Source: an uncultured Gemmatimonadales bacterium (GTDB lineage Bacteria; Gemmatimonadota; Gemmatimonadetes; Gemmatimonadales; GWC2-71-9). From it: a stretch of 64,000 nucleotides of DNA. The notes under the pieces were generated by a model. The model saw nothing but the letters and a program-made list of their open reading frames with translations. It was not told the DNA's origin and did no database searches. Position numbers and translations under genes: made by a program. Location of the stretch: positions 153,291-217,290 of the forward strand of contig CAWCVB010000005.1 in the NCBI GenBank assembly GCA_963798915.1, in the 5' to 3' direction. Positions 1 to 64,000 of this stretch are shown piece by piece; the first letter of the stretch is position 1; the number at the start of each line of letters is the position of its first letter.

Positions 1-1187
1 CGCTGGCGGCCGCCGGACAGCTCGATGACGCCGAGGCACGTGCGCTGGATGCGTACATGACATTCGAGCAGGTCGAGCGCACCGTGCGGGCACGTGATCC
101 CGGGCTTGCCGCCGAACTGGAGGCGGCCTTTGCGGATCTCAGGGCGCGGGCCGGTTCAGGCGGGGCCGATCTGTCCAGCGTCCAGGTGGCGCTGGAAACC
201 CGGCTGCAGCGTGCCGAGCTGGTCTTCTCCGACCGCAGCTCGCCGACGGCGCTCTTCACCCAGTCGTTCCTGCTGATGCTGCGTGAGGGGCTCGAAGCCA
301 TCCTGGTGGTGGGGGCCCTGCTGACGTTCCTGACACGCGCCGGCGCGGGCCATCGCCGCAAGGAAATCCATTGGGGTGTCGCCGCCGCGCTTGGCGCCAG
401 TGCCCTCACGGCGATTGCGCTCGAGACCATCTTCCGCTTGTCACCCTCGCACCAGGAAGCACTCGAAGGCGGCACCTTGCTGGTGGCGGTGGCGGTGCTG
501 TTCTATGTGAGCTACTGGCTGCTGTCCAAGATGGAAGTGACCAAGTGGACCAGCTTCGTGAAGGGGCGGGTGCAGAGCGCCGTTACCAGCGGTTCCGCGC
601 TCGCGCTGGCCTCGGCTGCCTTTCTGGCGGTGTACCGCGAGGGGTTCGAAACCATTCTTTTCTACAAGGCACTCTTCGCCTCCGGCGGCATGGGGGACGC
701 GGCACCGCTGGCGCTCGGGATCCTGGCCGGCATTCTGGCCTTGGTTGGAGTGTACTTCGCGATCAACCGGTTCGGCATCCGCCTGCCGCTCAAGCCATTC
801 TTCGGTGTCACCAGCATCTTCCTCTACCTGATGGCCTTCGTCTTCGCGGGCAAGGGCATCGCCGAATTGCAGGCCGGACGCATCCTGCCGATCACGTACG
901 TGCCGGGTGCGCCCCACTTCTCCCCGCTGGGGATGTACCCGACGGTGGAGACCATGATTGCACAGGGCGTGCTGCTGGGTCTCGCGCTGATTGCGCTCTG
1001 CTGGCTTTTCCTGGTCCTGCCGGCGCGTGAGCGGCGCGAGCAGGTGGCAACGGTGCCGGTGCCGACGCCAGCCGAGGCGGGATCGAACGACCTGGTCCGC
1101 TCGCTGGAACGCGTGGACACCGACCTGGCGGAGGCGCGGGCGGAGCTGGAGCGGTTGCGGGAGCGGCTGGGGGCGGAGAAGCCCTAG
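1..1187 (+). CDS. FTR1/EfeU-family iron permease (probably 5'-truncated by the window edge)
   Basis: Two RExxE motifs (LREGLEA, YREGFET), multiple TM helices, GKGIAELQ motif; the frame is open upstream of 57. Confidence 0.9.
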   Translation, partial: LAAAGQLDDAEARALDAYMTFEQVERTVRARDPGLAAELEAAFADLRARAGSGGADLSSVQVALETRLQRAELVFSDRSSPTALFTQSFLLMLREGLEAILVVGALLTFLTRAGAGHRRKEIHWGVAAALGASALTAIALETIFRLSPSHQEALEGGTLLVAVAVLFYVSYWLLSKMEVTKWTSFVKGRVQSAVTSGSALALASAAFLAVYREGFETILFYKALFASGGMGDAAPLALGILAGILALVGVYFAINRFGIRLPLKPFFGVTSIFLYLMAFVFAGKGIAELQAGRILPITYVPGAPHFSPLGMYPTVETMIAQGVLLGLALIALCWLFLVLPARERREQVATVPVPTPAEAGSNDLVRSLERVDTDLAEARAELERLRERLGAEKP

Positions 1188-1295
1188 GTTCGAGAGGGCG
1201 AGGGGTCGAGCAGGAAACTCGCCACGCGCGTCCTGCGGGATGCTCGCAATGACTGCGGGGGATAGCGTCGCCAGCCGTCCAGCCGTTTTCCCCCA

Positions 1296-1432
1296 AACCA
1301 AAAACCCGCCATTGCGGGCGGGCTTTCGGTATGGGGAGTGGTAGATCGCCCCCTGAGTATACGGAGACGGACCGATGTGCCCGCTCCACCCTTCTTCGAC
1401 CTACCACTTTTTGTTGGGCGTCCTGCCCTCGG
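1296..1432 (-). ncRNA. Candidate sigma-54-dependent structured small RNA (~135 nt)
   Basis: Lies between a consensus -24/-12 promoter and a terminator. Contains a 12-bp stem (1337-1348/1397-1408), an inner hairpin and a 5' GGGC-AGGAC-GCCC hairpin. No convincing ORF. Confidence 0.55.
1300..1326 (-). terminator. Intrinsic terminator (U-tract on the minus strand, possibly bidirectional)
   Basis: CCCGCC(1305-1310)-ATTGCG-GGCGGG(1317-1322) stem flanked by AAAAA at 1300-1304 and TTT at 1324-1326. Confidence 0.7.
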
Positions 1433-1442
1433 CTTTTCATAA

Positions 1443-1458
1443 AGCAACCACCGTGCCA
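1443..1458 (-). promoter_or_regulatory. Sigma-54 (RpoN) -24/-12 promoter
   Basis: Minus strand reads TGGCACGGTGGTTGCT, an exact match to TGGCACG-N4-TTGCW. Confidence 0.75.
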
Positions 1459-1532
1459 CTTCGCATAATTCGCTAAGTCGCCATGTACCAAAGAGTTGCG
1501 AAGAAGCTGAGGGCGCACTTCGGCTGTTATGG

Positions 1533-1549
1533 TGTCACTTTTCTCTACA
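1533..1549. promoter_or_regulatory. Candidate enhancer-binding-protein UAS (TGT-N11-ACA dyad)
   Basis: TGTCACTTTTCTCTACA, about 100-117 bp upstream of the predicted TSS, in AT-rich DNA. Confidence 0.45.
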
Positions 1550-1604
1550 GTATTCGACGCTAACTGTTAATTCTTTATGGCACAGCCACTTAGGTTGCTG
1601 TCAG

Positions 1605-2450
1605 CTATTTTGACGGCGTCGCGATGTTGGGCGTCTTCAGCCAGGTGCCTGGTGCGGGGCTTTCGCCGTGCCTCCAGCGGTTCAGCAGCACAAAGCCCAG
1701 GATCACCAGTGCGACGCTTACCACCTGCGCGATCGTGAGCGGTCCAAAGAACCGGTCGTCCTTGGCGCGAAGGATCTCGATGACGAAGCGCTCTGCCCCG
1801 GCCCAGATCAGGTAGGCGCCGAACAGCCAGCCGGCCGGCCGGTCCAGCTTCCGCCAGCGCCAGAGAAAGACGAACGCCACCAGCATGATCGCCGTTTCGT
1901 ACAGCTGCGTCGGGTGGACTGCCAGAACGGTGGTTGGCTCGAGCCCCGGCGGGCTCGCGATGCCGAGATGCGCGAGGTTGGAGGCCGTCGAGGGGGGATA
2001 CCCCTGCGGGAACTTCACGGCCCAGGGGACGGAGGTCGGCCGGCCGTAGTCGTCGTTGATCAGGAAGCAGCCCACCCGGCCCAGGGCATACGCTGCCGCC
2101 AGGGCCGGCGCTGCGAGCTGCATGGTCCAGCGCAGCGGGACATGGCGACGCCAGCCGTTGAGGATGACGGCCAAGGCGCCGCCAATGAAACCGCCGTACC
2201 AGACCAGGCCACCGCGATCGAACAGCGTGCCCGGATCGCCGGTGAGCGCCACGTACCAGAGCTTGGCGCCGATGACGCCACCAACCAAAGCGGCCACCAC
2301 GATGTCGGCGGAGTACTCTTCCCGGAATCGCCGCCGGCGGAGTTCCTGGGTCATGAGCCACCCGCCCATGAGGAACGCCACCATCATCATGAGGCCGTAA
2401 CCGGTGATGGTCAGCGGGCCGAGGTGAAAGAGCAGCGGATACATGGTCAT
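1605..2450 (-). CDS. lgt: Prolipoprotein diacylglyceryl transferase
   Basis: GGLVWYGG, LGRVGCF, HPTQLYE and RFVIEILR motifs. Confidence 0.95.
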   Translation of the reverse strand: MTMYPLLFHLGPLTITGYGLMMMVAFLMGGWLMTQELRRRRFREEYSADIVVAALVGGVIGAKLWYVALTGDPGTLFDRGGLVWYGGFIGGALAVILNGWRRHVPLRWTMQLAAPALAAAYALGRVGCFLINDDYGRPTSVPWAVKFPQGYPPSTASNLAHLGIASPPGLEPTTVLAVHPTQLYETAIMLVAFVFLWRWRKLDRPAGWLFGAYLIWAGAERFVIEILRAKDDRFFGPLTIAQVVSVALVILGFVLLNRWRHGESPAPGTWLKTPNIATPSK

Positions 2451-3481
2451 GGTAGCAGCGCACCGTCTTCGAGTCCGGGGATCGGCAGGTCATCGCGAGG
2501 CTCCAGTGCGAGATCACTGCGCTCGCCCCGGTCCAGTCGCCATGCGCCCGCCGCGGCGATCATCGCCGCATTGTCAGTGTTGAGCCGGGGGGAAGCTACG
2601 CTCACCCGCGCCCGTCCCGCCAGTTTTTCACGCAGCGCGCGCGCCAGGGCGCGATTGCAGGCCACGCCCCCGCCGATGATGGCTGCATCATAGCCAAGCT
2701 CATCCACGAGCCGGGTGGTCTTGCTGGCCAATACATCCACCGCCGCGTCCTGGAATGCCCGCGCCAGATCGGCCCGATCCCGCGCCAGGTCCACGCTCTG
2801 CTGCACTGCGCGCCGCACCGCCGTCTTGAGTCCGCTGAACGAGAAGTTGTAACGGTTGGGACCATCGGCACCCAGCATCGGTCGCGGGAAGGTGAACCGG
2901 CCGGCAACGCCGTCCTGGGCCAGGTGTTCCACCGCGCCGCCGCCGGGATACCCGAGACCCAGCAGCACGGCCACCTTGTCGAACGCCTCGCCTGCCGCGT
3001 CGTCGAGGGTCCGTCCTGCCAGGCGATAGCGTCCCCAGTCCCTTACGTCGAGCAGCAGGGTGTGCCCGCCACTGACCAGCAGTGCCACGAAAGGCGGGCG
3101 CAGCTCGCGGTCCTCGAGCGCCGGCGCGAACAGGTGGCCCTCCAGGTGATTGACACCGATGAACGGCAGGCCTCGGCTCCAGGCCAGGGTCTTGCCGTAC
3201 ATGAGCCCGACCAGCAACGCGCCCACCAGCCCGGGACCCGCGGTGACAGCAATTCCCTCGATGGCGTCAAGCGTCGTCCCGGCATCCTCCAGCGCGCGCT
3301 TCACCACGGGACCGACGGCTTCGAGGTGCGCTCGGCTGGCAAGTTCCGGCACAACGCCACCGAAGACGGCATGAATGTCCTGCGAGAGAATGACCAGACT
3401 GCGCAGTGCGGGTGGCGCATCAGGTTGATGGTCGAGCACCGCCGCCGACGTCTCGTCGCAGGATGTCTCCAGCGCAAGCAC
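2447..3481 (-). CDS. tsaD: tRNA N6-adenosine threonylcarbamoyltransferase
   Basis: LETSCDET, GGVVPELASRAH, HLEGH, SGGHT, FSFSGLKTA and DNAAMIA motifs. Confidence 0.97.
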   Translation of the reverse strand: MLALETSCDETSAAVLDHQPDAPPALRSLVILSQDIHAVFGGVVPELASRAHLEAVGPVVKRALEDAGTTLDAIEGIAVTAGPGLVGALLVGLMYGKTLAWSRGLPFIGVNHLEGHLFAPALEDRELRPPFVALLVSGGHTLLLDVRDWGRYRLAGRTLDDAAGEAFDKVAVLLGLGYPGGGAVEHLAQDGVAGRFTFPRPMLGADGPNRYNFSFSGLKTAVRRAVQQSVDLARDRADLARAFQDAAVDVLASKTTRLVDELGYDAAIIGGGVACNRALARALREKLAGRARVSVASPRLNTDNAAMIAAAGAWRLDRGERSDLALEPRDDLPIPGLEDGALLP

Positions 3482-3486
3482 TCGCG

Positions 3487-4077
3487 TCAGTGTCGTTCTT
3501 CCGGGCTGATGACCACGCTGTCGCCGGGGGCTGGCCTGATGACGCCGAGCTGGCGTTCGATGAGCGCAACGTTGGCGGGAGACGACCAGTCATGCGCACC
3601 AATGACCCGCTTGATGATCACGCCCTGCTTGTCGAGCAGGAAGCTTTCGGGCACGCCCGTCGTCTGGTAGAGTGTGGAAATCCGTCCGCTGCGATCCTGC
3701 AGAATGTCGAAGGTGAGGCCGAACTCGCGGGTGAAGGCCAGCACGTCCTCGGGACTGCCTTCATCGATGCTGACAGCCGCAATGGCAAAGCCTTCATCCT
3801 TCAGCCGGGCATAGGCCCGCTGCATCGCCGGCATCTCCTGGCGGCAGGGGACGCACCAGGTGGCCCAGATGTTCAGCAGCGTCACCTTGCCCTTGTACCG
3901 ATCGCGGATCGCGACGGTATCTCCCGACGCCAGGTCGGCGACCCGGATGTCAGGCGCGCGGGCGCCGACCTCGACGCGGGCGGTCTCGTGCCCGACATGG
4001 GTGAGCACCCACACGCCGATGCCAAGGCCGGTGAGTATCAGGACGACGACGAGCCACTGGCGGGCTGAACTGGACAC
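3487..4077 (-). CDS. TlpA/ResA-family thiol:disulfide oxidoreductase
   Basis: N-terminal TM, NIWATWCVPC and GVPESFLLD motifs; GTG start chosen at 4077. Confidence 0.9.
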   Translation of the reverse strand: MSSSARQWLVVVLILTGLGIGVWVLTHVGHETARVEVGARAPDIRVADLASGDTVAIRDRYKGKVTLLNIWATWCVPCRQEMPAMQRAYARLKDEGFAIAAVSIDEGSPEDVLAFTREFGLTFDILQDRSGRISTLYQTTGVPESFLLDKQGVIIKRVIGAHDWSSPANVALIERQLGVIRPAPGDSVVISPEERH

Positions 4078-4081
4078 GGTG

Positions 4082-4747
4082 CTATACCTGGGCGGAGCAT
4101 GCCGCCCGCAAGTCGCGGATGGCACGCGTGATATCGGGCTGGCCGAAGATGGCGGTGCCGGCCACGAAGGTGTCGGCGCCGGCTGCGTACGCAGCGGCGA
4201 TGGTGTGCGGATCGATGCCACCGTCCACCTCGAGGGCGGCGCTGGAGCGGTAGGCATTCAGCACGGCCCGCACCCGGCTGATCTTGCCGGTGGACGCGGG
4301 GATATAGCTCTGGCCGCCGTATCCCGGATTCACCGACATCACCAGCACGAGATCCAGGTCGTCAAGCACCTCGGTGACGTGTGCCACCGGCGTTGCCGGG
4401 TTGAGCGCCAGGCCGGCGAGCATGCCGCATTGCCGGACGTGAGCCAGGTGCCGCTGCACGTGCGGGGACGCCTCGGGGTGGAAGGTGAAGACCGACGCGC
4501 CTGCGACAGCAAAGGGCTCGATGTACATCTCCGGACGTTCCACCATCAGGTGCACGTCAATTGGAACATCCGTGAGGCGCCGAAGCGCCGCGATGACTGG
4601 CGCGCCGAAAGTCAGGTTGGGAACGAAGTGCCCGTCCATCACGTCGACATGCAGCCAGTCGGCGCCGCCATCCAGCGCCGCCTGTACCTCGTCTCGCAGA
4701 CGGCTGAGATCGGCGCTCAGGATGCTGGGGGCAATCCGCAGCGTCAT
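4082..4747 (-). CDS. rpe: Ribulose-phosphate 3-epimerase
   Basis: IAPSILSAD, HVDVMDGHFVPN, MSVNPGYGGQ and EVDGGI motifs. Confidence 0.97.
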   Translation of the reverse strand: MTLRIAPSILSADLSRLRDEVQAALDGGADWLHVDVMDGHFVPNLTFGAPVIAALRRLTDVPIDVHLMVERPEMYIEPFAVAGASVFTFHPEASPHVQRHLAHVRQCGMLAGLALNPATPVAHVTEVLDDLDLVLVMSVNPGYGGQSYIPASTGKISRVRAVLNAYRSSAALEVDGGIDPHTIAAAYAAGADTFVAGTAIFGQPDITRAIRDLRAACSAQV

Positions 4748-5322
4748 CGATTGGCTCCGTTGATGATCAAATCCACGCTGCTGCCCGGCAACCGCCCGGC
4801 ACCGGCCGAAGGCCGGGTGCCGAGTACCACGCCGCCGTCTTCTTCGTGGTCGATGACCGAGTCGATGCTCCCGGGCTTGAGGCCGGCCGCCGCAAGTATC
4901 TCGATGGCCTGGTGCGCTTCGAGTCCCACCAGATCGGGCACCGGCACCGCCCGCACGCCGCCGCTCGGCGTGAGCGTCACGACTGTATTGCGCGGCGCCA
5001 TGGTGCCGCCCGGCGGGTCCTGCCGGACCACCTTGCCACGCTCCACATCCGGGCTCTCAACCGCCGGGGCAACCCGCACCCGGTATCCCAGTCCGGTCAG
5101 CTGCGCTTCGGCATCGCTGATGCCGGCGCCCGTGAGCAGTGGGACCGTGTCGTCCTGCCCAAAGATCGGCACTGGCGAAAGCCAGACTGCTGCCACCAGG
5201 AACCCGACCACGGCAACCAGGAGCACGAGAATGACGTCGCGGAGCCCCGAACGACGCCTTGGCGGGCGCTCTTCGATGGGGTCGGGTGCGATGTCGGGCC
5301 GCATGTGACGTCGGAATCGCAT
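4744..5322 (-). CDS. Membrane-anchored protein with two PASTA domains
   Basis: Single TM followed by VPLLTG..VVRQDPPGG and VPDLVG..VLGTRPSAG PASTA-like repeats. Confidence 0.8.
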   Translation of the reverse strand: MRFRRHMRPDIAPDPIEERPPRRRSGLRDVILVLLVAVVGFLVAAVWLSPVPIFGQDDTVPLLTGAGISDAEAQLTGLGYRVRVAPAVESPDVERGKVVRQDPPGGTMAPRNTVVTLTPSGGVRAVPVPDLVGLEAHQAIEILAAAGLKPGSIDSVIDHEEDGGVVLGTRPSAGAGRLPGSSVDLIINGANR

Positions 5323-5326
5323 CAGC

Positions 5327-6643
5327 TCAGGACTCCGCTCGCCGCAGGCGGGCCGCATACGCGCCATCCATCCCGTGGCGCTGCGGGAAGATGGCCAGGT
5401 CCCCGTCGGTGCTCAGCAGCGCTGCCGGAAATCCCTCCGGCCTCTCGCGTGCAAAGTCCGGGTGTCGCTGCAGGAACGCTGCGATCTGCTGGTCGTTTTC
5501 TTCTGGTTCGAGTGAGCACGTTGCGTAAACTAACAGGCCTCCGGGCCGCACGATGCCCGCGGCGGCATCCAGCAGGTGCGCCTGATGCGCGCTGAGCGAG
5601 GCCAGCGCCTCGGCGGTCACCCGCCACCGCGCATCCGGGTGGCGGGCGAAGGTGCCCGTACCAAGGCAGGGCGCGTCCAGGAGCACCAGGTCCACCGGGC
5701 GCAGCGGCGGCCTCGCGGCGTCGCCGACCAGCACCAGCTCGCTGCCGCTGCCGGCGCGCGCAACATTGCCCGAGAGGCGCGCGGCGCGCCGGTGATGTTT
5801 CTCCATGGCCGCGAGGCGTCGTACCAGCCGGCCCAGCGCCAATGTCTTGCCGCCGGGTGCCGCGCACAGGTCGGCGACCGTCGCCTCGGCCGGCACCTCG
5901 GCAAACCAGGTCAGCAGCGCCTGGGCCGGATCCTGCACAAAGAAGGCGCCCTCGTCGAAGCCTGGCAGCTCATCCGGGCGGCTGCGATCGGTCACCAGCC
6001 CGGCGCCCCAGGGCGCCGGCCGCAGCGGGATACCCGCCGCGCTCCAACGGCGCTCGAGAGCGTGAAGGCTCGACCGAGCCGGTTGCAGCACCAGTTTCGG
6101 GGCAGTGTTATTCCATTCCAGCAGGCGCTCGGTTTCATCCGCGCCGAACCGCGCCGTCCATCGGTCCACCAACCAGTCCGGATGTGAATACCGCGCACCC
6201 ATAGTATCGGTGGCGTTCGCGGCATGCGGGCCGGACCCATCCGCCCTGATGGCGACTTTCCGGAGCACGGCGTTGACAAACCCGGCCGAGCGGCCGCCGG
6301 CGGTCTCGCGTGCAAGCTGCACGGCCGTACCCACGGCAGCGTGATCGGGAACGCGGTCAAGACTGGAGAGCTGGTAGGCGCCGATCCGGAGGATGTTCTG
6401 CAGGGTGGGGGAGACCGCGTCCCAGTTGCGCGAGACCACGTGAGCCAGCGACGCATCCAGCGCGCGCTGGCCCCGCAGCACGCCGGCACTGATCTCGTGG
6501 GCCAGGCGGCGATCGGGATCGGGAAGTCTCCGCACCGCATCCTCGAGCGCCTGGTCGAACGGCCGGCCCTCCCGGACCTGCGCGAGGATGGTCAGTGCGG
6601 CCCGGCGCGGTGCGAGGCCTGAGGTGCGTTGCTTGGTGGACAT
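5327..6643 (-). CDS. rsmB: 16S rRNA (cytosine967-C5)-methyltransferase RsmB/Sun
   Basis: NusB-like N-terminus (GFVNAVLR); DLCAAPGGK, DAPCLGTG and YATCSLEPEEN motifs. Confidence 0.93.
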   Translation of the reverse strand: MSTKQRTSGLAPRRAALTILAQVREGRPFDQALEDAVRRLPDPDRRLAHEISAGVLRGQRALDASLAHVVSRNWDAVSPTLQNILRIGAYQLSSLDRVPDHAAVGTAVQLARETAGGRSAGFVNAVLRKVAIRADGSGPHAANATDTMGARYSHPDWLVDRWTARFGADETERLLEWNNTAPKLVLQPARSSLHALERRWSAAGIPLRPAPWGAGLVTDRSRPDELPGFDEGAFFVQDPAQALLTWFAEVPAEATVADLCAAPGGKTLALGRLVRRLAAMEKHHRRAARLSGNVARAGSGSELVLVGDAARPPLRPVDLVLLDAPCLGTGTFARHPDARWRVTAEALASLSAHQAHLLDAAAGIVRPGGLLVYATCSLEPEENDQQIAAFLQRHPDFARERPEGFPAALLSTDGDLAIFPQRHGMDGAYAARLRRAES

Positions 6644-6669
6644 GGGGAGGGCTCCGCGGACGCTCGGGG

Positions 6670-6725
6670 GTCGACAGTCAACGGTCAACAGTCGACCGTC
6701 GACCGTCGACCATTGACTGTTGACC
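6670..6725. repeat. Palindromic heptamer tandem repeat (GTCRACN/GTTGACN x8)
   Basis: gtcgaca-gtcaacg-gtcaaca-gtcgacc-gtcgacc-gtcgacc-attgact-gttgacc between thiG and rsmB. Confidence 0.9.
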
Positions 6726-6727
6726 TG

Positions 6728-7507
6728 CTACGCCAGCATCCCCACTTCCGGTGTCGATGGCATGGCGATCTGGCGCATGGGCATGCGACCGGCCAGCCAG
6801 GCCGCACGGCCCGCTTCCACGGCGAGTCGCATGGCATGCGCCATCGCGACCGGGTCGCGCGCCTCCGCCAGCGCCGTGTTCATGAGGATGCCGTCGACAC
6901 CCTGCTCCATCACGATGCACGCGTCGGAGGCCGTGCCCACGCCGGCGTCGACGATCACCGGTACGGAGAGCCGCCGCTTGATGGTCCGGATGCTGAATGG
7001 ATTGATGAGGCCGAGACCGCTCCCGATCGGCGATGCAAGGGGCATGACGGCGGTGGCACCGGCTTCTTCCAGACGGAGGGCGGTGATCAGGTCGTCGTTG
7101 CTGTACGCCAGCACCTTGAACCCTTCGCCAGCGAGCTCCCTGGTGGCGCTCAGCAGGCCGGCAACATCGGGGAGCAGCGTTTCCTGGTCACCGATGACTT
7201 CGAGCTTGACCCACTCGTTGAACCCGGCTTCGCGCCCGAGTCGCGCGTAGCGGATCGCATCCTCGGCCGTGTAGCAGCCGGCCGTGTTGGCCAGCAGGAA
7301 ATACCGTTCCGGTGGCAGGTGATGCAGGATGCCCGCGTCATTGGCGCGATCAAGGTCCACCCGGCGCACTGCCACCGTGACGATCTCCGCGCCTGACGCG
7401 GCAATCGCGTCCACCATCTCCGCGTTGGTGCGATACTTCCCGGTGCCGACCATGAGCCGGGAGCGAAACTCCCGGCCGCCAAGTTCGAAGGGCGTGTCTA
7501 TGGTCAT
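6728..7507 (-). CDS. thiG: Thiazole synthase
   Basis: SRLMVGTGKY, NTAGC, VKLEVI, MPLASPIGSG and DAGVGTASDA motifs. Confidence 0.97.
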   Translation of the reverse strand: MTIDTPFELGGREFRSRLMVGTGKYRTNAEMVDAIAASGAEIVTVAVRRVDLDRANDAGILHHLPPERYFLLANTAGCYTAEDAIRYARLGREAGFNEWVKLEVIGDQETLLPDVAGLLSATRELAGEGFKVLAYSNDDLITALRLEEAGATAVMPLASPIGSGLGLINPFSIRTIKRRLSVPVIVDAGVGTASDACIVMEQGVDGILMNTALAEARDPVAMAHAMRLAVEAGRAAWLAGRMPMRQIAMPSTPEVGMLA

Positions 7508-7511
7508 TGCG

Positions 7512-7721
7512 TCATCCCCCTCCGACAAAATGCACCACTTCGATGGAATCGCCCTCGGCCAGGGCCGTATCGGCAAGGTGAGCCCGCCGTACGATCTGCC
7601 GGTTGTGCTCCACCACTACTGCGCGGGCGTCGAGACCCAGATGGCGCAGCAGTGCATCCAGCGAGAGTCGATCCGGCAGCTGCCTCGGTTCTCCGTTCAA
7701 TGTGACCGTCACTTCATTCAT
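7512..7721 (-). CDS. thiS: Sulfur carrier protein ThiS
   Basis: 69 aa, MNEVTVTLNG...EVVHFVGGG with C-terminal GG, adjacent to thiG. Confidence 0.95.
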   Translation of the reverse strand: MNEVTVTLNGEPRQLPDRLSLDALLRHLGLDARAVVVEHNRQIVRRAHLADTALAEGDSIEVVHFVGGG

Positions 7722-8346
7722 TGTTGCTGCTTCCTTCCATCCATGGCGCCAGGAGCGACGTGGCGGCGGCTGCGGGACTGGGCGCATCCCAGAGCGCCCG
7801 GATGGCGGCAACACCCCACGCGCCAGCCTGGCGCACCGACTCCGCATTCGCCGCCGTGATCCCGCCAATGGCCACCACCCGGATTCCGGTCTTTGCGGCG
7901 ACGCTCAATTCTTCCAGTCCGAGCGGCCGCCACGCATGTCCCGGTGTTTCGAAGATATGCCCGAGCAGGGCAAAGTCGGCGCCTTCATCCCGGGCGCGAA
8001 GCACATCATCTACGGAATGCGCCGATCGACCGATCAGGCCCTGGCCCAGGACCAGTCGCGCATCATCCGGGGCGAGGTCGTCATCCGCCAGCTGCACGCC
8101 ATGCGCCCCCACGGCCCGCGCGATGTCGGCCCGCCCGTTCACGAAGACCTGGGCCTCGGCCGGTCGAGCCAGCGCCACGAATCGCTCGGCGCAGCGGGCG
8201 AGCGCTGCCGGCGCCGCGCCGCGGTCCCGTGCGTGCAGCGCCACGGCGCTGCCGCCGGCGGCGATCGCCGCCGCTTTCACACCGAGGTCCGGATGGCCAA
8301 GGATCGCGCCATTGGTAATGGCATGCAGTCGTGCGAGCGGCCTCAC
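7714..8346 (-). CDS. thiE: Thiamine phosphate synthase (ThiE/TenI family)
   Basis: VFVNGRADIA, GVQL, IGRSAH and VAIGGIT motifs; located in the thiS-thiG cluster. Confidence 0.8.
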   Translation of the reverse strand: MRPLARLHAITNGAILGHPDLGVKAAAIAAGGSAVALHARDRGAAPAALARCAERFVALARPAEAQVFVNGRADIARAVGAHGVQLADDDLAPDDARLVLGQGLIGRSAHSVDDVLRARDEGADFALLGHIFETPGHAWRPLGLEELSVAAKTGIRVVAIGGITAANAESVRQAGAWGVAAIRALWDAPSPAAAATSLLAPWMEGSSNNE

Positions 8347-9266
8347 GCCAGGCGGCGCCCCCGCTCCACGCCACGACCACGCGTCCACTCCGCCACCGAC
8401 ATGCGGCGGCGCCCGGCGGGCTGGATCTGCTCGACCTGCACCGCGTCATTCGCCGCCGCAATGGTCAGGTGCTCCCCGGCATCGAGTACCGTGCCTGGCG
8501 CTCCTGATTTCGCGACGGTGCGTGCACCAAACAGCTTGACATCAGCGCCGTCGATCGTGGTCCAGGCGCCGGGAGCCGGGTCAAAAGCGCGGATCCGGCG
8601 AGCAATGGGCGCGGCGTCGAGGGTCCAGTCGATGCGGGCCGTATCGCGGGAAATCTTGGGCGCGTAGCTGGCGAGCGAATCATCCTGTGCCTCAGGCTCG
8701 GCCTGGCCCCGCACCAGGTCGTTGAGGGTCTCGAGCAGCGCGCGCGTTCCGAGTTCCGCAAGACGGTCGCTGAGCGTGCCGCCGGTGTCCTCACCCGACA
8801 CCGGCGTGGGGACTCGCAGGTACACCGGCCCCGAATCGAGGCCTTCCTCCATTCGCATGATACTCACACCGGTTTCGGTTTCGCCGTTGGCGATGGCCCA
8901 CTGAATTGGCGCCGCACCGCGGAGGCGAGGCAGCAGCGAGGCATGCACGTTCATCAGGCCACGGCGTGGCAGCGCCAGGACCTCTGGCCGCAGGATATGG
9001 CCATACGCCACCACCACACCCAGATCCGGCTCGAGCCGGCGGAGCGCGGCCAGGAACAGGTCGCCGACGGGCCTGACCGGCTGCAACACGGGAATCTGCG
9101 CATCGAGCGCCGTGGTCTTGACGGGTGGTGGAACGAGCGCACTGCGCGAGCGGCCCTGCGGACGGTCCGGCTGGGTCACGACGCCGACCACATCATGGCC
9201 GGCGCGAAGCAGTGCACGGAGGGACGCATCCGCAAAGTCGGGCGTCCCGAAGAAGACGATTCGCAT
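8343..9266 (-). CDS. fmt: Methionyl-tRNA formyltransferase
   Basis: MRIVFFGTPDFA, VVTQPDRP and NVHASLLPRLRGAAPI motifs. Confidence 0.97.
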   Translation of the reverse strand: MRIVFFGTPDFADASLRALLRAGHDVVGVVTQPDRPQGRSRSALVPPPVKTTALDAQIPVLQPVRPVGDLFLAALRRLEPDLGVVVAYGHILRPEVLALPRRGLMNVHASLLPRLRGAAPIQWAIANGETETGVSIMRMEEGLDSGPVYLRVPTPVSGEDTGGTLSDRLAELGTRALLETLNDLVRGQAEPEAQDDSLASYAPKISRDTARIDWTLDAAPIARRIRAFDPAPGAWTTIDGADVKLFGARTVAKSGAPGTVLDAGEHLTIAAANDAVQVEQIQPAGRRRMSVAEWTRGRGVERGRRLA

Positions 9267-9801
9267 TACTCCCGGGCGGAGGTCGCGGCCGCCACCTCCT
9301 TGATGTAGGTCGCGTCGTCACGATGCTCGCGCTTCCAGCGCGACAGCAGCATCCGGCGCTTCATCGGGCCGAGGTGATCCAGAAAAAGGATCCCGTCGAG
9401 GTGGTCAATCTCGTGCTGGATGGCACGAGCCAGCAGTCCGCCGGCCTCCAGGCGATAGGCGTCGCCCTGCGCATCGATTGCCTCCAGCGTCACCTGCGCG
9501 GGACGAGTGACATCCGCGTAGATGTCAGGGATGCTGAGGCAACCTTCTTCCTGGGTTGCGCGGCCCTCGGCCTCGAGCACCTGCGGATTCACCATGACGA
9601 TGCGAGTCCCATCGGCGTCGACCACCGCGATGCGCCGATCGACGCCCACCTGATTGGCGGCCAGGCCGACACCCTTGGCGGCATCCATCGTGGCGAACAG
9701 GTCATCGATGAAGCCACGCACCTCATCGGTCACCTCCGCCACCTCCTCGCTGCGCTGGCGCAGCACCGGAGAGCCCAGCAGGTGCAATTTCAGCAGCGCC
9801 A

Positions 9802-9802
<1 letters not shown>
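9266..9802 (-). CDS. def: Peptide deformylase
   Basis: GVGLAANQVG, EGCLS and HEIDH motifs. Confidence 0.97.
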
Positions 9803-12332
<2,530 letters not shown>

Positions 12333-12340
<8 letters not shown>

Positions 12341-13367
12341 CGGCGGCACCGCCCAGCCGCTCGGGCGGCGTCATCCCGAACCGCGCGTAGGCATGGGGCG
12401 TGGCCATGCGTCCGCGAGGCGTTCGCTCGAGAAAGCCTTGCTGGATGAGAAACGGTTCGTAGACGTCCTGCAGCGTGCCGGCGTCCTCGCCCACCGCCAC
12501 CGCGATTGTGCCCAGCCCGACGGGCCCGCCGCCGAACTTCTCGATGATGGTGGAGAGGATGCGCGCGTCCATGTCGTCCAGCCCGAACTCGTCCACATTG
12601 AGTCGCGACAGCGCCTCGCGTGCCACCGCGACAGTGATCCGCCCATCCGCCCGCACCTGCGCGTAGTCCCGCACCCGCCGCAGCAGGCGATTCGCTACCC
12701 GGGGAGTGCCCCGGCTTCTGCGGGCGATTTCCAGTCCACCCTCGGCGTCCATGGGTACCCGCAGGATCGATGCGCTCCTGGTCACGATGGTGGCCAGGTC
12801 CTCGGCCGGATAGAACGAGAGTCGCTCGACCAGGCCGAACCGGGCCCGCATGGGCGGCGTCAGCAGGCCGAACCGGGTCGTCGCGCCAATCAGGGTGAAG
12901 CGCTCCAGCGCCATCGGGATGGTCTGCGCGTTGGGACCCTCACCGATGCGTACGTCCACCCGGAAGTCTTCCATGGCCGGATAGAGAAACTCCTCCAGCG
13001 CAGGCCGCAGCCGGTGCACTTCGTCAATGAACAGGATGTCGCGAGGCCCCAGCCCGGTCAGCAATCCGACCAGGTCACCCGGCTTTTCCAGGACCGGCCC
13101 CGACGTCGTGCGCAGCTGCACGCCCATCTCCCGCGCCAGCAGCATCGCCAGCGTGGTCTTTCCCAGGCCCGGGGGACCGAAAAAGAGCGCGTGGTCGAGT
13201 TCCTCGCCCCGCTGGCGCGCCGCGTCCACCGCGATCCGGAGCGAGGCCTTGACCTGCTCCTGGCCGACAAACTCGTCCAGCTGCGCGGGCCGCAGGGCCG
13301 AGTCGGTGCTCGCCTCCTCCGGCAGCTCCGCCGGTGTGGTCACGTCCAGGCGCTTCAAGTCAGTCAT
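12333..13367 (-). CDS. ruvB: Holliday junction branch migration helicase RuvB
   Basis: [30 protein letters not shown] and RTPRGR motifs; start MTDLKR at 13367. Confidence 0.97.
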
Positions 13368-13536
13368 CGAGCTCCGACTCCCAGCGCACCGGCCGCGCAC
13401 CGGGGCGAATGATGTGGCGGGCACCGCAGTGCTGGCAGCGGTCAACCGCTCGATCCGCCGTGTCGATGACCAGCTTGCGATTCGAGGTGCCGCAGCGGGT
13501 GCAGAGCCATTCAGCAGTCAGGGCAGCGACGGTCAT
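13360..13536 (-). CDS. Small putative zinc-ribbon protein (58 aa)
   Basis: Hand translation [62 protein letters not shown] overlap with the ruvA stop and 8-nt overlap with the ruvB start. Confidence 0.75.
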
Positions 13537-14139
13537 CGGACAGTTCTCCCGGAGCGGGCGCCAGCAAGTTGGGCCAGTGCCCGACGGATCAGTTGCGGAG
13601 TGTCTTCCAAGGCGACTTCGCGGCTGGCCAGCCGGACGGCATCATCGGCAGCCGCCGGTGCGTAGCCCAGTGCCACCAGCGCGCGAACCGCTTCCTCGGC
13701 GCCAGGCTGCACCGCCGCGGTGGGTGCGAGTTCGAGATCATCGAAGCGGTCGGACAATTCCAGCGCCAGCCGCTCGGCCTTCTTGCGGCCAATGCCGCTC
13801 ACGCTGGAGGACCGCAAGGTCCCTCGCCTGGATCGCGCGCACGGCGCGCTCCGCCCCGAGTTCGGCCAGCAGTCCGATGGCCAGCCGCGGCCCGAAACCG
13901 CTGGCGCCCAGCAGGCGACGGAAGACCGCGCGGTCGAGCCCGTTGTCAAAACCGAACAGCAGCCAGCCGTCCTCCCGGACCACGAGTTCGGTGTGGAGCC
14001 GCACTGGCTGGCCCACGGCTGGCAATCGCGCCATGGTGCTGGCCGGAATGGTGAGCAGGTAACCGACGCCGCCCGCTGTTTCCACCGTCACCGTATCGCC
14101 ATCGCGCGCCACCAGGGTGCCGCTGACCAGTGCGATCAT
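13533..14139 (-). CDS. ruvA: Holliday junction binding protein RuvA (apparent frameshift near 13800)
   Basis: MIALVSGTL..GGVGY..VREDG..FGF..GFGPRLA in one frame; VSGIGRKKAERLALEL..ALVALGY in another. Confidence 0.92.
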
Positions 14140-14630
14140 CGCGCCATCCGGGCTGCCGAAGCACTCTGCAGCAGGTGGGTGAGCGCGATCGCAACACCAT
14201 CGGCCGCGTCGGCCGGCTCCGGAGCAGCGGTGAGGCGCAGCAGCTGCTGCACCATGTAGCCCACCTGGGGCTTGAGCGCGGCACCCCGGCCCACCACCGT
14301 CTTCTTGATCATCGCCGGCGCGTATTCCCCGATGGTCAACCCGGCCTCCTCGGCCGCAAGGAGAATCACGCCACGGGCGTGGCTCAGCACCATGGTAGTG
14401 TGCACATTCCGCCCGAAAAAGGCTTTCTCGACCGCGAGTGCGTCCGGCCGGTGCCGGACGATCAGGTCGTTGATGGCTTCGTGGATGATCCGCAGCCGGG
14501 CGGGAAGGGAATCCCGGCTGGACGTGCGCACCACGCCGCATTCGATGAGCCGGCCGGCCCGTCCGGCTGCCGACTCCACCACTCCATATCCGAGCACCGC
14601 TGTGCCCGGATCCACGCCGAGCACTCTCAC
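14136..14630 (-). CDS. ruvC: Crossover junction endodeoxyribonuclease RuvC
   Basis: VLGVDPG, HARGV and DAADGVAIA motifs. Confidence 0.96.
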   Translation of the reverse strand: MRVLGVDPGTAVLGYGVVESAAGRAGRLIECGVVRTSSRDSLPARLRIIHEAINDLIVRHRPDALAVEKAFFGRNVHTTMVLSHARGVILLAAEEAGLTIGEYAPAMIKKTVVGRGAALKPQVGYMVQQLLRLTAAPEPADAADGVAIALTHLLQSASAARMAR

Positions 14631-14643
14631 GGCTGACGCCGGG

Positions 14644-15393
14644 TCAGGCGTCGGCCTCCGCCAGCTGTGACGCATCGATGTCAAAATTCGAGAAGACCTT
14701 GGACACGTCGTCCAGCTCCTCGAGCGCTTCCATCAGCCGAAGCAGCTGCTCGGCCTCCGCTCCCTCGACGCGAACCATGTTCCTGGGCACCATCGCCAGC
14801 TCGGCCGACTCGATCGCCAGCCCGGCCGCACGCAGCGCGTCTTCGACCGCGTGGAGGTTGACCGGCGAGGTACTGACAACATAGCTGTCGCCATCGACGG
14901 CAAAATCGTCCGCCCCGGCCTCGAGCGCCGTCTCGAGCGTGGCTTCTTCGCTCGAGCGTGAGGCCTCGAGGGCGATTTGCCCCAGATGGTCGAACATCCA
15001 CGCAACCGAGCCGGTGGCGCCGAGATTGCCGCCGTTCCGGTTGAACGCATGACGGATTTCGGCCACCGTGCGGGTGGGGTTGTCGGTGGTGGCCTCGATG
15101 AACACCGCGGCACCACCGGGCCCATATCCCTCGTAGGTGAGCTCCTGGTAGGATTCACCTTCGAGTTCCCCCGTGCCCTTCTTGATGGCGCGCTCGATGT
15201 TCTCTTTGGGCATGTTGACCGCCCGCGCGGCGTCGACGGCCAGCCGGAGCCGCGGGTTACCGCCCGGATCGCCGCCGCCGGCCCGGGCCGCCACGGTGAT
15301 CTCACGTATGACCTTGGTCCACGCGGATGCACGGCGGGAATCGGTCACTGCCTTCTTGCGCTTGATCTGCTTCCACTTGCTGTGCCCAGCCAT
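14644..15393 (-). CDS. yebC: YebC/PmpR family protein
   Basis: MAGHSKW, NPRLR, YEGYGPGG and TDNPTRT motifs. Confidence 0.96.
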   Translation of the reverse strand: MAGHSKWKQIKRKKAVTDSRRASAWTKVIREITVAARAGGGDPGGNPRLRLAVDAARAVNMPKENIERAIKKGTGELEGESYQELTYEGYGPGGAAVFIEATTDNPTRTVAEIRHAFNRNGGNLGATGSVAWMFDHLGQIALEASRSSEEATLETALEAGADDFAVDGDSYVVSTSPVNLHAVEDALRAAGLAIESAELAMVPRNMVRVEGAEAEQLLRLMEALEELDDVSKVFSNFDIDASQLAEADA

Positions 15394-15495
15394 GCCGACT
15401 CCTTGCCCACCTCGAATTTGCTTCGGTATCAGTGTGGAAATTTAAGCGGCGGCACATCTTGCGGCAAACTGATTCTCCCGCTAGAGTCCCCGCCT

Positions 15496-15951
15496 ATGCG
15501 TTGCCAATATCGCCTGCTTGTCAGCACCCTGCTGGTGCTCGCAGCGGCATGCCATGGGGATGCCGACAAGGTCAAGTCGCCCGGTATCGGGCAGGCCTTT
15601 CCAACCGTCCTGCTGCCGCCTGACGCATCGGTCGTCTCGCAATCAGGCGGCGCGGACGCGGTGCAACTGGTCTTCCGTTCGCCGCACCCGCCCGCGTTCG
15701 TGAGTTCCTACTATCGCACGCAGTTTTCCCAGCCTGGCTGGTCAATTGTAAGCGACCTCACCGACTCGGCTGGCGTCACGGCCATGCATGTGGACTGGAC
15801 GGCCACCCACCAGCCCATGTGGGTCCGGATGGTGCCCGAAGCTGGGGAAACGAGGGTGGAACTCACCGGAGCCGTGCCTGGACTTGATACGTCATACACC
15901 CGCCGCTCGCAACGGGCGCGAGATACCACAAACACCCTGAAGACGCGGTAG
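15496..15951 (+). CDS. Hypothetical lipoprotein
   Basis: MRCQYRLLVSTLLVLAAAC signal with lipobox, followed by a soluble domain. Confidence 0.7.
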   Translation: MRCQYRLLVSTLLVLAAACHGDADKVKSPGIGQAFPTVLLPPDASVVSQSGGADAVQLVFRSPHPPAFVSSYYRTQFSQPGWSIVSDLTDSAGVTAMHVDWTATHQPMWVRMVPEAGETRVELTGAVPGLDTSYTRRSQRARDTTNTLKTR

Positions 15952-16020
15952 GCGCCGCTGGGCCAGTATCCAGGGGGCGAAGCGTACCGGCTTCGCCCCT
16001 TTCTTGTGGGGATGTCTCGC

Positions 16021-16425
16021 TTAGTCCTTCCGCCGGGGACTCGCCGCGCGCGCCCGCCGCGCCAGATCGGCCAGAATCTCGGCGGCCTCGCCACTGACCG
16101 ACTCCCGGGTCGGCGCCACCAGCTGGGCCAGCACGACCGCCGGCCTGGCGGCGGCCGGATCGCTGGCCGAGGCGAGGGCGGAGGCCACCGCGCGCCGAAG
16201 CGGAGCGGGAAGCGTGAGTGTGGCCAAGCGTCGCTCCAGCGCCGCGACGCGGCGCCGGTGCAGCCGGTCAGCAAGAGGGGGATCGAGCTGGAAGTCGCGA
16301 AGCACCCGCACCAGCATCCAGAGCGCAAACAGGCCGTCACGGCGGGGGCCGCGGGTGCTGCCGGCGACCAGCTCGAGCAGGGCATTTTCCGGATGGGCCT
16401 GGTGGGACGTGGGAGCGGCGCTCAC
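16021..16425 (-). CDS. Hypothetical protein
   Basis: Plausible helical ORF filling the gap, divergent from the PorX-like gene; start uncertain. Confidence 0.6.
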   Translation of the reverse strand: MSAAPTSHQAHPENALLELVAGSTRGPRRDGLFALWMLVRVLRDFQLDPPLADRLHRRRVAALERRLATLTLPAPLRRAVASALASASDPAAARPAVVLAQLVAPTRESVSGEAAEILADLARRARAASPRRKD

Positions 16426-16503
16426 CGGCGCCAATGTACCGGCCCTCGGGCCGGTCCGCCACCGCGTTGCCTCGGGCCGCGGGCTGCCCTAACCTTCCTC
16501 ACC

Positions 16504-18069
16504 ATGCCGCGTCCCAGAAGTATCCTGTGGGTAGACGATGAAGTCGCCAGCCTGACGTCTCATGTCCTCTTCCTCGAAGAGCAGGGCTTTGCGGTCGAGA
16601 CGGCCGCCAATGGCGATGATGCGCTGGTGCTGCTGCAGCGCCAGTCCTACGGAGTAGTGCTGCTGGACGAGCAGATGCCCGGGCGCAGGGGGATGGAGAT
16701 CTTCCGGGCCATCCGGGGGCTCGACCTCTCGACACCGGTTGTGATGGTGACCAAGAGCGAGGAGGCGGAGACACTCAAGGACGCCATTGGCGCCGAAATC
16801 TCCGACTATCTCGTCAAGCCGGTGAACCCGCGCCAGATCCTCTCCGTGGTTACCCGGCTCCTCGAGGGTGACCGGATCCGCCAGCAACGCCTCTCCCGTG
16901 ATTTTGCCACCCGTTTCCGTGAATTGGAGTCGCGCCGGGGCACCGATCTCGCCTGGCGCGAGTGGGTGGAGCTGGTGGTCGAACTCGCCGAATGGGAGGT
17001 TCGCCTTGGCCAGGCGGACGAACCGGGGCTGCAGGACGCGTTGCGGACCCTCCAGACGAGCGTCCGTGACGACTTCGGGCGTTTTCTGGGCCAGCGTTAC
17101 GCCGGCTGGATCAGTGACACCCGCGCTGACCGGCCACCTCTGTCCGTAGATGTCGGCGCTGAATTCCTCAGGCCGGTGCTGGAAGCACACGGGCGGGTGC
17201 TGTTCGTAGTGGTCGACTGCCTGCGGCTGGATCAGTGGGCCATGATCCGACCGATCGTGAGCCAGCTCTTCGACGTGGAGACGGCCCACTACTTTTCGAT
17301 CCTGCCCACGGCCACGCCGTTTGCCCGCAATGCGATCTTCAGCGGCCTGTTCCCGGTGGAGATCAAGGCCCGGCATCCTCAGTGGTGGGCGGAGGACGAC
17401 GAGGCCAGCCTGAACGCGCATGAGGCCGACCTCCTGGGCGAGCAGCTGCGGGAGCTCACCGGCCGCGCCGTGCCGGTGCATTACGAAAAGGTCTTCACCG
17501 CGTCGGACGGCGAGTCGCTCCTCAAGCGGCTGCCGGCGGCGTTGTCCCGCCAGGGTGTGACCGCCCTGGTCTTCAACTTCATCGACCAGCTCACCCACGG
17601 GCGCACCGAGAATTCGACGCTGTTCGAGGTAGCGCGCGATACCACCGCGCTCCGCACTCTCACCCGGACCTGGTTCGAGCGCTCGGCGCTGTGGGACGCA
17701 CTCCGTGAAGCCGAGCGTCGCTCGGTGCCCGTGCTGCTCACCACGGATCATGGCTCCATCCATTGCCACACGCCGGCAACGGTCTTTGCCAAGCGTGACA
17801 CCACCAGCAACCTGCGGTACAAGTTCGGCGAGGACCTCAAGGCGCAGGACCCGGGAGCGGCGGTGTCGGTGGACGACCTGGCTGGCTTCGGCCTGCCGAC
17901 CCGCACGCCATCCACCCGGCTCCTGCTTGCCACCGGCGACCGCTTCTTCGTCTATCCCACGAAACTGAGGGAATACCAGGCCCGGTATCGGGGCGCATTC
18001 CTCCACGGCGGCGTCTCGCCTGAAGAGGTGGTGCTGCCCATTGCCCTGCTCACGCCCAGGCGAGGCTGA
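16504..18069 (+). CDS. PorX-like response regulator (receiver domain + PglZ/alkaline-phosphatase-fold domain)
   Basis: ILWVDDE, LLDEQMPG, VMVTKSEE and DYLVKPVNPRQI receiver motifs; VDCLRLDQW, ILPTATPFARNAIFSG, TTDHG and HGGVSPEE PglZ motifs. Confidence 0.9.
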   Translation: MPRPRSILWVDDEVASLTSHVLFLEEQGFAVETAANGDDALVLLQRQSYGVVLLDEQMPGRRGMEIFRAIRGLDLSTPVVMVTKSEEAETLKDAIGAEISDYLVKPVNPRQILSVVTRLLEGDRIRQQRLSRDFATRFRELESRRGTDLAWREWVELVVELAEWEVRLGQADEPGLQDALRTLQTSVRDDFGRFLGQRYAGWISDTRADRPPLSVDVGAEFLRPVLEAHGRVLFVVVDCLRLDQWAMIRPIVSQLFDVETAHYFSILPTATPFARNAIFSGLFPVEIKARHPQWWAEDDEASLNAHEADLLGEQLRELTGRAVPVHYEKVFTASDGESLLKRLPAALSRQGVTALVFNFIDQLTHGRTENSTLFEVARDTTALRTLTRTWFERSALWDALREAERRSVPVLLTTDHGSIHCHTPATVFAKRDTTSNLRYKFGEDLKAQDPGAAVSVDDLAGFGLPTRTPSTRLLLATGDRFFVYPTKLREYQARYRGAFLHGGVSPEEVVLPIALLTPRRG

Positions 18070-18074
18070 GCCGA

Positions 18075-19245
18075 ATGTCGCTGGGCGTGCTGGTTGCAGC
18101 ATGAGTTCCCGCCGGCACGCGGCGGCATTGCACGGGTGATGGCGGAAGTGTCGCGGCGGCATCCGCCGGGCACCCTCATGGTGTCGACCGGGCGCGCGCC
18201 GGCGGGAGCCGACGAGCCCGATCCGGCAGAGATCACGCTGGACCGAATGCCCATGTCCGCGCGACAGCTTCGCGTCGTGCCCGGCCTGCTCCTCTGGGGC
18301 CGCCGGGTCGCGGCCCTGGTCCGGCGGCACGACGCGAGCTTTGTGTGGGCCGGCCAGTTGAAGCCCGCCGGGTATGTGGCAAGATGGGCGCGTGAGCGAA
18401 CCGGCGTACCGTACGGCATCCTGGTCTACGGCAACGACCTGCTGGCCCTGCAGCACCAGGTGCATCGCTCGTCGATGCAACGCGCCACTGCTGCCGCGAT
18501 CCTCCGCTCAGCCGCCGTGCTGGTGGCTGTGAGCGAGTGGACCCGGGACCAGGCGCGGGCGTTGACCGGCGAGTTGGGCGTGGACGTGCCCATCCGCGTG
18601 GTTCCGCTGGGTGCAGATCCCGCGCGCTTTCGCCCCGACCTGGACCCGACGGCCATGCGGCTCCGTCTGGGCATGACGTCCGGTGAATGGCTGCTCACGG
18701 TCGGCGGCAGTGCGCCGCACAAGGGAGTCGATACCGTCTTCCGGTCGCTCGCCGACCTGAAGGAGCGGCGCCCGTCGCTGCGCTACGCCGTGGCCGGCGC
18801 GCGGCGACATACCGAGGCGCTTCGGCGTCTTGCCGACGCCCATGGCGTCGCCGATCGGGTGCTCTTCATTCCCGACGTGGCCGAGGCCGATCTGCCCGCG
18901 CTTTACCGGGCGGCCGACCTGTACGTCGGCGTGTCTCGCCGCGAGGCACGGAGTGTCGAAGGCTTTGGTATCGCGCTGGCGGAGGCTGGTGCGTCGGGTC
19001 TGCCGGTCATTGCCGGGCGGAGTGGCGGCATTCCCGAACTGGTGCAGGATGAAGCGACCGGACTGCTGGTGGACCCGGAGCGGACCGGCCCGCTCAGTCA
19101 TGCCATCGAACGGCTGCTGGACGATCCTCCGCTCGCCGCTCGGCTGGCCGGGGCGGCTCGGGCAGCGGTGGAGCGGTACTACAACTGGGATCGGGCCACC
19201 GCCGACCTCATCGGTATTGCGAAGGAATTCGGCCGGACGGCGTAG
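18075..19245 (+). CDS. Glycosyltransferase family 4 (probable frameshift near the start)
   Basis: HEFPP..GGI and EGFGIALAEA..SGGIPE motifs; ATG at 18075 is out of frame with the main ORF. Confidence 0.88.
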
Positions 19246-19274
19246 CGTGGAAAACCGCCGGCCGCCTTAAACGG

Positions 19275-20318
19275 CTACGCGGGCCGACTCTCGATGGCTC
19301 CCACCGGGCATTCCTGCACGATGGCCCCGTCCACCGGCGACCAGGTTTGTTCCGGCGCAATGGCGACCGCCTTCCGGCCTTCCATCCTGAAGAGCGCCGG
19401 CGCCCGCTCCACGCACAGTTCGCACCCGATGCAGATCTGGGGGTCCACCGACAGGTGAATGGGCGTGCGCGGGTGCACGCCGGGCGCGAGCTCTGCGGGT
19501 GACCCGCCGATCCGCTCGAGCACCTCCAGCGTGGCACGATAGCCCTCCTCGATCAGCTTCTCGGTGTGGCGAAACGAGAACATTGGCACCTGTGCGACGC
19601 CCGGCGTCACCAGTACGATGGGCGGGCCCTCCCAGCTGCGCAGCGAGTTGGCAAGTTGGGCCTGCATCATGATTTCGAGCGCGCGGATATAGGTTGCCGC
19701 AAATCCGTCGGTATCGGCGTGAGTACGTTCGACGCCCGGCGGGGTCAGTGCCACCGCCAGCACCGGGTCGCTGCTCAGCGAGGCCGCGATTCGCACCGGC
19801 AGGTTCTCGACCACGGCGCCATCGATGTAGTAGCGGCTGTCGATGTCCTGAGGCGGGAAGATGCCCGGCAGCGCGCAGGCGGCAAAGACGGCATCGGCCA
19901 GCGGCGTGGTCCTGGTGCCGGGCAGCCCGAAGAACACCTGTCGTCCCGAATGCAGGTCCACAGTGTTGACCAGCACGACCCGCTTCAAGGCGTCGAAGGT
20001 CACGCCACCGACCAGACTCCTCACCAGGTCGTCGAGCGGTTCCGGACGATAGATGGCCGGGCTGCGCATGCGCTTGAATGCCATGTTGTAATGCGCCACG
20101 CGAAACACATTGCGCCGTCGGACCTGGACCGCGCGGGTCTCCATCTCGCCAGTCGGCATGCCGGTCGCCCAGGTTGCCCCGATCAGCGCACCCATGCTGG
20201 TTCCAATCACCAGCCCGGGCTCGATGTCCCGCTCCTCGAGGGCACGGAGCACGCCGATGTGTGCCAGGCCCTTGAGCCCGCCACCACCCAGCACCAGCGT
20301 GACCCGCTGTGACGCCAT
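19275..20318 (-). CDS. Patatin-like phospholipase with C-terminal 4Fe-4S ferredoxin domain
   Basis: GGGGLKGLAHIG, GTSMG and IDGA motifs; C-terminal CIGCELC...CPVGAI. Confidence 0.88.
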   Translation of the reverse strand: MASQRVTLVLGGGGLKGLAHIGVLRALEERDIEPGLVIGTSMGALIGATWATGMPTGEMETRAVQVRRRNVFRVAHYNMAFKRMRSPAIYRPEPLDDLVRSLVGGVTFDALKRVVLVNTVDLHSGRQVFFGLPGTRTTPLADAVFAACALPGIFPPQDIDSRYYIDGAVVENLPVRIAASLSSDPVLAVALTPPGVERTHADTDGFAATYIRALEIMMQAQLANSLRSWEGPPIVLVTPGVAQVPMFSFRHTEKLIEEGYRATLEVLERIGGSPAELAPGVHPRTPIHLSVDPQICIGCELCVERAPALFRMEGRKAVAIAPEQTWSPVDGAIVQECPVGAIESRPA

Positions 20319-20411
20319 CCGCTTGCTCCGGGATCGGGGAGAGGCTTACTTGAATCGCTTACTGGGCGCGCCGCCGCCGCGCCAGGGTTCGTAATACTAA
20401 TCTGGCAGGGC

Positions 20412-21269
20412 ATGGCTTCTTCCCGAACACCCTCACCGCTCTACGACCGGCTGCGCCGGGACCGCTTCTTCCAGTTCGGGCTGCTGCTGGTAGCGCTGGT
20501 GCTGCTGGCCGCGCTGCTCGCGCCATTGCTCGCGCCCCACAGTCCCTATGTCGGTGACTTGCGCAACGCCTACCTGCTGCGGCCCGGCTCTCACTACCTC
20601 CTGGGAACCGACACGCAGGGACGTGATGTCCTCAGCCGGGTGCTCTACGGCGCCCGGATTTCCGTGAGCGTCGGGCTGATCTCGCAGTCCGTGGCCATCC
20701 TGCTGGGCGTGAGCATCGGCCTGATTGCCGGCTATTACGGCCGCTGGGTGGACGCCCTCGTCATGCGGCTCGCCGACATCACGCTCGCCTTCCCCACGCT
20801 GCTGCTGCTCATTGCCGTTGCCGCCGCCGTCAAGCCGTCATTGCCGGTCATCTTCCTGGTGATCGGCGCCGTCGGCTGGGCCGCCATGGCCCGGATCGTC
20901 CGCAGCCAGGTACTGGCCCTCAAGCGCACCGAATTCGTGGTCGCCGCCCAGGCCCTCGGCTCGCGCGATGGCCGCATTCTCCTGAAGCACCTCCTGCCCA
21001 ACGTGCGAGCCCAGGTCATCATCGTGGCGACGCTGGGCATCGGTGGCGCGATCATGGCGGAGGCGGCGCTGTCGTTTGTCGGACTCGGGGCCCAGCCGCC
21101 GACGCCGAGCTGGGGCGCCATGGTCGCCGACGGACGGGACCTGTTGCGCACCGCGCCTTGGGTATCCTTCGCGCCCGGCATCGCCATCGGACTGGCGGTG
21201 CTGGGCTTCAACGTGGTGGGCGAGGTGCTCCGCGAAGTCTTCGACCCTCGTCTCCGGAGCGAACGATGA
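20412..21269 (+). CDS. Peptide/nickel ABC transporter permease (DppC/OppC type)
   Basis: LGTDTQGRDVLSRVLYGAR, HLLPN and EAALSFVGLGAQPPTPSWG motifs. Confidence 0.93.
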   Translation: MASSRTPSPLYDRLRRDRFFQFGLLLVALVLLAALLAPLLAPHSPYVGDLRNAYLLRPGSHYLLGTDTQGRDVLSRVLYGARISVSVGLISQSVAILLGVSIGLIAGYYGRWVDALVMRLADITLAFPTLLLLIAVAAAVKPSLPVIFLVIGAVGWAAMARIVRSQVLALKRTEFVVAAQALGSRDGRILLKHLLPNVRAQVIIVATLGIGGAIMAEAALSFVGLGAQPPTPSWGAMVADGRDLLRTAPWVSFAPGIAIGLAVLGFNVVGEVLREVFDPRLRSER

Positions 21270-22441
21270 GCCCGGCGCATTGGGATCCGCGCGCGCTTCG
21301 CGAAGCCGAATTTCCTGAGCTCGGCGAAACGGTGTACCTCAACAGCGCCAGCACCGGTCCTCTGCCCGAACGCGCGAGGCACGCGCTGGAGATCTTCAAC
21401 CGCCGTCGCGGAGCGCCGCACCTGCTGCCGGATGATGAAGTGTTTGCCATGCTGGACCACTCGCGCGACCTGATCGCCCGGCTGCTCAACGCCGGGGTCA
21501 ACGAAATCGCCCTGACGCCCAACACCACCTACGGCATCAACCTCGCCGCGATGGGACTGCCCCTCGGGGCCGGCGATGTGGTGGTCTTTTCCGATCGGGA
21601 GTTTCCAGCCAACGCGTACCCTTGGCTGGCGCTGGCCCACCGGGGCGTGAACGTGGAGCGGCTGCCAGTGCTGCCCTCAGGATGGCCCGATGAGGATCGC
21701 ATGGTGGAGCGAATGCAGGATCCCCGGGTCCGCGTCCTGGCCGTGTCGCTGGCACAGTTCAGCAGTGGTTACCTGGTTGACCTGGCGCGGCTCTCCGCCG
21801 CGGCCCGCGCCAGTGAGACCTGGCTCGTGGTTGATGCTATTCAGGGCCTCGGTCAGGTGCCCGTGGACCTCAGGGAGACGCCGGTGGATGTCCTGGCGGC
21901 CGGTGGACAGAAATGGCTGCTTGGCCCGTGGGGCACCGGCTTTGCCTTCGTGCGGCGGGAACTGCAGGCGCAGCTCCGCCCGCCGATTATCGACTGGATG
22001 GCCTATGAGGGCACCGACGATTTCACGCGGCTGACCCAGTACAGCGACACGCTGCGGGACAATGCCAGGCGCTACGAACTCATTACGCTGGCATACCAGG
22101 AGTTCGATGCCCTGAATCGGTCCGTGGAGCTGGTCCTGGAGCACGGCGTTCCGGCGATCGCCCGGCACATCGAGGAGCTGCACCAGCCGCTGCTGGGATG
22201 GGCCAGCAAGAATGACGTCGCCGTTACGTCCCCGCGTGATCATCATCGCTCGGGGATCCTCTGCCTCAAGCCACCGGACGCGCGTGGTGCCTACGAGGCG
22301 CTGCAGCAGGCCGGGATCATTGTCAGTTTTCGCGAAGGCGCCATCCGCCTTGCACCCCACCTGTTCAATTCGCTGGATGAGATGGAACAGGTGGTGGAGG
22401 TGCTGGAGAGTCAACGGTCAACAGTCAACGGTCGACCGTAG
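21266..22441 (+). CDS. Class V PLP-dependent aminotransferase (cysteine desulfurase-like)
   Basis: YLNSAS, VDAIQGLG, GGQKWLLGPWG and IRLAPHLFN motifs. Confidence 0.9.
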   Translation: MSPAHWDPRALREAEFPELGETVYLNSASTGPLPERARHALEIFNRRRGAPHLLPDDEVFAMLDHSRDLIARLLNAGVNEIALTPNTTYGINLAAMGLPLGAGDVVVFSDREFPANAYPWLALAHRGVNVERLPVLPSGWPDEDRMVERMQDPRVRVLAVSLAQFSSGYLVDLARLSAAARASETWLVVDAIQGLGQVPVDLRETPVDVLAAGGQKWLLGPWGTGFAFVRRELQAQLRPPIIDWMAYEGTDDFTRLTQYSDTLRDNARRYELITLAYQEFDALNRSVELVLEHGVPAIARHIEELHQPLLGWASKNDVAVTSPRDHHRSGILCLKPPDARGAYEALQQAGIIVSFREGAIRLAPHLFNSLDEMEQVVEVLESQRSTVNGRP

Positions 22442-22458
22442 ACTGTTGACCGTCGGCC
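22410..22458. repeat. Palindromic heptamer tandem repeat (same family as 6670-6725)
   Basis: gtcaacg-gtcaaca-gtcaacg-gtcgacc-gtagact-gttgacc-gtcggcc at a convergent gene junction. Confidence 0.9.
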
Positions 22459-24783
22459 TATTTCTGAATCTCCAGCACGCGCTCGCTTCTCACCTCAGCC
22501 CCCGTCACTTCGTCCCGAATCACCACGCTGATCTCATGGAGTCCCGTCTTGAGCCGGGAAAGGTCCAGCGTAAGCTGCATGTGCGCATCCGGTTGCGATG
22601 CCACTCGGCTGAATTCGATCGCGACGCGGCCCTTGGCGTCCTGGCCGCGGGGTCGGATCGATATGGTGGTGTGATACGAACGGTCGGGTACCCGTCCATA
22701 GATCTCGAAGTAGATCGGTGCCGCCTGGGTTTGGTGGTAGGCGCCAGTCACATTGACCTGAAACGGATCGCCGCCATTCTCCCAGAGCACGCCGCCTCGC
22801 TCGGTGCCCAGGACAACATCGCTCATGCTGAAGCTGGAAGGCTGCACTATCACGTTGCCCCACTCGGCGGCGCTGCCATCAGTACCGGTTGAGCCGAACA
22901 CGGCGGCGTGTGCCAGATAGCGTCCTGCCTTCACTGGAAGCTCCGTGGTGAAGCCGAGAAATTCGCCGCTCGAAAGGGCGACGGGCCGAGCGAAGGTACG
23001 AACAGTGTCAGAGCGGGTCACTGTGCCCGAGAACGTGTCCACGGCTGTGACACGGATGTGAAGCGGCCATGTGATGGTTCCGTTCGAGCGCATGGCCACC
23101 GGCTCCAGCGTCCTGGAGGGGATAGCGGTGGTGACGAGCAGCCGGGCAGTGCCGCGCGCGGCGCTGCCCACCGCGTAGACCTGCATCAGCGCCTCGAGCT
23201 GGTGGGAGAAGAGCAGGGTATAGCTGTCGGTGCGAACGGCGGTCTTCACGTCCTGCTCGCTCCGAATCGTCATCTTCTGGACATTCGGCGAACACAGCAG
23301 CGGGGTGGCATGCGGCAAGCCGTCGCGGTACGCCTGATACATGTGGGCTGCACGATGGTAGACCGGATCGAGCTTGTCGAGATACGGGGTGAGGCCGACC
23401 GGAAGCGTCGCCGAGAGGGTCATCGGGCCGCGCGCACTGGCCAGGCTCCCGAACGCCGCCGGGGTGGCCATCGTCCCAGGCAGGAAGAAATAGGCGCGGG
23501 CGCGTCCCTAGAATCCAGTAGACCCAGAGCGCCGAGCGCCGACTCTGATCCACACCCAGGGAAGGGCCCGCGGTCAAGGCGGAGTCCATCGCATTGCGCG
23601 CGCCCATGGGGATGCTGACGCCTGTATCCGTAAGCAGCGGCTCGGCCGCCATGCCCCAGGCAGGTGCTCCGTGCCGCATGTAGACGATGGCGCGATGGTC
23701 CAGCACCGCCTCATCGTCCCGGCCGTCGGCCAGTCGGCTCCTGTCGTCTTCGGCCATGAGTTCCTTGAGACCTTCGGGCAGCACCCGGGTGCACGGCTGT
23801 CCCGGTGGTGACCCCCAGACCCGCACGAAGTCCGATCGCCGCTCGGGCGCATCGACTCTGAAGTTGCGGTACACGTAAGCCCAACGCCGAAGATGCTCCT
23901 CCAGCCGGTCGCCCGGTGCGCGGGTGGCGAGCGCGTCGCGCTTCTGCCAGAACTGGGTGAGCCACGCCGCGATGGAGTCGCGAGGCAAGGCGTCGAACGC
24001 GGCAAGCTCCCGCCCGGTAGCCACCCACGCCAGGTCGTTGCGATACCGCGCTTTGGCTGAATCGCTCGGGTGCCGGATCCCCTGCGAGTAGAGCTCAGCG
24101 GCCATTACGAGCAGCGAATCGCCCGCCAGAGCGCGGGCCTGCTCGAGCTGGGCGATGCCGGCATCGCCACCTGCCTCGGCGTAGCGGGAAAATTCCTGCG
24201 CGGCCTGCTGGTAGCGCAGCGCGGTGCGATAGGTGTAGCCCAGCGCCAGGTGGGCCAGCGTGTCCTCAGGCCAGCGGTGCGCGGCCCGCTCCACCGCGCT
24301 TGCGATCGCGACCGGCTGCACCCGGTCGCGCTGTTCCGCCGTCTGGGTGACGGCAAAGCGGAGCCCGGGCTCGAACATCGAATCGCGGGCAAAGGTCTCC
24401 GTGAGACTGCGCCAGAAGCCCTCGCGATAGCTCTCGCCCGTGAGCTGGCCGCCCAGCGCCGGGCGCGAAATCGCCCCATCCTCGTCGAGGGCCAGCTTTG
24501 CCAGCGCCAGCCCGAAACGAGGCCAGGGCCACGTCGGCTGGCGGAGGCGCGCCTCGTCCATGGCGCGCAGCGCGTCGAAGAGCGACTGGCGGTCATGCCG
24601 AGTCTGGCCGGTCCGGAGAAGCTGGAGCCCCTGCTGGATAAGTTGGCTGGCGGCTGAGGTGGGAGGGAGAGAGTCGGTCACGCCCTGTGCCAGGATCAGG
24701 CGTTGCACCGGAGACTGCGCCGCGAGCGGTCCCGCGGCCAGCGAAACGGCGAGCAAAACAAGGGCGGTGCAGCCTGTTTGCAT
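22458..24783 (-). CDS. Secreted TPR + GWxTD-like domain protein (frameshifted near 23500)
   Basis: Signal peptide, TPR-like helices, FWQKRD..RLEEHLRRWAY..DHRAIVYMRHGAP, beta-rich C-terminus; split over two ORFs. Confidence 0.7.
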
Positions 24784-24998
24784 GGTGTGCCCATCCCCAG
24801 CGGATAATTCGCTCGTACACTGCCAATCTGGACGCTGGTAGGTGGCCTCGACTCCGGCAGGACCTGATCTGGACCCGAGGCGCCCGCAAGTCCAGCGCGA
24901 GCGGGAATGCAAGCAGGCTCACGAGGGCCGGATCGCCATGCGCGCGCCCCTCATGCGTCCCCGCCTTCGCGGAGTTTACGATTGGGCGAGTTTCGGCT

Positions 24999-25054
24999 CC
25001 CACGACCCACGACCCACGACCCACGACCCACGACCCACGACCCACGACCCACGA
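24999..25054. repeat. Perfect heptamer tandem repeat (CCCACGA)x8
   Basis: Eight exact copies immediately downstream of the tyrS stop. Confidence 0.97.
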
Positions 25055-25056
25055 CC

Positions 25057-26328
25057 CTAGCTCACCACCACCATCGCATGATGCTTTTTCCCCTTCCGGA
25101 GCAGGATATATCGTTCGTTCCGGAGATCCGCGACCGTCAGCCGCCGGGAAACATCTGCTTCCTGGACATCATTCACCGAGAATCCGCGACCCTGGAGTCC
25201 GCGACGGGCGTCTGCTTTGGAGGACGCCAGACCGGCCCGCACAAGGACATCCACCAGCGGAAGCCCGGCCTCGAGTTCCGCGAGTGTGGCGTCGCAATTG
25301 GGCATGGTGGCTGCGAGTGCCTGATATTCCGTCGTCGTCAGCAGGACATCTGTCGAGACTTTCGGCCGGAACACCGCGCGCGCCGCCGCTTCAGCACGGT
25401 CGGCTTCCGCTTCGCCATGGACCAGCGCGGTCACCTCCCGGGCCAGCCGTCGCTGGGCCACTCGGCGGCCCGGATCCAGCTCATGCTCGCGCACCACAGC
25501 CGCAACCTCCTCCAGCGGAAGAAACGTGAAGAAACTGAGCCAGCGTGCGGCATCGCGGTCATCGGCATTGAGCCAGAATTGAAAGAACTGGTAGGGGCTG
25601 GTGCGCTCGGGGTCGAGCCACACGTTGCCCTGCTCGCTCTTGCCGAACTTGGCGCCCGCGGCTGTCGTGAGGAGCGGGAACACCACGCCATGCGCCGCGG
25701 CTCCTTCCTTTCTCGAGATCAACTCAATACCGGCCGTGATATTGCCCCACTGGTCGCTGCCGCCCAGCTGGAGTTCTACGCCCGCACTGCGGAACAGATG
25801 CCAGAAATCGTGGGCCTGGACCAGCATGTAGGCAAATTCGGTGAAGGAGATTCCCGAGTCCATCCGGCTGCGGACCGACTCCTTCTGGAGCATGTAGTTG
25901 ACCGTGAAATGCTTGCCTGTTTCGCGGAGGAACTCCATCAGTCCCAGGCTTCCGAGCCACGACGCATTATTGAGCACGCTCGCGCTGGCGGGACCCTCGA
26001 AGCGCAGGAAAGCGCGCAGTTGGCGCTCGATGGCCTCGGAGTTGCTAAGAATTTCGTCTTCGGCAAGCATGGGCCGCTCGCTGCGCTTGCCGCTGGGATC
26101 GCCAACCAGCGCGGTGCCCCCTCCGACCAGTGCGATGGGGGTTCCCCCAAAGCGCTGGAGCCATGCGAGCCCCATGACCGGCACCAGATTGCCGACATGG
26201 AGCGAGGGCGCAGTCGGGTCAAACCCGGCATAACCGATGATGGGCCGGTCAGACAACCGTTCGGCGGCGCCCGGTGTGACGTCCTGGACAAAACCGCGCG
26301 CAACAAGGTGGTCGAGGAACATGCTCAT
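25057..26328 (-). CDS. tyrS: Tyrosine--tRNA ligase
   Basis: YAGFDPTAPSLHVGN, QLGGSDQWGNI and KFGKS motifs; S4-like tail LRKGKK. Confidence 0.97.
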   Translation of the reverse strand: MSMFLDHLVARGFVQDVTPGAAERLSDRPIIGYAGFDPTAPSLHVGNLVPVMGLAWLQRFGGTPIALVGGGTALVGDPSGKRSERPMLAEDEILSNSEAIERQLRAFLRFEGPASASVLNNASWLGSLGLMEFLRETGKHFTVNYMLQKESVRSRMDSGISFTEFAYMLVQAHDFWHLFRSAGVELQLGGSDQWGNITAGIELISRKEGAAAHGVVFPLLTTAAGAKFGKSEQGNVWLDPERTSPYQFFQFWLNADDRDAARWLSFFTFLPLEEVAAVVREHELDPGRRVAQRRLAREVTALVHGEAEADRAEAAARAVFRPKVSTDVLLTTTEYQALAATMPNCDATLAELEAGLPLVDVLVRAGLASSKADARRGLQGRGFSVNDVQEADVSRRLTVADLRNERYILLRKGKKHHAMVVVS

Positions 26329-26411
26329 AGGCGCCAACAGTAGGTGCAAGGGGGGACGGCGGCAAGAAGGCCCCGTGGCCACCATGCGCTCCAACAACTA
26401 GCTTTCTGCAT

Positions 26412-28661
26412 ATGCCTTTCCGCTTCGGATCCCGTTCCAGGCGCTCTCCCGGCACCGTGCCGGAGCGTCGCTGGTGGACTCCGCGCACCCGCCGCTGGCT
26501 GGTGCTCGGCGTTGCCGGCGCTGCCGCGCTCAGCGTGGCGCTCGTACTCGCCCTCTGGTTTACCGTCTGCCTTGGGAATTCCTGCCCGGCTGTCGCCAAT
26601 CTGGAATCGTACGATCCCAACCAGGCGGCCAAGGTGTACGCCGCCGACGGACGGCTGCTCACCGACCTGGGTCTGGAGCGGCGGACCGTGGTCCCGCTTG
26701 CGGAAATGTCGCCTGCGGTGACCGCCGCGTTCGTGAGCACCGAGGACAAGCGCTTCTACCGGCATCATGGCATCGACTGGATCCGGGTCTTCGGCGCCAT
26801 GAAGGACATGCTGGTGGAGCGGCGGATCGCGGGCGGGGCGTCGACCATCACGATGCAGCTGGCCGGCAACATGTGGCCCGATGCGATCGACCGCCGGGAC
26901 CGCTCGCTGCGGCGCAAGCTCCGGGAAGCCAAGGTCGCCCTGGAGATCGAAAAGAAGTATTCCAAGGACAAGATCCTCGAGCTGTACCTCAACCAGATCA
27001 ACCTCGGCAACCGCGCGTTCGGGGTGGAAGCCGCCTCGCAGCGCTATTTCGGCAAGTCGGTCCGGGACCTCAACGTCGCCGAGGCCGCCACGCTGGCCGC
27101 CATTCCCAAGGCGCCGGAGCGGTATAACCCGCGCAAGCATCCCGACAACAGCGTGCAGCGTCGAAACGTCGTCATCGCCCTGATGCGGGATAACGGCAAG
27201 CTGGGTGCAGAAGAGGCGGAACGGTGGAAGGCTTTCCCGCTCCGGCTGTCAGCGCGATCCGACTTTTCCGGCGTGGCCGAGTACTTCGTCGAGTATGTCC
27301 GCCAGATTCTCCAGGCTCGATTCGGCTCGGATCTGTACCGGGAAGGTTATCGGATCTACACGACCCTCGACCTGGACATGGAGCTCACCGCCGAGCGCGC
27401 GCTGGAGGACCAGCTGCGCGAGATCGAGAAGACTCCTGGCTTCCATCACGAGACCTACGGGGAATACGAGGAACGGAAGGCCGACGAAGGCTCGGGCGAT
27501 GCCGCGATCCCCAACTCGCCCTATCTCCAGGGACTGCTGGTGACACTCGACGCCGGCACCGGCGCCATTCGTGCCATGATCGGCGGCCGGGACTTCGAGG
27601 ACAGCAAGTTCAACCGGGCAACCCAGGCCACGCGCCAGCCCGGCTCCACCTTCAAGCCGTTCGTATACTCCGCGGCGCTCCGGTCGGGGATTCCGCTCTC
27701 GGAAGTGATCGTAGACGAACCGTTCAGCATGGAGATTCCCGGCCAGGACACCTGGACCCCGCAGAACTACGAGCTTGGCTTCACCGGGGCCCACACGCTG
27801 CGCTGGAACCTGTATCAGTCGCGAAACATCCCGGCCATCAAATTGGGACTCCAGATCGGCGCGGACGCCATCATCAGCGAGGCCCGTCGTTTTGGCATCA
27901 CGTCGCGGATTCTGCCGGTGCCGGCCATCGCCATTGGCTCGGCGGACGTGATTCCGCTTGAAATGTTCTCCGCCTACACCACCTTCGCCAACCTGGGCGA
28001 CCGGGCCGAGCCGTATGCCATCGAGCGAGTGGAGGATCGTGACGGCAACATTGTCTGGGAGCCCCGGCCGCGCCTGATGCCGGTCATGAGCCGGGAGCAG
28101 GCCTGGCTCATGGTGGATGCGCTCCGCGATGTCGTCCGCAAGGGAACGGCGGCCCACTCGGTGGGCTCACAGATCCGCTTTCCCGCGGGCGGCAAGACCG
28201 GAACGACCAACGACTACAATGACGTCTGGTTTATCGGCTTTACCCCCGACCTGGTCACCGGCGTCTGGATGGGCTTCGACCAGCCGACACGCATCATGGG
28301 CAACGCCCAGGGCGGTCGGCTCGCGGCGCCGGCCTGGACCGCCGTGATGAACGAGATCTATTCCCGGCGGCCTGTTCCGGCCGCCTGGTCCCGGCCGTCG
28401 GACCTGGCAGCCGCAGAGATCGACAACACCACCGGATACCTGGCCACGGCGTTCTGTCCGGCCGAAGTGCACGAGATCGAGTCCTTCATTCCCGGAACCG
28501 AGCCGACCGAGTACTGCCCGGTCCACTCGCAGGGCATCTTGAGCCCCTTTGGATTCAGTGCCCCGCCGGCGGACTCGAATGCCACGACCCGCGACACGTT
28601 GACGGCGCAGACGCCCCCGCCGGCTCTGCCGCCGCCAGCGCAACGACCGCCACCACGATAG
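26412..28661 (+). CDS. Class A penicillin-binding protein 1A
   Basis: EDKRFY.HHGID, GASTITMQLA, RQPGSTFKP, SRN and GKTGTT motifs. Confidence 0.95.
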   Translation: MPFRFGSRSRRSPGTVPERRWWTPRTRRWLVLGVAGAAALSVALVLALWFTVCLGNSCPAVANLESYDPNQAAKVYAADGRLLTDLGLERRTVVPLAEMSPAVTAAFVSTEDKRFYRHHGIDWIRVFGAMKDMLVERRIAGGASTITMQLAGNMWPDAIDRRDRSLRRKLREAKVALEIEKKYSKDKILELYLNQINLGNRAFGVEAASQRYFGKSVRDLNVAEAATLAAIPKAPERYNPRKHPDNSVQRRNVVIALMRDNGKLGAEEAERWKAFPLRLSARSDFSGVAEYFVEYVRQILQARFGSDLYREGYRIYTTLDLDMELTAERALEDQLREIEKTPGFHHETYGEYEERKADEGSGDAAIPNSPYLQGLLVTLDAGTGAIRAMIGGRDFEDSKFNRATQATRQPGSTFKPFVYSAALRSGIPLSEVIVDEPFSMEIPGQDTWTPQNYELGFTGAHTLRWNLYQSRNIPAIKLGLQIGADAIISEARRFGITSRILPVPAIAIGSADVIPLEMFSAYTTFANLGDRAEPYAIERVEDRDGNIVWEPRPRLMPVMSREQAWLMVDALRDVVRKGTAAHSVGSQIRFPAGGKTGTTNDYNDVWFIGFTPDLVTGVWMGFDQPTRIMGNAQGGRLAAPAWTAVMNEIYSRRPVPAAWSRPSDLAAAEIDNTTGYLATAFCPAEVHEIESFIPGTEPTEYCPVHSQGILSPFGFSAPPADSNATTRDTLTAQTPPPALPPPAQRPPPR

Positions 28662-28752
28662 GCTGCGGGCCACTTGCTAGACGCCGGGGCGGTCGGGTAG
28701 CCTATAGCGTTGCCGGGATCGCCTTGTTCTTCAATCATTTCGGGAGAATGCC

Positions 28753-29346
28753 GTGCGCTGCCTCGCGCTCAACGCATCCTTCGAACCGCTGACGATGGTC
28801 CCGGTGCGCCGTGCGCTGCGCCTCGTCATTGAAGGCAAGGCCGAAATCGTCGAGGCAGACGACGCCGATGTCGTTCGAAGTGCCAGGATGGAGTTTCCCC
28901 GGCCCGCCATCATCCGCCTGGTCCGCTTCATTCATGTTCCCCGCCGTTTCCGTCGTCAGGTCACCAACACGTTCCTCTTCGCCAGGGACGGTTATCGCTG
29001 CATGTACTGCCATCGCGGGCAGCGGGACCTCCGCTCCCGCGAGTGCCTGACCCGGGACCACGTGGTGCCACTGTCCCGGGGCGGCGGCAACGACTGGCGC
29101 AACTGCGTGACGGCGTGCAGCAGCTGCAACACCCGCAAGGGCAACCGACTGCCCTCCGAATGCGGCATGCATCCGATGGTGGCGCCGGTGGAACCACATT
29201 TCGTTCACCTGTCCTGGGCCGTCCGGCGGCTCACGGTCACCCAGGCCAAGTACATCCGGCTGTTCTACGGCGAGGCGGCGCTCCGGGCGCTGGGCGGCGA
29301 GGCCACGCTGGTTGGATCGGAGCTCGAGCTGCGCGCCGAGGCCTGA
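28753..29346 (+). CDS. HNH endonuclease (McrA-like, LNASxEPL subfamily)
   Basis: LALNASFEPL, RDGYRCMYC, DHVVPLSRGG and CSSCNTRKG motifs. Confidence 0.92.
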   Translation: MRCLALNASFEPLTMVPVRRALRLVIEGKAEIVEADDADVVRSARMEFPRPAIIRLVRFIHVPRRFRRQVTNTFLFARDGYRCMYCHRGQRDLRSRECLTRDHVVPLSRGGGNDWRNCVTACSSCNTRKGNRLPSECGMHPMVAPVEPHFVHLSWAVRRLTVTQAKYIRLFYGEAALRALGGEATLVGSELELRAEA

Positions 29347-30515
29347 CCGCGTCCGCAGGACCACCCGGCGAGGATCGCCGCGACACCCAGCCCCCACGCC
29401 GGCAGACCGTCCCGCACCAGGCGAAACACCACGGGTGCGCCTTCGAGTCCCAGGAGCAGGACCACCGCGGCAAGCAGCAGCACTTCACCGACCTTCAGAC
29501 GCGCAGCGCCAGCCCAGAAACCCACCAGCAACAGGGGTACCGCCAGCCAGACGGCGGACGTCCATCTGCTGTACCGATCGAACGGGTAGCCCAGCGGAAG
29601 GAGCAGCATCCATCCGGCACCCGGCGTGAGCGCGAGCTCGGCGCGCTGGCGATGGCCATTGATGGTCGCAGCAGTCCAGATGGTCGCGCCGCGCTGGCCG
29701 CCCTCGATGATCGCTGCGACGGGGGCAGGCGGGATCACGCCACCGTAGATCCGCACGGTCGGGGTCCGCAGCAGGAGGTCCGTGGCCCTGAGCCGGGACG
29801 AGTAGGTGGGCTTCTGGCCCAGCTGACCCAGGCGTGCAGCCGGGAACCGGTGCCCATCCTCGATTTCAAGGATGGGAGCGAACCGTTCCGTCAGGCCGGC
29901 CGTACGGACCCGGGCAGCCAGTCGGAGTCCCGGTGTGGCCCAGTCTACGCGGGCGTCCAGAATGTCTCCGTCGAAGCGCGCCTGGAGGGGCCTGTCCGGC
30001 GCCTGGACCAGTCGTGAGGCGGCAGCGTGGGGGCTGTCCTGCTGCAGCGCCGTCCCGGTGAATGCCAGCATTGCCAACCAGGCAAGGGCAGAGGCGAGCG
30101 TAAGTTGCCGTGCGCGCGCCACGCCCGGACGCCACAGTCGTGGCGCCGCGAGTCCGATCCAGGCACCGAGCCACGCGCCCGAACTGTTGGTCAGCACGTC
30201 GCTCAGGCTGGGGTCACGGCCAATCACTAACTTGGCCTGTACCAACTCAATAGCCATCGAGATTGCGAGTCCGGCGAACCAGGCGTAAGCTGGACGGGTC
30301 CGCATCAGGCCGAGGGCGAAGCCGAATGGCACGAAGAGCGCAACGTTCAGGAGCACATCTACCAGCCCTTCATCACCGCAGAGCAGGCAGTACCAGGGCG
30401 TCGCTGCAGCCGCTTGCAGTTGACGCGGATCTGGTACCAGCGTCAAGGCCATGATGGCCGCGAGCGTGGCAGCCAGGGCAAGCACCAGCGGCAGCGAAAT
30501 GTGACGTTTGACCAT
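29265..30515 (-). CDS. VanZ-family membrane protein
   Basis: DVLLNVALFVPFG, IELVQ and GRDPSLSDVLTNSSGA motifs. Confidence 0.85.
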   Translation of the reverse strand: MVKRHISLPLVLALAATLAAIMALTLVPDPRQLQAAAATPWYCLLCGDEGLVDVLLNVALFVPFGFALGLMRTRPAYAWFAGLAISMAIELVQAKLVIGRDPSLSDVLTNSSGAWLGAWIGLAAPRLWRPGVARARQLTLASALAWLAMLAFTGTALQQDSPHAAASRLVQAPDRPLQARFDGDILDARVDWATPGLRLAARVRTAGLTERFAPILEIEDGHRFPAARLGQLGQKPTYSSRLRATDLLLRTPTVRIYGGVIPPAPVAAIIEGGQRGATIWTAATINGHRQRAELALTPGAGWMLLLPLGYPFDRYSRWTSAVWLAVPLLLVGFWAGAARLKVGEVLLLAAVVLLLGLEGAPVVFRLVRDGLPAWGLGVAAILAGWSCGRGQASARSSSSDPTSVASPPSARSAASP

Positions 30516-30654
30516 GACTCAAAGGTAGTTGGTGAGCGAGCGCCACAACTGCTGTGGGTACTGTGCCGGATGTTCAGGCTTGAGACCTTCGATGCTGTCG
30601 AATAAATTGTTGTCAGAAAATTAGATAGCAGGTTTCCCGAAGCGGGTTAGGTAC

Positions 30655-30670
30655 TGGCCTGACTTCTGCG
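30655..30670 (+). promoter_or_regulatory. Candidate sigma-54 promoter
   Basis: TGGCCTGACTTCTGCG has GG-N10-GC spacing and lies 32 bp before the ATG at 30703. Confidence 0.45.
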
Positions 30671-30702
30671 TAAATCACCCTGAACGCTTGTGCTGAGGTC
30701 CA

Positions 30703-31212
30703 ATGGCTTCACCTCGCGTGCTGGTGCGGGATGACACGGAAGGCCGGAAGCGCAGTTGGCTCCCGCCCGCACCGGACTTCGGATGGCAGTTGCTTGGTTG
30801 GGTTGGTGCCGTGCTCCTGATCGCAGGGCTTCTGGACATCGGGTTGGCCTTCTATCCACCGATGTTCGGCAATCCGAATTGGGAATTCGGCACTGTCGGC
30901 TCCAGCCTGAATAGCCTGCCGGTCCCCATGTTGGGACTGGCGTTGCTCCTCGGTGCCGCGGTAGCCCGAGGATGGATTCTGGGGACGCGGATTTGGGCGA
31001 TTATCGGCATCGTCCTGGCAGTCTTGATATTGGCGGCGACGGTCATATGGGCGCTCAATCTTCCGCTCGCCTTCAGGTCGGTGCAGGAACCTGTCGCCCG
31101 GCTCGGCCTCAAAAAGTCCGTGGCCAAGACCGTGGCGCAGGCCGTTCTGTATCCGGTGGCATTTCTCTGGATCGGTTGGCAGGGAATCCGCCACGCACGC
31201 GCTCGGCGGTAG
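30703..31212 (+). CDS. 4-TM membrane protein, paralog 1 (HpsJ-like)
   Basis: Four hydrophobic helices; P-x7-WEFGTVG motif shared with the ORFs at 58373 and 59778. Confidence 0.8.
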   Translation: MASPRVLVRDDTEGRKRSWLPPAPDFGWQLLGWVGAVLLIAGLLDIGLAFYPPMFGNPNWEFGTVGSSLNSLPVPMLGLALLLGAAVARGWILGTRIWAIIGIVLAVLILAATVIWALNLPLAFRSVQEPVARLGLKKSVAKTVAQAVLYPVAFLWIGWQGIRHARARR

Positions 31213-31258
31213 CGCAGCGAAGAGTCACCTTCATTCCCACTTGAGAGGACAGTACCGT

Positions 31259-31900
31259 ATGAAGCATGTCATTCGCGGTATCGGTGCCGCTGCCGCGCTG
31301 CTGGCTGTTGCCGGCAATGCGTGGGCCATCAGCCCTGGCACTTATACCAACGTCTGTGGCGGCACGAGTTTCGAAACGTGCGCCACGATCACCATCGGCT
31401 TTGATAACGTTACCAACACGCTGACGGTGGACATCACCAACTTGTCGGCCAATGGCGACAAGATCACGGCCATCGGTTTCGACGGCCTCACCCTGGCCGC
31501 GACGTCGGGCACAGTGGATGGCGCGCTCGCGAACTGGTCGCCCGTGCTGTCCGGTGGGCCGAACGACATTCAGGCTGAGGCTGGCTGGGAACAGGGCCCA
31601 GGCGATCCCAACGTGTATGGCATCGCGAACGACGGGAACACCTACACCTTCACCCTGGTGTTCACCGGTGACCCGGGCCTGGCTGGCGCTACGTTCGGCT
31701 ATCACTCGCAGGCTGGCCCGAACGGCTGCTCCACCAAGCTGTTCCTCGATCCGAATGGCGATCCGAATACGATCTCCTCGGTCGACCCGGACTGCGCCAC
31801 CACCACGGTGCCTGAGCCGGTTACCATGTCCCTGCTCGCCACCGGCCTTGCCGGCATGGGCGGCGCTGGGCTGGTTCGTCGTCGCAACAAGAAGGCGTAA
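31259..31900 (+). CDS. PEP-CTERM sorting-domain protein
   Basis: Signal peptide, Thr/Gly-rich body, VPEP-TM-RRRNKKA tail, GAGAGGA RBS. Confidence 0.95.
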   Translation: MKHVIRGIGAAAALLAVAGNAWAISPGTYTNVCGGTSFETCATITIGFDNVTNTLTVDITNLSANGDKITAIGFDGLTLAATSGTVDGALANWSPVLSGGPNDIQAEAGWEQGPGDPNVYGIANDGNTYTFTLVFTGDPGLAGATFGYHSQAGPNGCSTKLFLDPNGDPNTISSVDPDCATTTVPEPVTMSLLATGLAGMGGAGLVRRRNKKA

Positions 31901-31973
31901 TACGAGCATCTGGTCGTGCGCCCTCACGGGCACGAGCCGAACATCGTAGCGACGCGTAGTTTGCAGCACAATC

Positions 31974-32002
31974 AAAGGGCGGCCAATGGCCGCCCTTTTT
32001 TT
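31974..32002 (+). terminator. Intrinsic terminator
   Basis: AAAGGGCGGCC-AAT-GGCCGCCCTTTTTTT downstream of the PEP-CTERM gene. Confidence 0.9.
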
Positions 32003-32127
32003 GCCCGGTGACGACTGTCACCGCCTCGCCGGCGCCTTCCCGCTATTCAAGGGGGGGAGGTGTCCCATGCTGCGCCACTCGATCAGTGTCATGGTAGATC
32101 AAGCGATGCCAGCGGACGGGTTGCATC

Positions 32128-33075
32128 TCATGTGGTAAACCACTCCCAAGTTCGGCGGAGGCCCTCCTCCACATTCACGCCTGGATGGTACCCGAGTACC
32201 TGGGCGGCTCGCTCGAGACTCGCCTGAGAATCACGGACATCACCCGCGCGTGGTGGGGCATACTGCCGTTTCACCTTGCGTCCGGTGACCGTTTCCACGA
32301 GGTCCAGCAACTGGTTCAACGAGATTCTGCTGCCGGCCCCGGCGTTGGAGACCCATCCATTGACGCGCTCGGCTGGCCCGAACGCGCCCAGCATGTTCGC
32401 CTCCACCACATTGGCGATGTAGGTGAAGTCGCGCGTTTGATCCCCGTCACCAAAAATTGTCGCAGTTGCTCCAGATTGTGCCGCCTGCAGGAAGACCGGG
32501 ATGACCGCTGCGTACGCACTCGTGGGACTCTGCCTCGGCCCGAAGACATTGAAGTAACGGAGCGCAACGCCCTCGAGCAGGCCGGCGCGGCCGTAGGCCA
32601 GCACGTACTGCTCGCCTGCCAGCTTGGCCGTTGCATATGGTGACCGGCAGAGCGGCTCCATGGTCTCCACCTTGGGCAGCACCGCCGTATCGCCATAGAC
32701 CGAACTCGAGCTGGAATAGACGACCCGCCGAGCCTTGGCGCGCCGCGCCGCCTCGAGCACCTGGATCGTCCCATTCACGTTGTGGTCATTGCACGCGACT
32801 GGGTCCTCGATGGACCGGGGCACACTGGGCAGGGCCGCCACATGAAACACGATTTCCGCTCCCTTGCAGGCGCGGTCACAGTCGGCGGCCTGGCGGATGT
32901 CGCCTTCGATGAACGCGATGCGCTCCATCACCTCGGCCAGGTTCTCGCGTGAGCCGGTGCTCAGGTTGTCGATGACCGTGACCTGATGACCGTCGTCCAG
33001 CAGCCGGCGGACGATGTGAGAACCGATAAAGCCTGCGCCGCCCGTCACCAGGCAGGTGGTCGTGGATGCCGCCAT
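32128..33075 (-). CDS. NAD-dependent nucleotide-sugar epimerase (WbpP-like UDP-GlcNAc 4-epimerase)
   Basis: TGGAGFIGSH, SSSSVYG, YATAK and LRYFNVFGPRQ motifs. Confidence 0.92.
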   Translation of the reverse strand: MAASTTTCLVTGGAGFIGSHIVRRLLDDGHQVTVIDNLSTGSRENLAEVMERIAFIEGDIRQAADCDRACKGAEIVFHVAALPSVPRSIEDPVACNDHNVNGTIQVLEAARRAKARRVVYSSSSSVYGDTAVLPKVETMEPLCRSPYATAKLAGEQYVLAYGRAGLLEGVALRYFNVFGPRQSPTSAYAAVIPVFLQAAQSGATATIFGDGDQTRDFTYIANVVEANMLGAFGPAERVNGWVSNAGAGSRISLNQLLDLVETVTGRKVKRQYAPPRAGDVRDSQASLERAAQVLGYHPGVNVEEGLRRTWEWFTT

Positions 33076-34311
33076 CTAGGCTGATCCTCGTGGAGTGGGT
33101 TCGAGCTGCCGGGCGGTGCCGGCTGACGGTATCCGGGCCAGGGCAACCTGAGCGTTGGTCTGGACCAGTCCCTCAAACGGCCGTCCCTTCAACACCTGCA
33201 GGTGAGCACCGGGTCCGGTGGCGATGTCGCCACGCCGGTCCTTGAGGCGGACGCTGGAATCGAGGCCGTACAGGCCCGCCGGAACATTCATGTCGAGCTG
33301 GAATTCGAGCTCGAACGGCCCGGAGCGGGGCAGGGCCACTTCGCCGTGGTCGGTGGTGATGGTCGAAAGCAGCCGGCCATCCTCGAGACTGCGAAGCGCC
33401 AGCACCACAATTTCGCGGCCGGTGGAGCGCTGGCCGTTGACCTGGCCAATGATGCTGACTCGGACGGGACCACCGGAGCGGACCTGCTCGCCCTCGGCCA
33501 CCCGGATGCGTTCCAGCACCACGGGGCCGTCCGGGTCGGTCGGCGCCTGTTCCACGGCGAGGTAGCGCCGGATGCACTCGGGGGTGGGGCCGGCGAATTT
33601 CACCTCCCCGTGCTCCATCAGGATGGACTTGGTGCAGAGCTCGGCGATCCGGTCAAGCTGATGGGACACCACGACCACCGGGATGCCGCTGCGGGCCAGA
33701 TCCTTCATGCGCCCGAAAGCGCGCTGCTGGAACTCGAAGTCTCCCACCGCCAGCACTTCATCGATGATGAGCACGTCGGGGGAGAGATGCGCGGCGATGG
33801 CAAAGCCCAGCCTGGCATTCATGCCGCTGGAGTAGCGCTTGACCGGGGTATCGATGAAGGGAGCGATGCCGGCAAATTCGACGATGTCGTCGAACCGCTG
33901 GCGAATCAGCGACTTGGGCATCCCCATGATGGCGCCCTGCAGGAAGACGTTCTCGCGTCCCGTCAGGTCCTGATGGAAGCCGGCGGCGATCTCGATCAGG
34001 GCGCCCACCCGGCCCCGCACCTCGGCGCGTCCCAGGGTGGGCGGAAGGATCTTGATCAGCGTCTTGAGGATGGTCGACTTGCCCGCGCCATTGCGGCCGA
34101 TGATGCCCAGCACATCTCCGGCTCCCACCTCGAAGCTCACGTCCCGCACCGCCCAGAACTGGTCGCGCGCCCAGTTCACTCCGCTTGACGCCGCGTCCGG
34201 TGAGGTTGCGGGCAACGGCAGGAATCAGGTCGCGCAGGCTGTCGTGCCGCTCGCCGCGCTGGAATTTCTTCCAGACCCGGTCGAATTCATGCCAGGATCG
34301 ATGTCAGACAT
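33076..34311 (-). CDS. Wzt polysaccharide ABC transporter ATPase with C-terminal domain (N-terminal frameshifts)
   Basis: GRNGAGKST, YSSGMNARLGF and IDEVLAVGD motifs; N-terminal FDRVWKKF segment is in other frames. Confidence 0.9.
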
Positions 34312-35201
34312 TTTCAGCAAAGGCGGGTTGAGAGCGATGGAAGATGAGGACCGCCAGGATCAGGCCGAGGACGGCCCAGCCGCCAGTGTAGAGCAGGGAG
34401 GCGCGGGTGCCATGCCGCGACCACCTCGCCCTTGTTGGTCACGATCGAGAGCGGCTCGAGCAAGTTATGCCCTTGCACCACCGAAAGCCGGAGGCCTTCG
34501 AGCACCGGCGTAAGCGGATTGAGCCACATGAGCCAAGAACGCTTTCCGGGGCCCATCATGGATGGCTCGTAGAATACCGGGGTGAAGAGGATGCCGAACG
34601 TCAGGACGACCTGGACGATGTACTTCACGTCCCGGAAGAACAGGTTGGCGCAGCTCAGGAAAATCACGATCGCGGAGGTGAGCAGCCAGAGCATCGCGAG
34701 CAGGAGCGGCGCCCAGAGCACCGTGACGTGCAGCGTGACGCCGAGGAGCGGCAGCAGCACGACCAGCGCAACGAGGCCGATGCCCGTATCGAATGTCTGC
34801 GCCAGGATCGCAGCAATCGGCAGGACCTCGCGCGGAAAGTAGACTTTGGCAATCAGGTTGTGATTGGAGGTAAGCACGGTGGTGCCAAAGGTGACCGCAC
34901 CGGCGAAGAAAGACCATGCCACACCCTTGAGGCAATGCCGGCGATGTCCGCTCGTCCGACACTGGTTCCCGATGCCTGGCCCATGGCCACCCGGATGAGC
35001 GCACCGGCGAGGACGATCAGGATGGGCATGAAGATGGCCCAGCCGAACCCCATGACAGCCTGCTTGTAGCGGATCCGGATATCGCGCCGTGCGAACTCGA
35101 ACATCAGCTCGCGGAAGGCGCGGAGGTCGGCGATGACTTCGCGCAAGTCACCCAGCGGACTTTGGCGACGGGGGACGAGCGCTGCTGATTGCGTCAGTCA
35201 C
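34304..35201 (-). CDS. Wzm polysaccharide ABC transporter permease (frameshifted)
   Basis: RRDIRIRYKQAVMGFGWA, KVYFPRE, FFRDV, TPVFY, LNPLT and C-terminal FAENV across frames. Confidence 0.88.
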
Positions 35202-35491
35202 GCGCGGTATTCTCCCTGCTCAAGGTAGAATCCGGCTGGCCGGGAGCAAGTTTCGTGCGCCAGACGGATACATCTGCGGCGCGCGATGCCATGAATCAGC
35301 GCGGGCCGCGTCGTCGGTCGCGGCGGAAATACAACAGTTTCGTCGCTGTCACGCAACGACGCGACGCCCGGGCGTTGCTTTGGTGACGCAAGTCTCCCGC
35401 GCCACGCCATCGTCTGAGAACGAAGTCTTGTGGCTGAAGGCTCGGCGCAATCGTGCCTGCGTTCGTGCGGCCAGCTTGCAGAGCGCCGGAA

Positions 35492-36463
35492 TCACCCGCC
35501 CGCGCGGGGGCGTCCAGACCGGGGCGGACGAAGGAGCATCTGAAGCGCGCCTGGTATCCGATCGAAGACCCAGGCCCCCAGCCGCCAGGCCGGCCGCAAT
35601 AGCGTGGTGCGTCGCCGCCAGCGACGGTAGATGGGCTCCGCTTCGGGCACCAGCGGGTGCAGGCTGAGGATGGCCTTGAGACTCTCATTGGCGCGTTGGT
35701 GCCAAGCGGTGTTCAGATCCGCCTCGTAGGCGCGATGCAACGCCGCGACGCTGCGATCCCGCTCGACGGGTTCAAGAGTGGGGGCCAAGTCCTGCCAGAA
35801 GTCGTGTCGCACTTGCCAGGCGGAGCGGAACATCTGGCTCAAGCTCCGGGAATGTTGCTGCGCCATGCACCCGATAGCGCACCAGCCGCTGATGGCTGCA
35901 GACGAACCGGGTAGTGATGGGCGAGCCGCATCCACAGGTCGTAGTCCTCCGCGTGGCGCATGCCATCGCGATAACCTCCTGCCGCGAGCAACGCCGTTCG
36001 CCGCACCACGGCCCACTCTGGATCACCGGATTCTGCTCCCAGAGAGTCTCGAGTGCCGCTACCGGAACGCCATCTGGCAGTACGAACGGCGGCAGATGAT
36101 TCGTGGCGCCGAAGTGACTCACCATGGAAAAGGCGACCGCCGCGTCCGGGTGCTGCTCCAGCAGGCCGGCGCAGACCAGCAGATGATCCGGCTCCCAGAG
36201 ATCGTCGGCATCCAGGAAGGCGATCAGGTCGCCCATCGCTGCGCGCATACCGATGTTGCGTGCCGTGGCTGGACCGCTGTTGACCCCAGTTTCCAGCACC
36301 GTCGCCCCGCTGGCGGCAGCCAGCGCACGGGTCGAATCGGTCGAGCCATCGTCCACCACCAGGATCTCGGCGGGACGCCGGCTCTGGCCCCAGGCCGACG
36401 CGAGGGCGTCTGCGAGGAAGGTGGCTGAGTTATAGGCTGGAATCACCACGCTGATCTTGAGCA
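35492..36463 (-). CDS. Glycosyltransferase family 2 (frameshifted)
   Basis: ISVVIPAYN, VDDGSTD and FLDADD motifs; EDYDLW in a shifted frame. Confidence 0.85.
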
Positions 36464-36481
36464 ATGCGTTCCTTTCGCATC

Positions 36482-36497
36482 TGGCTTGCAATTTGCC
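36482..36497 (+). promoter_or_regulatory. Candidate sigma-54 promoter for the 36638-48113 operon
   Basis: TGGCTTGCAATTTGCC fits TGGC-N7-TTGC. Confidence 0.5.
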
Positions 36498-36637
36498 CAC
36501 CGGCCGCCCGCACTGATCCGTCTCACCAGCGGCACCGGAGGCGGTGGGCGGCTACTTTTGGACCCTGACGGGCATCGCCTCCAGCAAGGGGATCACAGTC
36601 TGGCGAGTCTGCTGAATTCTATCCAGATGAGGCCGTA

Positions 36638-37756
36638 ATGCTGGAGCTTGCTCTGGGCGCCGGGGGGCTGCTGCTGCTCATCTGGGCAGTATATCCCGTT
36701 GTAGTACATGGGGTTGCGGCGCTACGCCGACCCTCCGGCGCCCCGGGAACGGTTGACCCGCACAACTGGCCCGACGTGACCGTCGTGGTTGCGACCCGCG
36801 AGGACGCTGGGCTCGTCAATGCGCGGGTGCGGGATGCGCTGGCCGCCGACTATCCCGCCGACCGCCTGAGCGTGGTCGTTGCACTGGACCATGAGGCCAG
36901 AACCGAGCCAGCGGAGATTGACGCCGCTGGTGGGCGGGTCGTCGTTGTGCGGGGCGAGGCTCCGGGCGGCAAGGCTGCGGCGCTCAACGCAGGCGTCGAG
37001 GCCGCGGCCGGCGAGATTCTGGTCTTCAGTGACACTCACCAGCGGTTCGACCCAGGTGCCCTTCGGCTGCTGGTGAGGATGCTGGAGGGCAACCGTTTCG
37101 GGGCGGTATCGGGTCAGCTCGAATTGGCCGATGCGGGCCGCCGTTCGCTGGTCGAACAGTACTGGCGCTTCGAGCGGCGCCTTCGCCGCGATGAGGCACG
37201 GATCCATTCCGCCATTGGTGTGAGCGGCTCCATCTACGCCATGCGCCGCGCATTGTGGTCGCCACTGCCAGCTGGCCTGATCCTGGATGATCTCTACGTG
37301 CCGATGCGCCTGATCCTCGACGGTTACCGGGTCGGATTCACCGAAGCGGCCAAGGCGTTCGATTCGCGGCGGACCCGGGCGGGGCAGGAGTTCCGGAGGA
37401 AGGTGCGGACCCTGACCGGCAACTTCCAGCTGTGCGCCTGGCTTCCGGCGATGCTGCTGCCCTGGCGTAACCCGGTCTGGCCCCAGTTCATGCTGCACAA
37501 GGTACTGCGGCTGCTCACGCCCTGGCTGGTAATCGCGTTCGTGATTGGTGTGGTGGGGTTGATGCTCTCAGCCTGGGGATGGATGGCGGTGCGGGTGGCG
37601 GCGGCCCTCATGGCCGCTGGCCTCATCGCCGCCGAGGTGCTGGGCGTGCGCAAGCTTGTTCTGGGCTATCTGCGCTGGTTCGTCGTCATGCAGGCCGCGA
37701 TTGCCGTGGCGACGATGAATGGTGTGGCTGGGCGCTGGAACGTCTGGAGACACTGA
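36638..37756 (+). CDS. Glycosyltransferase family 2 (membrane-bound)
   Basis: GKAAALN, FSDTH, GVSGSIYAMRR, LDDL and EFRRKVRTLTGN motifs. Confidence 0.9.
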   Translation: MLELALGAGGLLLLIWAVYPVVVHGVAALRRPSGAPGTVDPHNWPDVTVVVATREDAGLVNARVRDALAADYPADRLSVVVALDHEARTEPAEIDAAGGRVVVVRGEAPGGKAAALNAGVEAAAGEILVFSDTHQRFDPGALRLLVRMLEGNRFGAVSGQLELADAGRRSLVEQYWRFERRLRRDEARIHSAIGVSGSIYAMRRALWSPLPAGLILDDLYVPMRLILDGYRVGFTEAAKAFDSRRTRAGQEFRRKVRTLTGNFQLCAWLPAMLLPWRNPVWPQFMLHKVLRLLTPWLVIAFVIGVVGLMLSAWGWMAVRVAAALMAAGLIAAEVLGVRKLVLGYLRWFVVMQAAIAVATMNGVAGRWNVWRH

Positions 37757-38992
37757 GTGGCTCAAGTCACGTATCTGATAAGTCAGTATCCGGCCTTCAA
37801 TCACACGTTCGTGCTGCGTGAAATCCAGGCCTTGCGCCAGGCTGGCGTGACGGTCTCCACCATCTCGATTCGCGGCGACGACCGTCCCCTCGCTCGGCTG
37901 ACCGACGAGGAACGAGTCGAGCGGGATCAGACCTGGTACGTCAAGGTGCGCGGCGCAGGGGGCTTCCTGCTCGCGTTCGCGCGACAGGCTGCCCGGTCCC
38001 CAGGCCGGCTGGTTCGCTCGGCGCTGATGGCCGGTCGGCTGGGCGGTTGGGACGTGCGCGCCCTCGTGGCGCATCTCTTCTACTGGGCTGAGGCGATGAT
38101 TGTCGCGGACCACCTGGCGCGCACCAGCGCGCAGCATCTACATGTGCACTTCGCCTCAACGGTGGGGCTGCTGGCTCACCTCGCGTCCGGGTGTCCCTTT
38201 TCCGTCACCATTCATGGTCCGGCCGAGTTCGAAACGCCCCACTTCGGGATGAGAGCGAAGGTCCAGCACGCATCGCTGATTGTGACGATCAGCCAGTTCG
38301 GGCGCTCGCAGGTGCTCCGGCAGGTGCGTCTGGAGGATTGGCCGAAGGTTCGCGTTGTCCGGCTTGGCGTGGACACGGCCCGCTACGCGCTACGGGCTCG
38401 ACGCCCCGCCCCTCCACGCTCTGGCATCCTGACCGTAGGCCGCCTGGCTCCGGTCAAGGGGCAGGCGGTGCTGCTCGAGGCCATGAAGCTGCTGGTGGAG
38501 AGTGGGGTGGACGCGGCATTGACGCTGGTGGGTTCCGGCCCCGAACATGACCGCCTTGAGGCGATAGCCGTGCGCCTCGGCCTCGAGGACCGCGTCACCT
38601 TCACCGGCGCCCTCAACCAGATCGAGACGCGCGAACAGTTCGCCCAGGCCGATCTCTTCGCACTCACCAGCTTTGCGGAAGGCATTCCGGTTGTGCTCAT
38701 GGAAGCGATGGCGCTTGGTGTGCCCTGCGTCGCGAGCCGAGTGAATGGCGTCCCGGAGCTGATTGAGCATGGTGTCACAGGGCTCCTCGTTTCCGCCGGT
38801 GATGCCGAGGGAGCTGCAACGTGCATGGCCCGGCTGCTGGCTGACGAGGCCGGCACGACGGCCATGGTGATCGCTGCGCGTGAGTATGTAGCACGACATT
38901 TTGACCTGCTCACCAATGCCCGCCTGCTGGTTGACGAACTGATGCCGTATCTCGAGCGGCGAGGTGCGTCGGACGGAGCCGCACGGCCATGA
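37757..38992 (+). CDS. Glycosyltransferase family 4 (WcaL-like)
   Basis: HTFVLREI, HLHVHF, VGRLAPVKG and EGIPVVLMEAMA motifs. Confidence 0.92.
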   Translation: MAQVTYLISQYPAFNHTFVLREIQALRQAGVTVSTISIRGDDRPLARLTDEERVERDQTWYVKVRGAGGFLLAFARQAARSPGRLVRSALMAGRLGGWDVRALVAHLFYWAEAMIVADHLARTSAQHLHVHFASTVGLLAHLASGCPFSVTIHGPAEFETPHFGMRAKVQHASLIVTISQFGRSQVLRQVRLEDWPKVRVVRLGVDTARYALRARRPAPPRSGILTVGRLAPVKGQAVLLEAMKLLVESGVDAALTLVGSGPEHDRLEAIAVRLGLEDRVTFTGALNQIETREQFAQADLFALTSFAEGIPVVLMEAMALGVPCVASRVNGVPELIEHGVTGLLVSAGDAEGAATCMARLLADEAGTTAMVIAAREYVARHFDLLTNARLLVDELMPYLERRGASDGAARP

Positions 38993-41109
38993 TGAGCAGG
39001 CGAATTCGAGGCCGGTCCCTTCCTGAGCTTCGTGGTCGCGGTGTGCAGGCCCTGTTGACGGCGGCCGAGCGCGTCGGACTGCTCCCCTGGGCGCGCGAGC
39101 CCCGTTCGGGCGGGTTGGCCAAGCTTCTCGAGCCGGGGCTTGAATCCGGCCGGTTCGGGCTTGCAGCCGATGTCGTTGCGTGCTGCAGGGCAACGATTCC
39201 GGGCCTGGTGGACCCGGGCCGAGCGGCTGCCGCGATCGTGGCGACCTGGCCCGACGATGCAGAAGCATTGGTCGAGCGCGGAACAGGCATTCTCAACGGA
39301 AGTTTCGATCTTCTCGGTTACACGGAACTCAAGGTCGGCCAGATGCCCGACTGGCAGCTTGACCCGGTGTCGGGCCGGCGCGCACCCCTGATCCACCGAA
39401 GCCGTATTCCCTACCTGGATGCCGCGAAGGTCGGGGACCACAAGGTCACCTGGGAGTTGAATCGGCATCAGTATCTGGTCACCCTGGCGCAGGCGTGGCT
39501 GATCACGGGCAACGAAAGATTTCCCGCGACAATTGCTGCGCATCTCGAAGGCTGGATGGATGCCAACCCACCCAAGCTGGGCATGAACTGGTCCAGCAGC
39601 CTGGAGGTCGGCTTCCGCGCCATCGCCTGGATCTGGACACTGGCGCTCGCCGGCGACGGGCTCCCATCCGAGCTGGTGCAGCGATGCGCTGGCATGCTGC
39701 ACGTTCACGCGCGACACTTGGAATCGCACCTCTCCACCTGGTTCAGTCCCAATACCCACCTTACCGGCGAGGCGCTGGCGCTGGTGTATCTTGGCCGGGC
39801 ACTGCCGATGTTCCGCCGGAGCGAGCGCTGGCGGACCAGCGGCCTGCGCATTCTGGAAGAAGAAAGTCGCCGCCAGCTCCTGCCTGACGGCGTGTATTTC
39901 GAGCAGGCGACTTACTATCACCGCTACACTACCGACTTCTACCTGCATCTTGCACTGCTCATGGCTGGGCAGGAGGGGGGACGGCCGCACTGGCTGGACC
40001 AGGCGCTGGCCCGCCTTCTGGATTACCTGGTGGCGATCGTGCGCCCGGACGGCACCTGGCCGCTGATCGGAGATGAAGATGGGGGCCGGCTGGTGTGGCT
40101 GAAGTCACGAAATTCCAACGATTTCAGTGATACCTTGGCACTCGGCGCGGTGCTGCTCGGGAGGCGTGAATATTGCTTGCCGGGCAGGGCGCCTTCGGAG
40201 CTTGCGTGGCTGCTCGGAGCTGGCGCCAGGGCCCGTTGGGAGGCGCTGGGCTCCGTGCCGCCGCCAGGCTTCGCGCTCTTTCCCAAGGGCGGCTATGCCG
40301 TCATGCGAAGCGGGGAAGGCGACTGGTTGCTGATGGAGGCCGGTCCCCATGGCGGATTGGCGGGGGGCCACGCCCACGCCGATGCCCTGGCAGTCGAAGT
40401 CGCGGTTGCGGGAACGATGGTCCTGCAGGATGCCGGCACCTTCACATACGTGGCGGAGCCCGCCTTGCGGGACCAGTTCCGGTCCGGCATGTCGCACTCC
40501 ACGGTGACGCTGGCCGGGGAATCCTCGGCCGTGCCGGCTGGACCGTTTCGCTGGGCGCATCGGAGCGAGGCCGAGTTCGAAGCATGGAAGTCGTCGAGCG
40601 CCTTTGACTTCGTCGCCGGCCGCCAGCGGGGCTTTCGGCAGCTCGGCGCGGACATCGTGCACCGGCGTCAGGTGTTGTGGCTGCGCCAGTGGCGCTGCTG
40701 GATCATTCGCGATCGCTTCGAAGGCACGGAGGCGCCCTTCGCGGCGCATTTCCACTGTGCGCCAGGCATCATCGTGGCGGCGCGCCGGAACACGGCGTTG
40801 TTCCGTGAGTCAGGTGCCAACCTGATGCGGCTGGATGTTCTTGCGGCGAGCTGTGACCTGACCGTGGGGGAGTCCCTGTTCTCACCCGTGTATGGCGCCC
40901 GGGAGACCGTGCAGTCACTGACGGTGCAGGTCACGCATGGCGGAGAACTGCTGACGGTGCTGCGGGCGGCTCCCAGCCAGTTGACCTACGCCCGTGACGT
41001 GACCGGTACGACGGTCATCCTCGAACGGACCGGCGAGGTGGTCGAAGCCTCGGCGGGACCGACGGGATGGCGGCTGGATGGCAGGACTCTCGACTCATTC
41101 GGAGACTGA
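38989..41109 (+). CDS. Heparinase II/III-family / alginate-lyase-like protein
   Basis: WELNRHQ, NTHL, DGVYFEQATYYHRY, HAHADAL and DAGTFTY motifs. Confidence 0.88.
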   Translation: MMSRRIRGRSLPELRGRGVQALLTAAERVGLLPWAREPRSGGLAKLLEPGLESGRFGLAADVVACCRATIPGLVDPGRAAAAIVATWPDDAEALVERGTGILNGSFDLLGYTELKVGQMPDWQLDPVSGRRAPLIHRSRIPYLDAAKVGDHKVTWELNRHQYLVTLAQAWLITGNERFPATIAAHLEGWMDANPPKLGMNWSSSLEVGFRAIAWIWTLALAGDGLPSELVQRCAGMLHVHARHLESHLSTWFSPNTHLTGEALALVYLGRALPMFRRSERWRTSGLRILEEESRRQLLPDGVYFEQATYYHRYTTDFYLHLALLMAGQEGGRPHWLDQALARLLDYLVAIVRPDGTWPLIGDEDGGRLVWLKSRNSNDFSDTLALGAVLLGRREYCLPGRAPSELAWLLGAGARARWEALGSVPPPGFALFPKGGYAVMRSGEGDWLLMEAGPHGGLAGGHAHADALAVEVAVAGTMVLQDAGTFTYVAEPALRDQFRSGMSHSTVTLAGESSAVPAGPFRWAHRSEAEFEAWKSSSAFDFVAGRQRGFRQLGADIVHRRQVLWLRQWRCWIIRDRFEGTEAPFAAHFHCAPGIIVAARRNTALFRESGANLMRLDVLAASCDLTVGESLFSPVYGARETVQSLTVQVTHGGELLTVLRAAPSQLTYARDVTGTTVILERTGEVVEASAGPTGWRLDGRTLDSFGD

Positions 41110-41118
41110 AGCGGAATC

Positions 41119-43011
41119 ATGTGTGGTATCTGTGGCATTGCCCTGCCGGATTTGTCGTCCCGCCGCCTGGATCGGGAACTGCTGGTGCGCATGCGCGACC
41201 AGCTGGTGCATCGCGGTCCCGATGGTGCCGGTGCCTTCCTGGACCGGGGCATTGCGCTGGGACACCGGCGGCTCAGCATCGTGGACGTGGCGCATGGCGC
41301 GCAGCCCATGGCCGCTCAGGGCGGCGCCGTTCAGATTGTCTACAACGGGGAGATCTACAACCATCCCGAGCTGATGCCGCTCCTGCAGGCGCAGGGCGTC
41401 GCCTACGCCACGCACTGTGATACCGAAACGGTCCTGCACCTCTACCAGCGCCACGGCCCCCGGACACCAGAGCAGCTGCGTGGCATGTTTGCCTTCGCGA
41501 TCTGGGACTCGCGGACCCGGGAATTGTTCCTGGCCCGCGACCGGCTGGGCGTGAAGCCGCTGTACTACGTGCATACCGAAGACGGTGCGCTCTATTTCGC
41601 TTCCGAGATCAAGTCGCTGCTTGCTGCCGGCGCGGTACCGCCGGTGCTCAACCGCCGGGCTCTTCCCGACTATCTCGCCAACCATGCCACGTCGGGCGAA
41701 GACACCCTCTTCGAAGGCGTCAAGCGGCTCCTGCCCGGGCACACGCTGACATGGAAGAACGGGCGGGTTGAGCTCCGTTCGTATTGGGATCTGTCGTTTG
41801 CCGCGCCGATGGACCGCCGTTCGGACGCCGAGTTGGTGGCGGAGTACGCTGAGCGGTTCCGTGAGGCGGTGCGGCTTCGCCTCATGGCGGATGTGCCGCT
41901 CGGCATGTTCCTCTCCGGCGGTATTGATTCGGCGGCCATCACGGCCACGATGGCAACCCTGGTCAGTGAACCGATCAAGACCTTTTCGGTGGCGTTCCGT
42001 GAGCGAGAGGCCAACGAACTCTACTATGCGCGGCTGGTTGCAAACCGCTACCGAACGGATCACCGGGAAGTGATCGTGAGTCCGGAGGAGTTCTTCGGTG
42101 CGCTCCCGTCCCTGGTTTGGCACGAGGACGAGCCGATCGCGCATCCTTCAAGTGTCGCGCTCAACTTTGTTTCGCGGCTGGCGGCACAGCATGTCAAGGT
42201 GGTGCTCACGGGAGAGGGAAGCGACGAGACGCTGGCGGGCTACGGCCGCTATCGCACCACGGTGCTCAACCTGGCGCTGAGCCAGCGCTGGCAGTCGATG
42301 GCGCCGGCAGTGGTGCAGCGGGTTGTTCGGGCCGGGGTGGAGCGGTTGCCACGGAGGTCGCGTCTCCGGCAGCGCCTGCTGCGTACCGGGCTCGCGCTGC
42401 ATGCAGACCTGGACACGCTCTACTTCGACAATTTCGCCGTCTTTGGGCGCCAGCGGCAGCACGAATTGCTGGCGCCTGAGCTGCGTGCCGAGCTGGGCGA
42501 TCCGGATCCCTACGCGGCTGCCCACCACGCCATCGCGCACGGCGATGCCGCCAGCCTGCTCAACCAGTTGCTCTACGCCGACACCAAGACCTATCTCCAT
42601 GAACTGCTGATGAAGCAGGACCAGATGAGCATGGCGGCGTCGATCGAGAGTCGGGTGCCCTTCCTGGATCATCCGCTGGTGGAGTTCACCGCCCGCCTGC
42701 CCCAACGCCTCAAGCTGCGTGGAAGCACCACCAAGTGGATCTTGCGCGAAGCGATGAAGGACATGCTGCCACCCGAAATTCTCTCCCGTCGCAAAATGGG
42801 TTTTCCCGTACCGGTCGGTGCGTGGCTCAAGGGACAATTCCGGCCCCTGCTCGACGACTATCTGCTCTCGGAACGGGCGCTGGGACGGGGCCTGTTCCGG
42901 CCGGACGCCGTGAGGGAACTGGTGCGCGAGCACTGTGCCGGACACGCCAACCATGATGAACGGTTGTGGGCGCTGCTGAATCTGGAAATCTGGCAGCGGA
43001 CTTTACCTTGA
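41119..43011 (+). CDS. asnB: Asparagine synthase-type (glutamine-hydrolyzing) amidotransferase 1
   Basis: MCGICG, HRGPD, NGEIYN, LSGGIDS, GEGSDE and RVPFLDH motifs. Confidence 0.93.
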   Translation: MCGICGIALPDLSSRRLDRELLVRMRDQLVHRGPDGAGAFLDRGIALGHRRLSIVDVAHGAQPMAAQGGAVQIVYNGEIYNHPELMPLLQAQGVAYATHCDTETVLHLYQRHGPRTPEQLRGMFAFAIWDSRTRELFLARDRLGVKPLYYVHTEDGALYFASEIKSLLAAGAVPPVLNRRALPDYLANHATSGEDTLFEGVKRLLPGHTLTWKNGRVELRSYWDLSFAAPMDRRSDAELVAEYAERFREAVRLRLMADVPLGMFLSGGIDSAAITATMATLVSEPIKTFSVAFREREANELYYARLVANRYRTDHREVIVSPEEFFGALPSLVWHEDEPIAHPSSVALNFVSRLAAQHVKVVLTGEGSDETLAGYGRYRTTVLNLALSQRWQSMAPAVVQRVVRAGVERLPRRSRLRQRLLRTGLALHADLDTLYFDNFAVFGRQRQHELLAPELRAELGDPDPYAAAHHAIAHGDAASLLNQLLYADTKTYLHELLMKQDQMSMAASIESRVPFLDHPLVEFTARLPQRLKLRGSTTKWILREAMKDMLPPEILSRRKMGFPVPVGAWLKGQFRPLLDDYLLSERALGRGLFRPDAVRELVREHCAGHANHDERLWALLNLEIWQRTLP

Positions 43012-43077
43012 CGGCGAGGCGGCCGGAGGGATCGTGCCGGGCGCCACCTGGACGGCTCGCGGCGGAGCGGCGCGCTG

Positions 43078-44317
43078 ATGCGGATTCTCTGGCTCAAGAC
43101 CGAGTCTGCTGCATCCGGTGGACAAGGGAGGACGGATTCGCACCTATCAGATGTTGCGCGCCCTGAAACGCGACCATCACGTGACCTACGTCGCCCTGGA
43201 CAATGGCCGCGCCCCTGCGGAAGCCGCGGCCCTCGCGGCGGAATACTGCGACGAACTGGTGCGCATCCCATACGCTGAACCCGAGCGGCGCACGGCGGCG
43301 TTCTGGCGTGACCTGACCCGCAACCTCCTTTCGCCGCTTCCGTACGCCATTGCCAAGTATCATTCATCCGACATGCGATCCTTCATCGAGCGTCGCGTGG
43401 CGGCGGGAACGGTCGACTTGCTGGTCTGCGACTTCCTGATGCCGGCGCAGAATGTTCCCGACCATCTGTCCTGCCGGACCGTGCTTTTCCAGCACAACGT
43501 CGAGGCCAGTATCTGGCGGCGGCACGTCGAGGTGCAGACCGGCGCCCTGGCCCGGGCATATTTTGCGCGGCAATGCCGACGGATGGAACGGTTCGAGCAC
43601 GAGCAATGCCGGCGCTTCGACCTCGTCGTCGCCGTGTCGGAAGAGGATGCTGCGGCATTCCGGACCCAGTATGGTGTGAGCGCGGTCAGCGCGGTGCCGA
43701 CTGGGGTCGACACGAAGTATTTCGCCGACACGGACCTTTCACTCGCGAAGCCGGGAAAGCTCGTGTTCGTGGGCGCCATGGACTGGATGCCCAACGAGGA
43801 CGGCATTCAATGGTTTGCGAGCGAGGTGCTCCCTCGCATCCGCATCACCATGCCAGACGCGAGCTTGACGGTCGTTGGGCGTAATCCCGGTTCCGCCGTC
43901 CGCCGGCTCGCGGATGCCGGCAGTGGAATAGACGTCACTGGAACGGTGCCGGACGTGCGGCCCTACCTCCGGGACGCCGCGGTCGTCATCGTCCCGCTGC
44001 GTGTGGGCGGAGGGACCCGGCTCAAGATTTATGAAGCCATGGCGGCGAACCGACCGGTTGTCTCCACCACGATCGGAGCCGAGGGGCTGCCGCTGGTGAC
44101 TGGCCAGCACCTGCTGACCGCTGACGATCCCGGCTCATTTGCCGATGCCTGCATCCGCCTGCTTCAGTCGCCGGCCGACGCTGGGAGAATTGCAGCTGCC
44201 GGTGGTCGGTATGTGCGAGAGCACTTCGGCTGGGATCGTGTGGCGGGCGAGTTTGCCCGGTTGTGCGGCGACGTGGGGGCGCCGCTCCAATCGTCGGCGC
44301 AGGGGTCCAGGACGTGA
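43078..44317 (+). CDS. Glycosyltransferase family 4 (frameshift near 43105)
   Basis: MRILWLKTE then DKGGRIRT; HNVE, GAMDWMPN and GGGTRLKIYEAMA motifs. Confidence 0.9.
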
Positions 44318-45102
44318 GTGGCGAACGGCTCCGCGTTGTCGTGATGGCGCACGACGAAGATGAGCTCTACGCCGATGGCGTGGCCGGCTGGCTCACCGGT
44401 CGCGAGCAGCTTTGCGGACTGATCCGGATCGTGGACTCGGCCCGTGTTCGGCGGCGGCGGATCCAGCGCGAATGGCGTCGCTCCGGCACGCTTGGCCTGG
44501 CGGATGTGGTGGCATGGCGGGTCTATCATCGTGTGCGCTACGGGGCAGAGGCGCGCCGGGTGCGGGCGGGCCTGCTCGCCGAGCTGGTCGGGGCCCGGCC
44601 AGAGCCAGTGGCCGCGCCGGTCCTGCGTACCGGAGCGCCCAATGGCGTCGCCGTGCAGGAATTTCTTGCGCAGGCCAATGCTGATATCATGATCGCGCTG
44701 GTGAAGCACATCCTGAAGCCGGCCGTGTTCGCGCTCCCTCGTCATGGGACCTTCGTCCTGCATCCGGGAATCTGCCCTGAGTACCGGAACGCGCACGGAT
44801 GCTTCTGGGCCTTGACCCGCGCCGATCACGCACGCGTGGGCATGACGCTGCTTCGCATCGACGAGGGCGTGGACACCGGTCCCACGTTCGGCTACTTCAG
44901 CCTCCCGCAGTCGCGCTGGAGTCGTTCGCCCATCGCCCTGCAGCAACAGATGGTCCTGGAGAACCTGGCCCCCGTCATGGACCGGTTGCAAGCGGTCGTC
45001 GCAGGAGATGCCGCGCCAGTGGACACGTCCGGCCGGGAGTCGGGCGTCTGGGGCCAGCCGAAGCTGACTGCCTGGTGGCACCGGGCGCGGCCGGCGGCAT
45101 GA
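44314..45102 (+). CDS. Formyltransferase-family protein (sugar formyltransferase-like)
   Basis: LHPGICPEYRNAHGCFWA and IDEGVDTG motifs. Confidence 0.8.
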   Translation: MSGERLRVVVMAHDEDELYADGVAGWLTGREQLCGLIRIVDSARVRRRRIQREWRRSGTLGLADVVAWRVYHRVRYGAEARRVRAGLLAELVGARPEPVAAPVLRTGAPNGVAVQEFLAQANADIMIALVKHILKPAVFALPRHGTFVLHPGICPEYRNAHGCFWALTRADHARVGMTLLRIDEGVDTGPTFGYFSLPQSRWSRSPIALQQQMVLENLAPVMDRLQAVVAGDAAPVDTSGRESGVWGQPKLTAWWHRARPAA

Positions 45103-45115
45103 TTGGTCCCGAGGC

Positions 45116-45913
45116 ATGAACCGGCTGCCCGGGCGGCTTGGGGTCCTCGAATATCACGACATCGTGCACGCCGGTGCCGAGGATGCGTCGGGCTTCGCCG
45201 GTCCATCGGCTGCCAGCTACAAGGTGGATGCGGAGCGCTTTGCCGCGCACCTCGCGGCGCTGGACGGTCAACTGGTGGCACGGCTGGCCTCCGATGGCAG
45301 CGGCGAGCTGTCACCGTCGTCGGTACTGCTCACCTTCGACGATGGCGGCGTGGATGCCATCCGGGTGGCCGCCCCGATGCTCGAGGAACGCGGGATGCGC
45401 GGTCTGTTCTTCACGACTGTTGGCCGGATTGGGCAGCCAGGTTTTCTGGGGCCGCCCGACCTGCGTGAACTGCGCCAACGCGGCCATGCTATTGGCAGTC
45501 ACTCGATGACACACCCTACTCGCTTCAGCACGCTTTCGCCCGAGGACATGCGGCGGGAATGGCACGAAAGCCGTTGCATTCTTGAGGACATCCTGGGGTG
45601 CGAGGTGCGGATGGGCTCGGTGCCGGGCGGCTATCATTCCCTGGCTGTCGCCCGGGAGGCGGCACGCGCCGGTTACGCATGGCTCTTCACCTCCGAGCCA
45701 TCACCCCGCGTGAGCGTGGTGCAGGGCTGCGCCGTCGTTGGGCGCTTTACGTTGCGACGGAAGTCTTCGGCTGCAGCGGCCCGCGCTCTGGCGACCGGGC
45801 AGGGAACTGCGCGGCGCCGGGCCGCCGCGGTCTGGACAACCAAGAAGGTGCTGAAGCGAGTGGCCGGTCCGCTCTATCTGCGAGTTCGGCGGCTGGCATT
45901 CCGCGACGCCTGA
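45116..45913 (+). CDS. Polysaccharide deacetylase (CE4/NodB fold)
   Basis: LEYHD, LTFDDG, GSHSMTH and SVPGG motifs. Confidence 0.9.
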   Translation: MNRLPGRLGVLEYHDIVHAGAEDASGFAGPSAASYKVDAERFAAHLAALDGQLVARLASDGSGELSPSSVLLTFDDGGVDAIRVAAPMLEERGMRGLFFTTVGRIGQPGFLGPPDLRELRQRGHAIGSHSMTHPTRFSTLSPEDMRREWHESRCILEDILGCEVRMGSVPGGYHSLAVAREAARAGYAWLFTSEPSPRVSVVQGCAVVGRFTLRRKSSAAAARALATGQGTARRRAAAVWTTKKVLKRVAGPLYLRVRRLAFRDA

Positions 45914-45938
45914 TGGTGGTGAATCTCAAGGGAGCAAG

Positions 45939-47261
45939 ATGACGACCTCGATAAGCGTATTTGGATTGGGCTATGTCGGCTGCGTTTCAGCCGCCTGCTT
46001 CGCGAAGGAAGGTCATGCAGTCACCGGTGTGGATGTGAATCCTGCCAAGGTGGACATGATCATGGCCGGCAAGGCCACCATCGTGGAGGCCGGCATCGGC
46101 GAACTGGTGGCCGAGATGGTGGAGTCAGGTCGGCTCACCGCCACGACGAGTGTCGAGCAGGCGGTGCAGGAGACGGCGGTGTCGCTGGTCTGCGTCGGCA
46201 CGCCCAGCCGGGCCAATGGCAGTCTTGACCTGAGTTATGTCGAGCGGGTTTCGGAGCAGATTGGCCAGGCCATCCGCAGCAAGGCTGCCCGGCATGTGAT
46301 CGTCATCCGGAGCACCGTGTTGCCCGGCACCATCCACGATGTGGTAGTGCCAGCCCTCGAACGCACCAGTGGCAAGAAGGCGGGCACGGACTTCGGCGTC
46401 TGTGGCAACCCCGAATTTCTGCGGGAAGGCACCTCGATCCGGGACTTCTACGACCCGCCCTTCACCCTGGTGGGTGCGGACGATGCCGAGACTGGCCGCG
46501 TGGTTGCCGCCCTGTACCAGGGGATCGAGGCGACGGTTCACGTCATTCCGGTGCGCACGGCGGAAATGGTCAAGTATTCCTGCAACTGCTTCCATGGCCT
46601 CAAGGTGGCGTTTGCCAACGAAATCGGGAATATCTGCAAGGCCACCGGCGTGGACAGCCATGAGGTGATGCGGATCTTCTGCGAAGACCGGAAGCTCAAC
46701 ATTTCCCCGTACTACTTGCGTCCCGGGATTCGCGTTCGGCGGGTCCTGCTTGCCCAAGGATTTGCGGGCCACGGTCTACAATGCCCGAGCCCACGATGTG
46801 CCGGTGCCAGTATTGGAGGCTGTGCTGGAAAGCAATCGCCTCCAGATCGAGAAGGCTTTCAACATGGTCATGGCCACGGGCCGGCGGCGGGTCGGTGTCC
46901 TCGGCTTGAGTTTCAAGGCGGGAACGGACGATCTGCGTGAATCGCCGATGGTGTCGCTGATCGAGCGGCTGATCGGCAAGGGCCTGGAGTTGTCCATCTA
47001 CGATCCCTACGTCACCAGCTCACGGCTCATGGGTGCCAATCGCGAGTATATCGAGCGGGAAATTCCCCACATCTGGGAACTCATGCGTGGCAGCATCCGT
47101 GAAGTGCTGGATGGCTCGGATGCCGTGATCATCGGCAACAGCGCCGGCGAGTTCCGGGAGATCCAGGGCCACCTGCGCGATGATCAGCCGGTGGTCGATC
47201 TGGTGCGGGCCTTCGGTCCACGCATTCGGATGGCCCCGGCTACGAGGGCATCTGCTGGTGA
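45939..47261 (+). CDS. GDP-mannose 6-dehydrogenase-like nucleotide-sugar dehydrogenase (frameshifted)
   Basis: ISVFGLGYVG, NPEFLREG, YLRPG-FAFGGSCLPKD, FKAGTDDLRESP and terminal EGICW, which resembles AlgD. Confidence 0.88.
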
Positions 47262-47269
47262 GCGCCAGC

Positions 47270-48113
47270 ATGAGAGCGGGCTCGGCATCTGATCACGCCG
47301 ACGAGGTACGCCGCGGCGAGCGGTTCGAGTTCGGTGCCAACTGGCAGCGCTTCCTCCGGGTGTTGGATGACGAGCGAATCCGCCAGGCGGAGGACGGGCT
47401 CGCAGGGATGCTCGGGCGTCGGGATCTTGACGGCCTCCGGTTCCTCGATGTGGGCTCGGGAAGCGGGCTTTCGAGCCTGGTGGCGCGCCGGATGGGTGCG
47501 ACGGTGCATTCGTTCGACTATGATCCGCATCGGTGGCGTGCACCGAAGAACTGCGACGCCGGTATTTCCCGGATGATCCCTCCTGGACCGTCGAGCCCGG
47601 CTCAGCCCTGGATGCCGGATATCTTGAGCGGGCTGGGCACATTCGACATCGTCTACTCCTGGGGCGTGCTGCACCACACCGGCGACATGTGGTGCGCGCT
47701 CGACCTGGTGGCTTCGCTGGTCAAGCCGGGCGGCATGCTCTTCATTGCCATCTATAACGACCAGGGCGCCTGGTCCGGCCGCTGGAAGGCGATCAAGCGA
47801 CTTCTACTGCTCTGGCCCACTGGGCAAGGCGCTGGTGAGCGGCGTGGCCATCCCTTACTGGGTGCTGCAAGGCCTGCTCGCTGACCTGGTCTGGAGGCGC
47901 AATCCGCTGGCGCGCTATCGGGACTACGGGAAGGACCGCGGGATGTCGATGACGCATGACTGGTTCGACTGGCTGGGGGGCTATCCGTTCGAGTACGCCA
48001 AGCCAGAGGCCATTTTCGATTTCTATCGTGAGCGTGGTTTTAGCCTGCTGCGGATGGCCACCGCAGGCGGTTCTGTGGGCTGCAACGAGTTCGTCCTGCA
48101 GAAGCTCGCGTAA
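47270..48113 (+). CDS. Class I SAM-dependent methyltransferase (frameshifted)
   Basis: RFEFGANW, LDVGSGSG, YSWGVLHHTG and DWLGGYPFE across frames. Confidence 0.85.
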
Positions 48114-48122
48114 CCGAATAAA

Positions 48123-48165
48123 GAAGCCGCGAGGGGCCACACGGAGATGGTCCGCTCGCGGCTTC
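48123..48165. terminator. Hairpin between convergent operons
   Basis: GAAGCCGCGAG...CTCGCGGCTTC inverted repeat; no strong U-tract. Confidence 0.55.
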
Positions 48166-48178
48166 CCTCGTTCCGTTT

Positions 48179-50761
48179 CTAGCGAACGCCAACGGTCATG
48201 GTGGCACCTTGGCCGCATCAGCGCCGATCATGGTACCATCGGTGGCTGAATGCAGATATGGACTGCTGCCTGACAGCTGGAAGTCGCCGGTCAGATAGTT
48301 GAGCAGCCCAGCGGCCGTCGTACTGGCCGGGAAGAAATTGTTCGATGGGTAGATGCTGCTTGGAGCGCTGATCGATCGCATTGTGCGCTACGAGAGCATC
48401 TGGTGCGTAGTAGGCCAATGCTGGATTCCCTTCACCCTTCCCACTTCCGAACAATCCCCAGCTACCGCGCGCAAATATGTTGTTAGTGATGACCAAGTGC
48501 GGTGGCGAGGTACTGCGCTGTCCCGTCGAACAGGATGATATGCCGCTCGCCCATCGCCGTGTTGTGGGCGATCGTCAGATAGGTTACGCCGCCCAGGATC
48601 TGGAAGATGCGCTTGGTGTCAGCCTGGGTGCGCTCAGTCCCGACTTTCTCGAAGATAGTGTGCTCAATGATCTGGCCGACGGGAGGCGTACCGCCGCCGC
48701 CATTGGGTTCTGCGATGCCCAGTCATGTTGAAGCCGCCGGGAGAGTTGATGATGCGGTTGTAGCGCCAGGTCACGTCTCGACGTTACGCACCAGTCGCAG
48801 TGTCCTCCTTGATTCATGGTCTTCATCACGATCGCGAAGCCGGTCTGCGCCTCGGCCCAGTTGTTCTCCAAGACATTGCCTTCAACCAGCACTCGCGCTG
48901 GCATTCTTCAATTCGAAGAGATTCTTGATGGCCCAGCCGGCGCCCTTCCAGGTCAGCGGCTTGTAGAAATGGTTCCGGCGGATCTCGATATCACTGGGGA
49001 CGACGCCGCTGAATTGAGGGTCGCCGCCGCCGAACATGACGTTCTCGCTCGCCCCTTCCAGCCGGTTGTTCACGATCTTGTACGGCCCCGGACCGTCCCA
49101 GCCCCAGATCGCCTGCGAGTCGAGATAGCGGTAGTGGCAGTCCGAAATCCAACTGTCGATGACGGCGCTCGACCGGCTGTTCAGGGCGACGCATCGCTGC
49201 AGGTTCATGCTGGACGTACCATGCACATAGACCCGGTCGAGAATGATGAACTGGGGATAGTCTGCGATGCCGGTGGCGGTGTGGGAGTAATCTCCCAGAT
49301 TCACCACGGCATAGGTCATGGACGCCGAGCTGGAGAGTTCGATGCCCATGACCCGATAATAGCTGGCGGTGCTACTGGTCTGGTCCGTAGAGCCGGCATC
49401 GAGTTTGGCGTCACAAGCTTGGCAAAGCTTGCCGCCGTGGAAGGCGTCACCCGCGTACCCTCAGCGGGAAGGGTCGTCGCGGTCCGGATGGTGATCCAGC
49501 CGCTTCCTGCCTTGGCGGGCAGGTAGTAATTGCCCACGAAGCGCGCGCCGGCGGCCAGCTGGATGACATCACCGCGGGCGGCGCCATTGATGGCCGCCTG
49601 CAGGTCGCCGCCGGCCGGCACGTTGATGGTCTTTCCGGTCGGTGGGACATAATGGGTGTCAAGGTAGGTGCGGGGCATCTCCGCTACCTCACCTGACGGC
49701 GGGGGAGAGGAAATACTCGACGGATCGGTGGTCACCGGCACGCTGCCATCAGTGGAGCCCACGTCACTGGTGGACGGTGCTGCGCCGCTCTTGACCGTGA
49801 TCCAGGATGTGTCGGCCAGGCTGCCGCCAACCTGCACGGCGCGGATCCGGACGGTGGCCTCGACCGGCATGACCCAGTCCAGCCCGCGCACGTAGCCTCG
49901 ATCGGCCACCAGTGACGCGCTCACCGGCATCGTCTGGCCGGTGGTGGTCACCCCATGCACCTCAAACGTCAGGGTATCGCCCGGCGGAATCGTGTCGCGG
50001 CTTGGGCTGAGAACGATCCGCGCCAGGGTCCCGCTGGTGGTCCCGCCGGTACCGCTTGAGGCAGTTGACGAAACCGTGACGTGTGCCTCGGCCTCCGATG
50101 GAACTGCCGTCCAGCACGGCTCGCACCCGAAAAGTGCCCTCGATCGGGCAGTAGTAATCCAGCCCACGCACATAGCCGCGGTCCGGATAGAGCTTGACTG
50201 GTGCCGGCACGCTGTCGCCAGTCGCGGTCTTGCCCCATACCACGAACCGAAGCGTGTCATTCGGCTGGATGGTGCTCTGCTGCGGGCTTGCATGACCAGC
50301 GACGTGATGGTGGAGGTGACCGAAACGCTCGCCATGGTGATCGACCATGGTGTCGGACGTCCCCAGCGACGAGCTGGCACCGACCAGGCGATATGAACCG
50401 GCTTCGGTGGCGGTGAACAGCGTCACCGCTTGCGAATCCACGACGCCCCGGACCAGCGTGCCCCCATCCAGACTTCGCCAGGTGACGTCAGCGGTCAGCT
50501 GCTTCCCCTCCGCGTTGCCGCGGGTGGCGCGCAAGGCGGTCGAATCGCCGGCCAGGACAGTCGGCCTGTCGGCACGGACCTGAAGCGCTCTGGCAGCGGC
50601 CCGGTCCGCCTGACCGGGGCCGGCACATCCTTGAGCATTCCGGCTTCAGGACCAGCAGTTGAGTCAGAACAGGCAGATAAGCTGAAAGCGAGGAGAAGAG
50701 TGGGAAGGGCGAGCCGCAGGCGTGCGGCCCGTGAGCTCCACGGGTTGCGTGGAAAGTTCAT
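48179..50761 (-). CDS. Secreted lipoprotein with Ig-like repeats and right-handed beta-helix domain, paralog A (multiple frameshifts)
   Basis: FSLSAC lipobox; GGDLQAAINGAARGDVIQL, IILDRVYVHG, GPGPYKIVNNRLEG and KNLFELKNA segments. Confidence 0.75.
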
Positions 50762-50994
50762 CGAGCGGGTACCTCTCGGGTGCAGGCCTATCCGGCGCTC
50801 GCCAGGCAGGCGGTACGTGGAGTGCGTACCAGGGCGCTCCTCGAGTCGAGGGCGCTCGGGTACCGAGTGTAGAATGGGAGATCGGTGCAGCTGTCTGCCC
50901 GGCTGCGACTGGGGGGATCGAAGCCTGCCCAATGTCTAGGGACCTGCACCTTACTGCGGTGACCCACGTCACACTTTTCCTGAACGGTTCCGTC

Positions 50995-51031
50995 CAAAAC
51001 AGCAACGCCCGGGCAGGTGCCCGGGCGTTGC
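50995..51031 (-). terminator. Probable intrinsic terminator
   Basis: AGCAACGCCCGGGCA-GG-TGCCCGGGCGTTGCT perfect stem followed on the minus strand by GTTTT. Confidence 0.75.
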
Positions 51032-51065
51032 TGTGCTGCGGAGCTGCGATGTCGCTGTGCCTTGG

Positions 51066-53366
51066 CTAGTAAACGCCCACAATCGCGGCGGTCAGTGCGT
51101 CCACATTTGCACCTGGCGGGAGCCCGTCTGTGCTTCCCGCGTAGTATGGGCTGGAGGTGGTGAGGTCATAGTCACCATTCGCATAGTCGGTCATGCCGAC
51201 GGTGAGTGAGCTGGTGGGGTAATAATTGCTCGACGGGTACTTGGTCGAAGGCGCTGCGACAACAATGTTGCCGCGGAAGACGCCGTCCGGCGCATAGTAG
51301 GCCAAGGCCGCGGAGCCCTTCACCCTTGCTGCTGCCGAAGACACCGTAGGTGCCCCGGGCTGAAGAGATTGTCCCGGATCACCAGCGCCGAGGTCGGTTT
51401 GCCGTCGAACAGCACGATCTTGTCCTGGCTGAAGCCGGTATTGTGGGCGATCGTGATGTTTCGCACCGTTCCCAGGAGCTGGAACAGAATGCGGGTACCG
51501 GTCTGGGTGGACTGGGCCACATCCTCGAGCACGTTTTCCGCGATGAGGAAGTCGTTGGCCGGGATGGCAGTCCCGCCGCTCAGCGCCTGGTAATCCGATG
51601 ATGTTGAACCCGCCCGGGGAGTTCTTGATCAGGTTGGTGCCGGATGGTCAGATCCTGGGCGACGCACCAATCGCAGCGCCCGCCCTGGTTGGCCGACTTC
51701 AGAACGATCGCGAAGCCGGTCTGGGCGTCTGACCAGTTGTTCTCGAAGATGTTGCTTTCGAGGAGCACCCGCTGGGCATTCTTGACCTCGAAGAGGTTCT
51801 TGACGGACCAGACACCCTTCCACGAGAGCGGCTTGAAGACGTGGTTGTGACGGATGGTGATGTCGCTCGGGACCACCCCGTACACGTTGGGGTCCGCACC
51901 ACCGAACATGATGTTCTCGCCCGCACCCTCGAGATGGTTGTTCTCGATCTTGAGCGGGCCCGGGCTGGCCCAGGTGATGATGGCCTGGGTGTCCATGCCC
52001 TTGCCATGACAGTCGGACAGCCAGCTGTCCACCACCGCGCTGGTGCGGGAGTTCAGCACGACGCAGCGTTGCAGGGTCTGGCTGGACGTCGCCGTGGACA
52101 TAGACCCGGTCCAGGATGATCTCCTGCGGGATCTGGTCCACGCTGGTCGCGGATTCGTTGTAGAGCTGGATCAGCGAGTAGGTCATGCTGGCCGTGGAGC
52201 CGACCTCGACGCCCATGAGCCGGTAGTAACTCGCATCGCCGCTCGCCGCCGTCTTGATGTGCCGGCATCGAATTGGGAGTCATGATCTTCGCGAAATTGG
52301 CCGCCGCCTGAGGTGTGACCCGGGTGCCCTCGGCCGGCAGGGTTGTGGCCGTGCGAATAGTGATCCAGCCGGTGCCGGACTTGGCAGGCAGGGTGAAATT
52401 CCCGCTGAACGTCGCGCCCGCCGCCAGCTCGATCACGTCGCCGCGCTGCGCCGCATTGAGCGCTGACTGCAGCTCGCCGCCGGCCGGCACCACGATGGTG
52501 TTGCCGGTGGGCGGGACGTAACGGCTGTCAACCGCCACGCGAGGAAGCTCCACGGAGCCATCGCTGGCAATCGGCTGAAGCGGCGCGGCGGTGACCGTCG
52601 TGTCGGTCGGGGTCGGGCTCGTGGTTGTCGGCGTCGTGACGGACGTGGTATCTGGAGCCGGAGCTGGGGCCGGGGCTGGTGCCGGCGCCGTCGCTGGCGC
52701 CGCGATGCTGACGCTGGCCGAATCGGTCAGCGGCCCGCCATGCTGCTTGGCCACAATCGTGAAGGAACCCGCGGTATCGCCAGCGGTGTAGTACAGGCCG
52801 CTCGCCGTGCCGCCGGGCGTCGACTGGAGGTCGGCGACCACTGGGACACTGTCGCCAGCCGAGGTGCGACCGTAGACGAAGAATTGCTGGCCCTGGCCCA
52901 CGGCAAGAGAGACGACCGTCGGCAGGATGTAGATCTTGGCAAGACTCACGCTGTTCGACCTTGGAACGGAGACCCTCGTCGTGTCGCGGAACTTCTTCCC
53001 GCGATCAAAGCTGACCAGGCGGTAGTCGCCCGGCTCCTTGGCCGAAAAATAGGTCATGTGCTTGGAATTGACGACCGTGTCGCGAAGCTCGCCGCCATCG
53101 AGACTGACCCAGTCAGCCTCGACGGGGGTCTTCTCGCCGTCCGACTTGACCGCCATGGCCCGGACCGGCGTCGCCTGGTCGGGCGCCACGGTCGGATTGT
53201 CCGATGAAGCCAGAATTCCCACCACCTGGCTGGCGGCACGGGGCGAGTCGAAGTCCGAGCCCAAGGGGCCGCCATCCATGCAGCCGGCTACCAGCACGAT
53301 CAGGCCGGCGACGGACATATCTCGCAGCAGGGCGAGGCGACGGGACAGCTTGTGCTTGAACGGCAT
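51066..53366 (-). CDS. Secreted lipoprotein with Ig-like repeats and right-handed beta-helix domain, paralog B (multiple frameshifts)
   Basis: LVAGC lipobox, AP/T-rich linker; GGELQSALNAAQRGDVIEL, SPGPLKIENNHLEG and KNLFEVKNA segments. Confidence 0.78.
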
Positions 53367-53537
53367 GAGAAGCTCCGCGAAGAGTCTGGGAACGCAACAG
53401 GCCGCCGGCGGGCGCACCTGTTCGCTGGGGGTGCGTGTCGCTGGCGGCCCGGCTGGCATGGCGCTGATGCGCTGAAGCCCCGAAACTCTGCGTCGCGGCG
53501 TTTCCGCCGGTTTGCTCTGAGCAGCGCCCAAGCCAGA

Positions 53538-53553
53538 AGCAAGCCTCTTGCCA
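53538..53553 (-). promoter_or_regulatory. Sigma-54 promoter upstream of the beta-helix lipoprotein genes
   Basis: Minus strand TGGCAAGAGGCTTGCT, one mismatch to TGGCACG-N4-TTGCW. Confidence 0.65.
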
Positions 53554-53655
53554 TCTGCAAGGTGCGCCGAACTATTTGCTGGGAAATGACGTTGGGAGGG
53601 GTGCAACCGAATGCACGGGGCCGGCATCCGGTGATTCGCAATGTATAGTTGCTTT

Positions 53656-55572
53656 TCAGCAGTCAGGCGCCATCGCTGGAGCTAACGCTCCAGTCGAGAC
53701 GAGCGGCCGGCTGGCCCTGCCGAAGCCGCTCGAGTGCGCCCGCTCGAGCCAGAGATGGAGCGCCAGCACCCGCCACAACTGATGGCTATGGTCACGCCGC
53801 CCGCGAAGGTGCTCATCGACCAGCCGCCGAACGGCACGCTCGTCCACGTACTCCAGCGCCGGGCTGGCGGCCCCAAGCTGGATGATCCGGCCCGGAGCTG
53901 ATGCCGGAACCACCGGTCGAGCGGCACCGCAAATCCCTGCTTGGGCTTGGTCAGCACAATCTCGGGAACAATGCCCTGAATCGCCTTTCGGAAGATCCAC
54001 TTTCCCGTCCCGTCGCGCAGCTTGAGCGCACCTGGCAGTGAGGCGGCGAACTCCACCAGCGGATGGTCAAGGAGCGGCACTCGCGCTTCCAGCGACACGG
54101 CCATGCTGGTCCGGTCCACTTTGGTCAGGATGTCACCGGGAAGATAGGTCTGCATGTCCACCATGGTGAGCGCCGTGACCGGGTCCCGGCCTCCCGTGCC
54201 CTCGAACCAGTGGGCGAGCAGGTGGGTGAATGCGGGTAGTCTCCGGGCCAGCTCCGGGCGCGCCACGCCGCCCTCGGCAGCGCCGGATCGGCTGCGCTAC
54301 AGTCGTAGCGTACCGGCCCTGCCATGAGCGCCCCAGGTCCAGCAGGCGATTGCGCCCATACGCGCCGTGGGGAAGCAGGCGCCCGCCATGGCCGGAATGG
54401 GCCTGAGCGGCAGCCGGGAGGACGCCGCGGCGCATCACGTCGGCGTAGCGAGTGTAACCGGCAAAAAGCTCATCGCCGCCATCCCCTGACAGCGCCACCG
54501 TCACCTGTCGCCGCGCCAGCTCGGACACGAAATAAGTCGGCAAGGCCGAGGAGTCGGCAAACGGCTCGTCAAACAGGGCGACCAGGCCGTCGATGACCCG
54601 ATCTGCCTCGGGGGTGAGGATCAGTTCGTAGTGGTCGGTACCGAGCGCCTCCGCCACCTTCCTGGCATGGGGCGCTTCGTTATAGCCCATCTCCTCGAAG
54701 CCAATCGAGAACGTCTTGACCCGCCCCGCCGCGCCTCGCGCCATCAGCGCGACGACGGTCGAACTGTCGAGCCCTCCCGACAGAAAGGCGCCGAGCGGCA
54801 CCTCGGATTCCAGGTGGCTGCTGACGGCCTGGTCCAGCAGGCGGCGGATTTCGACAACTGCCTCTTCCGCTGAAATCCTGAGTTCAGGGCGGATCGGGCT
54901 CCAGTAGCGCCGCACCGACATGTTGTCAGGGTCGTCTGCCTGCCAGGCCAGGGTGTGTCCGGGCAGGAGCTTGTGCACGTCCTGGTACACGCTCATCGGG
55001 TCGGGCACGTATCCCAGCGCCAGATACCAGGCAATCGCGTCGTCGGAGATCGCCGGAGCCGTGTCACTCCCGGCCAGCAGCGACCGCAGTTCGCTGCAGA
55101 AGCGCAGTGTGCCGTCGCGGAGTTCGTAGTACAGCGGCTTGATGCCCAGCCGATCACGGGCGATCAGCAGCCGCTGCCGCCTCGCATCCCAGAGGGCGAA
55201 CGCGAACATCCCCCTGAGGTGGGACACCACGTCATCGCCCCATTCCTCGTAGCCGTGGACGATGGTCTCGGTGTCAGCATGAGTGCGGAACTGGTGGCGC
55301 TGAGCGCTGAGCGCTGAGCGCAAGGCGTGATGATTGTAGATCTCGCCATTGAAGACGATCTGCACGCTGCCGTCTTCATTGCCGATGGGCTGGCGCCCGC
55401 CCGCGACATCGATGATGCTGAGCCGTCGCATGCCCAGGCCAACGCCGGGTGCGGTGAAGTGGCCCTCGTCATCGGGCCCACGATGGCGGATCGCGCTGCA
55501 CATGCGCCCCAGCAGCGCATCCGCCTCGTCGGGTGGGAGGGAGAGTCCGGCGAATCCGGCGATGCCGCACAT
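53656..55572 (-). CDS. asnB: Asparagine synthase-type amidotransferase 2 (frameshifted)
   Basis: MCGIAG, HRGPDD, LSGGLDS, SGDGGDE, YLPGDILTKVDR and LWRVLALHLW across frames. Confidence 0.9.
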
Positions 55573-55574
55573 GG

Positions 55575-56940
55575 TCAGGCTGCTCGGGGCAGCACAAGAC
55601 GGCGCGCTTCGGCCGCCTCGCGCTCGCACACCGTCGCCACGGCCCAGATGAGGGCGATGTGAATATAGAGAAAGGTCAGCTTCGAATAGCTGCCCCAGAT
55701 GCCGGCCACCAGGAAGCAGAGCAGCCCAAGCTCCAGGAACCGCAACTGCAACGCTCCCTCTCGGTAGACGTAGCGCACTCGTCGTCGCACCCGCATCGAG
55801 TGGGCCACCGTCGCGCCGACCAGGACCAGAAAGAGACAGCAAGCCGATGAACCCGTTTTCGGCCGCCAGGGTGAGGTAGGTGCTGTGTGCATCGCGGTTG
55901 CCGAGCACGTCTGAGGCCGACCCGTTGGCATACGAGTAGGCGCCGAGGCCTACCCCGGTCAGATCGGATGCGCCTTGACGATCCGGAAGCCGGTCTGCCA
56001 GATGGCCCAGCGCTGCGCCGCTGAGCCCTCCTGGTCCACCTCATTGAGGGTGGACGTCGAGGTGGCGTAGCGCAGGCCCTTGAGCCGCTCCCACACGCCA
56101 TGCGGAGCAATCGCCACGAGCAGCGCGGCGACGAGCGTCAGGCTGCCGATGATCTTTGCCTTCTTGGGATGCCCCCAGACCGCGGCTATGACGAAGATGG
56201 CGAGCGCCACCAGGACCGCTCTCGACTGCGTGACGACGATGGTGAAGGGAAGCACCAGCACGGCGAACAGGGCGCCGAGCCGCACGATGCCCCGTCGTTC
56301 GGTCACCAGCAGCGCCGCCGCCATCGACAGCTGCAATAGCGCGAGTGCGGCCATGTCGTTCGGGTTATGAAAGATCCCCCGGTACCAGGCGGCCCGGCCA
56401 AAGTAGGTGTTGCCGGTCAGGTAGTTGATAATGGTACCGCGGACCGGGTGAGAGCCAAAAAAGGCGAGAAACATGACCATGAATAGCCAGATCTGCGCCC
56501 GGCTGCGCACAGCATTGACGATGACAAGGTAGATCAGCCCCACCTTGGTGAGGTCGAGCAAGGCAGTCAAGGCCACGCCGCGCCATGGCGATACCACGGC
56601 GCCCATCGCGGCCCAGAGCAGGAAAACGCCAGAAAAAGCCGGCACTGGCCGGAAAGCGGAGCCCGTTCGGCAGCAGCAGCAGCCCAACCAGTCCGAGGAT
56701 GACGGACGCCTCCCCGATCGGAAGGCGATAGGTGACCGAGGCAAACAGGTAGCCGAGGATGCCGATGAACGACAGCGACCAGGAGACCGCGCCCAGCCGG
56801 GACCGCAGGCGCACGAGGCCGGCCCAGACGTCGTGCATGCGACGGCGATCGGTGCCGCGCGACTTCGAGCCGGACGCAACCGGCGCTTGAAGCACGCCGA
56901 CCTGGTCCGCTGCCGGGGCGGCCGTCACGGAGCGGTTCAT
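55575..56940 (-). CDS. O-antigen ligase / Wzy_C-family membrane protein (frameshifted)
   Basis: NPNDMA, TQSR, R..IW..G, AHSTYL..AAENGFIG motifs with many TM helices. Confidence 0.85.
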
Positions 56941-56963
56941 GCGCCAGCCCTCTGGGCGCCGCT

Positions 56964-58101
56964 TCACCGTGCCAGCTCCTCGTAGAGTGCCATCAATTGA
57001 TTCAGAACCACCTCGTCCGAAAATCGGTCCCTCGCCGTCTGCTGGCCGGCACGGCCAAGTGCCGCCGCGAACTCGGAGTCGCCGCGCAGCCGGTCGAGTG
57101 CACCGGCGAATCCGGCGTCATCATCGTCCGGAACCAGCAGACCGGTGACGCCGTCGGTGACAGCATCCCGCACGCCACCGACATCGGTGGCGATCACTGG
57201 TCGCCCCGCAGCCATTGCTTCGACCACCGCGTTGGGAAATCCTTCGCTTCGGGATGTCAGCGCCGATACGTCGAACAGCGCATGAGGATTGGGGCGATTC
57301 GGCAGGGTGCCGGTAAACGTGACCCTTCCGCCGAGACCCCAGTCACGGGCGAGCTGTTCCAGCGACTCGCGCTCGGGTCCCTCTCCGACAATGACAATAT
57401 GCACGCCCGGGCCGCCCGCTGTGAGCCGTCGCACCGCGCGGAAGAGCAATTGATGATTCTTTACCGGCGTGAGCCGGGCGACGATGCCGATGACCCAGCG
57501 ATCGGCCGGGATGCCGAGCGCGGTGCGACTCGACTGGCGTTGGGCCAGGGCCGGCTGCTCGAACGCATCGTCCTCCAGAAAGTTGGGAACAATCGCCAAT
57601 TGCTCGGCGCGATAGCCGTGATCCTTCACCAGCCCCGCGCCGACGGCGGCGCTGTTGGCAAGGAGCCGGGTAGCGCGGCGCGAGAAGAAATCGTTGAGAC
57701 GGTCGAGCCGCGCCTGCGACGAGTCCGCGCCCCAGCGTCGGCTGGCGATGATGTTCCGCACACCGGCGATCCGGGCCCAGAGGCCGACAAAAATATTGCT
57801 GTAGATGTCATGGCAATGCACCACATCGGGCTGCGCCCGCCGCAGCCAGGCGGCCAGTCGCAGGCCTTGGCGCCAGGCCGCTGGCCCGTACATGTTCTGC
57901 AGCGGAAATGCCGTGACCGGAATACCCGCCTGGTCGTAGCGGGTGCGCAACGGCCCGCTGGCCTGCATGGACACCAGCTGGAGTGAGACCCGCTGGCGAT
58001 CCAGCCGCTCGGCCGTGCGAACGGCGTTCAGTTCGGTGCCACCCACACCGAAATTGTCGGTGGCGAACACGATCTTGAGCGGGGCGCTTGACAGAGTTCA
58101 A
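56964..58101 (-). CDS. Glycosyltransferase family 4
   Basis: GGTE, VARLTPVKN and SEGFPNAVVEAMA motifs; start uncertain (possible frameshift near 58082). Confidence 0.9.
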
Positions 58102-58372
58102 TCCTTGGTGGATGCTCAACGGTTGGGGGCGGAAGCAGCAATCGCTGTGCCCCAGACTCCCGGCGATCGGCAAGGTACACGGGCGGGGTCGCCCAAGCCG
58201 TCACAGTTGTTGTTGTGCCTCCGCATCATGAGGGCAAGAATGAAGCTGATCTGCCCGAAGTCACGTTCGCAAGTCCTTTGCGGTCATGGTGTTAGCAGGG
58301 ACGCTCACGCCAGAGTTGCTTAGTACGCTTATTGCTCCTCTGCCAAGCGCCTCTTCACGACAGGAGTGGACC

Positions 58373-58876
58373 ATTCAGGCCAACACCGCAACCGCCCGAT
58401 CCTTGGCCCGCGCCGGATATCCGATTGCGCTCCTGCTGATTCTGGTACCGCTGCTCGACACGGTTCCCAAGGTGTTGCCGGCGCATCCTGGCAGCGCCGA
58501 TTGGCGATATGGAGCGGTGGGTCTGCTGTTCGGGAGCGTCGTGACGCCCATCATCGGGCTCGCGATCGCTGGCGCTGCTGCCTTGATTGCGCGGCAGCGA
58601 GTGGGGCTGATGGTGGTGTCCCTGGTGTTCCTCCTGCTGGCGCTGTTCCTCGTAATCGGAGGCGTCGCCTTTCTCGTTGACTTCGGCGGTATCGCAGCCA
58701 AGCTCAGCGAGCGCGTCACACCAGCGTTCCGCGCGGCCACGGTCAAGACGACCGTGATTGCGGTGCTGGCTGCGCTGGCCTCGTGCTGGCTGGGGCTGGG
58801 CGGCTGGCGTGCGGCGCGCGCGGCAGGTGCGGGGGCCAACGATGGAAGGTCGGCAGGTCTGGTGGTCGGTCACTGA
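58373..58876 (+). CDS. 4-TM membrane protein, paralog 2 (HpsJ-like)
   Basis: P-x7-WRYGAVG motif; AGGAG at 58362-58366 precedes an in-frame ATT at 58373; start uncertain. Confidence 0.75.
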   Translation: MQANTATARSLARAGYPIALLLILVPLLDTVPKVLPAHPGSADWRYGAVGLLFGSVVTPIIGLAIAGAAALIARQRVGLMVVSLVFLLLALFLVIGGVAFLVDFGGIAAKLSERVTPAFRAATVKTTVIAVLAALASCWLGLGGWRAARAAGAGANDGRSAGLVVGH

Positions 58877-58898
58877 TTCTCACACTCGGAGTTCAATT

Positions 58899-59561
58899 AT
58901 GAAGCTTGGCACGCTACTCAGCCGGAGCGCCCTGGTTGCGGCCTCGCTCGCGATGTTCGCGGGTACGGCACGCGCTGATGGTACTCTTGGCCAACCCCTG
59001 ATCAAGACAGGGGACCTGCAGGCCGCGTTCGTCGGGAGCGATGCGTTCTACGGCGACGATCTCTACTTCTTCCTCACGGTCGGGGACTTCAGCACGGCGC
59101 AGTTCCTGTTCGACAACCATGCGTCGGTGCCGGGAACCGTCGTGGACATCAATGACGGTACGCTCAACGTCGGCGACGAAGCCATCTTCGGCATCTGCGT
59201 CAACGAGAGCGGCGCCTCGCCGCAGCCCGACTGCCCTTCGGCGGACCACATTTATTACAGTGGCACGGCGTCAACCTCCAACGATGACGGCTTGCCTCAC
59301 ACCATCGTCTGGACGCATGACGACTACGAAGCGTACGCTGGCGTGGATCTGGATGCCATGGGCATCGGCGCCGACTACGCGTACATCATCGGCTTCGAGG
59401 ATATCCTCGGTGGTGGTGATGAAGACTACAACGACGCCATCTTCGCCCTGAAGGGCGTCACTGCCGTACCGGAGCCCGTGACCATGACGCTGCTCGCCAC
59501 CGGCCTCGCCGGCATGGGCGGCACTGGCCTGGTGCGCCGTCGCAAGAAGAAGAACACGTAA
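58899..59561 (+). CDS. PEP-CTERM protein with DUF4114-like acidic motif
   Basis: Signal peptide, GFEDILGGGDEDYND motif, VPEP-TM-RRRKKK tail. Confidence 0.93.
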   Translation: MKLGTLLSRSALVAASLAMFAGTARADGTLGQPLIKTGDLQAAFVGSDAFYGDDLYFFLTVGDFSTAQFLFDNHASVPGTVVDINDGTLNVGDEAIFGICVNESGASPQPDCPSADHIYYSGTASTSNDDGLPHTIVWTHDDYEAYAGVDLDAMGIGADYAYIIGFEDILGGGDEDYNDAIFALKGVTAVPEPVTMTLLATGLAGMGGTGLVRRRKKKNT

Positions 59562-59590
59562 CACGCGCAGGTCCGATCGATCAGCCAGAC

Positions 59591-59614
59591 ATGGGGCGCC
59601 GCAGGGCGCCCCAT
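59591..59614 (+). terminator. Hairpin after PEP-CTERM gene
   Basis: ATGGGGCGCC-GCAG-GGCGCCCCAT; weak U-tract. Confidence 0.5.
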
Positions 59615-59661
59615 TCATTGGTAACCCCAAGGCCGAACGCCAAGCACGCTGGTGGCGGCCA

Positions 59662-59709
59662 GCGCGTCGCGAATAGCGCACCGCGCATAGCGCACGCGCA
59701 TAGCGCTCG
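59662..59709. repeat. Degenerate heptamer tandem repeat (GCGCANN)
   Basis: gcgcgtc-gcgaata-gcgcacc-gcgcata-gcgcac-gcgcata-gcgctcg. Confidence 0.75.
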
Positions 59710-59777
59710 CGGCCCCACCTTGTGCAATCCCGGCTGGGGCACAACCTTACGGCACCTGACTTCAACCGAACTGCGCC

Positions 59778-60293
59778 ATGGCACAGACTCCCATTCCTGC
59801 CCGTCCTTGGCTCCGCGGCCTCTACGCCCTCGGGGCGCTGCTCCTGCTGCAGCCACCGCTCGAGGTGGTGGCCGCTGCCTGGCCGCTGCGCCTGTCGGAA
59901 GTCGGTTGGCGTTTCGGATTCGTGGGCGGGCTGCAGCATCTGATTTCCACATTCGTCGTGGGCATGGCACTATTGGCGCTGGCTGCCTACCTGCTGCAGC
60001 ACCGTCTGGTGCTGCGGGGAGTGGCGATCGCTGCGTTGCTGATGGGTGTGCTGCTGATCCTCGGCATGGCCAGCTTTGCGCTGGACTACGTGCAGCTGCG
60101 GCGCATGGTGAGACCTGAGCTGGTGGGCAAGTTTGATATGGCCGCCATGCGTGCGGGCATCAGCCTGCTGCTGGCCATCGTGGCATTGTCAGTGCTGGGC
60201 TATACGGGTATGGTGGCGAGTCGGGTCACCGACGGGCGGCGTGCCACCCGCCGGTCCAGCGCCGGCGAAGGATTGATTGTCGGGCGTAGCTGA
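59778..60293 (+). CDS. 4-TM membrane protein, paralog 3 (HpsJ-like)
   Basis: P-x7-WRFGFVG motif; C-terminal GLIVG matches GLVVG of paralog 2. Confidence 0.8.
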   Translation: MAQTPIPARPWLRGLYALGALLLLQPPLEVVAAAWPLRLSEVGWRFGFVGGLQHLISTFVVGMALLALAAYLLQHRLVLRGVAIAALLMGVLLILGMASFALDYVQLRRMVRPELVGKFDMAAMRAGISLLLAIVALSVLGYTGMVASRVTDGRRATRRSSAGEGLIVGRS

Positions 60294-60294
60294 A

Positions 60295-60933
60295 TCAGGC
60301 GGGTGCGGGCAGGAGTCGCCGCACGGCCGGCACCAGCATCTGGCCCACGCTGGTCGCGAGTGAGTCGGCGTTGGTCATGCGCTCCGTGAGTGGAACGACA
60401 ATCCGAACCAGAGCTTCTTCCGAGCGGCCCGTCAGGGCCGCGTCACGCAATAATTCCCACTTGACCTTGTACTCATTGGCCTCGACCCGTCCCCGGCCTT
60501 CATACCAGTAATACACCAGCGCGCGCGCATTCTTGTTCGCCAGCACATAGCGATTCACCATGACCGTATCGCTGCCCAGTACCAGCGGATGGCGTCCGGC
60601 GTTGAGCGGCTCCCAGCCGGCGCCCGGCAGGCAATTCTTCGGCGAGTGAATCGTGCGCCCCTGGGTCTGCTGCTGGTAGTAGCCGACGTAGACCGAGAAC
60701 GCCGAGACCGTGTCGGGCGTGGCGAAGATTCGGAGAACGTAATCCGACATGCCGGCCACCGCCTGCTGGTCGGCCGGAATGCTCTGGTCGTAGCCGGTGT
60801 AGATGCCGAGTTGCCGGGGCAGCGACGCGAGGTCACCCCGGAGGGAAACGGCCTGCTGCCGTTGGATGCTGAAGAGCAGCAGGCACCCGCAGCCCATGAT
60901 GCCGGCCGGCAGCCAGCGATGCCAGTCACGCAT
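60295..60933 (-). CDS. epsI: EpsI-family exosortase-associated protein
   Basis: VYVGYY..Q..IHSPKNCLPGAGW, YYWY and ALVRI motifs; directly downstream of the exosortase. Confidence 0.92.
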   Translation of the reverse strand: MRDWHRWLPAGIMGCGCLLLFSIQRQQAVSLRGDLASLPRQLGIYTGYDQSIPADQQAVAGMSDYVLRIFATPDTVSAFSVYVGYYQQQTQGRTIHSPKNCLPGAGWEPLNAGRHPLVLGSDTVMVNRYVLANKNARALVYYWYEGRGRVEANEYKVKWELLRDAALTGRSEEALVRIVVPLTERMTNADSLATSVGQMLVPAVRRLLPAPA

Positions 60934-61813
60934 CAGGCGCGTCCTTTTCGAGTCGGCGCTCGACCGTCCGGGCCACCCAGGCCAGGACACCGAGCAGTCC
61001 GAACGCCACGATGAACAGCAGCCAGCCCTCCGTCAGGTGCATGAACCCTTCGCCCAGCTTCGGGTCCACAAAGAACACCAGGAAGCCGGTGAAGAAGACC
61101 CGCACCGCATTGATGAGAATCGCCACAGGGATCGCCAGCAGCAGGACCAGGATCCGAGCGACCGGGGTCCGAAGCCAGAGCCCGCCCACCAGCACGCCCA
61201 GCGAGAGCAGGGCAGTCAGCGACCGAAGGCCGCTGCAGGCCTCGGTGACGAAGAGCTGGTGTCCCGGGAGGTTGATCACGTTGCCGGACAACACGACCGG
61301 AATGTCACGCGAGCGCAGCAGCGCCGCGCCCATCCGGGACGCCTGGAACTGGAGCGGCAGGGCCAATGCGTTGGTCACCAATGCCGGCCATGGAATGGAC
61401 AGGAAAAGGAGCACGGCCGGCAACCACCAGTGCAGCAACTGCCGCCATCCCCAGAGGAAGACCACCAGGCCGGCCATCGCCATGACCATCGACACCCGCA
61501 TGGTGAAGACTTCGGCCGCGAGCCCTGAGAGGTAGCGCAGGAGGACGGCGCCGCCGAGGATGGCACTTCCCCAGGCGAGCCGCGGCACGCGCACCGGCAG
61601 CAGCCCGCGCCGCCAGGCCAGCCAGAGGGCCAGGGGCGCCAGCAGCAGCCCATGGCCCGCCTCAGGGTTGCTCCACCAGTCGCGCACCAGCAACTGGGCC
61701 GGTTTCGCAAACAGGATCGCAAAGGCCAGCACCGCCAGCGTGGCCGGCAACGCCAGCGCCGGGCGCCGGGTGAGGCTGCCGAGGGAAGGCACCGTTTCGG
61801 CAGTGGCCGTCAC
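60926..61813 (-). CDS. Exosortase (EpsH/Xrt family)
   Basis: HGLL.P, EACSGLRS catalytic Cys, NAVRV Arg and MHLTEG His; about 8 TM helices. Confidence 0.95.
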   Translation of the reverse strand: MTATAETVPSLGSLTRRPALALPATLAVLAFAILFAKPAQLLVRDWWSNPEAGHGLLLAPLALWLAWRRGLLPVRVPRLAWGSAILGGAVLLRYLSGLAAEVFTMRVSMVMAMAGLVVFLWGWRQLLHWWLPAVLLFLSIPWPALVTNALALPLQFQASRMGAALLRSRDIPVVLSGNVINLPGHQLFVTEACSGLRSLTALLSLGVLVGGLWLRTPVARILVLLLAIPVAILINAVRVFFTGFLVFFVDPKLGEGFMHLTEGWLLFIVAFGLLGVLAWVARTVERRLEKDAPDA

Positions 61814-61816
61814 GAC

Positions 61817-62590
61817 CTACCAGCCACCGCGGCGGAACAGCATGACGGGAATCGTCTGCAGCATGATCTTGAGGTCTTCGAGAATGCCCTGCCGCTCGAT
61901 GTACTTCAGGTCATAACTGACCTTCGTCTTCACGTCCTCGATGCAGCGGTCATAGTGGTGGTTGATCTGCGCCAGGCCGGTGATCCCGGGTTTGGCGCGC
62001 TGCCGCTGCGGATATTCGCCGATGTGCTCGCGCAGCTGGGCAAAGATGGTGGGTCGCTCCGGCCGCGGGCCAACGATATTCATCTCGCCGCGCAGCACGT
62101 TGTAGAGCTGGGGCAGTTCGTCCAGTCGGTACTGGCGCAGATAGCGGCCCACCCAGGTCACCCGCGGATCATTGTTCTGGGCCCAGACGGCGCCAGAGCC
62201 GGACTCCGCATTCATGGTCATTGTCCGGAACTTGTAGATCCGGAATGGCTTGCCCCCAATGTCCTCGCGCCGGCGATGGTTCATGCTGTCGGGTCCGAGA
62301 CCGCGGCGGTCCAGTCCGACCCGGGTCTGGGTGTAGATCACCGGCCCGTGGGAAGTGAGCCGGACCAGCAGGGCAACCAGCAACAGCACCGGCAGGGCCA
62401 CGATCAGGCCCAGCAGCGCGAGAGTGAAGTTCAGCACCCGACGCAGGCGCTCGGCGGTGCTCAGCATGGTGCCTTCCACCGGCACGGCGACAGCCGGCCG
62501 CTGGGAGATATCGGGACGACTGACGGCGCCGGACAGGGTCCGGCGTCGCGTCGGAGTGTGCTCGCGAATTCCCGGCATGGCAATGCCCAT
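61817..62590 (-). CDS. Priming sugar (phospho)transferase
   Basis: IYKFRTM, DPRVT, LDELPQL.NVLRGEM..VGPRPE and KPGITGLAQ motifs; start uncertain. Confidence 0.93.
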   Translation of the reverse strand: MGIAMPGIREHTPTRRRTLSGAVSRPDISQRPAVAVPVEGTMLSTAERLRRVLNFTLALLGLIVALPVLLLVALLVRLTSHGPVIYTQTRVGLDRRGLGPDSMNHRRREDIGGKPFRIYKFRTMTMNAESGSGAVWAQNNDPRVTWVGRYLRQYRLDELPQLYNVLRGEMNIVGPRPERPTIFAQLREHIGEYPQRQRAKPGITGLAQINHHYDRCIEDVKTKVSYDLKYIERQGILEDLKIMLQTIPVMLFRRGGW

Positions 62591-62609
62591 GTCGTCTTCG
62601 ACCTTCTGG

Positions 62610-63338
62610 TTAGAAGATTCGGGTTGCAAAGTAGATTCCCGTAAACAGGCCCGTGAGAAGCCCGACCGTCTGCAACGCTCCGCGCCAGCCTCCGGGCTTC
62701 TCGCCGACCACGAACTGATCGCCTCCCTGAATATTCAGCTGGTCGAGGGAGGTTCCTGCCGCCAGGGCCGTCTGCATCTGGTCTCGCGTGATGATGGTCG
62801 AGTCGCCGCGGTGAATCTCCACTTTTTGCAGACTGGCGTTGGTGTTGGGCCCGCCGGCCACCATCACGACCTGTGATACCGGCGTTTCTGCCGGCACGCT
62901 GAAGAAACCGGGCCGGTTGACGGCGCCGGTGACGGCAACCCGCACCAGCGCCACCGCGTCCACCTGCGGATTCCGGATGTATTCGGCAATCTTCTTGGCC
63001 ATGAAGTCCTGCAGCTCGGAGCGCAGGAGGCCGTGCAGCGAAAACTGTGGCACGTTGGGGAGCTTGAGGACCTGGCCCGTCCGCACCGTGAACGTGTCGC
63101 TCAGGGTGCTTTCTTCCACCACGCTCAGGGCAATGAGATCGCCCGCGTGGAAGTCACCATTCTCAAGTCGGTCCTGGATGGCCGCCCGGTGCTCACCCGA
63201 CGCCCCCTGCAGCATGCTCTGCAGTTCAGCACGCGACGCCATGGCCCTGCTCGTAGCGACCGAGTCCTGCGCGATCAGCGCAGGGGGAATCGCCGCGACG
63301 GCGAGGGCAATCAGCAGGTAGCGAACAGTGAAGCGCAT
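62610..63338 (-). CDS. Polysaccharide export protein (Wza-like Poly_export + SLBB)
   Basis: Signal peptide; GDLIALSV, YIRNPQV, VTGAVNRPG and AGG motifs; hydrophobic C-terminal helix. Confidence 0.85.
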   Translation of the reverse strand: MRFTVRYLLIALAVAAIPPALIAQDSVATSRAMASRAELQSMLQGASGEHRAAIQDRLENGDFHAGDLIALSVVEESTLSDTFTVRTGQVLKLPNVPQFSLHGLLRSELQDFMAKKIAEYIRNPQVDAVALVRVAVTGAVNRPGFFSVPAETPVSQVVMVAGGPNTNASLQKVEIHRGDSTIITRDQMQTALAAGTSLDQLNIQGGDQFVVGEKPGGWRGALQTVGLLTGLFTGIYFATRIF

Positions 63339-63460
63339 GGGTCTCCGCAATCGGTGAGTAGTGGGCCAGCGCCGTCCTCGAAGAACTCTACGAAGTTAAC
63401 TCGCCGGGCTCGGATTCCCGTGAGCGACCTCACGGCTGCTCCTGCCGGGACGTGCGTGGC

Positions 63461-63676
63461 TCAGCATGGTTCCGGGTCGGGCTCCGGTCCGATGGGCTGG
63501 TCGTCGACTTCGCGTCGCGCCAGCAACACATCCAGCGCCTCACCCAGTCCGAAGCCGGCCAGACGGTGGGCAAAGCGCGAGAGCTCCTCGTTCAGGTCCG
63601 CCGACTGGGCGGGGTCCTGGCCGGGATCCTCGGATTGCTTCGTCGAATTTCGTGCCGCAGAATCGGATTCAGTCAT
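63461..63676 (-). CDS. Small hypothetical protein
   Basis: MTESDSAAR.. preceded by GGAG; short amphipathic helix; low-complexity ends. Confidence 0.35.
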   Translation of the reverse strand: MTESDSAARNSTKQSEDPGQDPAQSADLNEELSRFAHRLAGFGLGEALDVLLARREVDDQPIGPEPDPEPC

Positions 63677-64000
63677 GCTCTGCCTGTCTCCCGGTGGCCG
63701 CTCAGGGGTGACGGCCGACGCCAGTTCTACTTCAAGGATGACGCCGCGGATTGCCGGGGTGCGCTGGAGCGCCACACCTTCCACAAGATGCAAGGTAAAT
63801 CATTGTGACAGCATTGTTTACGGCAGGAGATCGGCCCGGCGGCACCGGCCAGGCCGGTCGCAGCAGCGTTGACTTGGGGCCACACGTGAAGCATCCTTAC
63901 CCCACCCGGAAAAACTCTGAGATCAGGCGTGGCGCGCCAACTGTTGCGCGGACTCCCCTGTGCCGCAGTCGGCCGGCTGGTGGCAAATTGCCAAGTTGTT

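Follow-up and report, generated by a model that had tools for sequence, protein, structure and literature searches.

Does the gap between lgt and the convergent cytochrome c-FTR1 gene of a Gemmatimonadales genome serve simply to end transcription, or does it contain an RNA gene of its own, and what would such an RNA do? An earlier note on this DNA (here called the window, i.e., the whole stretch of 64,000 nucleotides that was analysed) had proposed an undescribed, free-standing small RNA gene under sigma-54 control. Judging from the sequence and its comparison among relatives, we consider that the gap very probably holds a genuine gene for a non-coding RNA, with a promoter of its own; the proposal is supported by the null result against Rfam, the conservation of promoter and stems, and the absence of a coding signal. 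The competing view is that there is no separate gene, only a structured 3′ tail or terminator of lgt, or a terminator region shared with FTR1, next to a promoter box present by chance. The position suits this view, as the RNA lies directly 3′ of lgt on the same strand, with the next gene convergent.

Sigma-54 promoters are characterized by GG at −24 and GC at −12 at a fixed spacing; transcription starts about 12 nt past the GC and requires both rpoN and an activator. The minus-strand sequence TGGCACGGTGGTTGCT at 1443..1458 is, as claimed earlier, an exact match to the consensus (TGGCAC-N5-TTGCW), with a predicted start at about 1432; the nearest ATG (1440-1438) indeed lies upstream of this start, at about −8 to −6. 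A sigma-54 gene (rpoN) is found in the source genome (Sigma54_DBD, 214 bits, C6:79713-80189). Taken alone, the exact box could be due to chance, a point in favour of the lgt tail: the strict pattern matches once in the whole 3.3-Mb assembly, at this very place, against three times for the reversed control pattern; the looser TGGCAY-N5-TTGC gives 9 genome matches against 14 with its reversed control; and boxes with at most one mismatch number 4 in the window, for 2.08 expected. The weight therefore rests on the conservation of the box. Loci for the promoter comparison were chosen by the RNA core only, not by the box, and the expression TGG[CT]A[CT]-N5-[TA]TGC was sought 25-65 nt upstream of that core. 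It was found in 81 of 92 loci (72 of 83 distinct ones), with a single match elsewhere in 504,390 bases; among the remaining 11 loci, 10 have close box variants and one is cut off. The −24/−12 box, whose loss in relatives was to count against the proposal, is thus kept, and within the genus, BLAST conservation starts at the box.

Activator sites of sigma-54 promoters are expected about 80-150 bp upstream. The two 17-bp dyads previously reported at 1533-1549 and 1599-1615 are present; on the RNA (minus) strand, the proximal one reads TGTAGAGAAAAGTGACA and the distal one CGTCAAAATAGCTGACA (YGTC-N9-GACR). Measured from the −24 T, the proximal dyad lies at about −90; the distal dyad lies at about −156 and overlaps the lgt stop codon (1605-1607). 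Relatives conserve both as GT-N11-AC at two fixed distances: among 90 distinct sigma-54 loci, 49 have such a dyad in the distal slot (−175..−140), for 0-11 with one in control slots, and 60 have it in the proximal slot (−102..−67), where positions peak at −95..−91; 39 of the 90 loci have the two together. Dyads at about −90 and −156 would suit the binding of a sigma-54 activator. Just upstream of the −24 box, a conserved, AT-rich GACTTAG element (1473..1479, minus strand) resembles part of an IHF site, of which it fits the ACTTAG half only. Across loci, CAR-N4-TTR occurs within −40..−5 in 37 of 90, against 0-1 of 90 in controls, but just 4 of the 90 have the strict WATCAR-N4-TTR; a T at −18 is kept in 84% (80 loci).

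One genus departs from this layout: in all five of its genomes and all six of their cores, TTGACA-N17-TAnnnT replaces the sigma-54 box at the same place, which we read as a sigma-70-type promoter carried instead of the sigma-54 one (a promoter scan of 1100-1750 of the window itself gave no sigma-70-like promoter). This replacement in the same position speaks against a mere lgt tail, as does the constant spacing of box and dyads among relatives in spite of drift in the sequence that separates them. The same holds for the five genomes of the carrier family that lack the RNA: lgt is kept in all five and the FTR1 neighbour in four, no box and no RNA were found in their lgt-downstream gap, and this gap is either short or equipped with a plain terminator.

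Transcription data have to be read with care. None of the sequencing runs covers the stretch well, the best DNA share being 0.26. Four metatranscriptome runs yielded eight short, relative-derived contigs over 1332-1432, which, being assembled, carry no start, end or strand; at least five of the eight extend upstream of the predicted start and one includes the promoter box, so that DNA carry-over or lgt read-through may explain them. That several contigs reach past the start fits the lgt tail; weighed against the promoter comparison, we nevertheless hold it highly improbable that the RNA is nothing but the end of lgt.

The predicted transcript (1432 to 1298, about 135 nt here for a family median of about 145 nt) folds at −65.4 kcal/mol, with a z-score of −4.65 and none of 200 shuffles as stable. 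The fold follows the order described by the earlier note, i.e., a 5′ hairpin, an A-rich linker, a 12-bp stem with an internal loop and an inner hairpin, then a terminator. Two of its parts hold in the window but not in their letters across the family. The GGGC-AGGAC-GCCC hairpin (1416..1428, minus strand, like all parts of the RNA) does fold, and a 5′ hairpin of −5 kcal/mol or lower is found in 77 of 91 distinct loci, but its sequence varies among relatives and the AGGA loop is confined to this genus; the single-stranded CUCCCC appears in the fold as seven unpaired nucleotides (CCCCAUA, 1330..1336), a pyrimidine-rich linker that the family conserves in composition only. The A-rich single-stranded linker AACAAAA (1409..1415) is seen both in the fold and in the conservation, the A residues preceding the core being conserved in at least 90% of 68 sequences. 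At the other end, an intrinsic terminator with a GC-rich hairpin and a U tract covers 1298..1329; the terminator scan places it at 1319-1304 with the tail TTTTGGTTTG, in agreement with the U-tract claimed before, and 80 of 87 distinct loci have one (a hairpin of −9 kcal/mol or lower, then at least 4 T in 8 nt).

The conserved core is a 72-nt hairpin (1337..1408; 103 bits here with covariance model R1), recovered from 92 Gemmatimonadales MAG stretches, all of which have lgt on one side and the cytochrome c-FTR1 gene on the other. It comprises P1, of 12 bp (1397-1408 with 1337-1348); a 5x6 internal loop, AAGAA (1392-1396) opposite AGGGGG (1349-1354); P2, in which GGGU pairs with ACUC; a GUAU bulge; and P3, an inner hairpin with its loop at 1373-1378. 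Across 91 distinct sequences, the fraction of cells that pair is 99.6%, against 32-52% in slid controls, and compensatory (two-sided) changes occur in 13 of 24 core pairs, a level reached by 0 of 500 shuffles, as counted on an alignment fitted to the covariance model's own structure. Stems and terminator are thus maintained in relatives, which answers a second point on which the proposal could have failed. The outer helices covary; the letters that never change are those of the internal loop and of the pairs that close it. In five loci, two cores follow one another in one predicted transcript. We considered a K-turn or a loop-E for the internal loop and dropped both by eye, as its letters do not seem to fit their consensus.

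A conserved coding frame, also named beforehand as an argument against an RNA gene, is not what we see, as there is no coding signal across loci. A frame opening at a GTG of the 5′ strand of the core is open over 40-49 codons in 67 of 91 loci, and a small protein gene could be imagined from it. Yet 17 of 91 loci have indels of 1-3 nt within the core (core lengths are 69-73 nt), leader lengths (17-35 nt) lack a period of three, variability per codon phase is 0.052/0.049/0.036, so that third positions vary least, the frame reads on past the terminator, and substitutions compensate for pairing; the chance that the locus encodes a protein is practically negligible. As for known RNAs, a cmscan-type check of 1100-1750 against 4227 Rfam families agrees with the claim of an undescribed RNA: no match falls below E = 1.3, and the rows returned are at chance level (RNAI, 17.2 bits for a cut-off of 47; blv_FSE; CC0196). 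In the part of the literature on Gemmatimonadota small RNAs and sigma-54 that was accessible to us, we found no published description of this RNA, nor any published small RNA from this phylum.

Gemmatimonadota are common in soils and sediments, and we found the RNA only in one group of such bacteria: in a phylum-wide sample, 27 of 151 genomes carry it, all within one family, with 1-3 copies per genome. Counted within that family alone, there are 26 carriers among 71 sampled genomes.

What, then, does the RNA do? The best explanation, to which we give slightly more credit than doubt, is a regulatory small RNA switched by sigma-54 and its activator, whose internal-loop module docks a partner and which acts in trans without Hfq. 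A binding module is favoured over a base-pairing seed because the purine-rich internal loop is invariant and sometimes doubled per transcript, because the one unpaired stretch at issue, the pyrimidine-rich linker, is not conserved, and because Hfq (PF17209) was found in none of six carrier genomes, i.e., neither in the source genome (84.8% complete) nor in five other carriers (96-98% complete). That the RNA, if the gene is real, works through such a module falls, for us, just short of an even chance; the invariant loop could also act as a seed for loop-mediated pairing. Against a docking site, the core motif was found nowhere else in the source genome, mRNAs included, and there is thus no sign of mRNAs with a common binding site.

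The main competitor keeps the same gene and promoter and makes the RNA a base-pairing riboregulator, in which the linker and the 3′ strand of P1 (...CUACCAC-CUCYC...) block purine-rich ribosome-binding sites without Hfq. The linker has the right make-up: it is unpaired, has a family-wide median of 8 nt and 73% C+U, and in 51 of 80 sequences includes a CU-rich tetramer. However, seeds are usually the best-conserved part of a base-pairing RNA; here, relatives do not conserve the sequence of the linker, a CU tetramer is missing from 29 of 80, and the invariant letters are buried in a stable helix. When duplexes were computed with 2453 crude gene starts of the source genome (mean energy −19.7 kcal/mol, sd 4.2), a single one stood out, at −36.9 kcal/mol; it spans the AUG and the Shine-Dalgarno GGGGGGUG of a gene for a 562-aa secreted, lipoprotein-like protein (C3, minus strand, start 26690). 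This best duplex comes from one genome and is broken by a 21-nt loop. Scanning 11-mer complements returned scattered matches, by our own rough estimate in about the number due to chance, and the 12-mer matches to the linker fall within probable coding regions. Anti-Shine-Dalgarno pairing by the C-rich linker is possible, though its sequence is not conserved; as the main mode of action, base pairing seems unlikely to us, at roughly one chance in a few.

Two further modes that had been suggested fare less well. Titration of CsrA/RsmA through the GGA loop is disfavoured, since CsrA is patchy (searches found none in the source genome or in two of five near-complete carriers) and relatives do not keep the GGA loop; sponges of the CsrB/RsmZ type have many GGA loop motifs and a CsrA in the genome, whereas this RNA has one AGGA loop, in this genus alone. 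A promoter mimic of the 6S type is unsupported: 6S RNA (RF00013) forms a rod some 180 nt long that opens into a large central bubble, whereas here there is no Rfam match and the core, a hairpin of 72 nt, has a 5x6 loop and no such bubble.

An invariant internal loop between covarying helices is also an aptamer-like pattern, and the RNA could sense a ligand in trans, or be a structured RNA of another kind (like a riboswitch, or catalytic), with a small molecule bound by the loop. Against this, no gene lies downstream to be controlled, the RNA having its own terminator followed by a convergent gene; no Rfam riboswitch or ribozyme matches; and the gene context is merely syntenic and offers no hint of a ligand. 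We regard a ligand sensor as improbable.

Known sigma-54-driven small RNAs provide the closest comparisons. GlmY/GlmZ of Enterobacteriaceae (GlrK/GlrR) are free-standing genes with a sigma-54 promoter and several TGTC...GACA and IHF-type sites; the accessible text of PMC3045617 gives TGTCN10GACA as the activator consensus and WATCARXXXXTTR for the IHF sites, and describes a subgroup of species that lost sigma-54 dependence and uses a sigma-70 promoter instead. Our locus resembles them in its two YGTC-N9-GACR dyads, its IHF-like element and the sigma-70-type promoter of one genus. Could it be an analogue, with a GlrR-type sigma-54 circuit whose RNA controls glmS, either pairing with it or diverting a RapZ-like adaptor as a decoy? 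The promoter layout is the argument for it. On the other side, Rfam gives no GlmY (RF00128) or GlmZ (RF00083) match at E ≤ 10, in sequence or structure, a RapZ-like N domain (PF03668) was not found in the source genome (84.8% complete), duplexes with the glmS leader rank an unremarkable 176 to 1402 of 2453, the dyads are two with a 9-nt spacer where GlmY/GlmZ have three with a spacer of 10, and the phylum is another one. The likeness is one of circuit layout, not family membership, and a functional analogue is very improbable. In the source genome, glmS sits 17 nt behind an upstream gene.

The small RNAs Qrr1-5 of Vibrio, of which a genome has several copies, are transcribed from sigma-54 promoters controlled by LuxO, a response regulator of the NtrC type; they need Hfq and work via an unpaired seed that is conserved. 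Our RNA likewise exists in more than one copy in some genomes and shows a promoter swap; for Qrr2 of V. parahaemolyticus, expression independent of sigma-54 is described in the accessible part of 10.1101/2021.07.01.450815. Unlike Qrr, it occurs in genomes where Hfq was not found (0 of 6), has its conserved letters in a helix-embedded loop and matches nothing in Rfam. CrcZ/CrcY of Pseudomonas, controlled by sigma-54 and an NtrC-family activator (CbrB), titrate a protein via repeated purine-rich motifs; CrcZ has Hfq/Crc as its partner, and A-rich, unpaired stretches as its motifs. Our RNA shares with them a purine-rich invariant module, doubled in some loci, and differs in that its motif is a structured internal loop and that Hfq was not found.

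Returning to the docking module, RNA polymerase with sigma-54 would wait at the −24/−12 box, unable to start alone, until an NtrC-family activator bound to the two 17-bp dyads turns transcription on upon a signal, probably assisted by a bend at the AT-rich IHF-like element. The transcript would begin at about 1432, end at the terminator near 1298, be protected by its 5′ hairpin and act in trans, independently of Hfq. Most likely, the internal-loop module would be a specific dock for a protein (a small ligand being less likely), which the RNA would titrate or redirect once the activator fires; the CU-rich linker may contribute weak pairing to ribosome-binding sites. More tentatively, with about one chance in three in our estimation, the AAGAA/AGGGGG loop docks a novel RNA-binding protein or ligand, and this RNA is the first of a new class of Hfq-independent titrating riboregulators in Gemmatimonadota, whose module can be doubled and whose input is rewired between sigma-54 and sigma-70 among genera. 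Even if the ordinary reading alone holds, this is one more well-supported family of sigma-54-controlled small RNAs. The locus is a complete, comparatively validated unit (dyads, bend element, sigma-54 box, structured RNA and terminator) in a lineage where Hfq was not found, its compact invariant module can be used as bait for its partner, and the exchange of sigma-54 for sigma-70 is a natural experiment.

The RNA also gives a handle on what one of eight NtrC-type activators senses. The source genome has eight full-length sigma-54 activator genes (PF00158), none of which NCBIfam names above a curated cut-off. One of them (C5:147286-148662) lies 6 kb away and keeps close to the RNA in 13 of the 15 stretches that span 12-20 kb; orthologues of it (53-63% identity) also occur in 3-4 of the 5 RNA-lacking genomes, and this syntenic activator therefore cannot be tied to the RNA. 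One and the same activator may serve both the RNA and a sigma-54-driven DUF4402 surface-fibre operon.

Sequence comparison points to the gap between lgt and the FTR1 gene as the site of a real, clade-restricted small RNA gene, apparently under sigma-54 control, that would form a new family within a known kind, the sigma-54-controlled small RNAs. The gap is 417 bp long and lies between a cytochrome c-FTR1 permease fusion gene (plus strand, ending at 1187) and lgt (1605-2450, minus strand; Pfam LGT, 190 bits), in a 3.3-Mb assembly of 66% G+C that is 84.8% complete, of which the window is C5:153291-217290. The elements claimed for it in the earlier note are there: an exact sigma-54 box, TGGCACGGTGGTTGCT, at 1458-1443 on the minus strand; 17-bp dyads at 1533-1549 and 1599-1615; and a structured RNA which, folded from its predicted start at 1432 to the U tract at 1298, reaches -65.4 kcal/mol (z -4.65), with none of 200 shuffles as stable. 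The described fold was reproduced, running from a 5' hairpin through an A-rich linker, a 12-bp stem with a 5x6 internal loop and an inner hairpin, and seven unpaired nucleotides to the terminator, also picked up by a consensus scan. Taken alone, the box is not beyond chance, given that its strict pattern matches once in the whole genome against three times for the reversed control, a looser pattern nine times against 14, and that four sites with at most one mismatch occur in the window against 2.08 expected.

The promoter was assessed in relatives on loci selected on the RNA alone, not on the promoter: 80 fetched and 12 from the BLAST set, i.e., 92 loci, or 83 distinct sequences, as nine genomes were fetched twice. 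The -24/-12 box proved conserved, TGG[CT]A[CT]-N5-[TA]TGC standing 25-65 nt upstream of the core (the 72-nt conserved hairpin, window 1337-1408, minus strand) in 81 of the 92 loci (72 of the 83 distinct ones); elsewhere in these loci, the same expression gives a single match in 504,390 bases. In ten of the 11 loci without it a close variant stands in its place (CTGC, GTGC, CGGCAC or, in one weaker case, TGGTCC...GTGC); the eleventh is truncated by the end of its contig. The GG and GC elements are retained throughout a 12-locus alignment, in which spacer and flanks drift.

Upstream regions right-aligned on the box reveal two dyads of the form YGTC-N9-GACR, the same elements as those of the window, peaking at -95..-91 and -160..-156 from the -24 T (92 distinct upstream regions). 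Of 90 distinct loci that reach far enough upstream, 60 hold a dyad in the proximal slot, 49 in the distal slot and 39 in both, against 0-11 of the 90 for control slots. The last base of a conserved ACTTA element lies about 17 nt ahead of the box; 84% of loci have T at -18. The element resembles an IHF site in part, CAR-N4-TTR being found in 37/90 loci (0-1/90 in controls) and the full WATCAR-N4-TTR in only 4/90. Passages of PMC3045617 describe glmY/glmZ promoters as combining a sigma-54 box, TGTCN10GACA sites and IHF sites.

The RNA itself is conserved as a structure. R1, the covariance model of the core, was built from 68 distinct core sequences, and covariation was assessed on 105 aligned matches (91 distinct). 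In this alignment, which was fitted to the model, 99.6% of cells pair and both partners have changed in 13 of the 24 pairs (91 distinct); no shuffle out of 500 reaches any measure, and slid controls pair at 32-52%. Covariation is free in the inner hairpin and in the outer part of P1, the outer 12-bp stem; the letters that never change, A.GG.CGAAGAAG.G-U on the 5' side and A-CUCAGGGGGC on the 3' side, make up the internal loop together with the pairs that close it. The 5' hairpin is found in 77 of the 91 distinct loci, for which the predicted RNA has a median length of 145 nt, and the terminator in 80 of the 87 loci with enough downstream sequence, the other seven having a hairpin with a poor U tract. 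Core (69-73 nt) and leader (17-35 nt) vary in length, and no periodicity by codon is seen in the variability (0.052, 0.049 and 0.036 in the three phases), in keeping with a non-coding locus. Rfam gave nothing better than E = 1.3, and literature searches found no paper on this RNA family. Among public sequencing runs, none covers the locus well. Four metatranscriptome studies yielded eight short contigs over the cores of relatives; these carry neither strand nor ends, and at least five run on upstream of the predicted start.

When the region was compared by BLAST with 41 related genomes, all nine genomes of the same genus matched strongly, the match starting in most of them at the -24 box or a few bases off; in two further genera nothing but the core matched, in one of them at 99% identity across 74 nt. 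A 22-nt degenerate core pattern found 92 stretches in a species-representative genome collection, and the 80 listed with titles all belong to Gemmatimonadales/Gemmatimonadota MAGs, bar one labelled Actinomycetes. Searching 151 genomes sampled across the phylum with R1 (scores of 64-109 bits) detected the RNA in 27, in one to three copies, all within one family (26 of 71 sampled there, plus the window's own genome), and in none of 79 genomes from the other eleven families; by genus, carriers amount to 7 of 82. The 27 include G086, a genome flagged unpublished, on which alone no claim rests.

The position of the locus is fixed: within 1.5 kb of the RNA, lgt is found in 107, tsaD in 103 and the FTR1 gene in 98 of 113 loci. 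The 20-kb surroundings are likewise syntenic among relatives, and the neighbour genes therefore say little on the function of the RNA. Five RNA-lacking genomes of the same family keep tsaD-lgt (5/5) and the FTR1 gene (4/5), with neither sigma-54 box nor RNA in the gap. The gap of one RNA-lacking relative (L183:2330-2520) holds a GAGAGGT/AAGAGGT heptamer run and an inverted copy around a terminator hairpin.

One genus, g33, has the RNA at the same site in 5/5 genomes (loci L153, L155, L156, L157 and L158), its six cores lacking the sigma-54 box. TTGACA-N17-TAnnnT, an expression with only eight matches in 639,734 bases, stands there instead, ending 37-48 nt before the core; carriers thus divide into 22 of 27 with a sigma-54 box and 5 of 27 with a sigma-70-type promoter. 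P1 varies in g33 with full compensation, GUCCCAGGA pairing with UUCUGGGAC. The same kind of sigma-54 promoter swap is described for glmY/glmZ in passages of PMC3045617.

As to the mode of action, we infer, tentatively and at somewhat under even odds, that the invariant module is not a base-pairing seed but a specific docking site for a protein or ligand, since its letters sit in a helix-embedded purine loop, since it can be doubled within one transcript, and since the sole unpaired stretch lacks sequence conservation. Doubling is seen in five loci (L101, L106, L109, L159 and L162), where two cores parted by a short variable hairpin share one promoter and one terminator in a predicted transcript of about 250 nt. 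We rank below this the rather unlikely alternative that the linker 3' of the core (median 8 nt, 73% C+U, variable in sequence; 91 distinct loci) acts by anti-Shine-Dalgarno pairing. Simple scans for targets turned up a single outlier, in one genome only: a secreted lipoprotein-like gene. The glmS leader showed no special complementarity to the RNA, RapZ was not found in the own genome, and the core motif does not recur there. Hfq was absent from a search of the own genome and five carriers 96-98% complete. The suggestion of CsrA sponging through a GGA loop fares poorly: searches of the own genome (84.8% complete) and of two of these five carriers yielded no CsrA, and the AGGA loop occurs in this genus alone.

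The own genome encodes sigma-54 and eight full-length NtrC-family activators, none of which reaches an NCBIfam equivalog cut-off. An orphan NtrC-family response regulator (REC-AAA+-HTH_8), with no kinase gene next to it, is encoded about 6 kb ahead of the window start (contig C5:147286-148662). No protein of the syntenic block is better conserved: it stands at 58-85% identity, its neighbours at about 43-75%. With the dyad position matrix, one other place in the genome shows two dyads followed by a sigma-54 box, outside the window on contig C4 (14441-14573): dyads YGTM-N9-GACR at 14441-14457 and 14521-14537, and box TGGCACCTCCGTTGC at 14559-14573, conserved within the genus. This promoter precedes three DUF4402 secreted proteins, a 276-aa protein and an 858-aa protein (C4:14441-19620; L187:2441-7615), and this unit and the small RNA may share one activator.

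Within the window, a sigma-54-like box with one mismatch, TGGCAAGAGGCTTGCT (53553-53538, minus strand), is predicted to start transcription about 2 nt ahead of a c-di-GMP-I riboswitch (53526-53440, minus strand; 56.6 bits), and 53440-53553 may be a sigma-54-driven riboswitch unit. A lipoprotein-like gene, starting near 53365, follows the riboswitch.
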